DNA of 61,906 bases, the filler included, from Rhabdomonas costata (taxonomy: Eukaryota), in assembly GCA_019059605.1 (NCBI GenBank). It is 19 parts of 19 records of this genome, joined end to end, with 100 filler letters (N's around TTAATTAATTAA, not from the genome) between each part and the next. Parts side by side here need not be neighbours in the genome. Positions count along the whole stretch, not along the records: positions 1 to 3,166 come from JAHMHO010001243.1; 18 more parts are not named here. One strand, given 5' to 3'. A model generated the notes under the pieces. The model was given only the letters and a program-made list of their open reading frames with translations. It ran no database searches and was not told the origin of the DNA. Positions 1 to 61,906 of the stretch are shown piece after piece; the stretch's first letter is position 1, and each line of letters begins with the position of its first letter. Made by a program: the position numbers and the translations under genes.

Positions 1-442
1 TTTTCTCAAGCATACCATTTTTTCCGCTAGTGGTTTTCCGGAAAAGGATGCTAGTGGCTGTAAGCTGGCATTTTCGAACTGTCGGTGTTCGGTGAGATTG
101 GGTTTGTCTATAACAGTTTTCATTCTTTAGGCGGTAGCACCTGATCGTACGGGGATCGCATTCATTTTAGTATGGTGAAAGACTCAAACGCTGTGATATG
201 AAATTTGTCTGGGGGCTTGGCTCCCAGGACCCGCGGCTTGTGTTATACTTTGCCACGAAGACTAGTAGGTTACGTCCCGGCCTCAGGCGTCACCTCCTGC
301 CGCTCCGTGTACTGGCTTGATGATCCCGCTGGCCTTAACGTTAATTTGTTTGACCTCGCACACACGAAACAAAATGTACCTCTACCTGGAGGGGAGTCTG
401 TAGGGAGCGGTTGGGCATCTGTGCTCCACTTTTTTTTTGTAG

Positions 443-1466
443 GATGGCCATGAGCTGCTGCGCTTGCAGACAACTGCACAGTATGATCCTTTCCGCTCGA
501 TGGTCAACAAGGGATGGCGCTACTTCACTGTCGGTGTGCATGTTGTGGTTGTTGGAACCGATGGTTGCTCTCAGCGAAAGTTACATTTGTAGAAAGGTGG
601 GCGGGACAGAACCGTCCCCCCCTCCTCCACAACCGTGTTGTCTTTTGCAGTTGGTTGGAGGGGACATGTTTGTGTTTGCCTCCCTCCCCACTTTGGTTTT
701 TCTCCTTTCGCACACCTCTCCTTGTAAAGGAAACACCCACGTTTCTCCCACTTCCAGGGTTTCGTGGCGTTGTTTCGTGCTCCTCTGTATCTGTGTCGTG
801 GACCAAGTTTGAGAACACTGTTGTTCCGTTTTGTTATCGTTTCCCTCGTCCACTCCGTCTCTGCACGAAATCAAATCCTTTTTCTGAAGAAACGCGTATT
901 TCTCTGCTCTCCCCACTTGTGTTTTGTCTTCTACCAACGGGTGCACACCGTCCTCCATAGTATGTAATTCCCAAGGTGATCATCAAGAGTATTCATGCCG
1001 CGGTCGTCGGTATGGGATGGAACTGTAGCTTCTCAGCCTGACGTCCCTGTTCAGGATGAATCGTTACCAGTGAATTCGATTTTCGTGTGCTGATTTGTGA
1101 TCGTTGTGGTTGGGTTGGGTGTGTCACCCCACCGAGTAGGGTGTAAGTTGATGTTCGGCGTTGATTGGTACGCTCACTGTCATCCATTTGCAGATTTTTG
1201 CACCCTCCCTCTCCCGGGTCTTCTTTACAGGGTCCATTAAACCTCGAAGCTCCGGGCCCGTTACAGTGCGAATTTTGGGAGGAAATCCCAATTGGTGCCA
1301 TGGACTTCTGCTTGATGAGCTGACCTTCTCCGACGCATGGCTGCCTTGGGAGGCGGCTAAGCCAGTCTGGGAGGGGCTCTACTGCAGTAACAGTTCCCTG
1401 TACAAACTTGTTCCGGACATTCTTCGAATAATTTTAGGCTTCCTCGCCCCTGTTCCTGTGGAATGA
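443..1466 (+). CDS. PP2/Nictaba-like lectin domain protein, copy 1, last two exons (443-533, 1231-1466)
   Basis: A GT-AG phase-1 join gives ...NKGWRYFTVGSIKPRSSGPVTVRILGGNPNWCHGLLLDELTF..., matching the PP2 C-terminal motifs (GWxExxxG; WKxGLIIDGVxI). It is followed by the tail SLYKLVPDILRIILGFL and a stop. Confidence 0.75.
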
Positions 1467-2461
1467 CTAAATGCTCCATGAAGGACAATAGCACATTTCT
1501 TCATTCTGTTGCTTTTGGTGCTCTGTCGTTTACGAGAAAGAGCTTGCTGACCTGTAATTGCTGTCCGGCTTTCCTCTCTTTGCGCGTGTCTTTGTCTCCG
1601 TGATTCTTGCCATTTCCGTAGTCATTGCGACTGCGAGCCGTCTCGTCATTCGGCATTTCGAGTCAATGAGTGTTGTTACTCTGTGGGATGGAGTTGTCCG
1701 CAGTCATCCGCCGTACGTTTGACACTCTGACCTTAGCGGTGGAGTTTCCTCGCTGAGTGAATTTTTGGTGATGTTATGTTCCTAGCGGTGAGATGCTTTA
1801 TATTACATTGGCTCAACAGAAGATCAATTTTGCTTCAAATTTTTTTTTTGCTTCATTCCTTCCTAATTTTTGATACGTCTGGAATTTTGGAAAATTAAAT
1901 TTGTGAATGTAATGTAAAAGCGAAAATGGCAAAAATAAAAGTGGGGAAAATTAATTCCAACCAGTATTCGACATTGGTTCCAGTTCTAGTATTTCTGGGA
2001 TACAACAATGGTATTCGATGCAGCGCAGCCACCAGAAAACTCCACAAGGACGAGAGGATGTCGTGGTGCTAGTGTGGGGTATTGAGTATGGCATTGACAT
2101 TCAACATCTCCTTCAAAGTTGTCCAATCATACTCCCGAAGGCCGAGGGTGTGGATCACAAAAACGGGCTAATGAGTTAATGGGTAGTGGGACTGCTGCCA
2201 TCGTTGCTGGCGAATGTCCTGCAAACCGAGCTGTCAGGTCGATGCCCCATTATGACGGAGACCGGCTTTTGAGGCTGAAGTGGTGGATGGCTCTGCTCTG
2301 GGCGACGGGTGACCGTACCGTCATCAGGGCTGGGCCAACTTTGAGAAAGCTATTTGTACTGTGGCCAAATCTGGCTTATTCCCTCAAGAGATCTCTCCAT
2401 TGACCTCTCACTCAGGTTGCTTTCTTTCATTCTGTCAGTCTGCTGTTTATTTTCACAAAAG

Positions 2462-2876
2462 ATGCTCAGCGCCTTGCGATACCTTTTAACGGGCCCAGCA
2501 GTGAGAGGTGCGTTCCTTCGCGTGAGGTTAGCTGTGCCAGCAGCTATATGCGACATGAAGTTGTCGATTGCGCGTCTTTTTTCCCAACCCAGACCTTTGG
2601 TCTCGACGCCGAGTGGATGAAAACGCTCCGGAGAAACCTTTGCTGACCGTCAGTGTGGTGCAGAGCTTTGGAATCGTTTGGCTCAACGGACAGTATTGGC
2701 AGCGTGTGAGCACCTCGGAAAGCCCGAGGTATGGGGAGATTGCGAAGCTTCATTCTGTGTGCTGGCTGGAGCTGAACTCTCATCCGCTGACGCTTCCGGG
2801 GCCTGGGTTATACTACGTCAGTTTCCGAATGAAGCTGGAGCTCCTGAACTTTCATGCGGATTGGACTGTCTCGCAG
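2462..2876 (+). CDS. PP2/Nictaba-like lectin domain protein, copy 2, first exons (2462-2507, 2593-2876)
   Basis: FGIVWLNGQYWQRVSTSESPRYGEIAKLHSVCWLE...GLYYVSFRMKL matches the PP2 N-terminal consensus (LSITWGDxxxYWxW...EVAELxxVCWLE...YxVxFxxKL). The intron is GT-AG and phase-consistent. Confidence 0.85.
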
Positions 2877-3166
2877 GTGCTTGCAACCAGTTTTCATGTT
2901 TCGTCCTAAGCATTGCGGTATGCGCGCAGTGTTGTTTATTTGAAGGGAATATTGGGCGTTTTCTTCGTTGACTTAGGGACAGTTGTGTCTGTTTGTTCGT
3001 GTTTGTGTATGTTTGTGCGATGTAAAGACAGAAATATCGAAGTGCAGTGATTTCTGCAGCTAAGGTGGTATCAAAGAGTCTTGAAGGGGCGACTGAACGT
3101 CTTCCGTGCCTGAGTCGCCGCGTTTTTTTGCATGGCTTTGGTTTCGACAGCTGGGTAAGGTATCGC

Positions 3167-3266
3167 NNNNNNNNNNNNNNNNNNNNNNNNNNNNNNNNNN
3201 NNNNNNNNNNTTAATTAATTAANNNNNNNNNNNNNNNNNNNNNNNNNNNNNNNNNNNNNNNNNNNN
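3167..3266. other. Artificial contig-joining spacer (first of 18)
   Basis: 44 N + TTAATTAATTAA (stops in all six frames) + 44 N. It recurs at 6428, 9691, 12956, 16220, 19483, 22745, 26009, 29273, 32564, 35821, 39081, 42344, 45604, 48866, 52128, 55388 and 58647. The contigs between spacers are all 3157-3191 nt, as expected for a size-sorted concatenation. Confidence 0.99.
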
Positions 3267-5547
3267 GGGTTTGGGGTCCGCCGCCCTCGACGGGCGAGGC
3301 CGGCCGTTGCGGGCGTTTGGATCTGTAGAAGACGCGTGAAGAGGACTGTTTGGCCAAGGACTCTCCCAGGTTTACTTTCGTTTAGAACGTTTAGACCAAG
3401 AGCAATAGTGTGCGCTACGCTCATCGACCTCGCACATGAGCCATTGGGAATCGACGGAAAGCGTATAAACAGGAAGGAAACCATTTTATTCCGAAAACCA
3501 CCGAACACTGTTAACCATTCTCAGTTCCTGAGTTGTGCAATTAAGTTTCGCTCGCTTTCTGTCGACACCGTTGAAGCGAAAAAAAAGGGGGGGCAGCTCA
3601 ATTCGGCAGGTGCATGCAGACGAGGACAGACAACGGTGTATTAGGTGTATTCGCGCTATTCGTGGAGCAGCTGGTTGCGACTGTTTTCGTAAAAAGGCAA
3701 CTCAATGAGGAGAATCCTCTCCAAAATGAGAATAGCGTGCAGCACACCGATCAGCTGGTGAACTTCTGGGGAGGCGCCAGTGTACACCTCCTCCGGAGGA
3801 TCGTCGTCCACATCAATCCTGAAAATCCAATGGAGGAACAACGGGCTCCGAAACGCCGTAAATCATTTTCAGAAAGCTCGGTTTTCTGAACCACGCGCAG
3901 AAAAGTGTATGAGCATCAAGTGTGGCTTCTTGACTTTTTTGTGACGTTTTCGATATGTTGTCCATGTCAATGGTTTTGGGGTGTCTGTGGGCGGAAGTCG
4001 TTTTGGGTGTATATGTGAGTGCTATGCAGTGGCTGGGCCGTCAAAGGACTGTATTATCTGATGGCAGAGATCTGTGCATAAAGGCAACCTGAGCCCTTCG
4101 ACTGAGGGTGGTGCAGTTAAGTATCGGACTCGAAACCCCGCGATGAGCCCCCGTCAGACTGTAATGAGCTTCGCTCAGGATCAATGGATGAATGACAAGA
4201 AACAAAAGTGTCCCTGGCAGCTCAGGTTTCAGTTGGTTGAGCTTGTGGCAGGTTCAGCATTCCTTTTAACTCGTTTGGTCAGCAGCTATTCGGGTAATGC
4301 CACTCAGGGCGCGCGGAAAAGGGAGGGAAGCTGCCCTTGTGATGAGCTGGAGCCTTGGGCTTGACTGGCAGGTGCCGCCGCGGCAGGCATGCCAGAAGCC
4401 AGAAAGAGATTGACGGCCTCCGTAAGGTCCCAGCTCACGCTCTGCGAAACAATCCGCATCAATGAACACAAGCACACAAAATGTTAAACTATGAATATAC
4501 CGTAGGCACAACTCAACAACATCGCCTTTTCGGCGAACAGTGGGGCGAAACCGAAGACAAAGATTTAAGCGCCTATTTTGACTATTTTTGGCGATTTTTG
4601 AGGCAAATTTCCGCGGTTTTACTGAGCATTTTATGGTTGTTTCAGGTCAAAGTTGACTCTTTTTTGCCCCCCCCCCTTAGACTTCACACGCGAGCAAGAG
4701 ACGGTCATGGTGCAAGAAGGATTTTCAAGGGGAGCACTGTCCAAGGATCAAAAAGGAGAATCGGAATTATTGGCCACGTGCCCAATGATAAAAAAATGCC
4801 TCGCCCAAGTATGTGTGTACTTGTTTCTTGGCCCAGTGACTGTGATTCTTGATCTGCTGCATGCGTGTAGGTGTGTCCTTTTTGGTTATGGGCTGTGATT
4901 GCGTGTTGAAGTGGCCGTGTTTCGCAAGGTTGAGAGGAATGGCGCCTCGATGCCGCTTGAGGTGCGGCCTTCTCGCACGGAGTGCCAGAAGGGATTATTT
5001 GCCACCCAGGCTGCGCGTCTTGGGTTAGGGGCAGCTTTTCTTTCCGTCATCCTCTCCTTCACTTGTACGTGTGTGTGTGTGTGTGTGTGCACGTGCATTT
5101 CCTTACCGTCTCTTCATCGAACTAACATGCACAAACGCGAATCAATATACACAACTGTCCCTAAGTCAAAGAAGAAGTGGACACTATGGAGATAATCATT
5201 TTAATATTGAGTCTTGTCATTTACTCAGTAACAACAACAACAACAACAACAACCCGCCCCCCCACATAAAAACTGAGAAAAAGGCACTCTGGCAGCCGGC
5301 TATGGCTAAGTTTTCCAAAGTGGCTGAAGCGACTGCTCGCAGGAGTTGCTGGACTGCATATCTTGCGCCAGTCGGCGTTGCGTGTCAATGCTTGACGATA
5401 ATCTGTATGTATGGTGGTCAAACGCAGACCACAATGGAGCATAAGGACAAAGAGGAGGGGGGGGGGAACCTCAAGAAAGGAGGAAGCGACATCGCCCTGC
5501 AGACCGGTGATGGCCACAAAGTTGGATAGGACCTCATCGTTCTTCAT
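3267..5547 (-). CDS. N-terminal UBA-like (UBA_4) domain protein, probably UBX/p97-cofactor type; 5' part (exons 5547-5470, 4441-4335, 3818-3748, 3322-3267)
   Basis: The spliced product MKNDEVLSNFVAITGLQGDVASSFLE|SVSWDLTEAVNLFLAS is a typical UBA-like FxxITG...FLExxxWDLxxAVxxF pattern, followed by an acidic linker. All phases are consistent if intron 2 is GC-AG. No UBX domain is seen within the contig. Confidence 0.75.
4633..4754 (+). repeat. Dispersed intronic repeat, copy A
   Basis: Aligns by eye with 19624-19738 (shared ATGGTTGTTT..GGTCAAA, TTCACA.GCGAG, GGTCATGGTGCA, GGGGAG.ACTGT, AGGATCAAAA). Confidence 0.8.
5230..5253 (+). repeat. (AAC)8 microsatellite in intron
   Basis: Read directly from the sequence. 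Confidence 0.95.
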
Positions 5548-6728
5548 TGGTTCAAGGTGCAGGCAGCAGAAACGAGGCAAAAAAAATACCCCAGAAACAC
5601 ACCACAGCAAATTGGGCACAAACTTTCTTGATTACAACCACAACAAATGCACAGAAGTGTTGCTTGGAGAAAGGCAGGGAGAAAGGGGCTCCGTCCGAAT
5701 CTGTTGCGGCTTCAAAAGGCAGAGGTAAGAGATTGAAGGAGGGGGGAGGTGCCCGCATAAATTGGCGGTTCTGAGCAGGAGGGGGCACCGCATCCAAGAC
5801 CCAACCACCCAATCAGATGTGGGGCATCAAAGTGAGTCCACCCAAGATAGGTTTTAGGCATACCTCGAAATTTATCGTGAAAATGGGGGAAAGAAGGTCA
5901 AAACGTAAAGGGTACTGCAAAACTACCCGCAAGTGTCTAGAATCACCGAGCTGGCTAGGGGAGAGAGGGGATCCCCAGTGGTATTGCACCCTTATCCAGC
6001 GGCCGGCAGGCAGTTAAGGAGCGGAGAGGTCACTGGCAATCGTGACTAGCACTACTGTTTGTCGAAGTGGGGAACATGATTACTGGAAGATTCCTGGAGT
6101 GGCATAATATGGGTCTCGCGGGCTGGCGGATTTTAGCAGATGATTAGCAAAGAAAATCATCATGGTGATGATCACCCCCTCTTCAAGTAGAATAACACCC
6201 CTCCCACACCCCTGAACTTCGAAAGCCTCTGAATCCAGGCCTTCACAAACCCACCCACCTGCATCCATTTCCCTCCACCTTGCATGTTCTGTGTTCAACC
6301 ACCACACTCCACAGAAGATGCAACCCGGACAACAGCGAGACACAGCCTTCCACAAACTCAGCCTTCCCGCCCCGGAAGCACGACAAAAAGAAAAGCCCCT
6401 AAAGAGGACAGATCCCCACCAAACAAANNNNNNNNNNNNNNNNNNNNNNNNNNNNNNNNNNNNNNNNNNNNTTAATTAATTAANNNNNNNNNNNNNNNNN
6501 NNNNNNNNNNNNNNNNNNNNNNNNNNNGGGGGGGTGGGGTTAATTTCCCTATGTACGTGTACGTATGTACGCACTGTGATTCTCTTTGCTGCCAGGGTGT
6601 TCGGGTGTTTTGGATCGGGCTAGCTCTGGGCTCCACGATTTGCGCTTTTGTTTGGCCTGTTGAGATTTTTTTTGTGGAGCTTGTGCCTAGAATAATAGAC
6701 TCGCTGGGTGATGCTTTACCTTCTTCAG

Positions 6729-8977
6729 ACTTGTCCCCTCCCATGGGGGAGCCATGAGCACCATCGGCACCCATTACCAGCGTCCTCCTCTGGTGGAAAG
6801 TACAACTCGAGTTCGGTATGTGTGTGCGTGGTTTTGAAGTGTTCCGAGTTCTGATTCTATATATCCGTATTCTAATCGCTTTTTCTGTATTTGCCGCGTC
6901 GCGGGTATTTTTTATGACGAGGACAAAGGGTGAAGTTTGGCGTGCCCGCTCTCTTTCTCTCTCAGATACCTCTCTTCGGGAGGTGTGGCTGCGGCTCCGC
7001 GTTCCGCTGCTGTCAGTGCGATTGAGGGGCGTCTCAACCGTTCCGTAGAGGGAATTCCTGAGCCAACCCGAAACCGGTTTGTTCCTGGGAATGCGCCGCG
7101 GAATTCAATGCATGAATGCACAAAAGTTCAAAATATGCATCGTGTGCATCGCAGCAGTTTGGCAGTTACTTGTTCCCATTGTTTCTATGAATTGCGTCAT
7201 CTCAGGTGTGGGGCTCGTGTGGTGTTTGAAAGAAAGAGAATGGTGCTGCAGTTGAGAAAGTATGTCACTGTGTTGTATTTGCACCTCAACCGCAGGTGCA
7301 AACGCATGTTTGGGTGCGTTTGTTTCTTAGTTTTCCGTGAGGTATCTTTCTACTCCTTTTCTGTGCAGATATCGATCGCTTCCCGCCTCCGCCGCATCAA
7401 CTTCCTCCGTGCCCTTGTCACTCTATTCCTCCTCAATAGTGGACAGCGGTGCTCGGTAAGCTTACAATGGGAGGGGGGGGGCACGTCTCGTTTTGTACGC
7501 GATAGCTGGCGAGTGTTTGCGTGTTGAGAACGGAACTTTTCAGCGGCAGCCTTACATCGTTGACCTTATCGGGGAGAGTATGAAATGTCTGGCGTGCTTT
7601 TTCTCCGCCGCCATGAGTCGCTTTGATGTTTGTTTTCAGATGGGATTGGCTCCGTGTTTCTCTGTGTTGCGGCGAGTCGCAGGGGTATGAAATATCCATG
7701 TGCAAAAGCCAATCTGATCCTCCCAACCTGGCACGAGTTCTGCGGCCGAGCACGCCTGCACCTTTGATGCACGCACTGGCCACTTTTGTGCAGTTACCGC
7801 TCCTTGCAAACCACGGCTTTGGACACCTCCACGGGTGAACGCCACTACACTTCGGCAGCGGCTGCAAGCGCCGTTCCTGTTCGGTGCGCGTCTGTGGGGT
7901 TACCTTGTGTCTTTCTCGCGTGCCTCGTCCGCTGCTGCTTAAGAATTTGATTGCGCGCTCAAGTTGTCATTGTTTTTCAGCGAGTCCGGGAACGTGAGTA
8001 CTCGTTGTCTCCTTCTCGTCCCACCTCCACTACCGCCGCCGCCGCCGCCATCCCCAAAACTAAGCGACCAAGCGAAAGTTGTAGTTATCATTCAGCTCAC
8101 TGCGGTCATAGGTCCCTCATCTGGAGAGATACTCTGGCCAATGGGTGTTTGCCAAAGGGGCAACACCACACAAAAACACACAGACACGAACACAAACACA
8201 CACAGAGATTAAGGTACACACACAGCTTGTGAAGGTATTTTGCAACGTGGTTTTTTTTTTGCTGTTTTCACTCGGCGGGCGGGGGATGCGCATCTCTTTA
8301 CGAATGCTCAGATACGTCTCATCGGCAGTAAACGCGACGCCGCTGAGAATGTCTGCCGCTGGCACAACTGATGGGCGTCTTTACCGTTCCGCTGCCCCTG
8401 CGGACATGGAGGGAACGTTCGAGTCAACCCGAGACCGGTTTGCCGGAGAGATTGCATTGCGGGACGAATTGAGCGCATTGATTTTTTTGATGTGACCGTC
8501 AAAAAATTAGATCGTGTATGCAACCGAAAACCTGACGTACCACACACACGCATTCACACGATCGCACTATCGATCATCATGTAATTGCTGGTCGCTCGCC
8601 AATCTCGAGATATTTAGCACGCTGTAAGATCCCATGCAATTTCTCCAAGGTCAAACCCCTCCCATGACTTGGCCAGTAATGTCTCCCGTAGTGAAGAAAA
8701 TATGGCCCTTGGGCACCAAAAAGTCGTTTGTGCCTTTTAAACCGTTTTCCCTGCTGCTATTGCTGTAGTGCTATTCTTTCAGCGGATGGGGTCACACCCC
8801 TCAGCTGCAACACCCACCCCAACCTTGCGCAAATATTGTTGTTTACAATCGCAGCTTTCGATCCCTGCCCAGCTCCACCGCTGTACCTGCCTCGGCCGTG
8901 AATCCTCCGCCCCGGCCCCGGGCAGAGGGTGAGCCGCTGTACTCCTTTTTTGTGGTGGAAAGCGCTGCCCTCAATCG
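6729..8977 (+). CDS. Ser/Ala/Arg-rich repetitive protein, six internal symmetric exons (6729-6815, 6966-7076, 7369-7455, 7794-7883, 8312-8437, 8855-8977)
   Basis: Each exon follows a CAG acceptor, ends in CG|GT, has a length divisible by 3 and is open in the same phase. The peptides are mutually similar (RYLSS/RYVSS; RYRSL/RFRSL). Confidence 0.75.
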
Positions 8978-9574
8978 GTAAGACAGAGTGGCTGTCGTGG
9001 GGGCTGCAGTTTAGCTGGCGCTGACCGTACGGAAGCACTCGCTCGACAAACTTATGAACAGATTGGATGTGCAAGTGTGTAATAGTTATTGGACTGCTGC
9101 AAAACCGCCTTATTAACACCTGCTGGTTTTCATGGGCTTCATTTCGGGCATTTTTTTTTTACTAATTCAGGCGGTGGTGCGGGCAGCGAACCCTCTCCCC
9201 GGCAATGTTCTTGCGATGAAGAACTTTTTTCGTCTCAAGATATGATCCACATGGACTAATATCCGAGCTATGCCTACTACCGCTGTGACTTCCGACTGTA
9301 CCAAACCTTTTTGCCACCATGAGTTGTTTGTACCACCCGCACTCCTCCGCTCCGTGTAGCTCCCTGCACACCGCGGCTCTGGGCACCTCCGCGGGCGAAC
9401 GGTTCTTCACATCTGCTGCGATGGAGAGTGCCATTCCCATTCGGTGCGTCTTTATCTTTGCATGAACATGAGCGTGTGCTTTGTGCGCTAAATTGATTCC
9501 TCTCCGCCCTCTTCCTACTTCCCCAGGTCGTCTTCCCCCACATAAACGCACCTTCCTTCCCCGTTCTCGGAAGG

Positions 9575-9690
9575 ATGTCCCGAGCCGGCTGCGTGCTGGC
9601 ATTGTTGGTACTAGCGGTGGCCATTGCTGTGCCGTTTGTCTTGGCCGCCTTCACCAGGACGGGATCGATCTCCACTTTGATCACCAACAC
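9575..9690 (+). CDS. Possible start of a secreted or membrane-anchored protein
   Basis: MSRAGCVLALLVLAVAIAVPFVLAAF is a hydrophobic N-terminus, downstream of a pyrimidine-rich CAG at about 9526. It is truncated by the contig end. Confidence 0.4.
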
Positions 9691-10186
9691 NNNNNNNNNN
9701 NNNNNNNNNNNNNNNNNNNNNNNNNNNNNNNNNNTTAATTAATTAANNNNNNNNNNNNNNNNNNNNNNNNNNNNNNNNNNNNNNNNNNNNGTGTTGTTGT
9801 GAACATTCAAGGCTGAAGGTATTCAGCACTGTCCTTTTTTTATTGGTCTGGATTGCGCCGTGTTTTCCGTTTTGCATTTGCACCACCGCTTTTGATAGCC
9901 GCGTAACAGCCGGGTTAAAAAGAGCAAGGTTATAAGTTCGTTTCACTGTGTTGTATAATTCATATACGTGCCTCCGTCCTGCCGTTCCTTCACTTCGATG
10001 ACGTTCATCGCAATTAGTCTCAGAATCGGAAAGGAAAAGGATGATGTCATACACCATTAGCAGGATTCAAGCGGTGTTTAAAAAACAGAAAGGATCTCGC
10101 CTATGCCCCGTGAAGTTCATTGGATCCGACTTCTTCATTCTTACTATTCTTTCGCACTCTGATTGGCAGCCTGGGTTGCTGTACAG

Positions 10187-12955
10187 GTCGATATGGGGTC
10201 CCTGGGGGTGGACCTCAGCGCAGGCACAGCGGTGCCGCTGCTGTCGGTGTGCGACTTAAAAGCCGAGGCGGCGATGCACCGCCGCGCGGTGGTCAGCGAG
10301 GACTTGGAAGGTAACGGTACTTTTGTGTCAGGGTAACATTGCTGGGTGCCTGGAAAGGAGCTTTCTGCTGTTTGAAAGCAGAACGGTTATCATCTCCTCG
10401 TTCCGACCGATTGGATTTGGGACAAAGAGAGCTAAGAGAAGAAGGGCAGAAGGGGACCCAAAAGATGAAAAAATGTCCCTGCCTGGGTACTCCAATAATC
10501 CGGTTGTGAGCCGCAGGGCACCGGTTTGTCACACAACAGGACAGGAATATCCGCCTGCCCTGCGGGTCTCAAGTATACAAGGACACAACGCGTATAGGCC
10601 AAAATACCCCCCCCCGGAAAACACACCCGGCCACCAGCTTCCGAAAACACACGCAACCCATGAAAGGAGACCAAGCGGCCACCAGCGGCTCGGCCATGTG
10701 CTAAACGCAACTCAAAGACCCAAAACGAGGAAGAAGCCTTGCCCCCGGGCATGGCACTCAACTCCCTATGCTCCCTGCTACCGGAGAAAAGGCGCAAGCT
10801 CACACGACGCCCGCGAGGGGTGCCCCGCTCCTTCCTCTGCGCAAAGGCTCCGTGGGGAAGACGCCGGGCCGTCTACGTCGGCAACCGCTGATGCATTGAA
10901 ATTGCCTGCGGTCTCATTTCCCGCACGTTTTTGGCGCCTTACATGTATCGCCATTTATCGTATCCCAAACAGGACGAATTCCTGTTCTAGTGTTTCAAAG
11001 AGTGCACAACGCTTTTGGGTGAATCGGTGGTTTTGGCAATGCGAGATACGTCTTTATCCAGGTCCATGAAAACAACGGAAGAGAGGAGAGAAGAGTTTTT
11101 CCTTTCGTGGTACATTGGTCTCGCAGTGGAAATCACCGCTGGGGCTGGGGTGTGGCTTGCCGGGGTGGTGGTGAACGTCGCGAAGTCCCAGTATGACGGT
11201 GCGGTGCGGCTGTTGGCCTCCAACTTCGGGGAACTCTTGGAGGTGATAGAGAAGTCTCAAGGTGTGTGCTCTGTGTGGAGCGGTGCAGGTCTGTGCGGAC
11301 CTCGTGCGCAAGCTCAACGCTTCTCACAATCCACGTGATTACACCCCTCTGCTGAACGTAGGACGGTGGGTGGTAATAGTGGAATGGACCATGAGATTCA
11401 CGCCTTAAATAAGTAATATGGGGTCAATGGAAACTCATGGCACTGCCCTTGTGGCAAGGAACTCTTTCACGCAAGATTTCCTATTGCTTCTGCAGGGAAG
11501 GCACCTGTGCCCCAGGCGAAGCCATCTTCGGCAGACTCCTGCCCTTCGTCTGCCCCGTCGGGGCTTGCTCTCCCGGTGGGGATTGATCTCTCCGTGGGCT
11601 GTGAGCTGCAGAAGCTGCAGGTGCTGCTTTTCAGCTATGAGGGTGCCCGAGAGATGCCTGGGGAGCCCTCCGACGTCACCGTAGCCTCTGTGCTGCTCTC
11701 CGCCCTGCGGGCAGAGTGCACCGCCAGAGACGCGGGCCAAGGTATTGGGATAGGTAATGGGGGCTGAGCCTGGTTGGCTTCTGGGCACAAGACACGGAGC
11801 ATGTATACTCCCAAAACTTAACGTTCAGGTTGTAAAGGGCGGACGAATCACCTCAAAACAAGGATAAAATAGCACAGCATCAAGAGGTCGACAACCTGTT
11901 CGGGGACAGATGAATCTCTTCTCTTCATTCTTCCGAAGTTTTTGGTGAGCAGTTAGGTGAGTGGTTTGCGGAGGGAGGTTAAGATGTGTGGCAGAGAAAA
12001 CGTCGAACAGGCATGCTGCGCCCATGGCTCAGATCTCTCGGCGAAGGTCCGGCTGGGGCTTCTCTCCGTCGCGGACCGGCGGCCCCGCTCGGCGAGCTCG
12101 CAGATGGAGCTGCTTCGCTTTGACTCCACGGAGTTCTCTGAGTCAGAGTGGCTGGTTAGTGCTGTGTACTGCAGAAAGGATTGAGAGCTTGCTTCACTGG
12201 TCCTTTAAACTTTAAACACTGCTCTGATGCGGTGAAAGTCTTTGCTCCGTTGTGACGTTGTCACAAGCCGATGTCAGCGAAGAACGTGAAATGACTGGGC
12301 GAGTCTTGCTCACTGCGGGTGACAACTTACGTGCCATTACAGGAATGTGAAACCTTGTTGCATCGTTCTTGCGGTTTAGGTTCAGCGCTTTCAATGCTTA
12401 TCATGACCCAGTAAGTTTCCGAATATCCCAGGGCATCCGTGAAACATTTCGTGCAAATCCCAGCGTACCCTACTACTGTGTAATGTCACGTCTTGGTCAG
12501 CAAGTATCCCGTGTTCCGGCTACTGCAACTCTTGAGCTTGCTTTGTTTGCTTCAGCTCCTTGCCCGTCTGAAGGCCTCGCACCTGGAGGCTAACGTCCGT
12601 CTCGGTGACCTCACCGTAACCCTTCTCCCAGACCTCCTTCCCGTTCTGCTGCGGCTCTTCGCCCTTCCTCCGGGAACCCTTTTGCCCCAGCCCTATTCCA
12701 CAAATGGCGCTCCCGACACCCACGGTGCCGCCCCCTCTGAAGCACAACTCGCCCCTCCCGAGCTCCTCCAAGGTGACCTTATGGTGGACGGGGAGATCTT
12801 TACCTTGGACCGGGACCTTGAGCTCGGGCCAGGGCGGCGGCTGTTGATCTGCCGCGGAGCCCGTGGGGCCAGTGCTGGGGGAGCGGCAATGATCTCCGGG
12901 GGAATGGGACTTCCCGGGTCTCGCTTGGTGTCGCGACGGGGTCCTCCCAACCACC
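10187..12955 (+). CDS. VPS13-like bridge lipid-transfer protein, internal exons (10187-10310, 11127-11261, 11496-11741, 12033-12154, 12556-contig end)
   Basis: Four phase-consistent GT-AG introns. Beta-groove-like repeats with SQYDGAVRLLASNFGE, LSVADRR, LTVTLLPDLLPVLLRLF and LDRDLELGPGRRLLI motifs resemble VPS13. Confidence 0.65.
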
Positions 12956-15269
12956 NNNNNNNNNNNNNNNNNNNNNNNNNNNNNNNNNNNNNNNNNNNNT
13001 TAATTAATTAANNNNNNNNNNNNNNNNNNNNNNNNNNNNNNNNNNNNNNNNNNNNGGGTGGGGGCAAGAAGACGGTTACGAGCCCGTACAGGTCTGGGCG
13101 CTGGGGATCACCTCTAACGGGACAGAGTAGCCACTGCAAGGAAAAGGCCCCTGGTACAGATCAGCCTTCGAGAGGTGATCGGGCGAGGGGCGCGCGGGTG
13201 GCAAAGCCATTGCCACATAACTTGCAGTAAGGAACGGTTCAGCTGCAGAAAAATGAATCTATGTATGCACGTGCGTGGTGAGGACGAGGTGCGGTGATGA
13301 AGGTCGACGTGGGTAGTGATGAGGCACGCAAAAGTGGAGGCCAAGGCACTCCAAAGGAAGACCGACAGACCAACGACCGAAAAAAAGAATCCGCAGGAGG
13401 GAGCTCGGAAGAAGGGATGGTGGTTTCGGAACTCCCTTTGGGCACGCGGACACACTGAAAGGGACGTTGCTCACGGGGGTATGGTAAGTGAGCAGCTTTA
13501 TCTACAGACCCTGACTAGGTTAGTCAGGCATGAGACCTGGCTCTTGGCTACACAGAAACAAGAAAAGGGAAAAAGGACGAGCTGGGGACACACGCAGGGG
13601 GATGGATGGCAGCCATCTCGCGGCGCAAGAAATGTGAAGACACCGAGACACGCGGGGTGGAGGGCAGGCACTGATCGCTGAGGGGGTTGCAAAAGTGCAG
13701 CGTTTAAACAACCACAAAAAGGGGAATGCAATGCAATGACCACTACCGAAAGGAGGAGCCGAGCAACACGCCTCCGCCCTCTCAAAAAACGGGGTGAGGA
13801 CCTGAGTCCAGGAAAGAAAAGAGGGTCTGTAAAAAACACAGTGGAGGGACTGAGGTAAGGGCGAAAACTGAAGGGGCACCCTACCAAAAGAAAAGCGCTT
13901 TCACAGGATATGCTAGAACACAGATCCATAAAATGAATTTAGCTGAGCTGGGGGGGAACGCAAGGCTCAGCTCGGGAGCGGAGCTTTTTCGCGGCAGGAA
14001 CCTTCCACTTGGCTCCGCAGCACATGCACGCGTAGTTCAAGAACCCCTGCGGTAGAGTAACATCCACATCTCGGAGTGGCGAAAATACGATTTGGATGTC
14101 TCTTTGACAAAATCGACTGCTATTTTTAAAATATCGGGAAAATAAAAAGCAAAAACTCCATTTTCTTCATCGGTTTCTTCAACGAAGAATAGAAAAAACC
14201 TGTATTGAGTGGAGGAACAGAGGGGTAAGGCACAAGATTCCAAGGTTCCAGGACCAAAACTCCACGGGAACGTCGCCCTAAACCTATGGTAACGTGCGCA
14301 AGAGGTGTGTCTCTGGTCCTTAAGTACTAGAGGGCAAAGTCGTCAAAAGACGAGAACATGCCTATTTTCCGATGCAGTCGCATGGGAGCAAACCAAGTTC
14401 CATGAAAAAACGTGACCGAAGCTATTTAAGAACACATAACTGAGTGCAATCATTTTTTCAATCCCACTCGTTCCGTTTCCCCCTGGGCGAGTGGGGTCGC
14501 CACAGGCTCTGTTCTTTCCTACACTCTCCACCATTTTCACTCCCTTTGATCTCCGGTGCCTATGAGTGAAGTTGTTGCTCAACGGACAAGTCTTCCCACA
14601 GGGTTTGTGGGCTACTTTGCGGGCCTACTTCCTCCGCAGTGTCTGGCCAGTGTATCTGGGCAAGCGCTACTCATCCGCGGTGCTTCTCTCCTTGTTGATC
14701 TCCTCTGCGGGCCTGCGAGTCTTGCCCCCTGGGCAGTCTCTGGGGGAAGGCGACCTCACGGAATCGCTGCTTCTGCGCAAACCAGGAATGGCCCGCAACG
14801 CATGGAACTGTCAGGCTCCCCGATCCCCTGCCAAATGAGCTCAGCCTCATTGGTCCACCGCTGATCGACTCTGGTCCACCGCTTCCTATTCTCCACTCGC
14901 CACCCCGAAGTATAAAACGGCCACAGCGAGTGCAGTCAAGAATGTCTCCTGCCCTCAAGCGTCCTCTTCTTCTTCCTCTTCCCCATTTGCCGTTTTGGGG
15001 CTCCCCTCCGTTGGATCTTCTTCCTCCAACACCCAGAAACGCCCCGCGTGACCCGGCGGTCGCGGTTCACTGTGAAGTGTATTGCCCCTTTGCTTCATGT
15101 TGCTACACCGGAAGCTGCACTCCTTGGCCCGCCTGGTTGCAAATGGCTGCGGAGGGCAAGATCCACGCCTCAAAAAACAAGACACCTTCCTTCCGTAGCG
15201 TCTTCTTATTTGTCCAAGCCCAAAGGAGGAGTGCGCCCCCATTGCAGTCGGGGAGGTTCTCCGTCGGCT

Positions 15270-15500
15270 CGTCAGCAAAATGCTGTATGCTTTCTAAGGC
15301 GATGGAGTTGTAGGCCCCCCTACAAATGGCTGTTGGGGTACCTCAGGGCCCTGTATGAGACCAGAAGTTGACCCCGGAGGAGGGGATTTAACAAGCTGAC
15401 CCCTTGGGACCCCTCTTGTTTGCCCTTGCCAGTTGTGTGTGAGCGCTTAGCGGCAGTCCCGGGTGTCCATTGGTCGGTCTGAAGAGGTTTCAAGACGATG
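15270..15500 (+). mobile_element. Decayed non-LTR retrotransposon RT fragment (CRE-like)
   Basis: RGI*QADPLGPLLFALA at about 15380-15430 corresponds to the GxxQGDPLGPLLF RT motif and is preceded by LLGYLRALY. In-frame stops are present and there is no intact YxDD. Confidence 0.6.
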
Positions 15501-16716
15501 GCCTGCTCGCGGGCACCGCAACTGTACTTCGGGGTCGCCAGGGACATCCTTCAAGATGGCTTCGTGAGACATCCAGTAAATACAGAATGAGATAGAGGCC
15601 CAGTGACCCCGCGTGTATTGCAGAGTCAGCCTCCGAAATGTTTGCTGCACTCCCCCTCCCTTACACACTGGGTCACTCTTTGCGGCCTCAGCCACTCTTT
15701 GCCATCCACGAGTGTGCTTCCTCGCAGTTCTCTGTGGTTCCGCTCGTTCAGGTCCCAAAGAAGTTCCTAGTATCTGGCAGTTGCGGAGACGAGATAACCC
15801 AAACACAGTGAGACAAACTTAGAAACTGAACTCCACACACATTATCTCTCTTCCACATTTCCACATGTACGGTGTTCATATATAAGTGAAGAAATGGGGT
15901 GCACCCGTTTAGACCGCAGAATCCTCCAGGACGGGGAGTGCGAGCACGGGCCCCGGAGGATGGGCTCGCCCCGAGGAGAGCCTTGATGCCCACGGGAGTC
16001 AGACGGGACCCCGGGACAGGGTGGTTCACTCCAGGAACTGCCCGTTCCAATGGTAGAAAAGGGGTAGCTTCTTCCGGGCACCCCTGGCTGACCACCCGGC
16101 AGGTACCGAAAGTGGCCTCCTGCATATGGGGTGGCGGTGTACGCCAGCCCGGGCTGTGAGCGGAGGTGCATGGCACGCCTCAGGTCAGAGGCCCGGGCTG
16201 GCGTACACCGCCACCCCAANNNNNNNNNNNNNNNNNNNNNNNNNNNNNNNNNNNNNNNNNNNNTTAATTAATTAANNNNNNNNNNNNNNNNNNNNNNNNN
16301 NNNNNNNNNNNNNNNNNNNCACCACCACGGGAAGTGAGGCCTCCCCCAACCCTGATACCCCGGCCGCAAGCAAGCCCGAGCCCTTCCCAAAGGCAGTGCG
16401 GGAGGCCAACGTGGTGGACTTCACGGAGTGACTGCGGGGGTTCTACTCCCCCAACCCAGGCCTCTACATTTACACGGCCCCAACCCCAGATTATAAATAG
16501 CAAAAAAAAATAGCAATCGTGAGCCAAGCCGTGAGCCTACAAGCGCCAACACGCCCCACCCAAAGTTCGAGTCGCTGCAGGACATAAACGCTCCGAATCA
16601 CATGGCATTGGTTCTAGAATCGGACTGAAATTGAACAGCACACATACACACGCGTAAACACACACACACACACACGGAAAGCAAAACGTGCTATCCCTCA
16701 CCTGAGGATGCCGATG

Positions 16717-16776
16717 CCTTGCGAGCGTCCTCTGTCGCCTTGCGAGTGTCCTCTGTCACCTTGCGAACGTCCTCCG
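16717..16776. repeat. 21-bp minisatellite, about 3 copies
   Basis: CCTTGCGAGCGTCCTCTGTCG and two variants. On the minus strand it reads EDVRKVT-EDTRKAT-EDARKAS. Confidence 0.85.
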
Positions 16777-17492
16777 AGGAAGCACGGAAAGGCTCTGGGC
16801 GCCGTGCTTGGCCAGCGGTGGCTTCCCCTGAGACACACCACAAATATGGATAGGAAACGCACGCCCAGCTTGTTAACTTGCTCACTTTTCTCCAAGCCAG
16901 AAGTGCAAGCAAATGCTCAGCTCGCGGGAAAGAAGCAGCCCTAACAGCTTCGACCAACGAAGGGAAAAACCATCTTCGACGATACGCGTACGTGAAACTG
17001 AAAGGGCCACATTAGTTGTCACGAAGCAAGAAACCTAAAAAAAACTGTCGTGGAAGCCCAGAGGGGCGTGATCTCAGCCGAATCAGTCACAGCCGACACG
17101 TTAAAAATGCGATGGTACAAATCGTTCACCCTATCCTTCGAGTTTTCAATCATCAAGGCATATCAACCAATATTCAGCCGTCTCCAAAGAAGAGAAGAGG
17201 GTTTCGATCTTTGCCGATCGCAGCCCAGCTCTCAAAGCATACCATGAGGCGAATCTGCCAACCTAAGCTGGCACCTTCCATCGGCAAAACAGGCCCTAAA
17301 CCGAAATATGGAAGAGATGGGGGCGGGGCCAACCTGCCCCACGCTCTTGTTGCGAGGCCGCCCGCCGCTGCTGCTGTCGCGCAGGCCACGTCTCATTGAA
17401 CATGTTCTTCCTATGAGTGTGAGCACACAGTGTGAGCACACTACTAGATGAGGACCGAAACAGAAGGAGATACGCTCTAGTTCAGTGCTCAC

Positions 17493-19049
17493 TCCCAGCC
17501 CCATGATGTGCAGGGACAACCTGGAATCACCGGTTGCTGATGACCAAATCCACAAAAAAAAATATACCGAGACGAGGAAAGATTGCCAAGGTTTCTGAAG
17601 CACCTTTCTCGGAATGTACGGCAAAACTGCCCTGCAGTTCCGAGAACCATTCTCAGAAAAGCAGGAAAATGCATCTCCGAAAAAACAGTATCTTCTCTAG
17701 CGAAAGACACCTGATACCCCTAGATCCCGACAAAATGGACACTCACCCTGTCACAGGGAAACAAAGACGAGTAAAAAGCCAAATGCCCCCGCCCTTTTCC
17801 CCCGACGAAGGTTTGGCACAGAGAAAAAGTATACCCCTGCTCAAAATTGTGTTTAAAACGTGGTCCCAAAATGCAAATCAATCGCAGACAACTTAGCAGG
17901 CACTGGCATACTACGCAAAACAGTGGTTAAACGCCGAAACTGTGCAGACACACAAACGCAGGCAGAGGTGGAGGGCGTACCAGTACTCCGTTTCCTTCGC
18001 CATGCGCTTAGGATCGATTCCCCCCGCAGGACGAACTGAAAGCCACGAAAAAACTAGAGAGAACATCGACGCTCAGACAAGGGCGCGCAGGAGGGGAGAG
18101 GGCTCTGTGGAAATACCATGGTTCAACGGGAGAGATGCTTTGCTAATCAACCCTTGGAAAGTAAAATCGCCTCAGAACAAAAGAAAGCGCGAACAGACGT
18201 GATACCCAACGTTCCTTGAAAACCGAAGGGGGACAACAGAAACACCTCAAGAAACGAAAGTTTGGAGGTGTTTGGAAAACACCGCAGCTCCCCAGCAATG
18301 GTTGAGCAGATGAAGCCCACCTCTTTCCAACTCACCGGAATTGGAAAAACCATCACCTGGGTAGGGGACTCCTCTGCTGCTTCGAGACGCTGCGCGACTG
18401 CGGTTTTGAAGCTCCAGAGCAGAGTCGTAATCCCGGCGGGTCACGGGGTCGATAAGCACGTTGTAGGCGTGCACCAGAACTTGGAACTTCTCCGTGGCCT
18501 GCGCCGGGAAGCGTTCACCAATGCACGGCATGGGGATGGACCATCGAGTCAAAGAGGAGTGCAGATGCTTTGTCAACGCCGAAATTTAGTAACTCTACCA
18601 AAGTTGCGATTGCAATGCTCCGGATAAAAACACCAGCGTTTTGGTGGTGGTCAGGAGGAGTGGCGGTAGCACCCACGATTACTTTGGTGAATTTGGAGAT
18701 TATACAGATGAAAATCCACTGGTAGCATATGGCCCCAACCGCCCGCACCCTCCCAACTACAAGTGAGCACCTCAGCGCTGGGGTTGAGGTCGGGGTGGTA
18801 GCTCAACGCTAGCTGACGGAAGGCGCTCTTGATCTGCTCCACGTCGGCATCCGGGGACACCTGCAGCAGCTCGTAGTGCGTCGGGGTGCCGCCCGCAGAG
18901 GAAATGGGTGGTGTGGTGGCACGACCCCGGCGCCGCAAAATTGGGCCCCGAAGCCCGAGCCGGGCCGATGCCCGGCAAACAGGCAGCGCGGCGCCATAGC
19001 CGCCAGGGCAAGAGGCCAGGTGCAGGGCATGAGCAGCCAATTGGAGCAT
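17493..19049 (-). CDS. DnaJ (J-domain) protein with N-terminal targeting-like extension; exons 19049-18771, 18498-18357, 18035-17981, probably 17631-17493
   Basis: THYELLQVSPDADVEQIKSAFRQLALSYHPDLNPSAE|ATEKFQVLVHAYNVLIDPVTRRDYD is a complete J-domain with HPD. The leader is Arg/Ala-rich with no acidic residues. The 3' exons are less certain. Confidence 0.9.
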
Positions 19050-19623
19050 CCACAGAACACGTAAATGAGAACGAGAGAGAATGAGAAAGCTGACACGCAC
19101 AAGCAACTTGTGCGGCTGAGAAGGGACACGACAGGGGTTAGGGCAGTGGTGAGCAGAAGAACTCATAAGAGATCCCAAGCATCATTCAGCCAACAAGGGT
19201 TTTTGACGAAAACGAGACGGGCGGGGACCATGCCACCGCGAAAACTAAGATGCACCAATCGGTCATCCAATTCCATGATCTGAAATTGCACATCCCAGTC
19301 CAGTCGGCGACTCGTTGTTTCTGAAAATATCTAATGAAAGGAAGTCCAGAGCATTGTCCATTCAAAGCGATGAGCGAGCCATCCCTCTGCCGTCAGTAAT
19401 GCCATTATATGAAGCGAGTAGGCCAAAAATCAGCACCAATCTCCAGCAGTGAGTTCTCGCAGCACAATAGTCCCAAAAAACCNNNNNNNNNNNNNNNNNN
19501 NNNNNNNNNNNNNNNNNNNNNNNNNNTTAATTAATTAANNNNNNNNNNNNNNNNNNNNNNNNNNNNNNNNNNNNNNNNNNNNGCGTTAATTATTACCTAA
19601 GTTTGCCTAAGTTTGAGCAGTTG

Positions 19624-19738
19624 ATGGTTGTTTTGGGTCAAATTTCACGTTTTCGGGGGCCTTCTGGGAATTTCACAAGCGAGGGAGGGTCATGGTGCAG
19701 AAAGGAATTCAGGGGAGGACTGTGCCTTAGGATCAAAA
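19624..19738 (+). repeat. Dispersed intronic repeat, copy B
   Basis: Homologous to 4633-4754 on a different contig. Confidence 0.8.
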
Positions 19739-19839
19739 TAAGTCAGCAGCGCAGGAAAGTTTCAGAATTTTTTTAGCCAAGGAGAGGATCCTCTTTAAAT
19801 TGAGTTATGCCACACACAATCAAAGGTCAAATAGCATAC

Positions 19840-22363
19840 GATCTTTCCAATGAAGTGCTCCCGGACGTCCCTCCAAGTGTTCGAGCTGACCAGAATCTCC
19901 GTGCCCAAGAAGGCGTTCAGCTTGCACAGCGCACTCCCAAATACCATCACTGGGCCGATCACGCTGAAGCTCAGGTGGGCCTTGCTGCCGGTGTTTCCGA
20001 CCAGTGCCGTGCCCGTAGCCACGCTGATCTTCACATTTATCCTACCGAACTCGCTGTGTTTGGCAATGGTGTCGCGGAGCTGCACCGCCGCCCTGCAGGC
20101 CTAGGAGCAAGTTGGTGCAAGAGCTGCTGTGGGACACAGCATTGGTCACCCACGCCTTTTTTTCAACACAACGGCGATATTAATGAATTCCCGGAAGGAG
20201 GCGATGAGCTAGTGAAGCACCGCGGTTCTGTTGAGCAAAATGGAGATTTCACTACATGGCAAAAGCCAACTGGCAATTTCAAAGAAAGAGAGGTTGGCGT
20301 CCCTCGTCACCACGAACATGGAGAACGCGGAGCGGGGAAAAATTAAGAACAATGGAATCTGAAGTGGCGCGCCTGCAGAGCATGGGCCCCCACGGGCGTG
20401 GCCGCGTTCCAGGTCAGGCTCAGACGGTCCCCCACCAGCCGGTGCACGTTCCCCTTGGTGGCTTTGGCGACCTCCTCCACGATGCTGACGTAGCTGCTGT
20501 GCAGGGACAGCAGCTCCTCCACGGGCAGCCTTTGGCTCAGAGCGTGGAACCCGCTGACGTCGGAAAACATCACCGAAATGGCTTTCCTGAGAATGCAGCA
20601 GCGGCAGATACATTGCCACCGACTCGAAACTCACCGCCGCTCGGTAGTTAAGCTCCGCTGACGGCTTCGAGGATACTTGAGCGTTGCGTTCGGCAATCCA
20701 TTATTTCCGCTGATTTCTTTTGGGTTTTTTTTACAACTGATAATCTGCAATTGAAGAACTAGCAACATGTGTGCTCTCTTTTTCTGAGCGTGCTAGGACC
20801 TTGTGCAAGAGGAGGTAAAAGGTTCGGAAGGAAGGTGGAGGTTGCGGCTCACGCGTGGACCCAGGAGCAAAAAACGACTGCCAAGATCAGTGCTGTTTAA
20901 GACGCCTTTAGACTGCCTCAATGACACGAAGGAAATAAAGCCCGATTTCAGTGACGTCAAATGGACGAATTCACGGACCCGCCTCCAGATCTTCTTGCGC
21001 ACCTCTTCAGCCACTTGCTCAGTAAGTTGCGAGTGGCCCCAACGGCCTTGATCGACACCGCCGAGGCCATGCCCCGGCTCGAAGTGTTCTGCGAGGGGTC
21101 GTCGCTGAGCTTCCTGGAGGCACCATCCTTGCTGCAGCTCCCCTCCTCATCCGAGGAGGCCGCCCGGTCCCCGGAGTGCGTGGAGTACCGCTTGGAGGGG
21201 GGCAAGGGACCCATCGAGGAGGTCGTTTCATTGCGGAGCGGATGAACCACAGCGGCGACAGGCAACTCTTCCGAAGACTCCAGCTGATTACCACACAGAG
21301 TAAAAAAAAACGACAAAGAAATTTTTCGTGGCACAAAAAAGACAGCCGCAAAGGAGAAGGCATATGTTGGGTACGTGCCCAATGGCACACATCAAGAAAA
21401 ACTGACGGGAGACCACAGCACCAGGGGTTCTGACCCCAACTGGATGAAACAATTCCAAAACCTATCGAAGAAATCAGGGGAAACTGCACCAATGGAGTTG
21501 ATAGATCAGACTAGGAAAAGGAATCTCCTCAAAACTAAAACGACCTCACCGAGGCAAAGGAAACCCGTTTCATGTGCTGACACCAAAACCTTCCACTTGA
21601 CAAACCGCAGATGGAAAAGGAAAGTGTGGTGACGCCGTTGCTTTCGGAAGCACGCAGCAAAAAAAAAAATCGAGAACTGCAGCCCGCAGAGACAGAAAGA
21701 CCCGACATTCGCGGGCGTTGCACCAGGATTAGTACCTTGACAGAGTTCCTCTGCTGACGGAGGCAGCGCGGCACTTTGAGCGCAAGCGACTTCTTGCGGA
21801 CTTCTCCGGATGCCTCACTCTTAGGGTCGACCCCGCCGTTCCGGGACTGCTCCGAGCTGGGCAACCCACCCCACACGATCTGCAACTCATAGCGAAAATC
21901 ACACCGACTGAGTTACACCTAATTCTTTTTCTTAATAATGAAGACAAGGATTTGAAAGGCGCTGACGCCACACTGGCACCTCCGTGCCACCCATGCTTAC
22001 TACCATCTTGAGTTCATTGACTGAGAGACGTGGGAAGGTGAAGCCACGCAACTCAACGAAGGAGAGATTCAAACAGAAAAGTGCTCCCATCACGATGAAT
22101 AGGGAATAAATAAGAACAATGCGCTTTCTCCTTTTGGGGACACAAAAAAGCATAGTCCCAATCACTCAGCAATCAATCCAAAATGGCAAGCGGGAGGGAA
22201 GAAATTACGTCATCGAAGGCACAACGGGGACGAAGGAGGGCAGAAGGGTTTGCAGGGTCTCCTGGGCGTCCTCATTCTCGCTCCCGCCACGCTCGCCCCG
22301 GGCCAACACAAGCAAGGACTCTGGGATGTACGGCAGGTAAACCCTCACGTTGTCCACGATCTC
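19840..22363 (-). CDS. Class III nucleotidyl cyclase-like protein with degenerate active site; exons 22363-22209, 22130-22001, 21879-21736, 21283-21003, 20586-20373, 20100-19840
   Basis: ISVMFSDVSGFHALS...VHRLVGDRL...HALQ|ACRAA...VATGTALVGNTGS...FSVIG is a cyclase fold. An upstream VYLPYIPESLL helix and a hydrophobic segment are present. All five introns are phase-consistent and one is GC-AG. Confidence 0.9.
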
Positions 22364-22962
22364 CTGGAAAAAAACGCAGTCAGGTGTGAGCAGGTGTGAG
22401 CGCAGGTGTGAGCAGAAACGCCTGTTAGTAGGCTGTCAATGGCTTTGAAGGAGTAATTAGAGGCAACGAAGGTGGCAGAGAAGTGAATCTAAAACCGAAA
22501 CCAGGAAGCCGCATAAACACAGGCGACAACTCCAAACCAACTGAACTGCGCGATACTCGCAACGGTAAAAAACAACCCTACCTCACAACAACCCCACAAC
22601 CACGCACTAAACGAACGATTCGATAATTTCGTATCACCAAATCGCTTCACTGAGCTGAATTAGAACGTCAAAAATGATAGCTTAGCGCAAACACAGACAC
22701 ACACAAACACATGTCGTTGATTTGCAGTCCGACGACAACCACCCNNNNNNNNNNNNNNNNNNNNNNNNNNNNNNNNNNNNNNNNNNNNTTAATTAATTAA
22801 NNNNNNNNNNNNNNNNNNNNNNNNNNNNNNNNNNNNNNNNNNNNGTTGGGGTGTAAGTATAGGGAAGGGTTATTTCGTGAAAAAAAAAAGGGAGGTGAAG
22901 TTGAAATGGTCCATAAATTGAAATGCACCCTCGATGTGTGTGTGTGCAGATCCTCCCGCGAC

Positions 22963-24784
22963 CTCTTCCAGGCTCTGGCGGGAGCCCGTCTCGATAGGGT
23001 AGGAGGCCAGGGAGGCGATCCGCATCCCTGGGTTGGCGTTGAACTCGCCCAGAAGGTGGCTCCAGGTATTCACCCACACCACAGGTCTCCGGCTGCCCAC
23101 CTCCACGGCAAAGCGGCTGAGCAGGTGGAAAAATAGATGCACAAACGAAGGCACCCTCCGATGTGGTGCCTTTGCTCTGTACTTTCCGTAATTGGCTTCT
23201 CACGTTTTTTCTGAGGTAACTAAATTCATCCCAGGTCTGGGGAAGTGCATTTGTAGTTGCAGATAGGCTCACAGACGCCAAGAAACAGAAGCCACTGGTC
23301 AAGAAGCAAATCAAGCCGAGAGGAAGAGCCAGCTTAGATACTGTAAAATCACGTAGATGTTTGGGGAAATTTCTGGCATTCGGAGGGGAGCAACCACGGC
23401 CACGAGGGAGCAGTTGCTCACAGAGGCGCGTATTCCTAAGCAGACTGGAGAGAGGGAGGACATATCCCACAGAAGCAAAAGAAAAAAACTGAGAATGAGT
23501 GTGATGTTTGAGCCGTGGAGAGTTCAATGTCACGTCAGCGCGCAGCACCTGTACGCGACTTTGCCATCCATGGGCACTGGGGCGGGGTCGGTCCAGCTCT
23601 GTGCTCCACTGTAGCTTCCCCGAAACTCCACCTCGGTGTAGGCACCCTGACAATCCTTGAGAATCCAGAAGGACTCGATAGCCTGCAAGTGAATCCATGC
23701 ACTGCATATTGTCAAGAACTGCGCAGGAAGATAGAGATGATGGCGGCCGAGCATGCACACACACACACTCACACTCACACTCACACACATAACCATGGTG
23801 TTCTAAAGAACAAACCAAAGAACAAAACAAGGGAAACAACAAAAGACAGACTCGTCGGGTGCACAACCCACCCACCCGCACCCACACACGGAAATACCAC
23901 AATTCCGTTCCAAAGTCCAGCCACGAAGAAAGGCACAGGAAGGATAGGAGTGGTGTGTGTATATGCGTGGGTGTGCAAAACGGCACTACGAAACCCTAAG
24001 AGTGTGAGAAACGGGGGGCGTTTCCCGTATCTTGACCTGTGACCCTCGTGTCGTGAGTTGAGGAGGACATGCGCACAGGTGCACCTCAATAAACCCCAAG
24101 CGCGGGTGCCGCAGGTCTTGCAGCAAGGGGTTGGTGGCTACACTGGACTTATCGTCGCCCCGGAAGACTACATTGACCTCGAGGTGGGTTGCCGTGTCGT
24201 CAAACCACACCTTTGTAGCAGAAAAGAAGACAAGAGAGCAGCGGAGTCAACACCTTTTCGACTCCCGATAGGGCCCTTCCAGCGTAATCTCGCCTCTTCT
24301 AATAACTCACTCTATTCGCTTGACGAGACCCCCTCAAGATAGGTCCATTTTTGAAGACAGAACAGCGCTGTATGCTGTAAATGCTGCAATCGCGGCGAAC
24401 CTTGTGTGTGCCCGTCCAGAGGTGCTAGGTGGGTACATTCTCGCTCATTGTATCAGAAATTTCCAGAAACAATCGCTAGCAATTCTTCCACGTACCGTGA
24501 TCATCTCTCGAAGCTCGCGCTCAGGACTGTCCACGGGGACCTTGACGATGGGCATTACGAAGTTCAGCTGCATGGCAGACCTGCGGGTCTGGCCTCCGGT
24601 GCCGCTGCTGCTGCTGCAGGACCCCCGCGATCCCAAGCTGAGCAACGGGCCCGAGGAGGGCTCGGAGATCTGCTCCACAGAAATCACTGGAGAATTTACA
24701 GCAGGGCCGGGGTCGGGTGCCTTGGGCTCGGGCAGCCAGGGCTTCACATACGTGCGGGTCGGGTCGGGTGGTCGGCGGACGCGG
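22963..24784 (-). CDS. Hypothetical protein, four internal exons (24784-24496, 24210-24085, 23682-23549, 23116-22963)
   Basis: Three phase-consistent GT-AG introns. The product looks globular (LEVNVVFRGDD...RLGFIE|AIESFWI...FRGSYSGAQSW...VVWVNTWSHLLGEFNANP). Confidence 0.7.
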
Positions 24785-26108
24785 CTGCAGCTCACGCCAG
24801 CACCCATAAGAGGAATACACAACGCACAGGGACAGAAGAAAATATCAGCGCCACATGAATGCACTGCCGTGACGAAGAATGAGGTGCATTGTGCCGAAAT
24901 GTGCTGAGGACACACACAGACACACACACACACACCACTCTCTTTGGGTGAGGAACGGTGGTGACGCGGGAGGTCAGAGATTTCAGATCTTTGATGATGA
25001 TACGCTCTCAATTAGAGGAAAGAAAATGTCATCTCCCGCCAGGAGATGCTATGTGTTGGACTCTTCCTCTCTCCCTCTCCGGGCATAGTGCACGCTCCCC
25101 ACTGCAAGCAAAATAAATACACCCCATTTCCCCTGGCCGCAGTCAACGACAGGGAGAACGAACACCCACAGAAAGCAACCCGCCGAAAAGGGCAACTCGT
25201 ACAGCAGCCATTCATACATTCTGAAGGAATTTGTCTTTCCGCAACATCTGGTGGAGGCAGGCAACAAACCGAAGGTGATCGGGCACGGCGCGGATCGGAA
25301 AATGCCACGAGGGTTCGTGCTAAACAATTAATAATTCAGTAATAGTAATAATTCAGTACCTTTGTTCTTATTACAACAAGTATCAGTCAACTTCGGGGCT
25401 TGACACGCTGGAATCAAAAGACAAGCCAGTGTTTTGAAATGGGCTTCGGAATGCCGTGAACTATTTCGAGCGTCCGCGCAAGAGAGCAGTAAAAAATAGA
25501 CCTTGCAAAAAGCAAACTGCACAACTCGATGTGAAAGCCGGGTTTTTATTCCGAAAGTGCAACTCCACAACGCGCACCTGTTCAGGGACAGGAATGCGGG
25601 GAAATCTCATTCTCACAAAGGCACGTCTCCAAAACAAACACGAAGGCGCCCTCTTTCTCTCTCCGCCGCACGCCTTTTCGCCCGCCCTGTCCACCTTCCC
25701 TTTTCCTTCCACCTCGACTGTAAACATCTCCGGACCCCCACCTTCTTGCAGGCAAGACCGCTGTCAGGCATCGCCCGCTACTTCAACCAGGACAGACGCA
25801 TGGAAGAGCAATCCCAACACACAACTTACAAACACACAACGCACGCAACCCGAGGAGCATTCAATCCCTTTCATTCAAAGAGAGGACCTTGGACCCTAGA
25901 GCATGGCAAAACTTGCCTTGCCCAGGGATTTCGACAATCCCGAAAAACAAAAAAGAAAACAACCAAGGCGGTGCTGGAGGGCGTATATGAATGAATATAC
26001 CACCCACCNNNNNNNNNNNNNNNNNNNNNNNNNNNNNNNNNNNNNNNNNNNNTTAATTAATTAANNNNNNNNNNNNNNNNNNNNNNNNNNNNNNNNNNNN
26101 NNNNNNNN

Positions 26109-28300
26109 GGGTTGGGGTGTGAACCATCAACATTGTTAGCGTAACAGTGTAGCTTTGGAGCGAACCATCACATGAGAAGGCATGCGAGGTATCAAGCATA
26201 ACGACGACATGAATACCACAATTCTAACAGTGAACAGGAGACATAAATGTGACCGAGTGTGACGATAGAAGGAACATGAGCGACATCGATCTGGGGTAGA
26301 GGAGCGAGTGTGGCACAATGAGCGTACCACATTAGTGTGGGGAGTGAACTTTGCATCCCATGCTCCATGAAAGCCAATGACACCACATAATGCTGAGCGT
26401 ATACTGTAGAAGTGGGTTGATTCTGTGAGTGTGTTACGTCCATACCATCATTTATATCTCGGCGACCTCCACTACGGATGTTGTACTCTGAGGGCTTCCA
26501 CCGGTAGGCATCACCACTACCAGGTTGTCCATCAGCCATGACCACTGATGGCATCGGAGCGACAATGACATCACGCCATCACTACCACTCGACACATAGG
26601 ATAACATAACGTACACACAAGGAATACGGAACGGTACCACTACGTGTTGGTGAGTGGGTTGGAGTAAAGCCACCACCGCCTGACACCACCACCGGATGAT
26701 AACAGCATGAAAACCCCTACGCACAAACTAACGTTCCTTCTACATGAGGTGATGAGAGCGTAGGAATGCCAATGACACTACCACCACATGACATTGAGGT
26801 TGAGTACGTGATGGCACACACAGGTTACCACACTGTACATCTGCAGCATACCTACTGGTACCAACACCATACGCCCTACCTCAACACCACGTTCTAGCAC
26901 ACACATGGAAGTAATAATAGGGTAACCATGCCCATTACGTTCCTACCATGGCATGCAATCTATGGTGTTGTGTCAATTAATGACAAAGGGACATGTGACG
27001 TGTGCCAACCTGTGATTTACGGCAATGGCTCACCATCTGTGTCTAAGCATCACCTCAGCACCCGCACTTGACCAACCTGTGGAGTTCATGCATAGCCTTA
27101 GCTCTACTGTTACCAGAGGCATTCCACGTAGTACTCCACATTTCATTTCCTAGTTTCCTACTCTTGATCTCAGGTTGTTGTGTGTACTCGTGTTGGTGTC
27201 GTTCCCCAGGTCGTAGCTGTTGCGGGTGGCGCCTATTGCATATTCGCACAGTCACCCAATCACCTCCACTCAGCTCTAGCTCTACGAAAGACACCGTACC
27301 AATGATAAATCCCTGGATCCCGTGGAAGTCCACACAACTAGAGAGCACAAACAAAGCACAAGCACACACACAGAACCCTCCAGCACGAACCCGAGACAGA
27401 GACACGAACCCATAGACAGATACAGAACCATCTTTGCCGACTCACCAACGCCACCAAAACCCTTGCAAGAATGGGTAAGCAAGCGTATACGAACACGTGG
27501 TGGCTGAGATCTCATATCTCTCATTTTACAGGTCGAACAGACTTAACCCTGGCCACTTTTCGCGACACATACACCAATTTATGGTCAATGACAGCGTGGC
27601 GGACAATTCCTTAGTACCTCAGATCCCTGCGTTTACAGAGGCGTTTACGGTAGCGTTGCATCCTTGGCCGTAAGCATTGGACCAACTCCAGAATGGAGAT
27701 CCCGAAGGGCTTCCGAATAACCGAACACGAAGACAAAACCAAGAACCCAGAAAGCGAAGACCGAAGATGAAAACCAAAACCGGAAGGCCCAACCTCCGAA
27801 ATCCAACCCATGCACTCAGACACCGAATTCAAAGATGCACACAGATTAAGGGCCACGCATGGTGATCTCTCCATGAGTTTAATAGAGGTTCAAGAGAGGT
27901 AGCTGGAGTGATGGAGGTCACGGCTGCACATTAGGGTTGATGGAGTGATCGACCCGTGCATCCTACTCAGTGGTGCTCGCTGCTCACCCACACCTACGTA
28001 CCACCCAAATGCATGTGAACTCATGGAGAGGAAGATGCTACATGCGGTGCCTTTCACTATGTCGGTATGCCCACCACATGACCATGCCTCCAACTAGATG
28101 AACCCAGGGGGTGTGTATCTACATGCTGTGCCTTACAGATGACACGAAGGCCTCCACATACACCCCTAATCCACCCAAGGGGCTCTTGTATTGACTCAAT
28201 ACTACGGCATACGCCACTACGTGACTGTATGCCTCCGTGACATATGCAACATATAAATGCATGATACCAGAAGATGTAACCTTAATGCCACCTGATGTGT
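26109..28300. mobile_element. Probable decayed LTR-retroelement sequence (gag-like remnant on minus strand near 27050-27200)
   Basis: No exon/intron signature. AKAMHELHRLVKCG resembles gag AxxxLxxLxQxG, and the region adjoins an RT relic. Support is weak. Confidence 0.35.
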
Positions 28301-29060
28301 GGTGATACTGAGTAAAGCATCCTAGGGGCCTTTTTTTTGCTGGTCTCATACTCGCATACGCTCGTATACTCCCTAAATGTGATGGTTCATGTGCTCAACC
28401 GGCATAAGACGCTTACGAAAATTCACCAGTGCCACTCCATGATGATGCCTTCGTACCTCAGGGCCAATCATTCGTACCTCACGCGACGCACCAGTCTTCA
28501 ACCACAGTCCCCTGAAGTGGTTCACACAAAATTAGATTTGCCTTCAGGCTTTCACCAAATCATAATACTTCTGACTCACATTGAGATGACTGAATTCATA
28601 ACAAAGGAGTTCCAGTTGTTGGTGATGCAGTTAATGCCGTGCAATGCTCCAACAACATTTTAGATAACCATTGATTTTGTGCTTCATGATCTGAGAGAGT
28701 TTGCTGGAGCATACTAGGACTACAACTTTGTAACACGGACACTGTTGAGAGCGTTGAGAGCGGTGTAAGAGATTTTTTAACGAAAACGTTTTTGCTAATC
28801 CATGAAAATGTGTTATCCGCATCAAGAAATAGAGTATAGCGTGGTCATCATTGTGAGGAATGGGATAAGAACCTATCCAAAAACCATAATGTATTCGAAC
28901 GTGTAGCCTGGGCTGACAAGCCTAATGGACGTAAAAAGTCTCTTAGAACTGCGTGTGTTTTACCACATGTTCGTGCCGGATTACAAAACAGTATCATCGC
29001 CTTTGACTGAGGTGATGAATAATCACACTAATGTGTTTGTGCAAAGCTCAGGAGCAGGAT
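28300..29060 (+). mobile_element. Decayed Ty3/gypsy reverse transcriptase
   Basis: LNRHKTLTKI...HTKLDLPSGFHQI...TEFITK...VMQLMPCNAPTTF corresponds to FSKLDLxSGYHQI...TAFxT...MPFGLxNAPATF. Stops and frameshifts follow. Confidence 0.85.
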
Positions 29061-29491
29061 TTTGTGTCACTGAAAAGTTCATGCCGCTGATGTAATTTTG
29101 TGCCAAAGTGCATTAACTAATTGCAGTTGTTTGATGTGCCAAGGTCAATTGTTATTTATTTGGACTCGGTGTTTATCTCGTAGTTTTGGAAAGAGATGAT
29201 GAAGTTTCCGTACGCTCAATTTAGGAGATAGTTGCCTTATCACCAACAGACCAACGGACAAGCAAAAACAAANNNNNNNNNNNNNNNNNNNNNNNNNNNN
29301 NNNNNNNNNNNNNNNNTTAATTAATTAANNNNNNNNNNNNNNNNNNNNNNNNNNNNNNNNNNNNNNNNNNNNGTTTTTGGGGACCTTGAACAGACCACAC
29401 ATTCCGGTGGGTTCCGGACGTACGGGCTCCTCAGCGGGATGCCCCGGTTGTTCCCCTCCACGCCCCACTCCCAGGCTCACGTCGTGGGTAC

Positions 29492-29643
29492 CCTCGCCTC
29501 TCGCCTGAATGCACATTTCACAATGTACAGCAACGCTTGTTTGAACCCCGACATGTGGCTGCAGATTCGCTGGGCCCGTATAAACTGACCCATCACGACT
29601 CCCATCCGTTGCTCGTCGGACAGCAGGCTGTCCTGCGCTGGAT

Positions 29644-29680
<37 letters not shown>

Positions 29681-31439
29681 TGTCCTAGGCCTTTCCACGA
29701 GGAAAAGACCACGGAAATTCACAACAAAAAAGGACAAACGTCTTCAGGTGCACAACCGAAAAAAATGTTTGTGAATGTGTGTGTGTGTGTGTGTGTCAAG
29801 TTAAAACATTGTAAAAACTGCAAAGATAATGCTTCAAACATAGCAAAAACACCAAAAACCAGGTTGTGCTAAAAAAACGGTCAAACATGCATCCAGAAGT
29901 TCTAAATCTTGCTTGACGACATTTCTTGCTAAAAATTTCCAAGATCAATTCAATCAATGTTTTTCAAAATGGCGAACCCATCATAGGGGTGGCGTCTCCC
30001 TCCGGGTCGCTTTTTCAATTCAATCAATTCTAAATTCAACGCAACCCACAAGAAAACAAAAGAGACACGAAGAATGCAAGGAGCGCTGGGAGCTCAGGTA
30101 CCTGCCACTGAATCAAGTAGTAGTCCCCAGGTGGGGAGACACCCAGAACCAAGCAAATGCGCCACAGAAAGCTGCCGTCGGACGAGTAGTAGAGGGACCT
30201 CGCGATAAATGGCTGCATCGAGTCCGAGTCCGAAGGGGCAGGAGGGGGAAGCAATCTGACGGTCGTGAACGCTGCAGAAATGCCGACACATTTAACCACT
30301 TGTTGAAAAAGAGAGGGAGGGCACACACAAACTCAAATGACTCTACCAAATTCTGCCGAACACCGAACTTTTCCCGCATACCCTTCATTTTCCATACAAA
30401 AGCACACCAGAGGCTCGCTCTGCAGTGGTTGGACTTCCGCATTCCAAATCCGACATTAAGAACCCAGTACTCCTTCGCAGCCCAGGGGACGAAGAGGTTG
30501 CAGGTTGAGCCGGCACGATGGCCAACGAAGAAGAGCAGCTGTGGGAGCGCCGCCGCGCGGATTGCCTCGGCGTCTCCTTCTCGACAAAGACCTGCAGTGA
30601 CTCCTTCTTGACAGGCAACAAAAGAGCAGGGGGTGCGGACGACACCGAGGACCGGCCACTGGGGGGATGCAGTTGTGGCATGGGCATGGTGCGGGCAAGT
30701 TCGTTCAAATCCACGATGGGGACTCCGGCAACTGAGCCACCACCCTGAGGGGAGCCTTGCTTTCGGCGCAGGCCCCGGAGCGATCGGGGTACCTTCACCG
30801 CGACAGGTCGGGGGACGTCCGCGTGAGCTGATCTTCCCACTGTTGGAAAAAACAAAAAGTTAATACGCCCCCCCCCCTCAAAAATACACCAAGCCTGTTA
30901 TTTCATTCAGAAAATATTCAGAAAACTTGATGAATGAAAGAATGAGGTTTTGGGAATGATGCAACCAACTGCGGTCAAAGATTTTCCAGTAAGCAGACCT
31001 GCAAAGTTCCCTTGCAATCGTGCACCGCCCACCTGCTTTTGAACGTCTTGCTAGGCGCAGACATGCATCAGGTCCCTGGAGGTCAACCAACCGTATAACA
31101 AGTGGTTTCCATCAATACCATCCGGTAGGTCACCTCCAAAAATGAACAATTGCTTAGCCTATTTATAAATTTATAAGGAGTAACGGGAAGGCAGGCATAC
31201 CGTGCTGATTAATTAAACCTCATTCAGAAAGAAAAAGGAGAAAGACCTGATCGAGACCGCTGCTGGACCACTGGCGGTCCCTCAGAAGACAAGCCAACAG
31301 CTGGGCTTCTTGAAGAACTCGAGGCCGAACTGGTGGGGCCCCGGAACCCCAGTGCGGCCTGTCTCATGTTCATGAGAGCATAGCGCTCAGCAGCTTTCAG
31401 GGGGCAAACCCCAGGAACTTCAGACCCACGGGAATCCAT
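29492..31439 (-). CDS. Hypothetical protein, 5' exons (31439-31247, 30839-30471, 30298-30102, 29632-29492)
   Basis: An ATG plus three phase-consistent GT-AG introns. The N-terminus is Ser/Pro/Arg-rich and likely disordered. I recognise no domain. Confidence 0.55.
29646..29679 (+). repeat. (CA)17 microsatellite
   Basis: Read directly. It sits just upstream of a minus-strand acceptor. Similar tracts occur near 5070, 16660, 23755, 24910 and 29776. Confidence 0.95.
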
Positions 31440-33649
31440 GACAAGTTTATGGTTTCACTGAGATCTCAAAGCCATTCCAAAAACGGAAAAGAAACACACA
31501 AGAAAGAATGCAAACGAAAAGATTCTAAAAACCATCTACGTTTGAGTCCATGCAGAGGCCGTTCGACACCAATTGACTTGCCGGGAGAATATTGGAGAAC
31601 CCCCTCTCAGAGGTCTCACGTAACCAATGCTGCGGGAAGCAGGGGTGAACATTTGTTGTCAGCTTCACAATTGGTGAATTTGTTGCTATTTGTGCTGCAT
31701 CACCCCACACAATGCTGCAAGCTGTGAGAGCGCGACACTGTGACAATGGTAATTCAGGAGTTGCCAGCCAAGCAAAGCCGAACGACCCTCCGCAGTCAGA
31801 ACCTGGAGTCGCGAACGAAAAGCTCCCCGTCGTACCTTCCACCCCAAGCTCGTCGCCGGAAACGTGCGACTTGCGAAGACGTCCTGCACACTTCCGCACA
31901 GGGGGCACTTTTCGTATAGGTGCAGGGGAGGGCCAAACGCAAGCGAAGGAGGTTCTACCAATGCGGATGTCCAGCACTGCGCGGGGAAGCTGGGGATCGG
32001 GCGGAAACATACTCCGCTTTCTGTTTGTGCGCTCCCTCCTGGAGAGCGGAATTTCGGGAACTTTTCTCCGGAGTCCACGCGCAAGGAGAGCGGGGGATGT
32101 CCGACCATGCGAACATGGCCAGAACGGCACAACCCGCGGAACTACTCTATTTTGAATCGCCTGCTGACCGCGCTCCGTGCAGCGGAGCGTGGGAATTTAC
32201 CACGCGTTAACCTCCTCCAAATAAATTTTGATTTCGTTTAAACCAGGGCATGCCCGCACAAACGGGTTGCCAATTGTTCCGGCAAAAAAAATACAATAAA
32301 TTACACGTAGGTGCAAAAGGCTGAGAGGAGAAAACGCAAAGTATCGAATTGAAAATTGAAAATATACAATGATCTGATTATAAGTACACAAAGCGGAACA
32401 TATGTAATATATTATCGGGCATGCGAGCGATAACAAATATCTAAGTTGAATATTTAACGAAACTCTCAACAGACTACTTGATGAAAATTTCAACTTGGGA
32501 AAAGAAGCTGCCAGAACATGTAAAGGATAACAATAAATGGATCGCGAAGAACCACAAACAAACNNNNNNNNNNNNNNNNNNNNNNNNNNNNNNNNNNNNN
32601 NNNNNNNTTAATTAATTAANNNNNNNNNNNNNNNNNNNNNNNNNNNNNNNNNNNNNNNNNNNNATGCCGAACATCTATGTGAAGTCAATGCTGTGGTAGG
32701 TAGGACGATCTTGTGGTAACTCTGTTGGCAGCTTCTATGAAAAGAGATCTTTGTACTCACAATTGAGCTTGAGCACCTCTCATGGAATTTGATCTTTCTG
32801 AACTTGATGGCTACATGTCTCTGGATCAAGATTCTTGATCAGCTCCTGAACGTCTTTGAGTGCATGCAGAATAGATTAGTTGATAACTCGAATGTGGCAA
32901 CACAAAAATGATTGAAATCTGTGCGGATATAATGGGAAGTATTTTACTATTAAGGAGCGGCAAAAATGGAAGATGCCACATGCTGGAACTGAAGTGTGAC
33001 GTCGTCTTTGTGGTCGATCAATTCTGGTGTTAGCTGCAATGAAACACCAGGAGCTGTCTGTGGTTCCGACACTAAACTAACTCTAGATGATTCAAACCCA
33101 CATTCACCTCGCACACTCCACAGAAGTTGTGTAACCACGCGCACTTGTTGTGCCGAAACGTACTCCAACTACAATTGCGCCACAAGATCACATGACTTGG
33201 TAGTCATTATTCCGTGGTTGAACAGCAAATGCCCTCACATTCAATAAGTATCCTAGATGTGGTGCATCCAGGCAAACTACTGCGCTGGAAGATGCGCCCA
33301 TACATGCCTGTATGTATGGAAAAATACAAGTCTGTTTGAATGAGAGCATTGTCTCCGGATGCAATAACCACATCTTCTGCACTGGCAATGTCAAACTCTG
33401 CGGCAAGTGTTGTGAATATTCGTGGCAGGGCAGCCATGCTGCTGAGACATTTAACCAGCATAGTTTACGTCTCTGGCATCTAAACATTTTACTGAGAATC
33501 ATTGTGTGTTTAGCTCACGAGAAGGATTGACTCAGGCTCAAAACTTCGTTCATGCATGATTTTGCGTTGGCTCAATGGCATTCAGTTGCTGGTTATTTAT
33601 ATCTTCACAAGGATGAACTGATTGTTGGATGGATGATACTAAAACCCCG

Positions 33650-35520
33650 ATTGCTTTTGAAACAATAACACGATTAAGCTTTTTTGAAGTCATACTCTGC
33701 ACTGTCTTCTCCACCAAGTCAATCAATGGTTGAATCGACGAAGCAAAGAATAGCCCAACACAATGTGAAGAGGAGTTTCAATCACTCACAAGAAAGCATC
33801 ATATGCAACTCCACTATCTTACCTCGCAATCAAACATATTGCGTTACTGTAATGGTATTCCCATTCGCAACTTTAACCTAAATATGTGCCTTTTAAATGC
33901 CTTTGTAGTTTAAATACTTTGTAGCCTGAATCACGCACAATGTCCGCACTGATGAAAGAGACCTTCTACTCAGACAGCACCCCCCATGCCATCTGCTGAA
34001 GAACCCCGCATGCTTCAGAGAGCAGTTTGGTGGCTCTAAGAAGGAATGTACTTCCCTGCTGTCTCTGCATCACGTTGGATAGCTATCAGCAAGCAACCTC
34101 CACCGCTGCTGAAAATGGATTCCATGCAAGCTTCTGGCGCTAGGTGGAGGGTTCTTCACAAGCAGACTCATGTGTCGCTGGTGTATTATGGATGGATTTC
34201 CGCAAGCAACCTCCCGCGGTACCGACAACTGTGCACTGGGCGTCCAGATGTTCACGTTAGCAATTGTGTACACAAAACTGAAAGCTCCTGTTGGTCTCGC
34301 TCCGCATGTGCTACTGTGTAACTGTATTTTATGATATATCTTGCTGACCTCCGCAGTAAACATCTGCTTTGGCGACTCATCAACCTGAATGTGCACTGAC
34401 ATGGTGGGCTTAGGCTTCCACACGCCAAAAGCCAGTCATATGTCTGCATCCACGAACTCAGCGTTCCAAGATCGAGAGAGTCCCTCTCAGAAAGTAACAA
34501 TCTCAATCAATGGAGATACAATACCACACTGACACGGTGTGTGGCGTGGCACACAATGTTTTGTCGATGAAGCCCAACTCAAAGACCGCTCAATTTTCCA
34601 TACTTCGCGGTCTTTCGCTGTCTCTGCGGTATCGGTGCTCCTTGCCACTGCGATCTCTACATTCTCTGCTCCGATATTTTTCTCGAAGAGGTGGACACTC
34701 TCTATGGTCTGAGTATTGTCAGCTTTTTCATAGACTTATGTGAGGAGGCAGGGGAGTGGGATGTTGGGCGGCCATAATCTATATACTCTTTTCGATTCCT
34801 GTAGATCTGCAATTCTTCACGTCGCGGCTCGCGTTCTCGATGAATACCTTGGCAACATCCTGGTGAGTAGAGCATATCATTACAAAGGTTTGATCGACAG
34901 GTCTTCCTGAAAGAACGTTGCATTGCAATCTCGTCATTTTATAGGAAGACATTGGTGTGTAATCGAGCGGCTAGTGCCTCAACGTGTCAAACTGCACTTG
35001 TTGAGGCCCTTAAGGCCCTTGAGCCACATGTGGCGACGCTAGCTGCATTTGCGACGCTTGCGGAGCCGCCGCAGGTTGTGTCAGAGTGGGCTCCGTGGTT
35101 CGAAAAGATTCCCACGCGCGCTCCATTGCTTCCTCGTGTGTGTTTAGCTTTGAGTGTTTCATCAATTTATGCTGAAGATAGTGGTTTAACCACTTGATCA
35201 TGTTCAGCACCAATGAACGGTGAAACTGCGCTGGGATGAACATTTTGTATGTACTCACTTTGGAATGGAACTTCTGTCAATCACATCCCATGCTCCAGTG
35301 GGCGGTCTCCTCAATCATACGCCACTCATTTTGTCTGCTGTAGAAACTTGCTCTTGAGTTCATGTCAGAACAGATCCCAGGAATCTAACCCATTGTCATT
35401 CGGGAACAGCCCGAGGAATGCTCTCACAAAGCTATGATGGTCAATGCATCCGGAAGCTTCCGCTTCTCTTTTCTGAGCTTACCATTCAGGATTCAAGGCG
35501 GTAAGTGATCCGTGTTGCCT
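33650..35520 (-). mobile_element. Highly decayed Ty3/gypsy-like gag-protease region
   Basis: LDSWDLF*HELKSKFL (about 35340-35390) and MIKWLNHYLQHKL...THEEAMERAW are gag-like. HIVLGYSLLRRFN (about 33730-33765) resembles the retropepsin DVILGxxWLxxxN motif. Many stops, no splice structure. Confidence 0.5.
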
Positions 35521-35621
35521 GCAATGCACGGAACTAAGTGTTTTATCCATCAACTCCCTGAGCGGGTCTGCAAGTGATGATGATGCAAACTTGATGAGAT
35601 GCTGCTGGCTTGAACCTGCGA

Positions 35622-35813
35622 TTGGGAAAAATCTGCTGAGCTTGGATTCGCTGAATTGCTTGAGCGGCCCCTGCTTGCGCGATAATATGAGCGCTCCGTT
35701 TATGAGTAATGGAAAAGCACCCTCCTGGATGAATTAGTACGCTCATATATTATCGCGCAAGCAGGGGCCGCTCAAGCAATTCAGCGAATCCAAGCTCAGC
35801 AGATTTTTCCCAA
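35622..35813. repeat. Perfect 67-bp inverted repeat (35622-35688 / 35747-35813), 58-nt spacer, at contig end
   Basis: The arms are exact reverse complements. The right arm runs into the terminal C tract. Confidence 0.95.
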
Positions 35814-36767
35814 CCCCCCCNNNNNNNNNNNNNNNNNNNNNNNNNNNNNNNNNNNNNNNNNNNNTTAATTAATTAANNNNNNNNNNNNNNNNNNNNNNNN
35901 NNNNNNNNNNNNNNNNNNNNTTGTTGTTGTATGGGCAAACGGAAAGGGCTGAGGCGAGATCATCAACTGGACGCCCAACATCTTTTCGAAGGACAGGCTA
36001 AAGGTAAAATATTGGGACGCGTGTTCAGTTCTTGTGCGTGGACAGGGGATAGAAACGCACTTTGCTGCTTGTCATGTTCAGGTTTGCTTAACTGAAGCCG
36101 TCCCGCTTTCGGAAGTGTGTATGTCGTTGTTTTCGTGTTTCCCCACACGCACGCGCGCAAAGACAATAAAACAACGAGGGACGTTTTCACAGAAACAAAT
36201 ATGCACATAAATTTATTTGCTTTCTTGTTTTCACTTGAGCGCGCGCATTTGATTGGAAACTCGAGATTAACTACCATTGAAAACTTTGGGACACGGTTCG
36301 ATCTATAGAGTGACTTCCCAGCTCGTATTCTCCACATTCTCGTTTTTTTTTTGAAGTTTCGCAGTTTCGCTGTCAGCAGCACCGGCATCACGCAGAGGGG
36401 CTGGAGGAATCGGTGCAATTTTGAAGACAAACACACTCAGCAATTGTTCGCATTAACAACGGTTGCAAAAGTGCTGCCCAAACAGCCACGACTCAAGAGA
36501 TACTGCCTCTGCGCAGGTCAGGTCAGGTGGGCAGCGAAGCCCTAAAAAGGGTGACTTCTCCAGCCGAGCTACAATGCCCCGCAGCAAGACATGGAGCAAA
36601 TTCAACGCAGCAATCTCAACAACAGGCCAATGGCCAAATGAAAGGCGAATTGTGACCCAGGCCCCACGCCAGTTCAATCTGGCACCTGGATATTCCAATT
36701 CAGCACCCCATGCCTGCCTCACTTCTACATCAAGCATATTACTCTCTCTGGGGCCAAAAGAAGGCTT

Positions 36768-38445
36768 CTATTCGCTCAAAGGGGACCGAAGCGCCGGCCG
36801 CTGGGCGGTCTCCACCCCTGCAGCCGCAAGGGCTGCGGCCAAGGCCCGGTTGGCACTGGAGGGGTCGGTGGGGGGTCGCCTCTCATAGCTCGACAGCCGA
36901 ACTGCCCAACAGTGCACGTCTGCCTGCAACCTCAGCCACACCCGCGCACTGCCCGAGGTCCGCAGCCCCTCGCCCACAGGCTCCTCCGCATCCACATCGC
37001 TGCGAGAGAAGGGTGGAGTCTGCCTGAGGTCGTCGGCAAAGCAGAAGGCCTTCTCTGCAGAGGGAAACACCACCAGAACTCCGTTGCTGCCCTGCAGGCC
37101 CCGCACAGCCTGGATCTCGTAGCGCCGCCTCAGGGGACCGGGCAGCAGGGAGGTTGGGCACTCTTCTGCAACGCCTGCGAGGAAAGGGCAACGGAGCAAA
37201 GGGAGTCATCCAGAAAAGAGAAAAGGAGTTTGCAGACAGAACCAAAACTAAGGGGTCGGTATCTTACAAACAGCGAATGTTACGCTCGCTGGGGAAAGCA
37301 TCTCAAGATATGAACCAAATTTAAACATGGACAACGTTGGCCCACCGCTGGGCTGCATGGATTGCCGCTGGTTCCAAGGATTTTCATTGCCCTTTGGCTC
37401 TGTTTTTGGGACAATTTAATGAGGGGGGGGGGAGTAAACGTTTAGCACCGCCGAATGATTAGGACTGCGAAACTGGTTTTTTTGCTTTTGCGATTAACTG
37501 TCATTGCTGGCTTTGGAAAACGAATGGGACAGTTGCGGAGGCCAGCGCTTGGTGGATGGGTTGGGACGGTACAACGTGCGTGCTACGGTTCCGCATACCA
37601 TCTCAAGTTCAAGGGTGCAGTGTCATCTTTGTCATCTTCTCTGACGTCTTGGTGACGAGAATACTTCGACGTCGCCCACGCACCCGACAACTGCCAACCA
37701 GCCATAAAACAGAGAAGAAACACAGCGAGGAAACAAAAGTGTCCGCTGAGAAAAAGTACTAACCTTTCCCTGTGAGATGGTAGAGGTGAAGGATGTGCTC
37801 GTGACATGGGGCCAGCCCGCACTCGTAGGGAGCGGGGTCATCTCCCATGGGGCACCTGGCGTAGGCACTGTAGTCCCCCAGGCAGGGAACCTCTGCGTGC
37901 CCACCACCCGAACACTGTACCACCGGGCGAAATTCCAATGACAGCAATACCCACGAAGACGTTGCTGATGCTTAAAACCCCACTGACTGCTAGTGCTCGA
38001 AAACAACACCGATCTTTTCTTTTTGCGATGGTTGTGTTCGCCCCCCCTCCTGATCGTTTCACAAGCAAAAGGGAAGGGTGGTAAAGTAAAAAAAAGCATA
38101 TTGTAAAACGCAGCAGGAAGTGTCATGCGTACTCCCTCACAACTGCTTCCCTTCATAACAGTGTAAAAAGCTGATGCAGACGGCACACCTTGCTGCGAAA
38201 TGCATCACATTCAGGTAAAAGCAGACACCAGCGCAGACACAGTCGCAGACATGCCTGTCCCCATAAGGGTGGGCACCTGCACGGGTGGCAGGGGACTGGA
38301 CCAGAACTTCCGGGAATAGCCGCCCTGGCGGCGGCCAACCTTGGCCTGAGGCTTCAAAAAGGTGTAGCTTAGCGCAGGGGTGAAGTCTGTGATGCTCAGC
38401 GCGGGGCTGACGCTGACATGGGGCCTCCGGTGAACTACAGTAAAC
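36768..38445 (-). CDS. R3HCC1-like RNA-binding protein, last three exons (38445-38277, 37914-37764, 37174-36768)
   Basis: RFTVVHRR...PALSITDF (post-R3H pattern), HILHLYHL, GVLVVFPSAEKA (RRM-like) and terminal RPPTDPSSANRALAAAL resemble the R3HCC1 family. Introns are phase-consistent. Confidence 0.55.
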
Positions 38446-39489
38446 CTGAGAGCGAAGCAACACTTTGCAGCAATACCCAGGAACATCCGGGAACATTGCC
38501 TGACGCCCAGCTCATGCTGCCACTTAATTCACTTAACGAATCTAATTTCTGATGTTCCTGGAAATTGTCTGGCAGTACAACGTGGACTTCAACCAAGGCT
38601 GGGAGCGCAGCATCGCCTACGCTATGAAGTCGACGAAGTGAAGGCGAGGGGTGGGGTGCCTAAATCTGTTCTGCTCAAATCGATATTTCTATTCTATCGT
38701 GCACCATTCTATTATCACCTTCATCCAATATGCTCGTCTGAAGGCAAACTTATGTCTTCTTCTTGCGATGCTCTCGCTACTGTGTACAACTGGCACTGTA
38801 CTACCCAGTCCCCTACGCACGACTATGTGAAGCATCAATCACATCTCTCCATCCCACACACCGATAACCTTTGCTTCAATCGGACCCTGCGGCATACCAA
38901 GCATCCCACAAAGTTCAGCGTGACAGGTCGCCTCAAGGCAGTGAAGCCAATAAGATAAAATGAAGAAAAGGTCAGAGAGGTTTTGCATAACAAAGTGAGG
39001 TGGGTCAAACCGTAGTCACGTGTGAGAGGAGACCGAAAGAGTGTCACATTTCACACCACACCACACCACACCAGACCAACNNNNNNNNNNNNNNNNNNNN
39101 NNNNNNNNNNNNNNNNNNNNNNNNTTAATTAATTAANNNNNNNNNNNNNNNNNNNNNNNNNNNNNNNNNNNNNNNNNNNNAAAAGTGAGAATCGGCACGC
39201 AGCTATTAGGCCATGAGGTTTTGTTACTTATCACCATCGTGTTCGAGAAATCTCTCATTGCACACTCTGAAGTCCCTTATTAACACCACGTTAAAACTAT
39301 GTGTTCAGTGCTCATCCACAAACTCGTTTACTGATTTGGATGTACCATATGTTTCGGAGAAGGAACTATGAACTGAATTGCAGAGTGCTCATCGGAATGC
39401 GGTGCGGTTTCATGTGTCGATCTGTCCCATCTGTCCCAGTCCTTTTCCTTGTGATGTGAAAACTGAGGCTGTGTTCCCAACCCGCTTAG

Positions 39490-41792
39490 GTAATCCTGAA
39501 GCGGCTGAGCGCGGTGCAAAACTTTGGCGCAGTAAGCATCCTCTGTACCGACAAGACGGGAACGCTGACTGAGGATGTGGTGGTTCTGCACGGGTACCGC
39601 GACATTGAAGGGCGCCCCGAGCCCAAAGTCTTGACCTACGCCTACCTGAACAGCCACTTCCACACCGGGGTCCGAAATGTGCTGGTCTGTGGGAGGGTTG
39701 GTGGCTGGCAGTGGAGACCGTCATGTGCATTATGTGAAAATTTGAAGTCTGGAATATTAGAAAATGCCGTTGGGTAACAGTAAGCATGACATGCTCACAC
39801 AACTCCGAATGAGCTTTCTGCTGAACTTTCATCGTGGCTTCTGCTTCTTGTCTTCAAATCATTCTGGTATGCACATACACCCCGTGGGGTTCGTGATGCT
39901 TTTGCTGTTAGTGAGCTTTGTAAGTGTGCAAATTGTGCGAACAGGAAAAGTCTTCGGGCATACATTTCTCCGTCCATTACAATTGGAAAGGAGGTTGGTG
40001 TTCTCACGCTTCCCACGACTTCTGAATCAAGCATGAATGAAGTATTCACAGCCCACATTGTTGCACGATTCTGGCCTCCAAGGATACTGCCATCATGGAG
40101 CACATGGCGGAGGTCTCCCCCACGCTGGGTTCCCGTGAGCGCTACGCCCTCCTGCACGAGCTCCCGTTTGACTTCAACCGCCGTAGGATGTCCGTGGTCC
40201 TGGGGCAGACCCCCTCTGGCTTCGTCAGCGCACCAAGCGAGCCCGGAAAGCCCGTTCCTGACCCGTTTACCCTCCCCCCGGGTCTTTCCAGCAAGACCGG
40301 AGTCGAGCGGGTGGGAACTTCTGCGCTGCTGATTTGCAAGGTTACCCATTGATGGAGGCCCGGCCCAAAAAAGAATGCCCCACGCCCCTATCGCTCCAAA
40401 CATATGCACCAGGATTTGGTTTCCATCACGATAACGCTCTATTTTAACTGTTTCGACCACTTTGCAATGGTTTGGCCACGCGCCGTCCGCATCTAGTCCC
40501 TATCTCACCCACAGGAACTGGTAACTGAAACCATAGGCAACGAAAAGGAGAGGTTGAAGACAAGAGTCTCGGTCTCCGGGATCTCAAGAAGACACCTGAA
40601 AAACGTTAAGGGCTACTGTGGTGGCGCAACAGCGCAGTAAGCAGCCATGCTTGCATACTTTATGTATGAGGGGTTTTGGACATCCTCAATCCTCTGCAAG
40701 GTCCAAATGCTGATTTTTTTTGCGACACATTTTTGCGATTGGCACGCAGTGTGTAAGATAAGATGGAAAAAAAGAAGCCCCGATAAACTTAAAAAAATTA
40801 AAAATTAAAAACTATGAAAATCTGACCGTTTTCAATCCCACATACTTACACCAACTCTATCTCACTGTATACGATGGTTAGCCCTGAAACACAGAATTCC
40901 TAGAACACAGAGTTCTTGGTTTGTTTTTTTGTGCTGGACTTGCGGAGGTTCTGTGATCTGTGGTACCGGAACTGTGCTAACTGGAACTTCAGGATGCTCC
41001 TTTCTGCTCACGCTCTTTCTTTTAGGGCGCCGTGGATGAGGTTCTTTCGGTGTGCACTACGGCCCAAGTTGGTCAGAACGGAGACACCCGCTCGCTGGAC
41101 GACAGCAGCCGGTTTGCACTGAGGCACAGTGCGCAACTTCTGAACAAAGATGGTCTTCGAGTGATTGCGGTGGCCTGCAGGAACGTCAGTACGCTGCCAC
41201 TGGAGGGAGGCTCGGCTCGGCTTGGCTGCGATGGCACCGCTTCGGAGGCTGTCATGGCTGGGCGTGCACCTTCGTCCCGGATACCATCGATTCTGTATAA
41301 GAATTCTGAAGTCTGACGAGACATCAAGGACTGGTTTAATCGATATCCATTTAAGTATGTCCTTAGTAGTCTGTATTCCTCATAATGTGGAAGTCTTTCG
41401 ACTTCGAGGAGGTCCCTGTCTTTTTGGAGCCGTTGGTGGCTCACGGTTCCACCCCGCAGGTTCCCTCACTTTGTGAAATGCAGACATAGCGCTTGGGACA
41501 TTTCTTACGCGGCTAATGGTTTCAGCATAAACTCACACCATTTAGGAAGAAGACGCGCCCTCATCCAAAGACTGGCCAAAACCAGAAACTAGTGCTTCTC
41601 TGGCCAAAGCCGGCGAGGGGAATGATCACGGACCCCAAGCTCCGGGGACGGCGTGGAAGGAGTTAATCGCATCGCTGGAGGTGGGTCTGACTTTGGTGGG
41701 GTTGTTGTCGTTCACGGACCCCCCGAAAGACTCTGCGGCGGAGGCCGTGCAGGCGCTGGCCAAGCTGGGTGTCGAGACAAAAGTGCTCACAG
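39490..41792 (+). CDS. mgtA: Mg2+-transporting P-type ATPase (P3B, MgtA/MgtB-like), internal exons (39490-39684, 40083-40340, 41026-~41263, 41610-41792)
   Basis: VILKRLSAVQNFGAVSILCTDKTGTLT, AYLNSHFHTGVRNVL|DTAI, ELPFDFNRRRMSVV, LLICK|GAVDEVL, GLRVIAVA and DPPKDSA...KVLTG. QNFGA and LNSxxxTGxxNxLD are characteristic of MgtA. The exon 3 donor is uncertain. Confidence 0.9.
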
Positions 41793-42837
41793 GTTGTAAC
41801 CCTGGGCTTCTTTGGGCAGGGGAGATTTCAGTGAAATTCTGATATAGAAGAAAAAGTGACCATAAAGCGACTCCCAAGGATGTAATAAGGTCTTATCCGC
41901 TCTCATGATGAGAGTGGTATGTCTGCATCTCAGTTTTGTCTGCCGGTATTGTTGGGTGAGTTTCTTGATTTATCATGGCTTTGCATCCTGTTTCGTGGCG
42001 TTCAACTGGGAAGTTGGGAAGTTGGATACTCCTGTGTCGGGGCATTGCGGTGCAGCGTCCAGTGAGTGAGAGGTCGTTCCGCAGACTTCTCGATGTCCCT
42101 GTGACTCATCGCTGTCTTTGTCAAGATGCATGAGTTGGGGTTTTTCTTTCCATGTCTGACCTGTTGTCCCCAGCTAAGAACAGGGCATCGCTATCTCAGG
42201 CGGGTCATATTGCAACGTTGTCTGCAATTCTGCTGCTTCGTGCTTTGCTCCAGTGTCCCTGATGATGGGCCATTGGTTGCCGATAACATAGTCTCCGATG
42301 TCTCATTTTGGATTTGGATTAGATTCGGATGGATCAGATTCCCNNNNNNNNNNNNNNNNNNNNNNNNNNNNNNNNNNNNNNNNNNNNTTAATTAATTAAN
42401 NNNNNNNNNNNNNNNNNNNNNNNNNNNNNNNNNNNNNNNNNNNTTTGGTAAACTGTAAATAGATGTTAAATTTGAGTCCCTACAGGGAACTGCCGCTCCG
42501 CTTCGTCCCGTGAAGTGCAAATTGTGAGAGGGCGTAGGAAGTTGATTGAATACATGGGGCCGGCGGTTGAAAGATTGCAGCAGATTTGATGCGCATAATA
42601 CGCCGCTCGCTCTCCAGTCCTTTTTCTTTGTGGTTTTGTAATTTTCCGAAATCCCTAGTTGTCCAGGAACTTTCCGTTTCCCTTTCATGTCAGACTTTGT
42701 GCTATGCTTTTTCATTGTTGGGAGGCCTTTTGCTCTCCCGTCTCCTTTTCTTGCTGTGATGGAGAGCAAACACCCTGAGCGAGCCATCTCGCACTGTATC
42801 GAGCAGCAAATATGGGATGGAACTTCTGCATTTTCAG

Positions 42838-45241
42838 GGCTGCGGAATGCTCGCCTCTGACGACCCCTTTGTGCCTCCTCTTACTGAACTGACACGTGCC
42901 TTGCACCCTGGCCAGGACCCTGCTGTGGGCTCTAATCAGGTCTTGTGTTCCTCCATATGGAGCATTCGCCACCTTTTGCTGTTTGCTCAGAACACAGTCA
43001 ACTTTCAACGCTTCCTGCCCATCACAGGTCCTGCAGTGCCCATTTTGCACAGGTCAAGTACAATTACGTCCGAGTCGATTCTGTTGAGTGAGTGAGGGAG
43101 GGATATAGAATCACAGGGGACCAAAAATCTCCTGCATGTTCACATTACTGGAAGTGGATGCTGCAGACAATTTTTTCGAGCACTGCGCTTTCCGTCTCTA
43201 GGTATGCAGTGCGTATTTTCTTTCGCAGTTCCCGAACTTCAGCGTTTGGAGAGGCCCGTGGGATTCGTATGGGTCGAGAAGGAAGGATAGAGGTGCCGAG
43301 GACGGAGCGCCCGAGCTTGTCGCTGTGCGCCTGGTGCTTCCATTCCGTGGCACAGGCATGGGGAACGATCTTACTCTTAGCTTTTCTTTTGACATCATCG
43401 GAAGTTTGTTCTTCCTTGTGGCACTTATTGTACCAGGTCAACCGTCGATGATATCTCCCTCCAATTGCCGTTATTTGCCACTGGAATATCCAAAGTGCAG
43501 TGTGGGACAAAGCATAGCAAAAGAAGATCGTCGATTTGATCTGGGTGTTGTTTGATTTAACTGGTTCGTGGACGTGGAATTGTCGCTCAGCGTCTCCATC
43601 TCCTCGTCCTCGTCCCCCCCCCCCGTCCACCTCTATCCGCGTTGGTTATAATCAGACATAAACCAGTGCAACCAGAGCAACCAGTGCAATCAACCAGTGC
43701 ATTTTTTCTTTGAGGAATGGGTTTGAAGGACACACAAAACCACAATACGCATGGCGGGTAGATGCACGTTTGTTGCACAGAAACAAGTGCTGCACTCTTA
43801 CACGCCAAAGAAACAAAACGTGGCGAGCAGATTTGACCTTATTTAACAAGCCATCCTTCAGGCTCACAGATGCACGTTGTCCCCATCAACCCGGCCGCCC
43901 AACGGACGCCAACTCCGGAATATGACACACACCTGGAGCCCCAGCCTCTCAGTTACATTGTGAGTGCCAGCTTCCAGCATCAAAGACTACACATGTTGCA
44001 ATGCCCTGTTTAGGAACTGCAGGAAGAAGCTCATTCCGTGATACGACCTGTCTCTCAAAGAATTACTGTAGCAACAGGAACTGCGTCGATTGGACTGCAA
44101 GGAAATCACATTTGTCACGGTTAAATTGCTAATGCGATCTCGGGGAACCGGGTTTTTTGGGAAGCCAGGGGATTGTTTTTGTGGGGTGGGGTGAACTTTT
44201 TTTGCTTGGTCAAAACAGTCGCGCGATGATATCTCACGACGGTCTTCTGACCCTACTATGAGTGTATCTCTTTATTTCCTGAGCAAGCTTTTCTTTTGGA
44301 GCGGGCGAGACGCCAGTTACTGCCTCTGGTCATCCCCCACAACAACTGTTATTCTTAACTCTTACACATCGAACCAGAGATCAGCATTTGAATCCTTTTT
44401 GAATGGAATGGAAACGGAAAGGTTGTCTGCTGTTGTTCCAGTGAATTCCACCAGCAAGATTTACCGTCCGACTTCCGCCGACCTGGCCCAATTCTCCGAG
44501 CTGTGCTCCTGCTCTCGTTGCGGTGATTCAGACAATCACACTTCAGGTATCACGGAATTGGGACATTTGCCGTTCTCAAGGCGAACCGGAAGAACGTTTT
44601 CTGTTTTCTGTTTTGATGTGCTTCAGTTGTTTTACCCATGGCATCCTATTTATGCATAAGTTTTTGGGTTTTGGTTGGTGTACTTCTGGCGCGAACTACG
44701 ACTCTTTTTCAGCAGAAATGGGACTCCTCTGAAAGGGCCCCCCTATCATCTGTTTCACTTCCTCTCTCTTTTTTTCCAATGGTGTGCTTGGTTTAGACTC
44801 CCACACCACAGACATCTGCGGATCCATTTTTAGGGATGCTGGGATCCATCACCTGTAGCTTGAATTTCAGTTCAAACCTTCAATGGATTTCCATGTACAT
44901 AACTTCGAGCACGTCTGCATCACGATGCATTGCGTTTCCCTATGGTTTGCGTTTGTGGCCTGCCCACTTACCCAGCTTCCTCTTCGGTGGCCGCAAGGGA
45001 TGCCACGCGTGCGCTGATGGGCTTTGTCACCGTTGGGGGGACCTCCTATCTCCGGGGCGCAGCCGTGGGCCATGGCCTTGCATGTGCTCGCGCGGTGAGC
45101 GATTGTCTCTCCTTGGTAAAGGCAGGGGAGCCAAGGAGGCCCCCCAAGTCCTTTCCATTGGATTTGCCTTGGGGGGTGGTAATGCTGAGACAGATGACAT
45201 CTCCTGCGGTCTACTTCGCGGTTATAACCCCATTTGGGTGA
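42838..45241 (+). CDS. POP1: POP1-like RNase P/MRP protein subunit, 3' exons (42838-42939, 43229-43355, 44442-44522, 44976-45241)
   Basis: LVAVRLVLPFRGT|VNSTSKIYRPTSADL, RALMGFVTVGGTSYLRGAAVGHG and VVMLRQMTSPAVYFA* match the POP1 C-terminal domain motifs. Phases are consistent with one GC-AG intron. Confidence 0.75.
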
Positions 45242-45768
45242 CATCTTCGTTTGCCATTTGTTGCCTATCTGCTGTCTGGCGTGTGGCAACCCGTTGAAAT
45301 GGCCCGAACTTGGACAGGAGCGTGCACATCAGTAAAAGGTGAGGCGACATGACGCCAGTGCAAAAGCGGTTGTGTTAAAGAATAGGTACTGTTAGCTCCG
45401 CCTCAGCTGCCAATGTCGCTGATATTATCAGATGGAAATTTAATTGGTTTAATAGGAGGAATGAATGCCGCTTCCATTCGCCGCCTACCGTCGCATTCTC
45501 CTGAGGCTCTCCTTTGCGCTGTGTGGCTCAAAGCACTATCCTGCTTCCCTCCAATCACAAATTACATCCCGCGGACCTCTGATTTGCAGGCAATAGCAGT
45601 TCGNNNNNNNNNNNNNNNNNNNNNNNNNNNNNNNNNNNNNNNNNNNNTTAATTAATTAANNNNNNNNNNNNNNNNNNNNNNNNNNNNNNNNNNNNNNNNN
45701 NNNGTTGGTTTTTGAGGGCACCCGGGCAGCGCCCGACAGCTGACTTTTATATCTCTTTCCCTCCTCAG

Positions 45769-48700
45769 GGATTTTGCTGAAGCGGGATATGGCGGAGCTT
45801 CACGAGAGCAGCCTGAACCGAACGGTGGCCTACGCAAACAGCTTCAACCTGCAGCAGGCCGGCTCCCTCGAGCTGGTGGTGGGCAAGAAGACAAATCTTG
45901 CTGCGACTAACATTACAGCCGTGAAAATTCTCACAAACCTCCGTGGCTGCATAGGAAGCTGTAATGGTCTTTACGTTAACTTTGAGGCACTGTCATCTGC
46001 CGTAAATGGGGGCAGTGGGCTGATGACCAGTTTGGACTACCGCGGGGTGGAAGTGTTGAGCGCGTTCAGCTACAGTGCGGCGCTGTCCGCTGCGGTAGTA
46101 TTCAAGGTGGACCTCAGCGAAGTGCAGGGTCCGCTGCTCATCCGGGTGATCATTCTGGTGTTTGCGGCCCTGGCCCTGGTCGTTGGAGGCTGCTTCATCT
46201 TAAACTTCGCGGCCCACCGGCTTCTGACCAGCATTGAGCAGACCTGGGAGAGGAGCAAGCAGGCTGTTCATGATCAGAAGGTTGTTGCCTTCTGCAGTGG
46301 TTCTAGTCTGGTGGAATCGGTGGTGTATACCCTTCTGTTGTGGCTGGTGCCATTGGGAAGGAGTTTTGTGCATTTGGTAGGTAATTAGCCCGCCCATTTC
46401 ATTGGGAAGAAGTTTCGTTTCTTGGGAGGCAACTGGCCCGGTCCATTTCTGTTTGCACAGGGATGCGATATATGTCCGATTTCGGTTGTTGGACTTTTAA
46501 AAGGAAGCGCTTTGCAATGTTTTCTGTTCAGGAGAGCTTCGAGAAGCTCATCTCCGCGCTTTACCCTCGATTTGCCTCGGAGCGGCTGTTGGCAGGCGAC
46601 ACCCACATCCACCTAGAGCTGTCAGAGGTCAGTCTTTGGATTAGGAAGAGGAAGTGGAGGTGGCTTGTTGTCCATCAGGACTTTCTGGTTTGGAAGTTGG
46701 TTCGCACTAAAACGATAGTTCTCAAACGTACCCTTCAGTTTCCAAACAGCGCTTTCTAAAAGACAGGGAACCGCGCCAGACACACGAACTTCCCGCCCGC
46801 AGGCCACAATGTTCTTCTCCGACATATGCAACTTCTCGACAATTTCCAACCACCTCCACGCCGACGACATGCTGGAGTGGATTGGGTACGTCTTTTTTGT
46901 GATGGACCATGTGGCGGACCACTACTTCGTGCACAAGATCAAGACCATCGGGGACGCCTACTTTGCGATTTCCGGACTGCCTGGGCTGGGCCCCGCCTCT
47001 GCAGAAAAGGAGGCCGAGCCGCGGGGCACTGCCAGCCTGAGGATGCTTCAGTTCGCTAGCGTGTGCTCGCAGATCTTCTCCGGGAAGTACCTGCACCCAG
47101 AGGCCGGGCAGTGCCTGCAGGCCATCGCTGCAACCTCCGCCTTGTTGAGCAAAGATCATCACCCCGTGGCGCCGAGACGGGTCAGCAGGCACAGCCGTCC
47201 CTCCGTCATCTCCTCTCACGTCAGTGGGGAAGAAGCGGAGCGGCAGCACTCGGGGAAGTGCGCGATGCGGTACGGGGTAGCCTGTGGTCCTGTGACGGTT
47301 GGGGTGTTGCAGGGGAAATGCCCCGCCTTCGATGTGTGGGGCAAGACGGTGAACCTTGCCTCCCGAATGGAGGTGTGCGTTTTTGATTTAGGAAATTGAA
47401 TGGGTGGAGAGGGAGCTGACGTTCCCCCCGATTTTTGGGTGTTCATTCTGACAGCAAAGAGATTCATGAAGGCGTCTCCAGGGAGTCCATCTCGTGCCAG
47501 GGGTGATTTGGGATTGAAGGGATTGGCGTCTCCTTCTCAGCATCCTCGCTTTGGGGTTTAGAAGTAATGCCGACCTTGCAGCTGGCATTGGCGAGATGCC
47601 GGGATACCGCCCGCCGCCAACCATGCTGTCAGTCCGAACCGAACAACAGCTGAATACGGCGAGTCCCAACAACTCCAGAGACACCCAAGCGCCCGCTCTG
47701 TGTCAGTGTTTCTTCTGCTGAATATGGCACTTCAGTGGACCTATCGCAGTGACTGCGACCGCCGAGAGAGATCTGTTGTGGGAATCACGTCACGGTCGGA
47801 ATCTCACCCCGCGCGATATCATTGCACGTTTGGTTGTTGGGTGGAATAGGGATGTTTCTGATGGCTCATCGTTGTCCTTGCTTGCCTTGCACGCACAGAG
47901 CACGAGCAAGGCAGGGGTGGTGCAGCTCTCGGAGGCCGTTTTCCACGCCGTCTCCGAACATCCGGCCAGTCCCTTCGCTTTCGAGGGTCCGCACTCTGTG
48001 GTGGCCAAGGGGTTCGGTACCGTCACGGCATACTTCATTAAGGTGTGCGCTTCCGCTTTGAATTGTGCGTTTGAGGTGAGCAACTTTTTTTTGCCTGTGC
48101 ATCTGAGGCTTGGACGATGATACTGGCCTTTCAGTGGGAAGCTGAATTGAACTGACGCGTCGGGCATCTCGGACCTTCAAGGGGAAACGTTTGACTCCCT
48201 GCAATAGGACGGTCGTCGCCTCTTCAGTCTTACTGTCGGTCAAGGGGGTGATCGGCCCCTAACCCCTAACCTTGTTTGTTAAAAGGTGATGAGCTGCGAA
48301 TTGCTAAAAGATTGAGAAGGAAGCGAGCTTATTTCTTCCAGACGGATTCCACCTTCCCACCAATTGTACAAAGAAGGCGACACAATGTGTTTCGTTTATC
48401 CCGTAAAACGAAGTGCGTGCGATCATCTGCCCGTGTTTTCTTGTATTTTTTTGAAGAGCTTCACCTGATCGCTTGTTATGCTGGCGAAGCAGGAACTCTC
48501 CGGGCTCTTGGTAGATTCAGAGCTTCAGAGGAAATGGAAGCCGCCGCTTTTTTTTTTCAAAGGTGAAAGGGTCTCATGCAAACCCCCCTTGCCTGGGGGG
48601 TTTGCTGCTGCTTTTTTCTTTTGATTTCTAGTCCACCACGGAGCGCCCTCCAAAGCCCGTGCTTTCGACGCTGGGGCTTGAGCCCGCTTTTGGGCGGTAC

Positions 48701-48865
48701 GTCTTCGACCTCACCGAGGGGAGCCACCCCAGAGTCCATACTCCAAGGACCGCAATCCATCTGCTCCCTTCTGCTGCCTCCTCCCAGCAGCAGCAGCTTT
48801 CCAGCTGCTCCTCTTCCTCGACTGCCCCGACAGTGGTGGCCACAGTGTCGACATCACACACACCC
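45769..48865 (+). CDS. Receptor-type adenylate cyclase (Cache-like sensor, TM helix, class III catalytic domain); exons 45769-46280, 46532-46627, 46803-47372, 47899-48042, 48632-contig end
   Basis: MFFSDICNFS, KIKTIGDAY, GVACGPVTVGVL and FDVWGKTVNLASRME|ST retain all catalytic residues, with ATP-specifying Lys and Asp. Upstream are DYRGVEVLSAF and a TM helix. Four phase-0 GT-AG introns. Confidence 0.95.
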
Positions 48866-49471
48866 NNNNNNNNNNNNNNNNNNNNNNNNNNNNNNNNNNN
48901 NNNNNNNNNTTAATTAATTAANNNNNNNNNNNNNNNNNNNNNNNNNNNNNNNNNNNNNNNNNNNNTGTTGTGCTGAATCTTATTGATTGAGACTTCGGAG
49001 TGTAGGTCGTGATCAGGTAGTTTGATTTTCGGTGTCCGAGTCCATGTCCACGGAAGCCAGGGAGAAAAATGTGCCCGCCTTCTCAAAGTTCATGGATCTG
49101 ATTTGCTCGAGAATTTCTGGTGTTTTATCTCTGAAAACTCAAAAGAAAACAAATGCTTAATAGAACTCGTGCAAGTTCATTGTTCCAAGAAAAAAATGAG
49201 GGCCTAATGGGCTTCGAGGTAGCCTGGATGGGTAGCAGCGGTGTCGGTTGTTGGGTGTTGGGCATTGGCTCAAGAAGCGTCTAGTTCGGCTTCCGGGCTT
49301 CGGAGTTGACAGCCCCGTTGTATGGGTAGTCGGATGTGGCATTCCCGATGCTCTCAAATTTCCTCTGTCTCTGTGCTCGCAACGCCTTATCATTCCCGAA
49401 GCGTTGACATTCCCAGAGGAAGTCCAAAAGTTCTGAAAATTGCACACTATAGCACCATAGGCTTCATATAC

Positions 49472-49514
49472 ACCCTGTATATACCCTGTATATACCCTAT
49501 ATACCCTGTATATA
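49472..49514 (+). repeat. Short tandem repeat (ACCCTGTATAT, about 4 copies, one shortened)
   Basis: Read directly from the sequence. Confidence 0.8.
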
Positions 49515-49920
49515 TCTTGTCGAAAGACGTTGGTGGCCTTTGGCCCTTTTGATCACTTCTTCGGCGTCCGACGTTTCCTTATGCATCACGTCACTCTTTG
49601 CTTCTGCCAATTCCTCGATTCTATGACGTTTCGGGAGCCCAATATCCTATCAGCAGCCATAGCCATACTTACTCGATTCCTCGCTGTCTGCTATGAGTTG
49701 AGTTCAGAGCCCTGATGTGTCGGACCTTGTCGATTGCCGAAAGGAAACAATCGGAGAGAAAGACACGACTGTAAAGAGTTGTAGTTTTTGCACTAAGATT
49801 GGAATTAGCCTCAACCGCGTCAATGGACCCGACTCTCGACTGGATTAGGCTGAGCTCGATGGTGGTGGTTCTGGATATGGCGCATTAGTGGTGGATGTTG
49901 TGGTGTGGTAGGTGCTGAGA

Positions 49921-51900
49921 TCAACCATGATTCGTCGGTTGCTGGTGAATGAATTGGAGCAGATTACTGAAGCTCTGTTTGGGTACCGGTAGAGCGAGCG
50001 ACTGGTGAAGTTGGCGTAGATGCCGTAGCTTAGCGGTTATCCCGTCGAGTGTAGTTCGCTCTCTGTACCATTTACATTTCTGTCGACAAATATCGAGCTC
50101 TCGTGGTATAGAATGATTGTTTATAGCAGCTTTCCAGAGATCCGCTTCGACTTGTTGTCGTTCAGTCTCCGGTAAGCGGGGTTTTTGATCATGTGATGGT
50201 ATCTCATTACTCATTAATAGATTGATCCTCAGCGTTTCCGGTCGCTCATTGGTGGTTAATTTCACAGGTATTTGTTGGGTGGAGTGATTTTAGTAGGGAG
50301 TGGGAATTGTATGGTGTGACATATGTATGGAGAGAAAAATAAAACAAACACGTGCTACAAATAAGTACCATAATTAGTTGTCTGTACACGCGAGCTCTTA
50401 AACGGTTATGCTAGTGCAACTGCAGTGTTCGGATTGTAGACTAAACAGAGTTGCTACCGCTGTCTTTTAGCGCTGCAAAACTCGATTAAATGTGGTTTTG
50501 GAGGTGTAATGGAGGTGTCAGTGAACTCATTGTCGTTTTCATGGTTGGACTGCTCGAAGAAGTCGGTTATGTCTTCCGGTGTGTTGGGTCCTTCGTACGC
50601 AGGTGGTTTGAGTGGTACTTTGAGCATCTCGCTGGTAGGACTTTCTCCTTTCTTAATGGTGGAAACAGCACCTTCAAGAGATTGATAGTCTGTGGTGAAG
50701 ATCGTGTGCTGTAGATAATGGCAAACCTGGTAGACGACTTCTGTTTTAGCCTCACTATACCGTGGTCATCAACGTAGCATGGTGCGTACCATACAAAAGA
50801 CTTTTCCAGGAGTTTTCTGGCAGCGTTGTATCAATAGTAATTTGGACACTATTTAAAGACTATTATGCTCCTGCAGGGCTCGATGAATCTCCGGATGTGG
50901 TTCAGGTGCTTCTCGTAGGTTTCCGAAAAAACAACAATGTCGTCAAAGTAGATGTCTGTGAAGTCCTTCATGTCGGCAAAGGCAACGTTCATGGTTGCTG
51001 AAATGTGTCTGTGGTGTTGGCTAATCCGAGAGGCATCGAGGCAAATTTGAACAAAGACGAATTTGCCTGGAATGGAGTATTTTGCTCGTCTCCGGCGCGG
51101 ATTCGAATAAGCTGAAAACCACTCGACAATTCCATCTTTGTGGAGTATCAAGCTGTCGCTAAAAGTTCCACCATCACATCGATAAATCACATCGATACTT
51201 ATCCTTAACCTTGTTTTGATTAATTGCACTGTAATCCATGACCATTTGACGGGACTTGTACTTCTTGTCCCGTAGCAGGACGCTTGCTCCGAAATAACTC
51301 TTGGAATGTCTGATTCTACCGAATTCTATCAGCTCTTCGAGTTGCTTCAGGACATCTGTATGATCAATGTGAGACATCAGGTAAAACCTGTGTGCCTGCG
51401 GCTTTGTACTTGGTTTAATGTCAATTCTGTGGTCTCTAGATATGGAAGTTGGACGTCAATCTGAAATCTTGTCTAGGAAGACTTCTCTGAACACAACGAC
51501 ATGTAGAGTGATCTCCTCTGTACAGGTTCGGTGAAGACAGGCGGCATGCACCTGCTATGATTGACTGGAACTTCCCGTTCATCTTTGAAAGGCTGCCGGA
51601 GTGGTAATTGCAATTGCTGATTAGTGAGCGGGTCTGGTCGTGCGTGGGAGCGCTGCACTGAAGTCTCACCCACCGCGATAGCTATACGGAATTGCTGTAG
51701 AAGTCGTAGCTCATCTTGATATGACTCAGCTGAAACGTCAGGTCAACTAGTGGACGACAGGGCTGAGTGTTTCCGCTCCTGTGGTAGTTAGTAATCCCCC
51801 ACGTGCCTCTGACCTCGTGTATTGGACTGTTACTGGTGGTGTCCGTCTTCGCCATTAAGAAATGCTGTCGGAAGACGCCAATGGAACCTAATTTGACATG
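49921..51900 (-). mobile_element. Decayed Ty3/gypsy pol (RT and downstream remnants)
   Basis: LKQLEELIEFGRIRHSKSYFGASVLLRDKK...MVMDYSAINQNKVKDKY and ATMNVAFADMKDFTDIYFDDIVVFSETYEKHLNHIRR (YxDD) are present, with frameshifts and stops. Boundaries are approximate. Confidence 0.9.
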
Positions 51901-52460
51901 GCCATGGTCGGTGACTTGAGCCCCAGTAGGTACTGTTCTTCTGGTTGTGACCGTTCCAGTGCGCGCGTTATTGAGTTGGATGACTGTGCTTCATAATTGT
52001 AGAAGGAGCCTCTATTATGGACTTTGGAAGCATTAAGTTTGTCATCCGAGCCTTCGTCGTGGATGATTCTTCACCGCCCTTATCTACAGTAGGTTTATTG
52101 CCTGTCTGGTTGATGCAAACCCACAAANNNNNNNNNNNNNNNNNNNNNNNNNNNNNNNNNNNNNNNNNNNNTTAATTAATTAANNNNNNNNNNNNNNNNN
52201 NNNNNNNNNNNNNNNNNNNNNNNNNNNTTTGTCTGTTTGAAGGGTATCAAGGGGTTGCGGGGCTTTGTGAATCTTTGAGGTCATGTATTGTCATGGTCAG
52301 GACTATCACGTTGTGTCGGGAATTTCGAAATTGAAATTGGGACCAGATCACAAAGTGCATATCCATCCACATTGATGTGGCGAATGGATGGTGTATGGTG
52401 TATGGTGGCGTTCTCAACCGACTTTGCTGGGTTCCTTTGCGACGCATTTTTCGTGTGCAG

Positions 52461-53747
52461 ATCCGTGCCCGCTTCCCGGAGTACACGCTCTTTGAAGACT
52501 CGGCCACGTTTTCGACTGATGTGGCATGCTCGCGCAGTGGAGGCATGCGAGTGTTCAGTCTTCAGATCTTCGCAGAATAGACTATTGCGCCTCTAATACC
52601 GATGCATCACCTGCTGCAATCTGTAGCAGTTGTTTTTGTTCGCAGTCTCCCCACAACCTCGAACTTCGAGGCTTGTTTAGCCCAGATATCGAAACCAAGC
52701 AAATATGCCAACATTTGGGATGGCACTCTGAACGAGTGCAGGGTTTTATCGGCCTTACAACGATGTTTTTGTGCTGTGTTTGTTTTTGTAGAACGCTGCC
52801 GAGCCTGAGCCGGAAGCGCCTTATGAGCGCTGGTTCGAGCACTTTGGGGGCCCACGTGCTGTGAAGGTAACCCCCAGTGTGAATCGGTTGCGTCTTTTTA
52901 GCGTCTTTTTATCATTACATTGCATGCCATGTATTTCTGTATTGCTTGCGCCAGGGATGTGCGCCGGGGTTTGCACGATCTCAGCACCTTTCTCCTGTCC
53001 CTTTGTCCCTTCTCCTGTGAGCTGGGGGCTCACACATCGACCTCAGTGTTTACTAAGGGCCTGTTCGAGTGGTTTGTGGTGCTTTGTCGTTTGCTTGTTG
53101 GTGCGGCCACGAGAGAGTCTTGTGTGTGGCGGGGGGGGGCGGGGGGCAGAGCCTGGATACCGTGGCGACGGCGTGCCCGCGAAAGGTTCAGCAGGCAATA
53201 GGGGACTGCCAGCCAGCAGAGAAGCAGAATTTTCTGGACGGTATTCTAACCCGCTCATCCTTCCCCAACACACCTTTCACCGTTCTTCCTCCTCCCCCCC
53301 CTCCACCTTCTTTGGGGGTTCTTTGGTCAACCCAACCAACCAAAGTCGAGATCGAAGATCTGCAACTTGTGTGCGTCTCTTTCTGTGTGATTCAAAACGT
53401 GTTGCATCTCTTTTTCTTTCCTTCGATGATGGCGCTTGTTGATGACCTTACATTTATTGTGGAGTTTTACAGCGTCTTGTGCGGTCACCATCATCGTCAC
53501 CAACGAAATTAGGTGGATTCTCTCTCACTTTCCAACCTCAGGCCTTTCGCAAGTCCAGCGGGTCGTCGACCCTGCACAGTTCGCCAGCCCAGAGGCCATT
53601 AAAGCCGCCTCTGCTGTGGGCAAGGTCGTCCTGCACCCCGCTCCCTCTCCCTGGCACCCAGTTTTCTCCTCTCCTTTCCACTGTACACAGCTATGCCAGA
53701 AAGAAGAAAAATACCTTCTGGTCGAGCAGTGGTGGAAAGCTCTCTAG
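52461..53747 (+). CDS. Small hypothetical protein; exons 52461-52542 (tentative), 52792-52866, 53150-53240, 53542-53624, 53691-53747
   Basis: Phase-consistent joins give NAAEPEPEAPYERWFEHFGGPRAVK|SLDTVATAC...NFLD|GLSQVQRVVDP...AVGK|LCQKEEKYLLVEQWWKAL*. The first intron would be GC-AG. Confidence 0.55.
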
Positions 53748-55100
53748 GGATATGGGGGGGGGTCATGCATCGAAAATTGCGTGGTTTCCTAGGCCACAGT
53801 TTGCCCTGCCCTGCTGGAGGAGCTGGAGCGCCTGCTGCTGCAGGCTGCTTCGGACTGCACCACCTGCAGCCAGCAAGGTGTCGTGAACGCATGTAGACTG
53901 TTTTTTTTTGGTACAGATGTTGGAGGATGACTCCACCCTGTGTGTATGACGTGTGTGAAACGTGCAGTTGGATTTCGCTATTTTGTCACTTTTGTGGTTT
54001 CGGCCAGGTCACTGTTGCTGGAGCTGTTAATGCTAGCGCTGTTTCTGTGGGCCCACCGCCTTGCCGTGAAAGTACTTCGTAGTACATGGTTTTCGCGCAT
54101 TCTCCACGGCTCTGGGTTTGGTCACCAGTTGGTACCGGAGAAGGGGGCTGACCATGGCATTTGGGTATCCTGTGTGCTGCTTTTGCGAGATCTGCTCCCG
54201 CGCGTTTTAGAGGAGAAAGCGGTGGTGCTGCAGCTCGCCTTGGTAAAGGCCACACGATGCGTCGCCTTGATCTCGACGTACATTCTGAAACACGTGTGTG
54301 TGCAGCAGTCCCTCTGTCTCTGAGAGATTGGATATGTGCTGTATGCTCTTCAGGGATCGATGGATGGGTGCAATCCTTTTGCGTTTGAAAGCTCTCTCTT
54401 GGTCCCCCCCCCCTCTCCATCTCTCTCGCTCCTGCTTCAGTTTGCCATTTTGGCCGAGGCAGTGGACTCCGAGCAGCCATGCCCCCCCTGGGAGGCCTCC
54501 GTGCAGCACAGGTGTTTGCAAAATATGGAGAAGAAGAAAAAAAGCAGGAGTGAAGAAAGCAAGCCAACAATTTGCTTCTGGATATTGCGGGGATGTGGTG
54601 GGACTAATAGTTGCTGGGTGAAGCCATGGTTGCGCTATTTTAAGTGCCCTTTGCCCATTGCTGTTTTATCACTTTCGTCCTGTCGGGCTTTGCGATATAT
54701 CCAAATGGAAGGCGTACTTCTGATGATTGTGTGGCTTATCATCCGTTGTTGGGTTTGTCATGACGCGGAGTGTGTTGCCTTCCTTCGCCTTCCTCGAATT
54801 TTGTCCGGCCACCTCATTCACGGGAGTTCTCGGATTGGGAGTAAACGACCAGGAACCGTTGTTGTTATCTCTCTGCGTTCTGCACTTCTCCAGGGAAACT
54901 CCCTCTGACGCTGCGCGCTGGCCCAAGTCGATTGGTCTGGCGCAGTCGGTTCGGGACACAACCGCCGTATCTTTGAAGGTCTTTCTAGTCAGTCGTATCT
55001 GTTCCTTTTTGTATCTGTTTCTTTTTGCTTTCCATTTTTTGGCGTGGACTGCAAGGGCACGTTTCGTGTGTGGGAGCAGGAAGTGGGGGCGAGCTCGGAC

Positions 55101-55199
55101 CTCAGTGTGGCCACCCGCTGCGCCCATCATCAATGCGGTCTCGCTATTCCATATTTTCGCATTGAGGTCCGCCTTGAACTCCGCAAGCTGGGCGCAAAC
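55101..55199 (-). CDS. Ankyrin-repeat exon (33 codons, phase 0-0)
   Basis: VCAQLAEFKADLNAKIWNSETALMMGAAGGHTE lies between CAG and GT and is exactly one ANK unit. Neighbouring exons are unresolved. Confidence 0.8.
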
Positions 55200-55514
55200 C
55201 TGAGCCAAACAAACAGACAACCACACCAACAAGCCCGGTGCAGGTGAATGCGATGAATGGCGACCCCGAAGACCACACCACCAAAGATAAGGGGGTCGTC
55301 GCAAGGGAGCATATCTCTACTGCTTTGCAAATGATTCCGAGACAAGGGAAAAGGGCAAAATGTGCATGCAGGCAGAACACCCCAACCNNNNNNNNNNNNN
55401 NNNNNNNNNNNNNNNNNNNNNNNNNNNNNNNTTAATTAATTAANNNNNNNNNNNNNNNNNNNNNNNNNNNNNNNNNNNNNNNNNNNNTGTTTTGTGTGAG
55501 GCAAAAAGTCTGAC

Positions 55515-58290
55515 CTGCTGAACTTCCTCCGGGGTATCGTTCTGCTCCACACCAGCAGATTTCGCGACGGCCCGAATGTGCTTGTTCGCAGCGCAGTGCG
55601 CCTCGAAGCCCCGGCGGCAGAACAAGATGTTCTCGTCGAGCACCGCCTTGATTCTATTGGATTAGCAAAGAAAAGAGACCATTGTGATAGTGCGTAATCG
55701 AAAAGCACTCCACTGGTTCTTAGAAAAAGAATAAAGATAAATAGGAAGAGGAAACATGAAGAAGGGGTAGTGGTGGGGGCAATCTAATGTGCCCTGCAAC
55801 ACATGAAGAGGAATATCACAGCAGTGCAGCCAATGGAATTAAAATCCATACAACCTCTTCTGAATCTCGCGGCAGTGCTCGCGGGCTTCGTCTGTGACCA
55901 CCAATGTCTCTGTTTCCACGTCCTTGCCCTGCAGGTGGATGACCTTGGAAACCATCGTCCGTGTCTCGGAGTCTCGGATCCCCTGCGGGGATGTGGGCAG
56001 CAATGCAGTCGGGCAAACAACCATGTACCCGGTGTACAAGGAATGGAAACAAAGTTAAGCATCCTGGCACGGTACCTTCTCCGCAATGTACTTTTCCATC
56101 TCCAAGTCCGTAATCACCATCTCGATCAGATCTCGGTCATCGATGTCGATCTAAACGACATGCACACCTCAGATCAACCCGGACCCACCGGCAAACTCAC
56201 CCACCCACCACACAACCTCAAATCCTTCATCCACAATATCAAAGACACAGCGCCTCAAGGCAGCCACAGAATAGGGTACCAACGTCTTCTTGGGCAATGC
56301 AGAAAAAAAAAGCTCGGAAGAGTAAGCGCTCACGCACGTTAACACCCGATTGGCAATCATCACCAGCTTCACTCGCTTTCCAGTGGCCCGGCTGACCCGG
56401 GAGTACCACTTCACCAGCTGCTGCTTCTGCGAGTCAGGCATCATGTGGTACTCGTCCAGAACGACCTGACCCCATCCATCCCCGATGTCAAGAAAGGCCG
56501 CAACGCACTCTTCACCGAGAGCCTCCAAAAACAGAAGCATATACGACTGCGCGGCCTTCTGAAGGCACACAGCAAAAAAAAACACGGCCTAGCATCAAGG
56601 AGTCTGAAAGTTATTCCAAGCGTTCCTTACACCAAGAATTGCATACCCAAGATAAGGTCAAAATATGAGGGGAAAACAGAAGACTACGAGCACGCAAACA
56701 AGCGATCACATGGCATTCCATTTTCCAAAAATCGAGGACAATAAGCAGCAAAACTGACGTGATGTCCACACAAGTTGTTCACGGTTGTGAAGCAAAAGTC
56801 TACCTCCTTCACAAACCCGAAATTATTTAGCAGCACTGACAGCAGCAATGTCCAGGGGATTGTTCAACCGAGCATGCGAGCATGCGGAAAAAACGCGGTT
56901 CAGTGCAGGAAGAGGGAGAGGGAGGAAAATGTAACCACGACAAGGAAGTCGTGGGGTGAGGGGTGAGGAGACCCCGTGGTCCACCATCATACCAGGGTGA
57001 TGGGCTCCTTGGCCGCCATGGCAGCCCCGTCCTCGCTCTTACCCCTTCTGGCGGACTTGCCGGGAGCCTCAGGGAAGGCCCCCCCACTGGAGGCACCCGA
57101 GGAACCCTGGGGCAGCGCCACTTCACTAAGCACGTCCAGCAGGGAGAACTTCACTAGCTTGTCTGAGCTGCCATCGATGATCGCCGTGTTGACCTGGACA
57201 TCGGGGGCCCACCAGCATGAAAGAAGCCCACGGGAAGAATCTTGTGACACCACTTCTCCAATAATGTTGCGAGCAAAGCAAGTTGTGAATGCAAAGCCGT
57301 TTAACAGAGAATTCTATTAGACTCGATTTCGAAATTCTGGGTTTTTGGCATTATGAAACAGCCAGTGTGAGGCTTTCTGAAGGAGAGGGGAACCTGGGGA
57401 TACGCCCGAAGCGCGGGCACGATCTCCTCGTCAAACTTGTAAGTCTTGCCGATTCCAGGCGAGCCGTGGATGAGTTTCCATTCCATTTCCCACACGTCAT
57501 CCACCGACCGGATCCAGTCCGTCCACTGCCGAGTGCGCTCCTGAAATCCAAGAGCAGAAAAATAAAGCGTGTCGTTAACCCCCCCCCCACGACAGCTGGC
57601 GGCAATGCACATGAAAAAAGAACATGACTCGCACGCAAGATTTTGCTTTCCCGGCACCACGCAGCCCTGCCGCAAACACGACTGAGGAGAGGACAGAGTC
57701 TAACGTGGGAACAAAATCTCTACGGAACCCTCGGTGTTCTTTTAACCCAAGCGAGGGTGAAGAAAGGAGAGGTGAAAGAGGAAGAGACGGAAAAACCTCC
57801 AGCTTCATGGAGTGGGCCGACCTCGCGACGCGCTCCATGAACTCCTCGGAGAGCGGGTGGCAGGTCGCTGTGTAAGTGATCAGGCTGCTGCTGAAGCACA
57901 GTGTGACGTTGCTCACCTGCACCGCTTCCTGGGACCAAACGAGGAAGAAATGAAAGGAGCCCAGTGGGTGTTGTAGAAATCGAAAACCAACCCGTTAGAA
58001 AGGCCAACTGAACCTATGTCGTAGTCGGAGTCGAGAACGTGTGATCAAGCCGCAGAAAAAACAGACAAATGTTATGTGTGTTCTCTAAGCAACAATGAGT
58101 GACCCGAGCCCGACGAGGACCCGGATTACAGCAAACCGGATTACACATTGCAGAAACACACTTGGTTATATCCCCTCCGCCTCGGAAAACAAAGGTTATC
58201 GACGCATACCTGATCGACGAGCCTCTTGGCGGCTTCTGGGTCACAGAAGGCCACCCACTTACGGGGACCGGCCTCGTGCAGCTTGTGAAC
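55515..58290 (-). CDS. Divergent AAA+ (P-loop) ATPase domain protein; exons 58290-58210, 57928-57797, 57540-57394, 57193-56993, 56465-56346, 55982-55855, 55653-55515
   Basis: Walker A LIHGSPGIGKT, Walker B ITL|VVLDEYH and sensor-1-like KLVMIANR. Six phase-consistent GT-AG introns. Confidence 0.85.
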
Positions 58291-59797
58291 CTGAGATAAA
58301 TCAAACACCATGAGCCTCGTGCAAGCATCGGCAACCTGGCGTGGGGGAGCGAGGAAAGCAAAGCTTCCTTTCTGCTCACTGTGAATATACAAGTCGCCTG
58401 ATTGCGTTGGTTTGGCAAGTGTCTTTCGCAAACGAGTGGCATGAGAACGAGTTGTACGCAAAATGAATCCACACTGGGGAGCAAATGGAACCGGGAAGTC
58501 CAGTCCACACAATGCAATTGACACATGGAGGCGGTGAGACAGGAGCAACAGAATAGAAGGGGAGAGGAAGGGAGGCATAAGGGTTTTGCTGAATTTTCAA
58601 CTGCCATGACCATACCCTGCTGATCAGCGTGTGCTCCCAAAAACAANNNNNNNNNNNNNNNNNNNNNNNNNNNNNNNNNNNNNNNNNNNNTTAATTAATT
58701 AANNNNNNNNNNNNNNNNNNNNNNNNNNNNNNNNNNNNNNNNNNNNGGGTTGTGTGGTCGTCTAACTGGGCCTTCTTATTGAAAAATCCAATCGCAAAAT
58801 TTTGTGGAAGTGTTTGGGTTTGGATCTCCTGATATTGTTTCGTTATATTTTCCGGGCGCCCATTTTTCGGCACTTAAGCACAGGGAAGGGGTCGACCTTT
58901 ACCGAACGGCGTGGCCAATGGAATGGAACACGAAAAGAGACTCTCCGCAACTGCCATCCCAATGTGGACGTGGACAGAAAGCAGACGGACTAAACATTGC
59001 GATTTCGAAAGTGCACTTTTCTTTTCGGCGAATAGCTTTCCTGTAAACAAGTGGGCACGGCCGGTGCTCCTGCTGGGTTTATTGGCACGCTCTCAGATTT
59101 CTTGGGTCGCTGCTCACCTTTCCAGTTGGACACCCTTCTTATCAAAAAAAAAAAAACTAGGCTTGCGGCATCCGCGGCACACGTTTAACGGATGCAAAGA
59201 AGATGAAAGATGAAATAGAAGTGTTGTCTGCCAAATTTTTAGGGGCAATTCCCATTAACATTCGCCAAACACTAAACAACCGCTCAATTGAGGGCAATGT
59301 CCGAAATCGTACACCGGTCTTCATCCCTATCTGTGGTATGTCCATTGGTATCATACGTCAAAAACGATCCATTCATCTCATTCCTAGGTCCAGAATGTGC
59401 CACTTCCGCTTCAGCCTTGGAGAAGATGGAGAAGATGGGCACGACTTTCAGCCACAGCATCAATGTATGGCAGAATGATTGGCTTTGAAGTATGCAATGA
59501 CCGGTCAGATCACAGTCTCACCAACGTGGCCAACTGTGACCCAGTGCGCTCCTAACGGCAAAGAAAAAGCACTGACGCACAAGCAGCAGCGGACTCAGGA
59601 CAATCGAATTTAAGCTTCTTCGTATCCCGCAAATAGGGCTCCTCCCCGCCAAGGAGAAAGAAGGGAAAGGGTAGGGCGCCACGTAAAACGATGTTGACAA
59701 TACAACCAAAGAAAGAAAACTGAAAGTTTCCTCCCTGGATCTGAGAAAGCAGTGTGTGCCGCCGGACCCGCGGGTCTGAAATTTTAGTTCTGGAGGC

Positions 59798-61236
59798 TTA
59801 GGACCAATGCCCACGCACTTTGACGCGAATGCTCAACCCGTCACACGAAGCGAACTCTACAGTAGGGCATGAAGAAAGCAGAGAACGCGGCACACCATCG
59901 CAAGGCAACGGCTCCACGCTTGGCAGCAAAAGATCCAAAAAGCACCGATATGATCCAAAGACCTTTTTTTGAAGGAGTAAACAGATCTGCTCTTGTTCGC
60001 AACACACCGAATGGGCCCAAACACTTATTTTAACTGCAAACCGCTTAATAAAACGATCTACTGACTGCTGAAAATAGTGTTAAGAAAAATGACTTTGCTA
60101 GGCATTCGCCCATCGGCTTCTTGTGCTGTTCTTCCATGTTCTTCTATTGTTTGCCATCTTTTTCGACTCCACGAACGGGCTTCATTGGGGTCATTGGGGT
60201 CTCTTTTGCTCTTCCTTTTCCTCGTCTCACACGTCTCTTTCTCGCTCTCTCGCCTTTTTTAACGTAAATATCTCATGTTGCCACATTCTGTCCTTCAATT
60301 CGGACCAAAGTTAGACGCTCGATATCACAATTGCACACCCGATTTTTCATGTTCAGGTCTAGCCAAGCGGTGGTGGGCTACGAGCATACCAACATGCAAA
60401 CTGTCTCTACACCAACATGCAAACTGTCTCTCTCAGCACTGCACCTGCTCCAAATTCCGGGCAAGTCCCAAATCATAAACGTTGAAGGGGACTAGCCCCA
60501 TCGCAGAGAATTGCGAGGCAGGACTGGGCGATGAGAAGTGCGGTTGAGGTGACCCGCGCATGGCCCAGTTGTAATGAAACTCAATCGTCGTCTGGTTGGT
60601 CAAAACGAGATACAGGTTCCACCCTATGAGAGCATGGTGCGTGGCTTGCGGAGGGTGCTGATGAGACTTCGGCCTCAAGGCACGTTCGTTCGAAGAAAAT
60701 CCGAGACCGATGCAGGGTACAATAGGAGGGATGCATCTCAAGCATATTTGGCCAACAATCTGCAAGGATTTCTAAGGGCTTAGCAAAATCTCTCAAAACA
60801 TGTTCCGCAGGATTCGCGTTTCACAAGATCGATTGCACAACGAATTTCGGAATTTTTCTATAACCAGTTCCTCCTGTGGTCATCAACACAGAGACAAATC
60901 TCAACCAGATCACAAACGCGGAAACGAATATTGCAATGGACACCCTTCCATCAGCATCCTTCACGCCTCCATTCGCCACGGCAAATACCCAGGAAGAAGG
61001 CCATCACAATGGCCATCGCGAGGCAAAGCACAAGCAGAAAGGCCATGCTGCTGTTCCGCTTCACATCGCCGCGGGACAGGGATTGGGACCCAAGACGATC
61101 CCCACCAACATAGTCAGTGGCTGGATGCACAGCCCCACTCGCGCCGCCGCCCAGCCAGCCCTTCCAGTGCAGCCCCAGCACAATCAGCGCGTACACGCAG
61201 GACAGCCACAGGTACGCTAGGAACAGCACAAAGTGC
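59798..61236 (-). CDS. DHHC-family palmitoyltransferase, 3' exons (61236-60989, 60623-60445, 59962-~59798)
   Basis: RHFVLFLAYLWLSCVY (TM3), a second TM helix, GWNLYLVLTNQTTIEF (TTxE) and NVYDLGLARNLEQ|VFG...LLP...DG (PaCCT). The DHHC exon itself is not seen and the 3' end is uncertain. Confidence 0.85.
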
Positions 61237-61906
61237 CTGTGAATTCGGGTTTCAAACGATGTTTCTCTTCGCCGATGATTTCGTATCAAGTGAGCAGCAA
61301 AAGAGCCCCCCCCACACACAAGAAAAGCTCGACCACCATAATTACCGCAACAATACAAAAGTGGGAGAAAGTTAGTCCATCAAAAGAGGAAGCATCGGCA
61401 AAAACTCCGAAGCCACTATCAGTGCGTCCAATAATAACATTAAGATTAAGACAATAATAACATTAAGTGTGAGACAGAAGCCTTAATTTGCACAAGCACA
61501 GTTTCAGGGTGGTGAGAAGCAGGGCCGCGGACATCGCTGAACCACCGCATAACCCCTGCCCAAAAATGAGCGGTGGAACAACTGACCTGTTAGAGCCAGA
61601 GCTTAACACTCCCTTTTCGTGGGTGGGGGATCCGGATTTTGGGCATAGTGGCTTTATGTCATCGTCGCCGTGTCCAATATTAAGTTGGCAGCGTGCTCTT
61701 TGTTCGCTTTTCCTTAACTAACGCGGTGGCTAGAACAAATTTGCACATTTATCATGCGGGGGAGGGGAAAGGGGCGGAAAAAAAATACCCAACAGCTGCA
61801 ATCATCAGAGTTTTCGTCACATCCGAAACCAGCCAAGAGCCAAAAGCCACACACACACACCAACCCAAAACCCCGGCAAAGCGCATTTGAATCCAGGCAA
61901 AGATAA

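Follow-up and report, generated by a model that had tools for sequence, protein, structure and literature searches.

A PP2/Nictaba-type lectin family in the protist Rhabdomonas costata with a conserved C-terminal tail predicted to form a helical hairpin

The window, the whole stretch of 61,906 nucleotides of Rhabdomonas costata DNA that was analysed, is cut by 18 N/TTAATTAATTAA linkers, about 3,260 bp apart (chance alone would give 0), into about 19 contigs measuring about 3.16 kb each. The genes described here lie on the first of these, a stand-alone contig of 3,166 bp (contig 1; 1..3166) that is followed by a linker at 3167-3266. Since the DNA beyond this linker is unrelated, the rest of the window provides no genomic context for contig 1. 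The exons were compared with P0001 (eukprot RCo029083), a transcript-derived protein of 218 aa.

All features of contig 1 are on the + strand. The first exon (443..533; DGHELLRLQTTAQYDPFRSMVNKGWRYFTV followed by a G), exon 3 of what we call copy A, encodes the middle of a PP2 domain and is bordered by an AG acceptor at 441-442 and a GT donor at 534-535. It is followed by a GT...AG intron of 697 nt (534..1230) that is absent from P0001, and only when this intron is removed do exons 3 and 4 form a continuous frame. Exon 4 (1231..1466, within an ORF at 1152-1466) encodes the last PP2 strands, including an NPNW motif with its W at 1293-1295, a C-terminal tail and the stop codon. The tail stretch WEAAKPVWEGLYCSNSSLYKLVPDILRIILGFL (1347-1445) comprises a first helix, here termed the W-helix (WEAAKPVWEGLY; 1347..1382; family consensus W...RLLLLG), placed by family alignments and AF2, and, as placed by AF2 and hhalign, a short helix SSLY together with a second helix resembling helix 1 of an F-box, the LP-helix (SSLYKLVPDILRIILGFL; both 1395..1445). 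The frame does not stop right after GFL, as had been read before, and goes on through APVPVE to a TGA at 1464-1466. The next 995 nt (1467..2461) represent the 3' UTR of copy A and the intergenic spacer to copy B; they hold no hidden F-box continuation, and their ORFs gave no meaningful match to Pfam.

Copy B begins with exon 1 (2462..2507; MLSALRYLLTGPAVR followed by a g) at the first ATG of an open frame (ORF 2345-2620), with the donor AGAG/GTGCGT. Intron 1 (2508..2592; 85 nt, GT...AG) falls where P0001 joins ...AVG to DLWSRRR. Exon 2 (2593..2876), identified by its matches to Pfam PP2 and P0001, encodes the N-terminal half of the PP2 domain with IVWLNGQYW at 2673-2699, and its sugar-site codons, as mapped onto Nictaba, are W (2679-2681), Y (2694-2696), W (2697-2699) and V-C-W (2757-2765). 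A second intron, read from the sequence, starts with GT at 2877-2878 and runs past the contig end (2877..3166); the next exon predicted by P0001 (DGHELL...) was not found downstream by tblastn.

The C-terminal half of the PP2 domain and the tail (443-533, 1231-1466) are thus located upstream of a start codon and the N-terminal half (2462-2507, 2593-2876). As the exons are not collinear, the four of them must be pieces of two tandem copies or a wrapped-around tandem unit; internal repeats or an end overlap, as signs of a wrapped unit, were not found in contig 1. The earlier note had joined the four exons into one gene of ~220 aa. All four exist, with open frames and GT-AG borders, but two tandem copies had been fused in that model, and contig 1 is best explained by a tandem family of PP2/Nictaba-type lectins, of which it carries the 3' half of one gene followed by the 5' half of its neighbour.

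By tblastn, P0001 is a mosaic relative of the exons of the window. Exons 3 and 4 of copy A share 72% and 79.5% identity with P0001 residues 111-139 and 136-218, respectively, with 13 of 27 residues identical at the start of exon 4 and 50 of 50 over the final 50 residues, while exon 2 of copy B is identical in 94 of 95 residues to P0001 16-110 and exon 1, compared by eye, is homologous to residues 1-15 (7/15 identical). This mosaic pattern, the permuted exon order of contig 1 and the source assembly, described as very fragmented in the consulted part of PMC8219788, could point to an artefact, that is, a mis-assembled (chimeric) contig or transcript, or pseudogene copies. We consider this very improbable, given that all four exons have open frames and canonical splice sites, that exon 4 by itself runs in one frame from the last PP2 strands into the tail, and that the order of PP2 followed by the tail recurs in 19 further proteins whose sources are independent, among them the annotated Bryopsis and Ectocarpus genomes. 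P0001 itself has this order, ends in LVPDILRIILGFLAPVPVE with 6 residues after the LP-helix, and is best explained as consisting of three parts, i.e., a short disordered N-terminus, a PP2 jelly roll, and a conserved hairpin of ~40 residues. The proposal that the lectin comes first and a helix like F-box helix 1 comes last is thereby seen in a transcript-derived protein and not only in a chimeric join of exons. Read by eye, P0001 is without a signal-peptide-like hydrophobic stretch, and the lectin is probably cytosolic.

The identity of the lectin domain was supported by profile and structure comparisons. Exon 2 of copy B alone matched Pfam PP2 (PF14299; gathering score 25 bits) at profile positions 10-77 of 148 (E 5.4e-7, 30.1 bits), P0001 matched it with an E of 3.5e-7 (30.7 bits), and 50 of 57 relatives scored above the same cut-off. 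The lectin family profile also matched Nictaba (8ad2; E 7.5e-11). For the AF2 model of P0001 (mean pLDDT 77.6), the best Foldseek matches were the phloem lectin 7yaq (E 2e-8) and 7vs6, with E values from 2e-8 to 4e-8, and VIA aligned 139 residues within the model range 30-175 to 7vs6 (Z 15.7, rmsd 2.4 Å) and gave a Z of 13.4 against 8ad2. The conserved sugar-site residues of Nictaba, as listed in the consulted part of PMC11632377, are Trp15, Tyr21, Val39, Trp41, and Trp151. In the profile alignment, P0001 W45, Y50, V71, W73, and W162 align with these residues, and Nictaba Asp148 and Lys149 are not kept, with N-N-P in their place. These results demonstrate a PP2 domain, its fold and the conservation of its sugar site in a protist, confirming the earlier note on the domain and on the presence of the tryptophans of IVWLNGQYW. 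From the sequence, this lectin is predicted to bind GlcNAc or N-glycans.

The tail was detected in 20 of the 61 proteins scanned, PP2 proteins of euglenids, of one green alga and of brown algae, and of further eukaryotes, with a model that had been built from 16 of these 20 proteins; a lack of conservation in homologues, which had been named beforehand as grounds to abandon the proposal, is thus not what was found. Its layout consists of the W-helix (W...RLLLLG), a loop of about 4 to about 60 residues across homologues, and the LP-helix (S-L-x-x-L-P-x-x-V-x-x-x-I-L-x-F-L), with which the protein ends or nearly ends. Across the 16 aligned tails, a single residue is invariant, the Trp at the start of the W-helix. 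The cap S-(P)-L-x-x-L is strongly conserved, the Pro of the LP-helix is present in 10 of these tails and absent in 6, and four members (P0005, P0007, P0011, and P0056) end exactly at the last residue of the LP-helix. All proteins returned by a tail-only profile search were of the PP2 type (14/14), indicating that the tail travels only with the PP2 domain; among longer proteins, this search scored only the 8,000 candidates with the most shared words.

In the AF2 model of P0001, the tail forms a helix at residues 180-191 (pLDDT about 88) and helices at 196-199 and 202-212 (pLDDT 89-94), and no linker precedes it, as the last PP2 strand ends at residue 175 and the first helix starts at 180. The tail folded alone gave the same helices (pLDDT 89-92, against 88-94 in the whole protein), so that in the model the hairpin needs no lectin domain. 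From our reading of the alignment, the RLLLLG helix is hydrophobic all round and must be buried. Overall, the tail is confidently predicted to be a helical hairpin, and PP2 plus hairpin is an undescribed PP2 subfamily of euglenids, green and brown algae, and further eukaryotes. There is no Pfam model for this architecture, and literature searches on Nictaba domains with an F-box and algae and on Nictaba in Euglena brought up no account of it. In the consulted part of PMC6362431, Nictaba-type lectins are treated as mainly plant and fungal and the pairing of F-box and PP2 as a feature of Viridiplantae; the distinct, conserved combination reported here extends beyond this range.

The predicted autonomy of the hairpin, its variable loop next to a strongly conserved cap, and an extra conserved end motif of the brown-algal members, HW(K/N/R)VF, which suggests further partner contacts, would fit a hairpin that docks on another partner or serves as a localisation or regulatory element, for example, a tether to a protein of the cytoskeleton, a membrane, or a vesicle, and that has no part in cullin ligases or self-assembly. 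This appears distinctly unlikely to us, as no partner or family was suggested by searches of PDB sequences, folds, or the Atlas, and the unrelated contigs of the window give no genomic context. The tail profile retrieved only two chance-level rows from PDB sequences (E 0.61 and 0.93), the best Foldseek match of the tail model in the PDB had an E of 2.0 and that in BFVD an E of 3.3, and VIA wide returned generic helical hairpins (best Z 3.4) with no F-box, SOCS, or VHL protein among the best 50. For the tail of P0006, the ESM Atlas gave no usable feature match, and the structural rows were below the bar of the tool.

The likeness of the tail to an F-box first helix or SOCS box, as proposed in the earlier note, stood in the form of an in-register match to F-box helix 1 that is weak, but it did not extend to any Pfam family. 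With hhalign, 17-19 columns of the LP-helix aligned in register with the F-box profile (P 2.7e-4 to 4.4e-4, probability 34-42%), and the score against helix 1 of the F-boxes found at the N-terminus of sister PP2 proteins was 22.9 (P 2.7e-4), compared with 11.0 for the reversed control and with 3 of 100 column shuffles that scored equally high. The purpose-built F-box model gave 8.9 bits on the tail of P0001. On the other hand, the Pfam models F-box, F-box-like, PRANC, and SOCS_box did not match any of 16 tails alone at E up to 10, the exon-4 ORF did not match the Pfam F-box at the same E, and neither P0001 nor any other tail-bearing protein matched F-box, PRANC, or SOCS_box at E up to 0.01; thus, of the profile searches proposed beforehand, PP2 found its match while F-box and SOCS box did not. 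Structurally, an F-box has three helices (H1-H2-H3) over about 40-48 residues, and only the last helix of the tail aligns with it, as an equivalent of helix 1. A SOCS box is defined by a SOCS_box match, its BC box preceding a Cul box; the tail gives no such match, and the four members ending right after the LP-helix leave no room for a Cul box. With PRANC proteins, defined by a PF09372 match and two C-terminal F-box helices, only the C-terminal position is shared.

A possible remainder of an F-box after the stop codon was considered as well. An in-phase GT(1458)...AG(1621) intron would give SLRLRAVSS..., which looked like F-box helix 2. This candidate was rejected: the best of 16 GT-AG splice products (15.1 bits) was a different one, 9.0 bits were obtained for the tail without splicing, and among 60 shuffled versions of the downstream DNA, 7 came up to the score of the best product.

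These findings bear on a reading, put forward in the earlier note, in which the protein would be a lectin ubiquitin-ligase receptor of reverse domain order, with the LP-helix as a minimal F-box or BC-box docking on Skp1 or Elongin C and the PP2 domain delivering glycosylated targets to a cullin-RING ligase, so that the tail would replace the N-terminal F-box in these lineages. Besides the in-register match, it has a precedent in C-terminal truncated F-boxes of poxviruses, since according to the consulted part of PMC4353913 two helices mediate Skp1 binding in poxvirus ANK/F-box proteins and effectively only the first helix does so in CP77. Two weak BFVD rows for the tail were indeed poxvirus ankyrin/PRANC proteins (E 5.5 and 6.8), but they are non-significant and could be ankyrin hairpins. 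A foraminiferal relative (P0054) that joins a ubiquitin-like domain, a PP2 domain, and a partial LP motif points in the same direction. The missing Pfam matches, the absence of helices 2 and 3, the loss of the Pro in 6 of 16 tails, and the finding that the tail, unlike the modular F-box and SOCS boxes, was never seen on another domain all argue against it, and we regard this reading as unlikely.

The distribution of true F-boxes in the family also bears on the ligase-receptor reading. The Pfam F-box was present in 11 of 57 proteins scanned, and the purpose-built model found 14 full and 4 partial F-boxes among 61 proteins. Proteins with an N-terminal F-box and PP2 are among the nearest relatives, and F-box and tail were never found in one protein (0 of 20 tail-bearing and 0 of 18 F-box-bearing proteins), both of which favour a replacement of one by the other. 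The taxon-assigned F-box + PP2 forms belong to fungi, an ichthyosporean, and amoebozoans, however, and the tail forms to euglenids and algae, so that the split follows taxonomy and cannot count as separate evidence for replacement. A tree was built from 50 PP2 domains, excluding P0002, five proteins >700 aa, three fragments, P0059-61, and the cluster members P0063-69. Its poor resolution (6 of 47 inner branches well supported) weakens the case for a ligase receptor. Tail and F-box labels clustered in this tree, and a single origin is neither shown nor ruled against by it. The tail resembles the start of an F-box only loosely, and it may or may not have a connection with protein degradation. 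That the W-helix/LP-helix hairpin represents a new minimal C-terminal cullin-RING adaptor box, borne by reversed-order glycan-reading receptors of euglenids and of green and brown algae, seems doubtful.

We tentatively favour, at somewhat short of even chances, a soluble GlcNAc- or N-glycan-binding lectin in which the hairpin is an assembly or capping element of this clade and not a true F-box or SOCS box. The PP2 jelly roll would bind GlcNAc or N-glycans, and the very hydrophobic helices of the hairpin would, as we infer, be buried by contact with the jelly roll, a second copy, or both, which may result in a stable, probably multivalent lectin. The restriction of the tail to PP2 proteins, the missing linker, the invariant Trp, the all-round hydrophobic RLLLLG helix, the lack of F-box, PRANC, or SOCS matches, and the Pro that 6 of 16 tails lack all support this. 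Dimer modes are not conserved across PP2-family lectins according to the consulted part of PMC11632377, which makes a clade-specific assembly element plausible. The helices of the tail being autonomous in the model, the exact register of the LP-helix with F-box helix 1, and the lack of any protein with both F-box and tail speak against an assembly or capping role, and with a loop of about 4 to about 60 residues a tethered docking motif fits as well as a cap. If the hairpin is an assembly element, it would be a third oligomerisation solution in a lectin family whose dimer modes already differ.

Among known systems, Nictaba and cucurbit PP2 (PF14299; PDB 8ad2, 7vs6, 7w4b) have the jelly-roll fold and the Trp/Tyr/Val/Trp/Trp sugar-site set in common with the euglenid lectin, which is one residue shorter between the first Trp and the Tyr-Trp pair. 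The hairpin of ~40 residues at the C-terminus is extra to the solved PP2/Nictaba lectins, and the structural matches stop at model residue 175-178. The poxvirus ANK/PRANC proteins share the layout of a substrate-binding domain followed by a shortened F-box-like element at the extreme C-terminus; the proteins described here differ from them in having no PF09372 match, in the W...RLLLLG helix that precedes this element, in a lectin instead of ankyrin repeats, and in being cellular and not viral. SOCS-box and VHL-box proteins are broadly alike in layout, with a small helical box C-terminal to a beta-sandwich, and we take the S/P-L-x-x-L-(C/P)-x-x-V/I of the tail, which is SLSTLCLDVI in the Ploeotia homologue P0003, to resemble the BC-box pattern. 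The tail has no SOCS_box match, however, its BC-like helix is last instead of first, and where a BC box has its small residue, the tails mostly carry Pro, Asn, or Val. The F-box-Nictaba/PP2-B proteins, in which an N-terminal F-box is combined with PP2, are substrate receptors of plant SCF ligases. Their lectin domain is the same, the LP-helix at the end of the tail is similar in register to F-box helix 1, and the nearest relatives by sequence include F-box + PP2 proteins of protists and fungi. The tail-bearing lectins differ in their reversed order, in one F-box-like helix instead of three, and in having no Pfam F-box match. Should Skp1 or Elongin C indeed be what the hairpin docks on, it would represent a new kind of minimal ligase-adaptor box and provide a second eukaryotic route coupling glycan recognition to ubiquitylation, and the tail family would correspond to the F-box-PP2 proteins of plants, fungi, and amoebozoans.

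The lectin domain studied here belongs to the PP2/Nictaba family, and every family feature testable here was found. The ORF at 2559-2909 matched Pfam PP2 (PF14299) with an E value of 5.4e-7 and a score of 30.1 bits (cut-off 25); the match spans positions 10-77 of the 148-position profile and so covers the N-terminal half of PP2. A profile built on 19 relatives (A1) matched tobacco Nictaba (8ad2) at the sequence level with E 7.5e-11 and cucumber phloem lectin with E values between 4e-4 and 3e-3. For P0001, a transcript-derived protein with a PP2 domain followed by a C-terminal tail, AlphaFold2 predicted a beta jelly roll (mean pLDDT 77.6, pTM 0.68). The structures that Foldseek ranked highest for this model were 7yaq (E 2.0e-8) and 7vs6 (E 3.9e-8), both phloem lectin PP2, followed by Nictaba with E 5.8e-7. 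VIA-align superimposed residues 30-175 of the model on 7vs6, aligning 139 residues at an rmsd of 2.4 A (Z 15.7), and gave Z 13.4 for Nictaba. The above-cut-off match and the jelly-roll model, which resembles PP2/Nictaba structures, confirm the earlier proposal of a PP2 domain in a protist.

The primary sugar site of Nictaba is described, in the part of PMC11632377 available, as Thr14, Trp15, Tyr21, Val39, Ala40, Trp41, Asp148, Lys149, and Trp151, with Trp15, Tyr21, Val39, Trp41, and Trp151 conserved in orthologues. In our alignments, these five residues are all kept in P0001 (W45, Y50, V71, W73, and W162), while Asp148 and Lys149 have no kept counterpart. The site is thus intact in residues, and since all five conserved positions are retained, it is reasonable to predict that P0001-type lectins bind sugar. 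Of the two tryptophans of IVWLNGQYW to which glycan binding had been attributed, W45 is indeed a key site residue, and W51 corresponds to Nictaba Trp22, whose role is reported from older mutagenesis. Trp22 is not mentioned in the available part of PMC11632377.

Both peptides of the earlier note lie on the + strand of contig 1. When exon 2 was used as a query against protein databases, one protein was found, P0001 (eukprot RCo029083, 218 aa), at 99% identity. As RCo numbers label the protein set predicted from a transcriptome of Rhabdomonas costata, a euglenid (PMC8219788, available part), P0001 reflects an mRNA, and the window most likely derives from R. costata or from a closely related species. 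A tblastn search of the window placed its residues 16-110 at 2592-2876 (94/95 identical), residues 111-139 at 443-529 (72%), and residues 136-218 at 1215-1463 (79.5%). Splice sites read directly from the sequence of contig 1 define, on the + strand, exon 3 (443-533), a GT-AG intron (534-1230), and exon 4 (1231-1466, with stop TGA at 1464-1466), then a spacer of 995 nt (1467-2461), exon 1 (2462-2507, starting with ATG), a second GT-AG intron (2508-2592), exon 2 (2593-2876), and an intron from 2877 that reaches beyond the contig end. The 3' gene half lies upstream of the 5' half, both on the + strand, so contig 1 contains the end of one copy and the start of another in a tandem array, or one wrapped-around array unit; contig 1 has no internal repeat or end overlap that would tell these apart. 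The protein of about 220 aa previously proposed from four exons is right in its architecture, which P0001 shares, but it joins exons that are not collinear. The stop had also been placed directly after GFL; the frame instead runs on through APVPVE before stopping.

The identity to P0001 varies exon by exon: 7/15 residues in exon 1 and 13/27 at the start of exon 4 are identical, compared with 50/50 over the last 50 residues of exon 4. P0001 is therefore a mosaic relative of the exons in the window, a pattern that suggests at least three paralogues and, in addition, either 3'-end gene conversion or a chimeric assembly of the transcript. The PP2 lectin gene family is real and tandem, and it is probably expressed. 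It is highly improbable that the architecture stems from an assembly artefact, because independent genomes have the same order of parts. Two tail-bearing paralogues of the green alga Bryopsis sp., P0006 and P0009 (GMH37900.1 and GMH37922.1), are located on one 7-Mb contig, where their locus tags differ by 22, suggesting local duplication in this alga too.

The lectin gene pieces are located on the first contig (1-3166). The sequence TTAATTAATTAA, flanked by N runs, occurs 18 times in the 61.9-kb window at intervals of about 3,260 bp, with 0 expected by chance (3167-3266 and 17 more sites; 3211, 6472, ... 58691). These regularly spaced linkers, of the six-frame-stop type, indicate about 19 separate contigs of about 3.16 kb each, apparently ordered by size, with adjacent segments unlinked in the genome. 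The DNA past 3166 is unusable as genomic context for the lectin genes. Other contigs carry a DnaJ (J-domain) match at 18250-19181 (-) that is divided between two ORFs (profile positions 1-36 in one, 38-63 in the other) and probably reflects a single intron-containing gene, an adenylate/guanylate cyclase catalytic domain at 46719-47396 (+) (E 1.3e-26), and a weak match to the C-terminal domain of the RNase P/MRP subunit POP1 at 44903-45238 (+) (E 3.1e-5, 24.7 bits, cut-off 24.3). No Pfam match at E up to 1e-4 was obtained for 120 of the 124 long ORFs on contigs other than contig 1.

With the E value limited to 0.001, an exhaustive HMMER search with P0001 retrieved 57 proteins, 52 of them with Pfam PP2 at E up to 0.01 (50 above the cut-off), and a tail-only query added four further members. 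Many of these relatives share a C-terminal extension: directly from the last strand, W...RLLLLG is followed by a loop of about 4-60 residues and S-(P)-L-x-x-L-(P)-x-x-V-x-x-x-I-L-x-F-L, with the opening Trp as the sole invariant residue. The tail is thus conserved in homologues, and the earlier idea passes that check. A tail model recognized 20 of these 61 proteins with E values smaller than 1e-10, a count that is circular for the 16 sequences used to build it. The named tail-bearing members are from the euglenid Ploeotia vitrea, Bryopsis sp. (two genes), and the brown algae Ectocarpus sp. and Nemacystus decipiens; the others are Logan, ENA, and JGI records. In four proteins (P0005, P0007, P0011, and P0056) the sequence stops right at ...FL, and members ending at this LP-helix have no room for a Cul box. 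At the extreme C-terminus, behind a low-complexity region, six tail-bearing proteins of brown-algal type (P0013, P0023, and P0059-P0062) share a further conserved motif, (G/H)-W-(K/N/R)-V-F, which is missing from P0039.

The full-length model of P0001 has tail helices at residues 180-191, 196-199, and 202-212 (pLDDT 88-94). Folded alone (window 1320-1463, with homologues as alignment A3), the tail yielded the same three helices (mean pLDDT 80.4, pTM 0.54, core 89-92). This agreement predicts, with confidence, a self-contained helical hairpin. In VIA-align, none of the matches to the complete P0001 model went beyond residue 178.

The earlier note likened this tail to an F-box or SOCS box. By profile it is neither: with E values of up to 10 allowed, Pfam F-box, F-box-like, PRANC, and SOCS_box matched neither the exon-4 ORF nor any of 16 isolated tails, and with a limit of 0.01 they matched no tail-bearing protein. 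A tail profile found nothing meaningful among PDB sequences, and structure searches with the tail model returned generic hairpins only (Foldseek best E 2.0, VIA best Z 3.4). In BFVD (best E 3.3), two of 36 weak matches were poxviral, one to an ankyrin-like protein of buffalopox and one to a PRANC protein of pigeonpox (E 5.5 and 6.8), which are a lead only because ankyrin repeats are helical hairpins too. The likeness to the first F-box helix holds to a limited extent. With hhalign, the last tail helix aligned in exact register with helix 1 of an F-box alignment made from the N-termini of 14 PP2 relatives (11 with a Pfam F-box and three picked by eye), over 17-19 columns with a score of 22.9 (P 2.7e-4 to 4.4e-4, probability 34-42%). 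The reversed tail scored 11.0, and 100 column shuffles gave a median of 5.5 and a 95th percentile of 9.0, with 3/100 reaching 22.9. F-box helices 2 and 3 are absent from the tail, and the Pro of 'LP' occurs in only 10 of 16 tails. Just past the stop, at 1622-1720 (+), two frames resemble later F-box helices (SLRLRAVSS... and ...RHFESMSVVTLWDGVV). A continuation into helices 2-3 behind an unannotated post-stop intron was rejected, since the best of 16 GT-AG products (15.1 bits) was matched by 7/60 shuffles. An exact fit to the BC-box pattern occurs in one member, P0003 (SLSTLCLDVI); other tails have Pro, Asn, or Val at its small-residue position. Given these profile and helix-number features, the tail is not of the F-box, PRANC, or SOCS-box family, but it may work like a truncated C-terminal F-box.

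Among the 61 proteins, our own models assigned an N-terminal F-box to 18 (14 full, four partial) and a tail to 20; the two never occurred together. The named F-box forms belong to Mucoromycota fungi, the ichthyosporean Amoebidium, and the amoebozoans Planoprotostelium and Ceratiomyxa, and the named tail forms to euglenids and algae. Such exclusivity fits a tail that replaces the F-box, but taxonomy is a confounder here. In a tree of 50 PP2 domains (leaving out P0002, five proteins of >700 aa, three fragments, P0059-61, and P0063-69), 6 of 47 branches were well supported. P0054 (EukProt, Nonionella stella) and P0058 (an ENA record) form a sister group that lacks the W-helix and ends in C-x-L-(L/F)-P-(E/D)-I-(L/I). 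Ahead of PP2, P0054 additionally has a RanBP2-type zinc finger and, at the N-terminus, a ubiquitin-like domain.

The function of the tail we infer. It could help to assemble or cap the lectins of this clade, a reading whose chance we put somewhat short of even: the tail occurs only with PP2, begins without a linker after the last strand, has a first helix that is hydrophobic all round, and fails every box profile, and PP2-family lectins form dimers whose modes are not conserved (PMC11632377, available part). Its restriction to PP2 shows in the tail-only search (8,000 word-sharing candidates scored), in which all 14 proteins found were PP2-type; the tail thus does not act as a modular box shared among different substrate-binding domains. 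It is rather doubtful that the tail is a minimal C-terminal F-box or BC-box docking on Skp1 or Elongin C, which would make these proteins reverse-order, glycan-reading ligase receptors; the resemblance to helix 1 and the complementary distribution of tail and F-box favor this, as do, by analogy, the C-terminal F-boxes with which poxvirus proteins bind Skp1 through two helices or, in CP77, essentially one (PMC4353913, available part). Docking on some other partner is unlikely.

The database members of the tail family are labelled hypothetical or unnamed, and no description of the tail was found in the literature on Nictaba with F-box and algae, or on Nictaba with Euglena. The interest of tail-bearing PP2 lectins, moderate at present, would be high if the link to Skp1 were true. 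According to the available part of PMC6362431, Nictaba-type lectins are largely confined to Archaeplastida and fungi, and the combination of F-box and Nictaba is shared by Viridiplantae.
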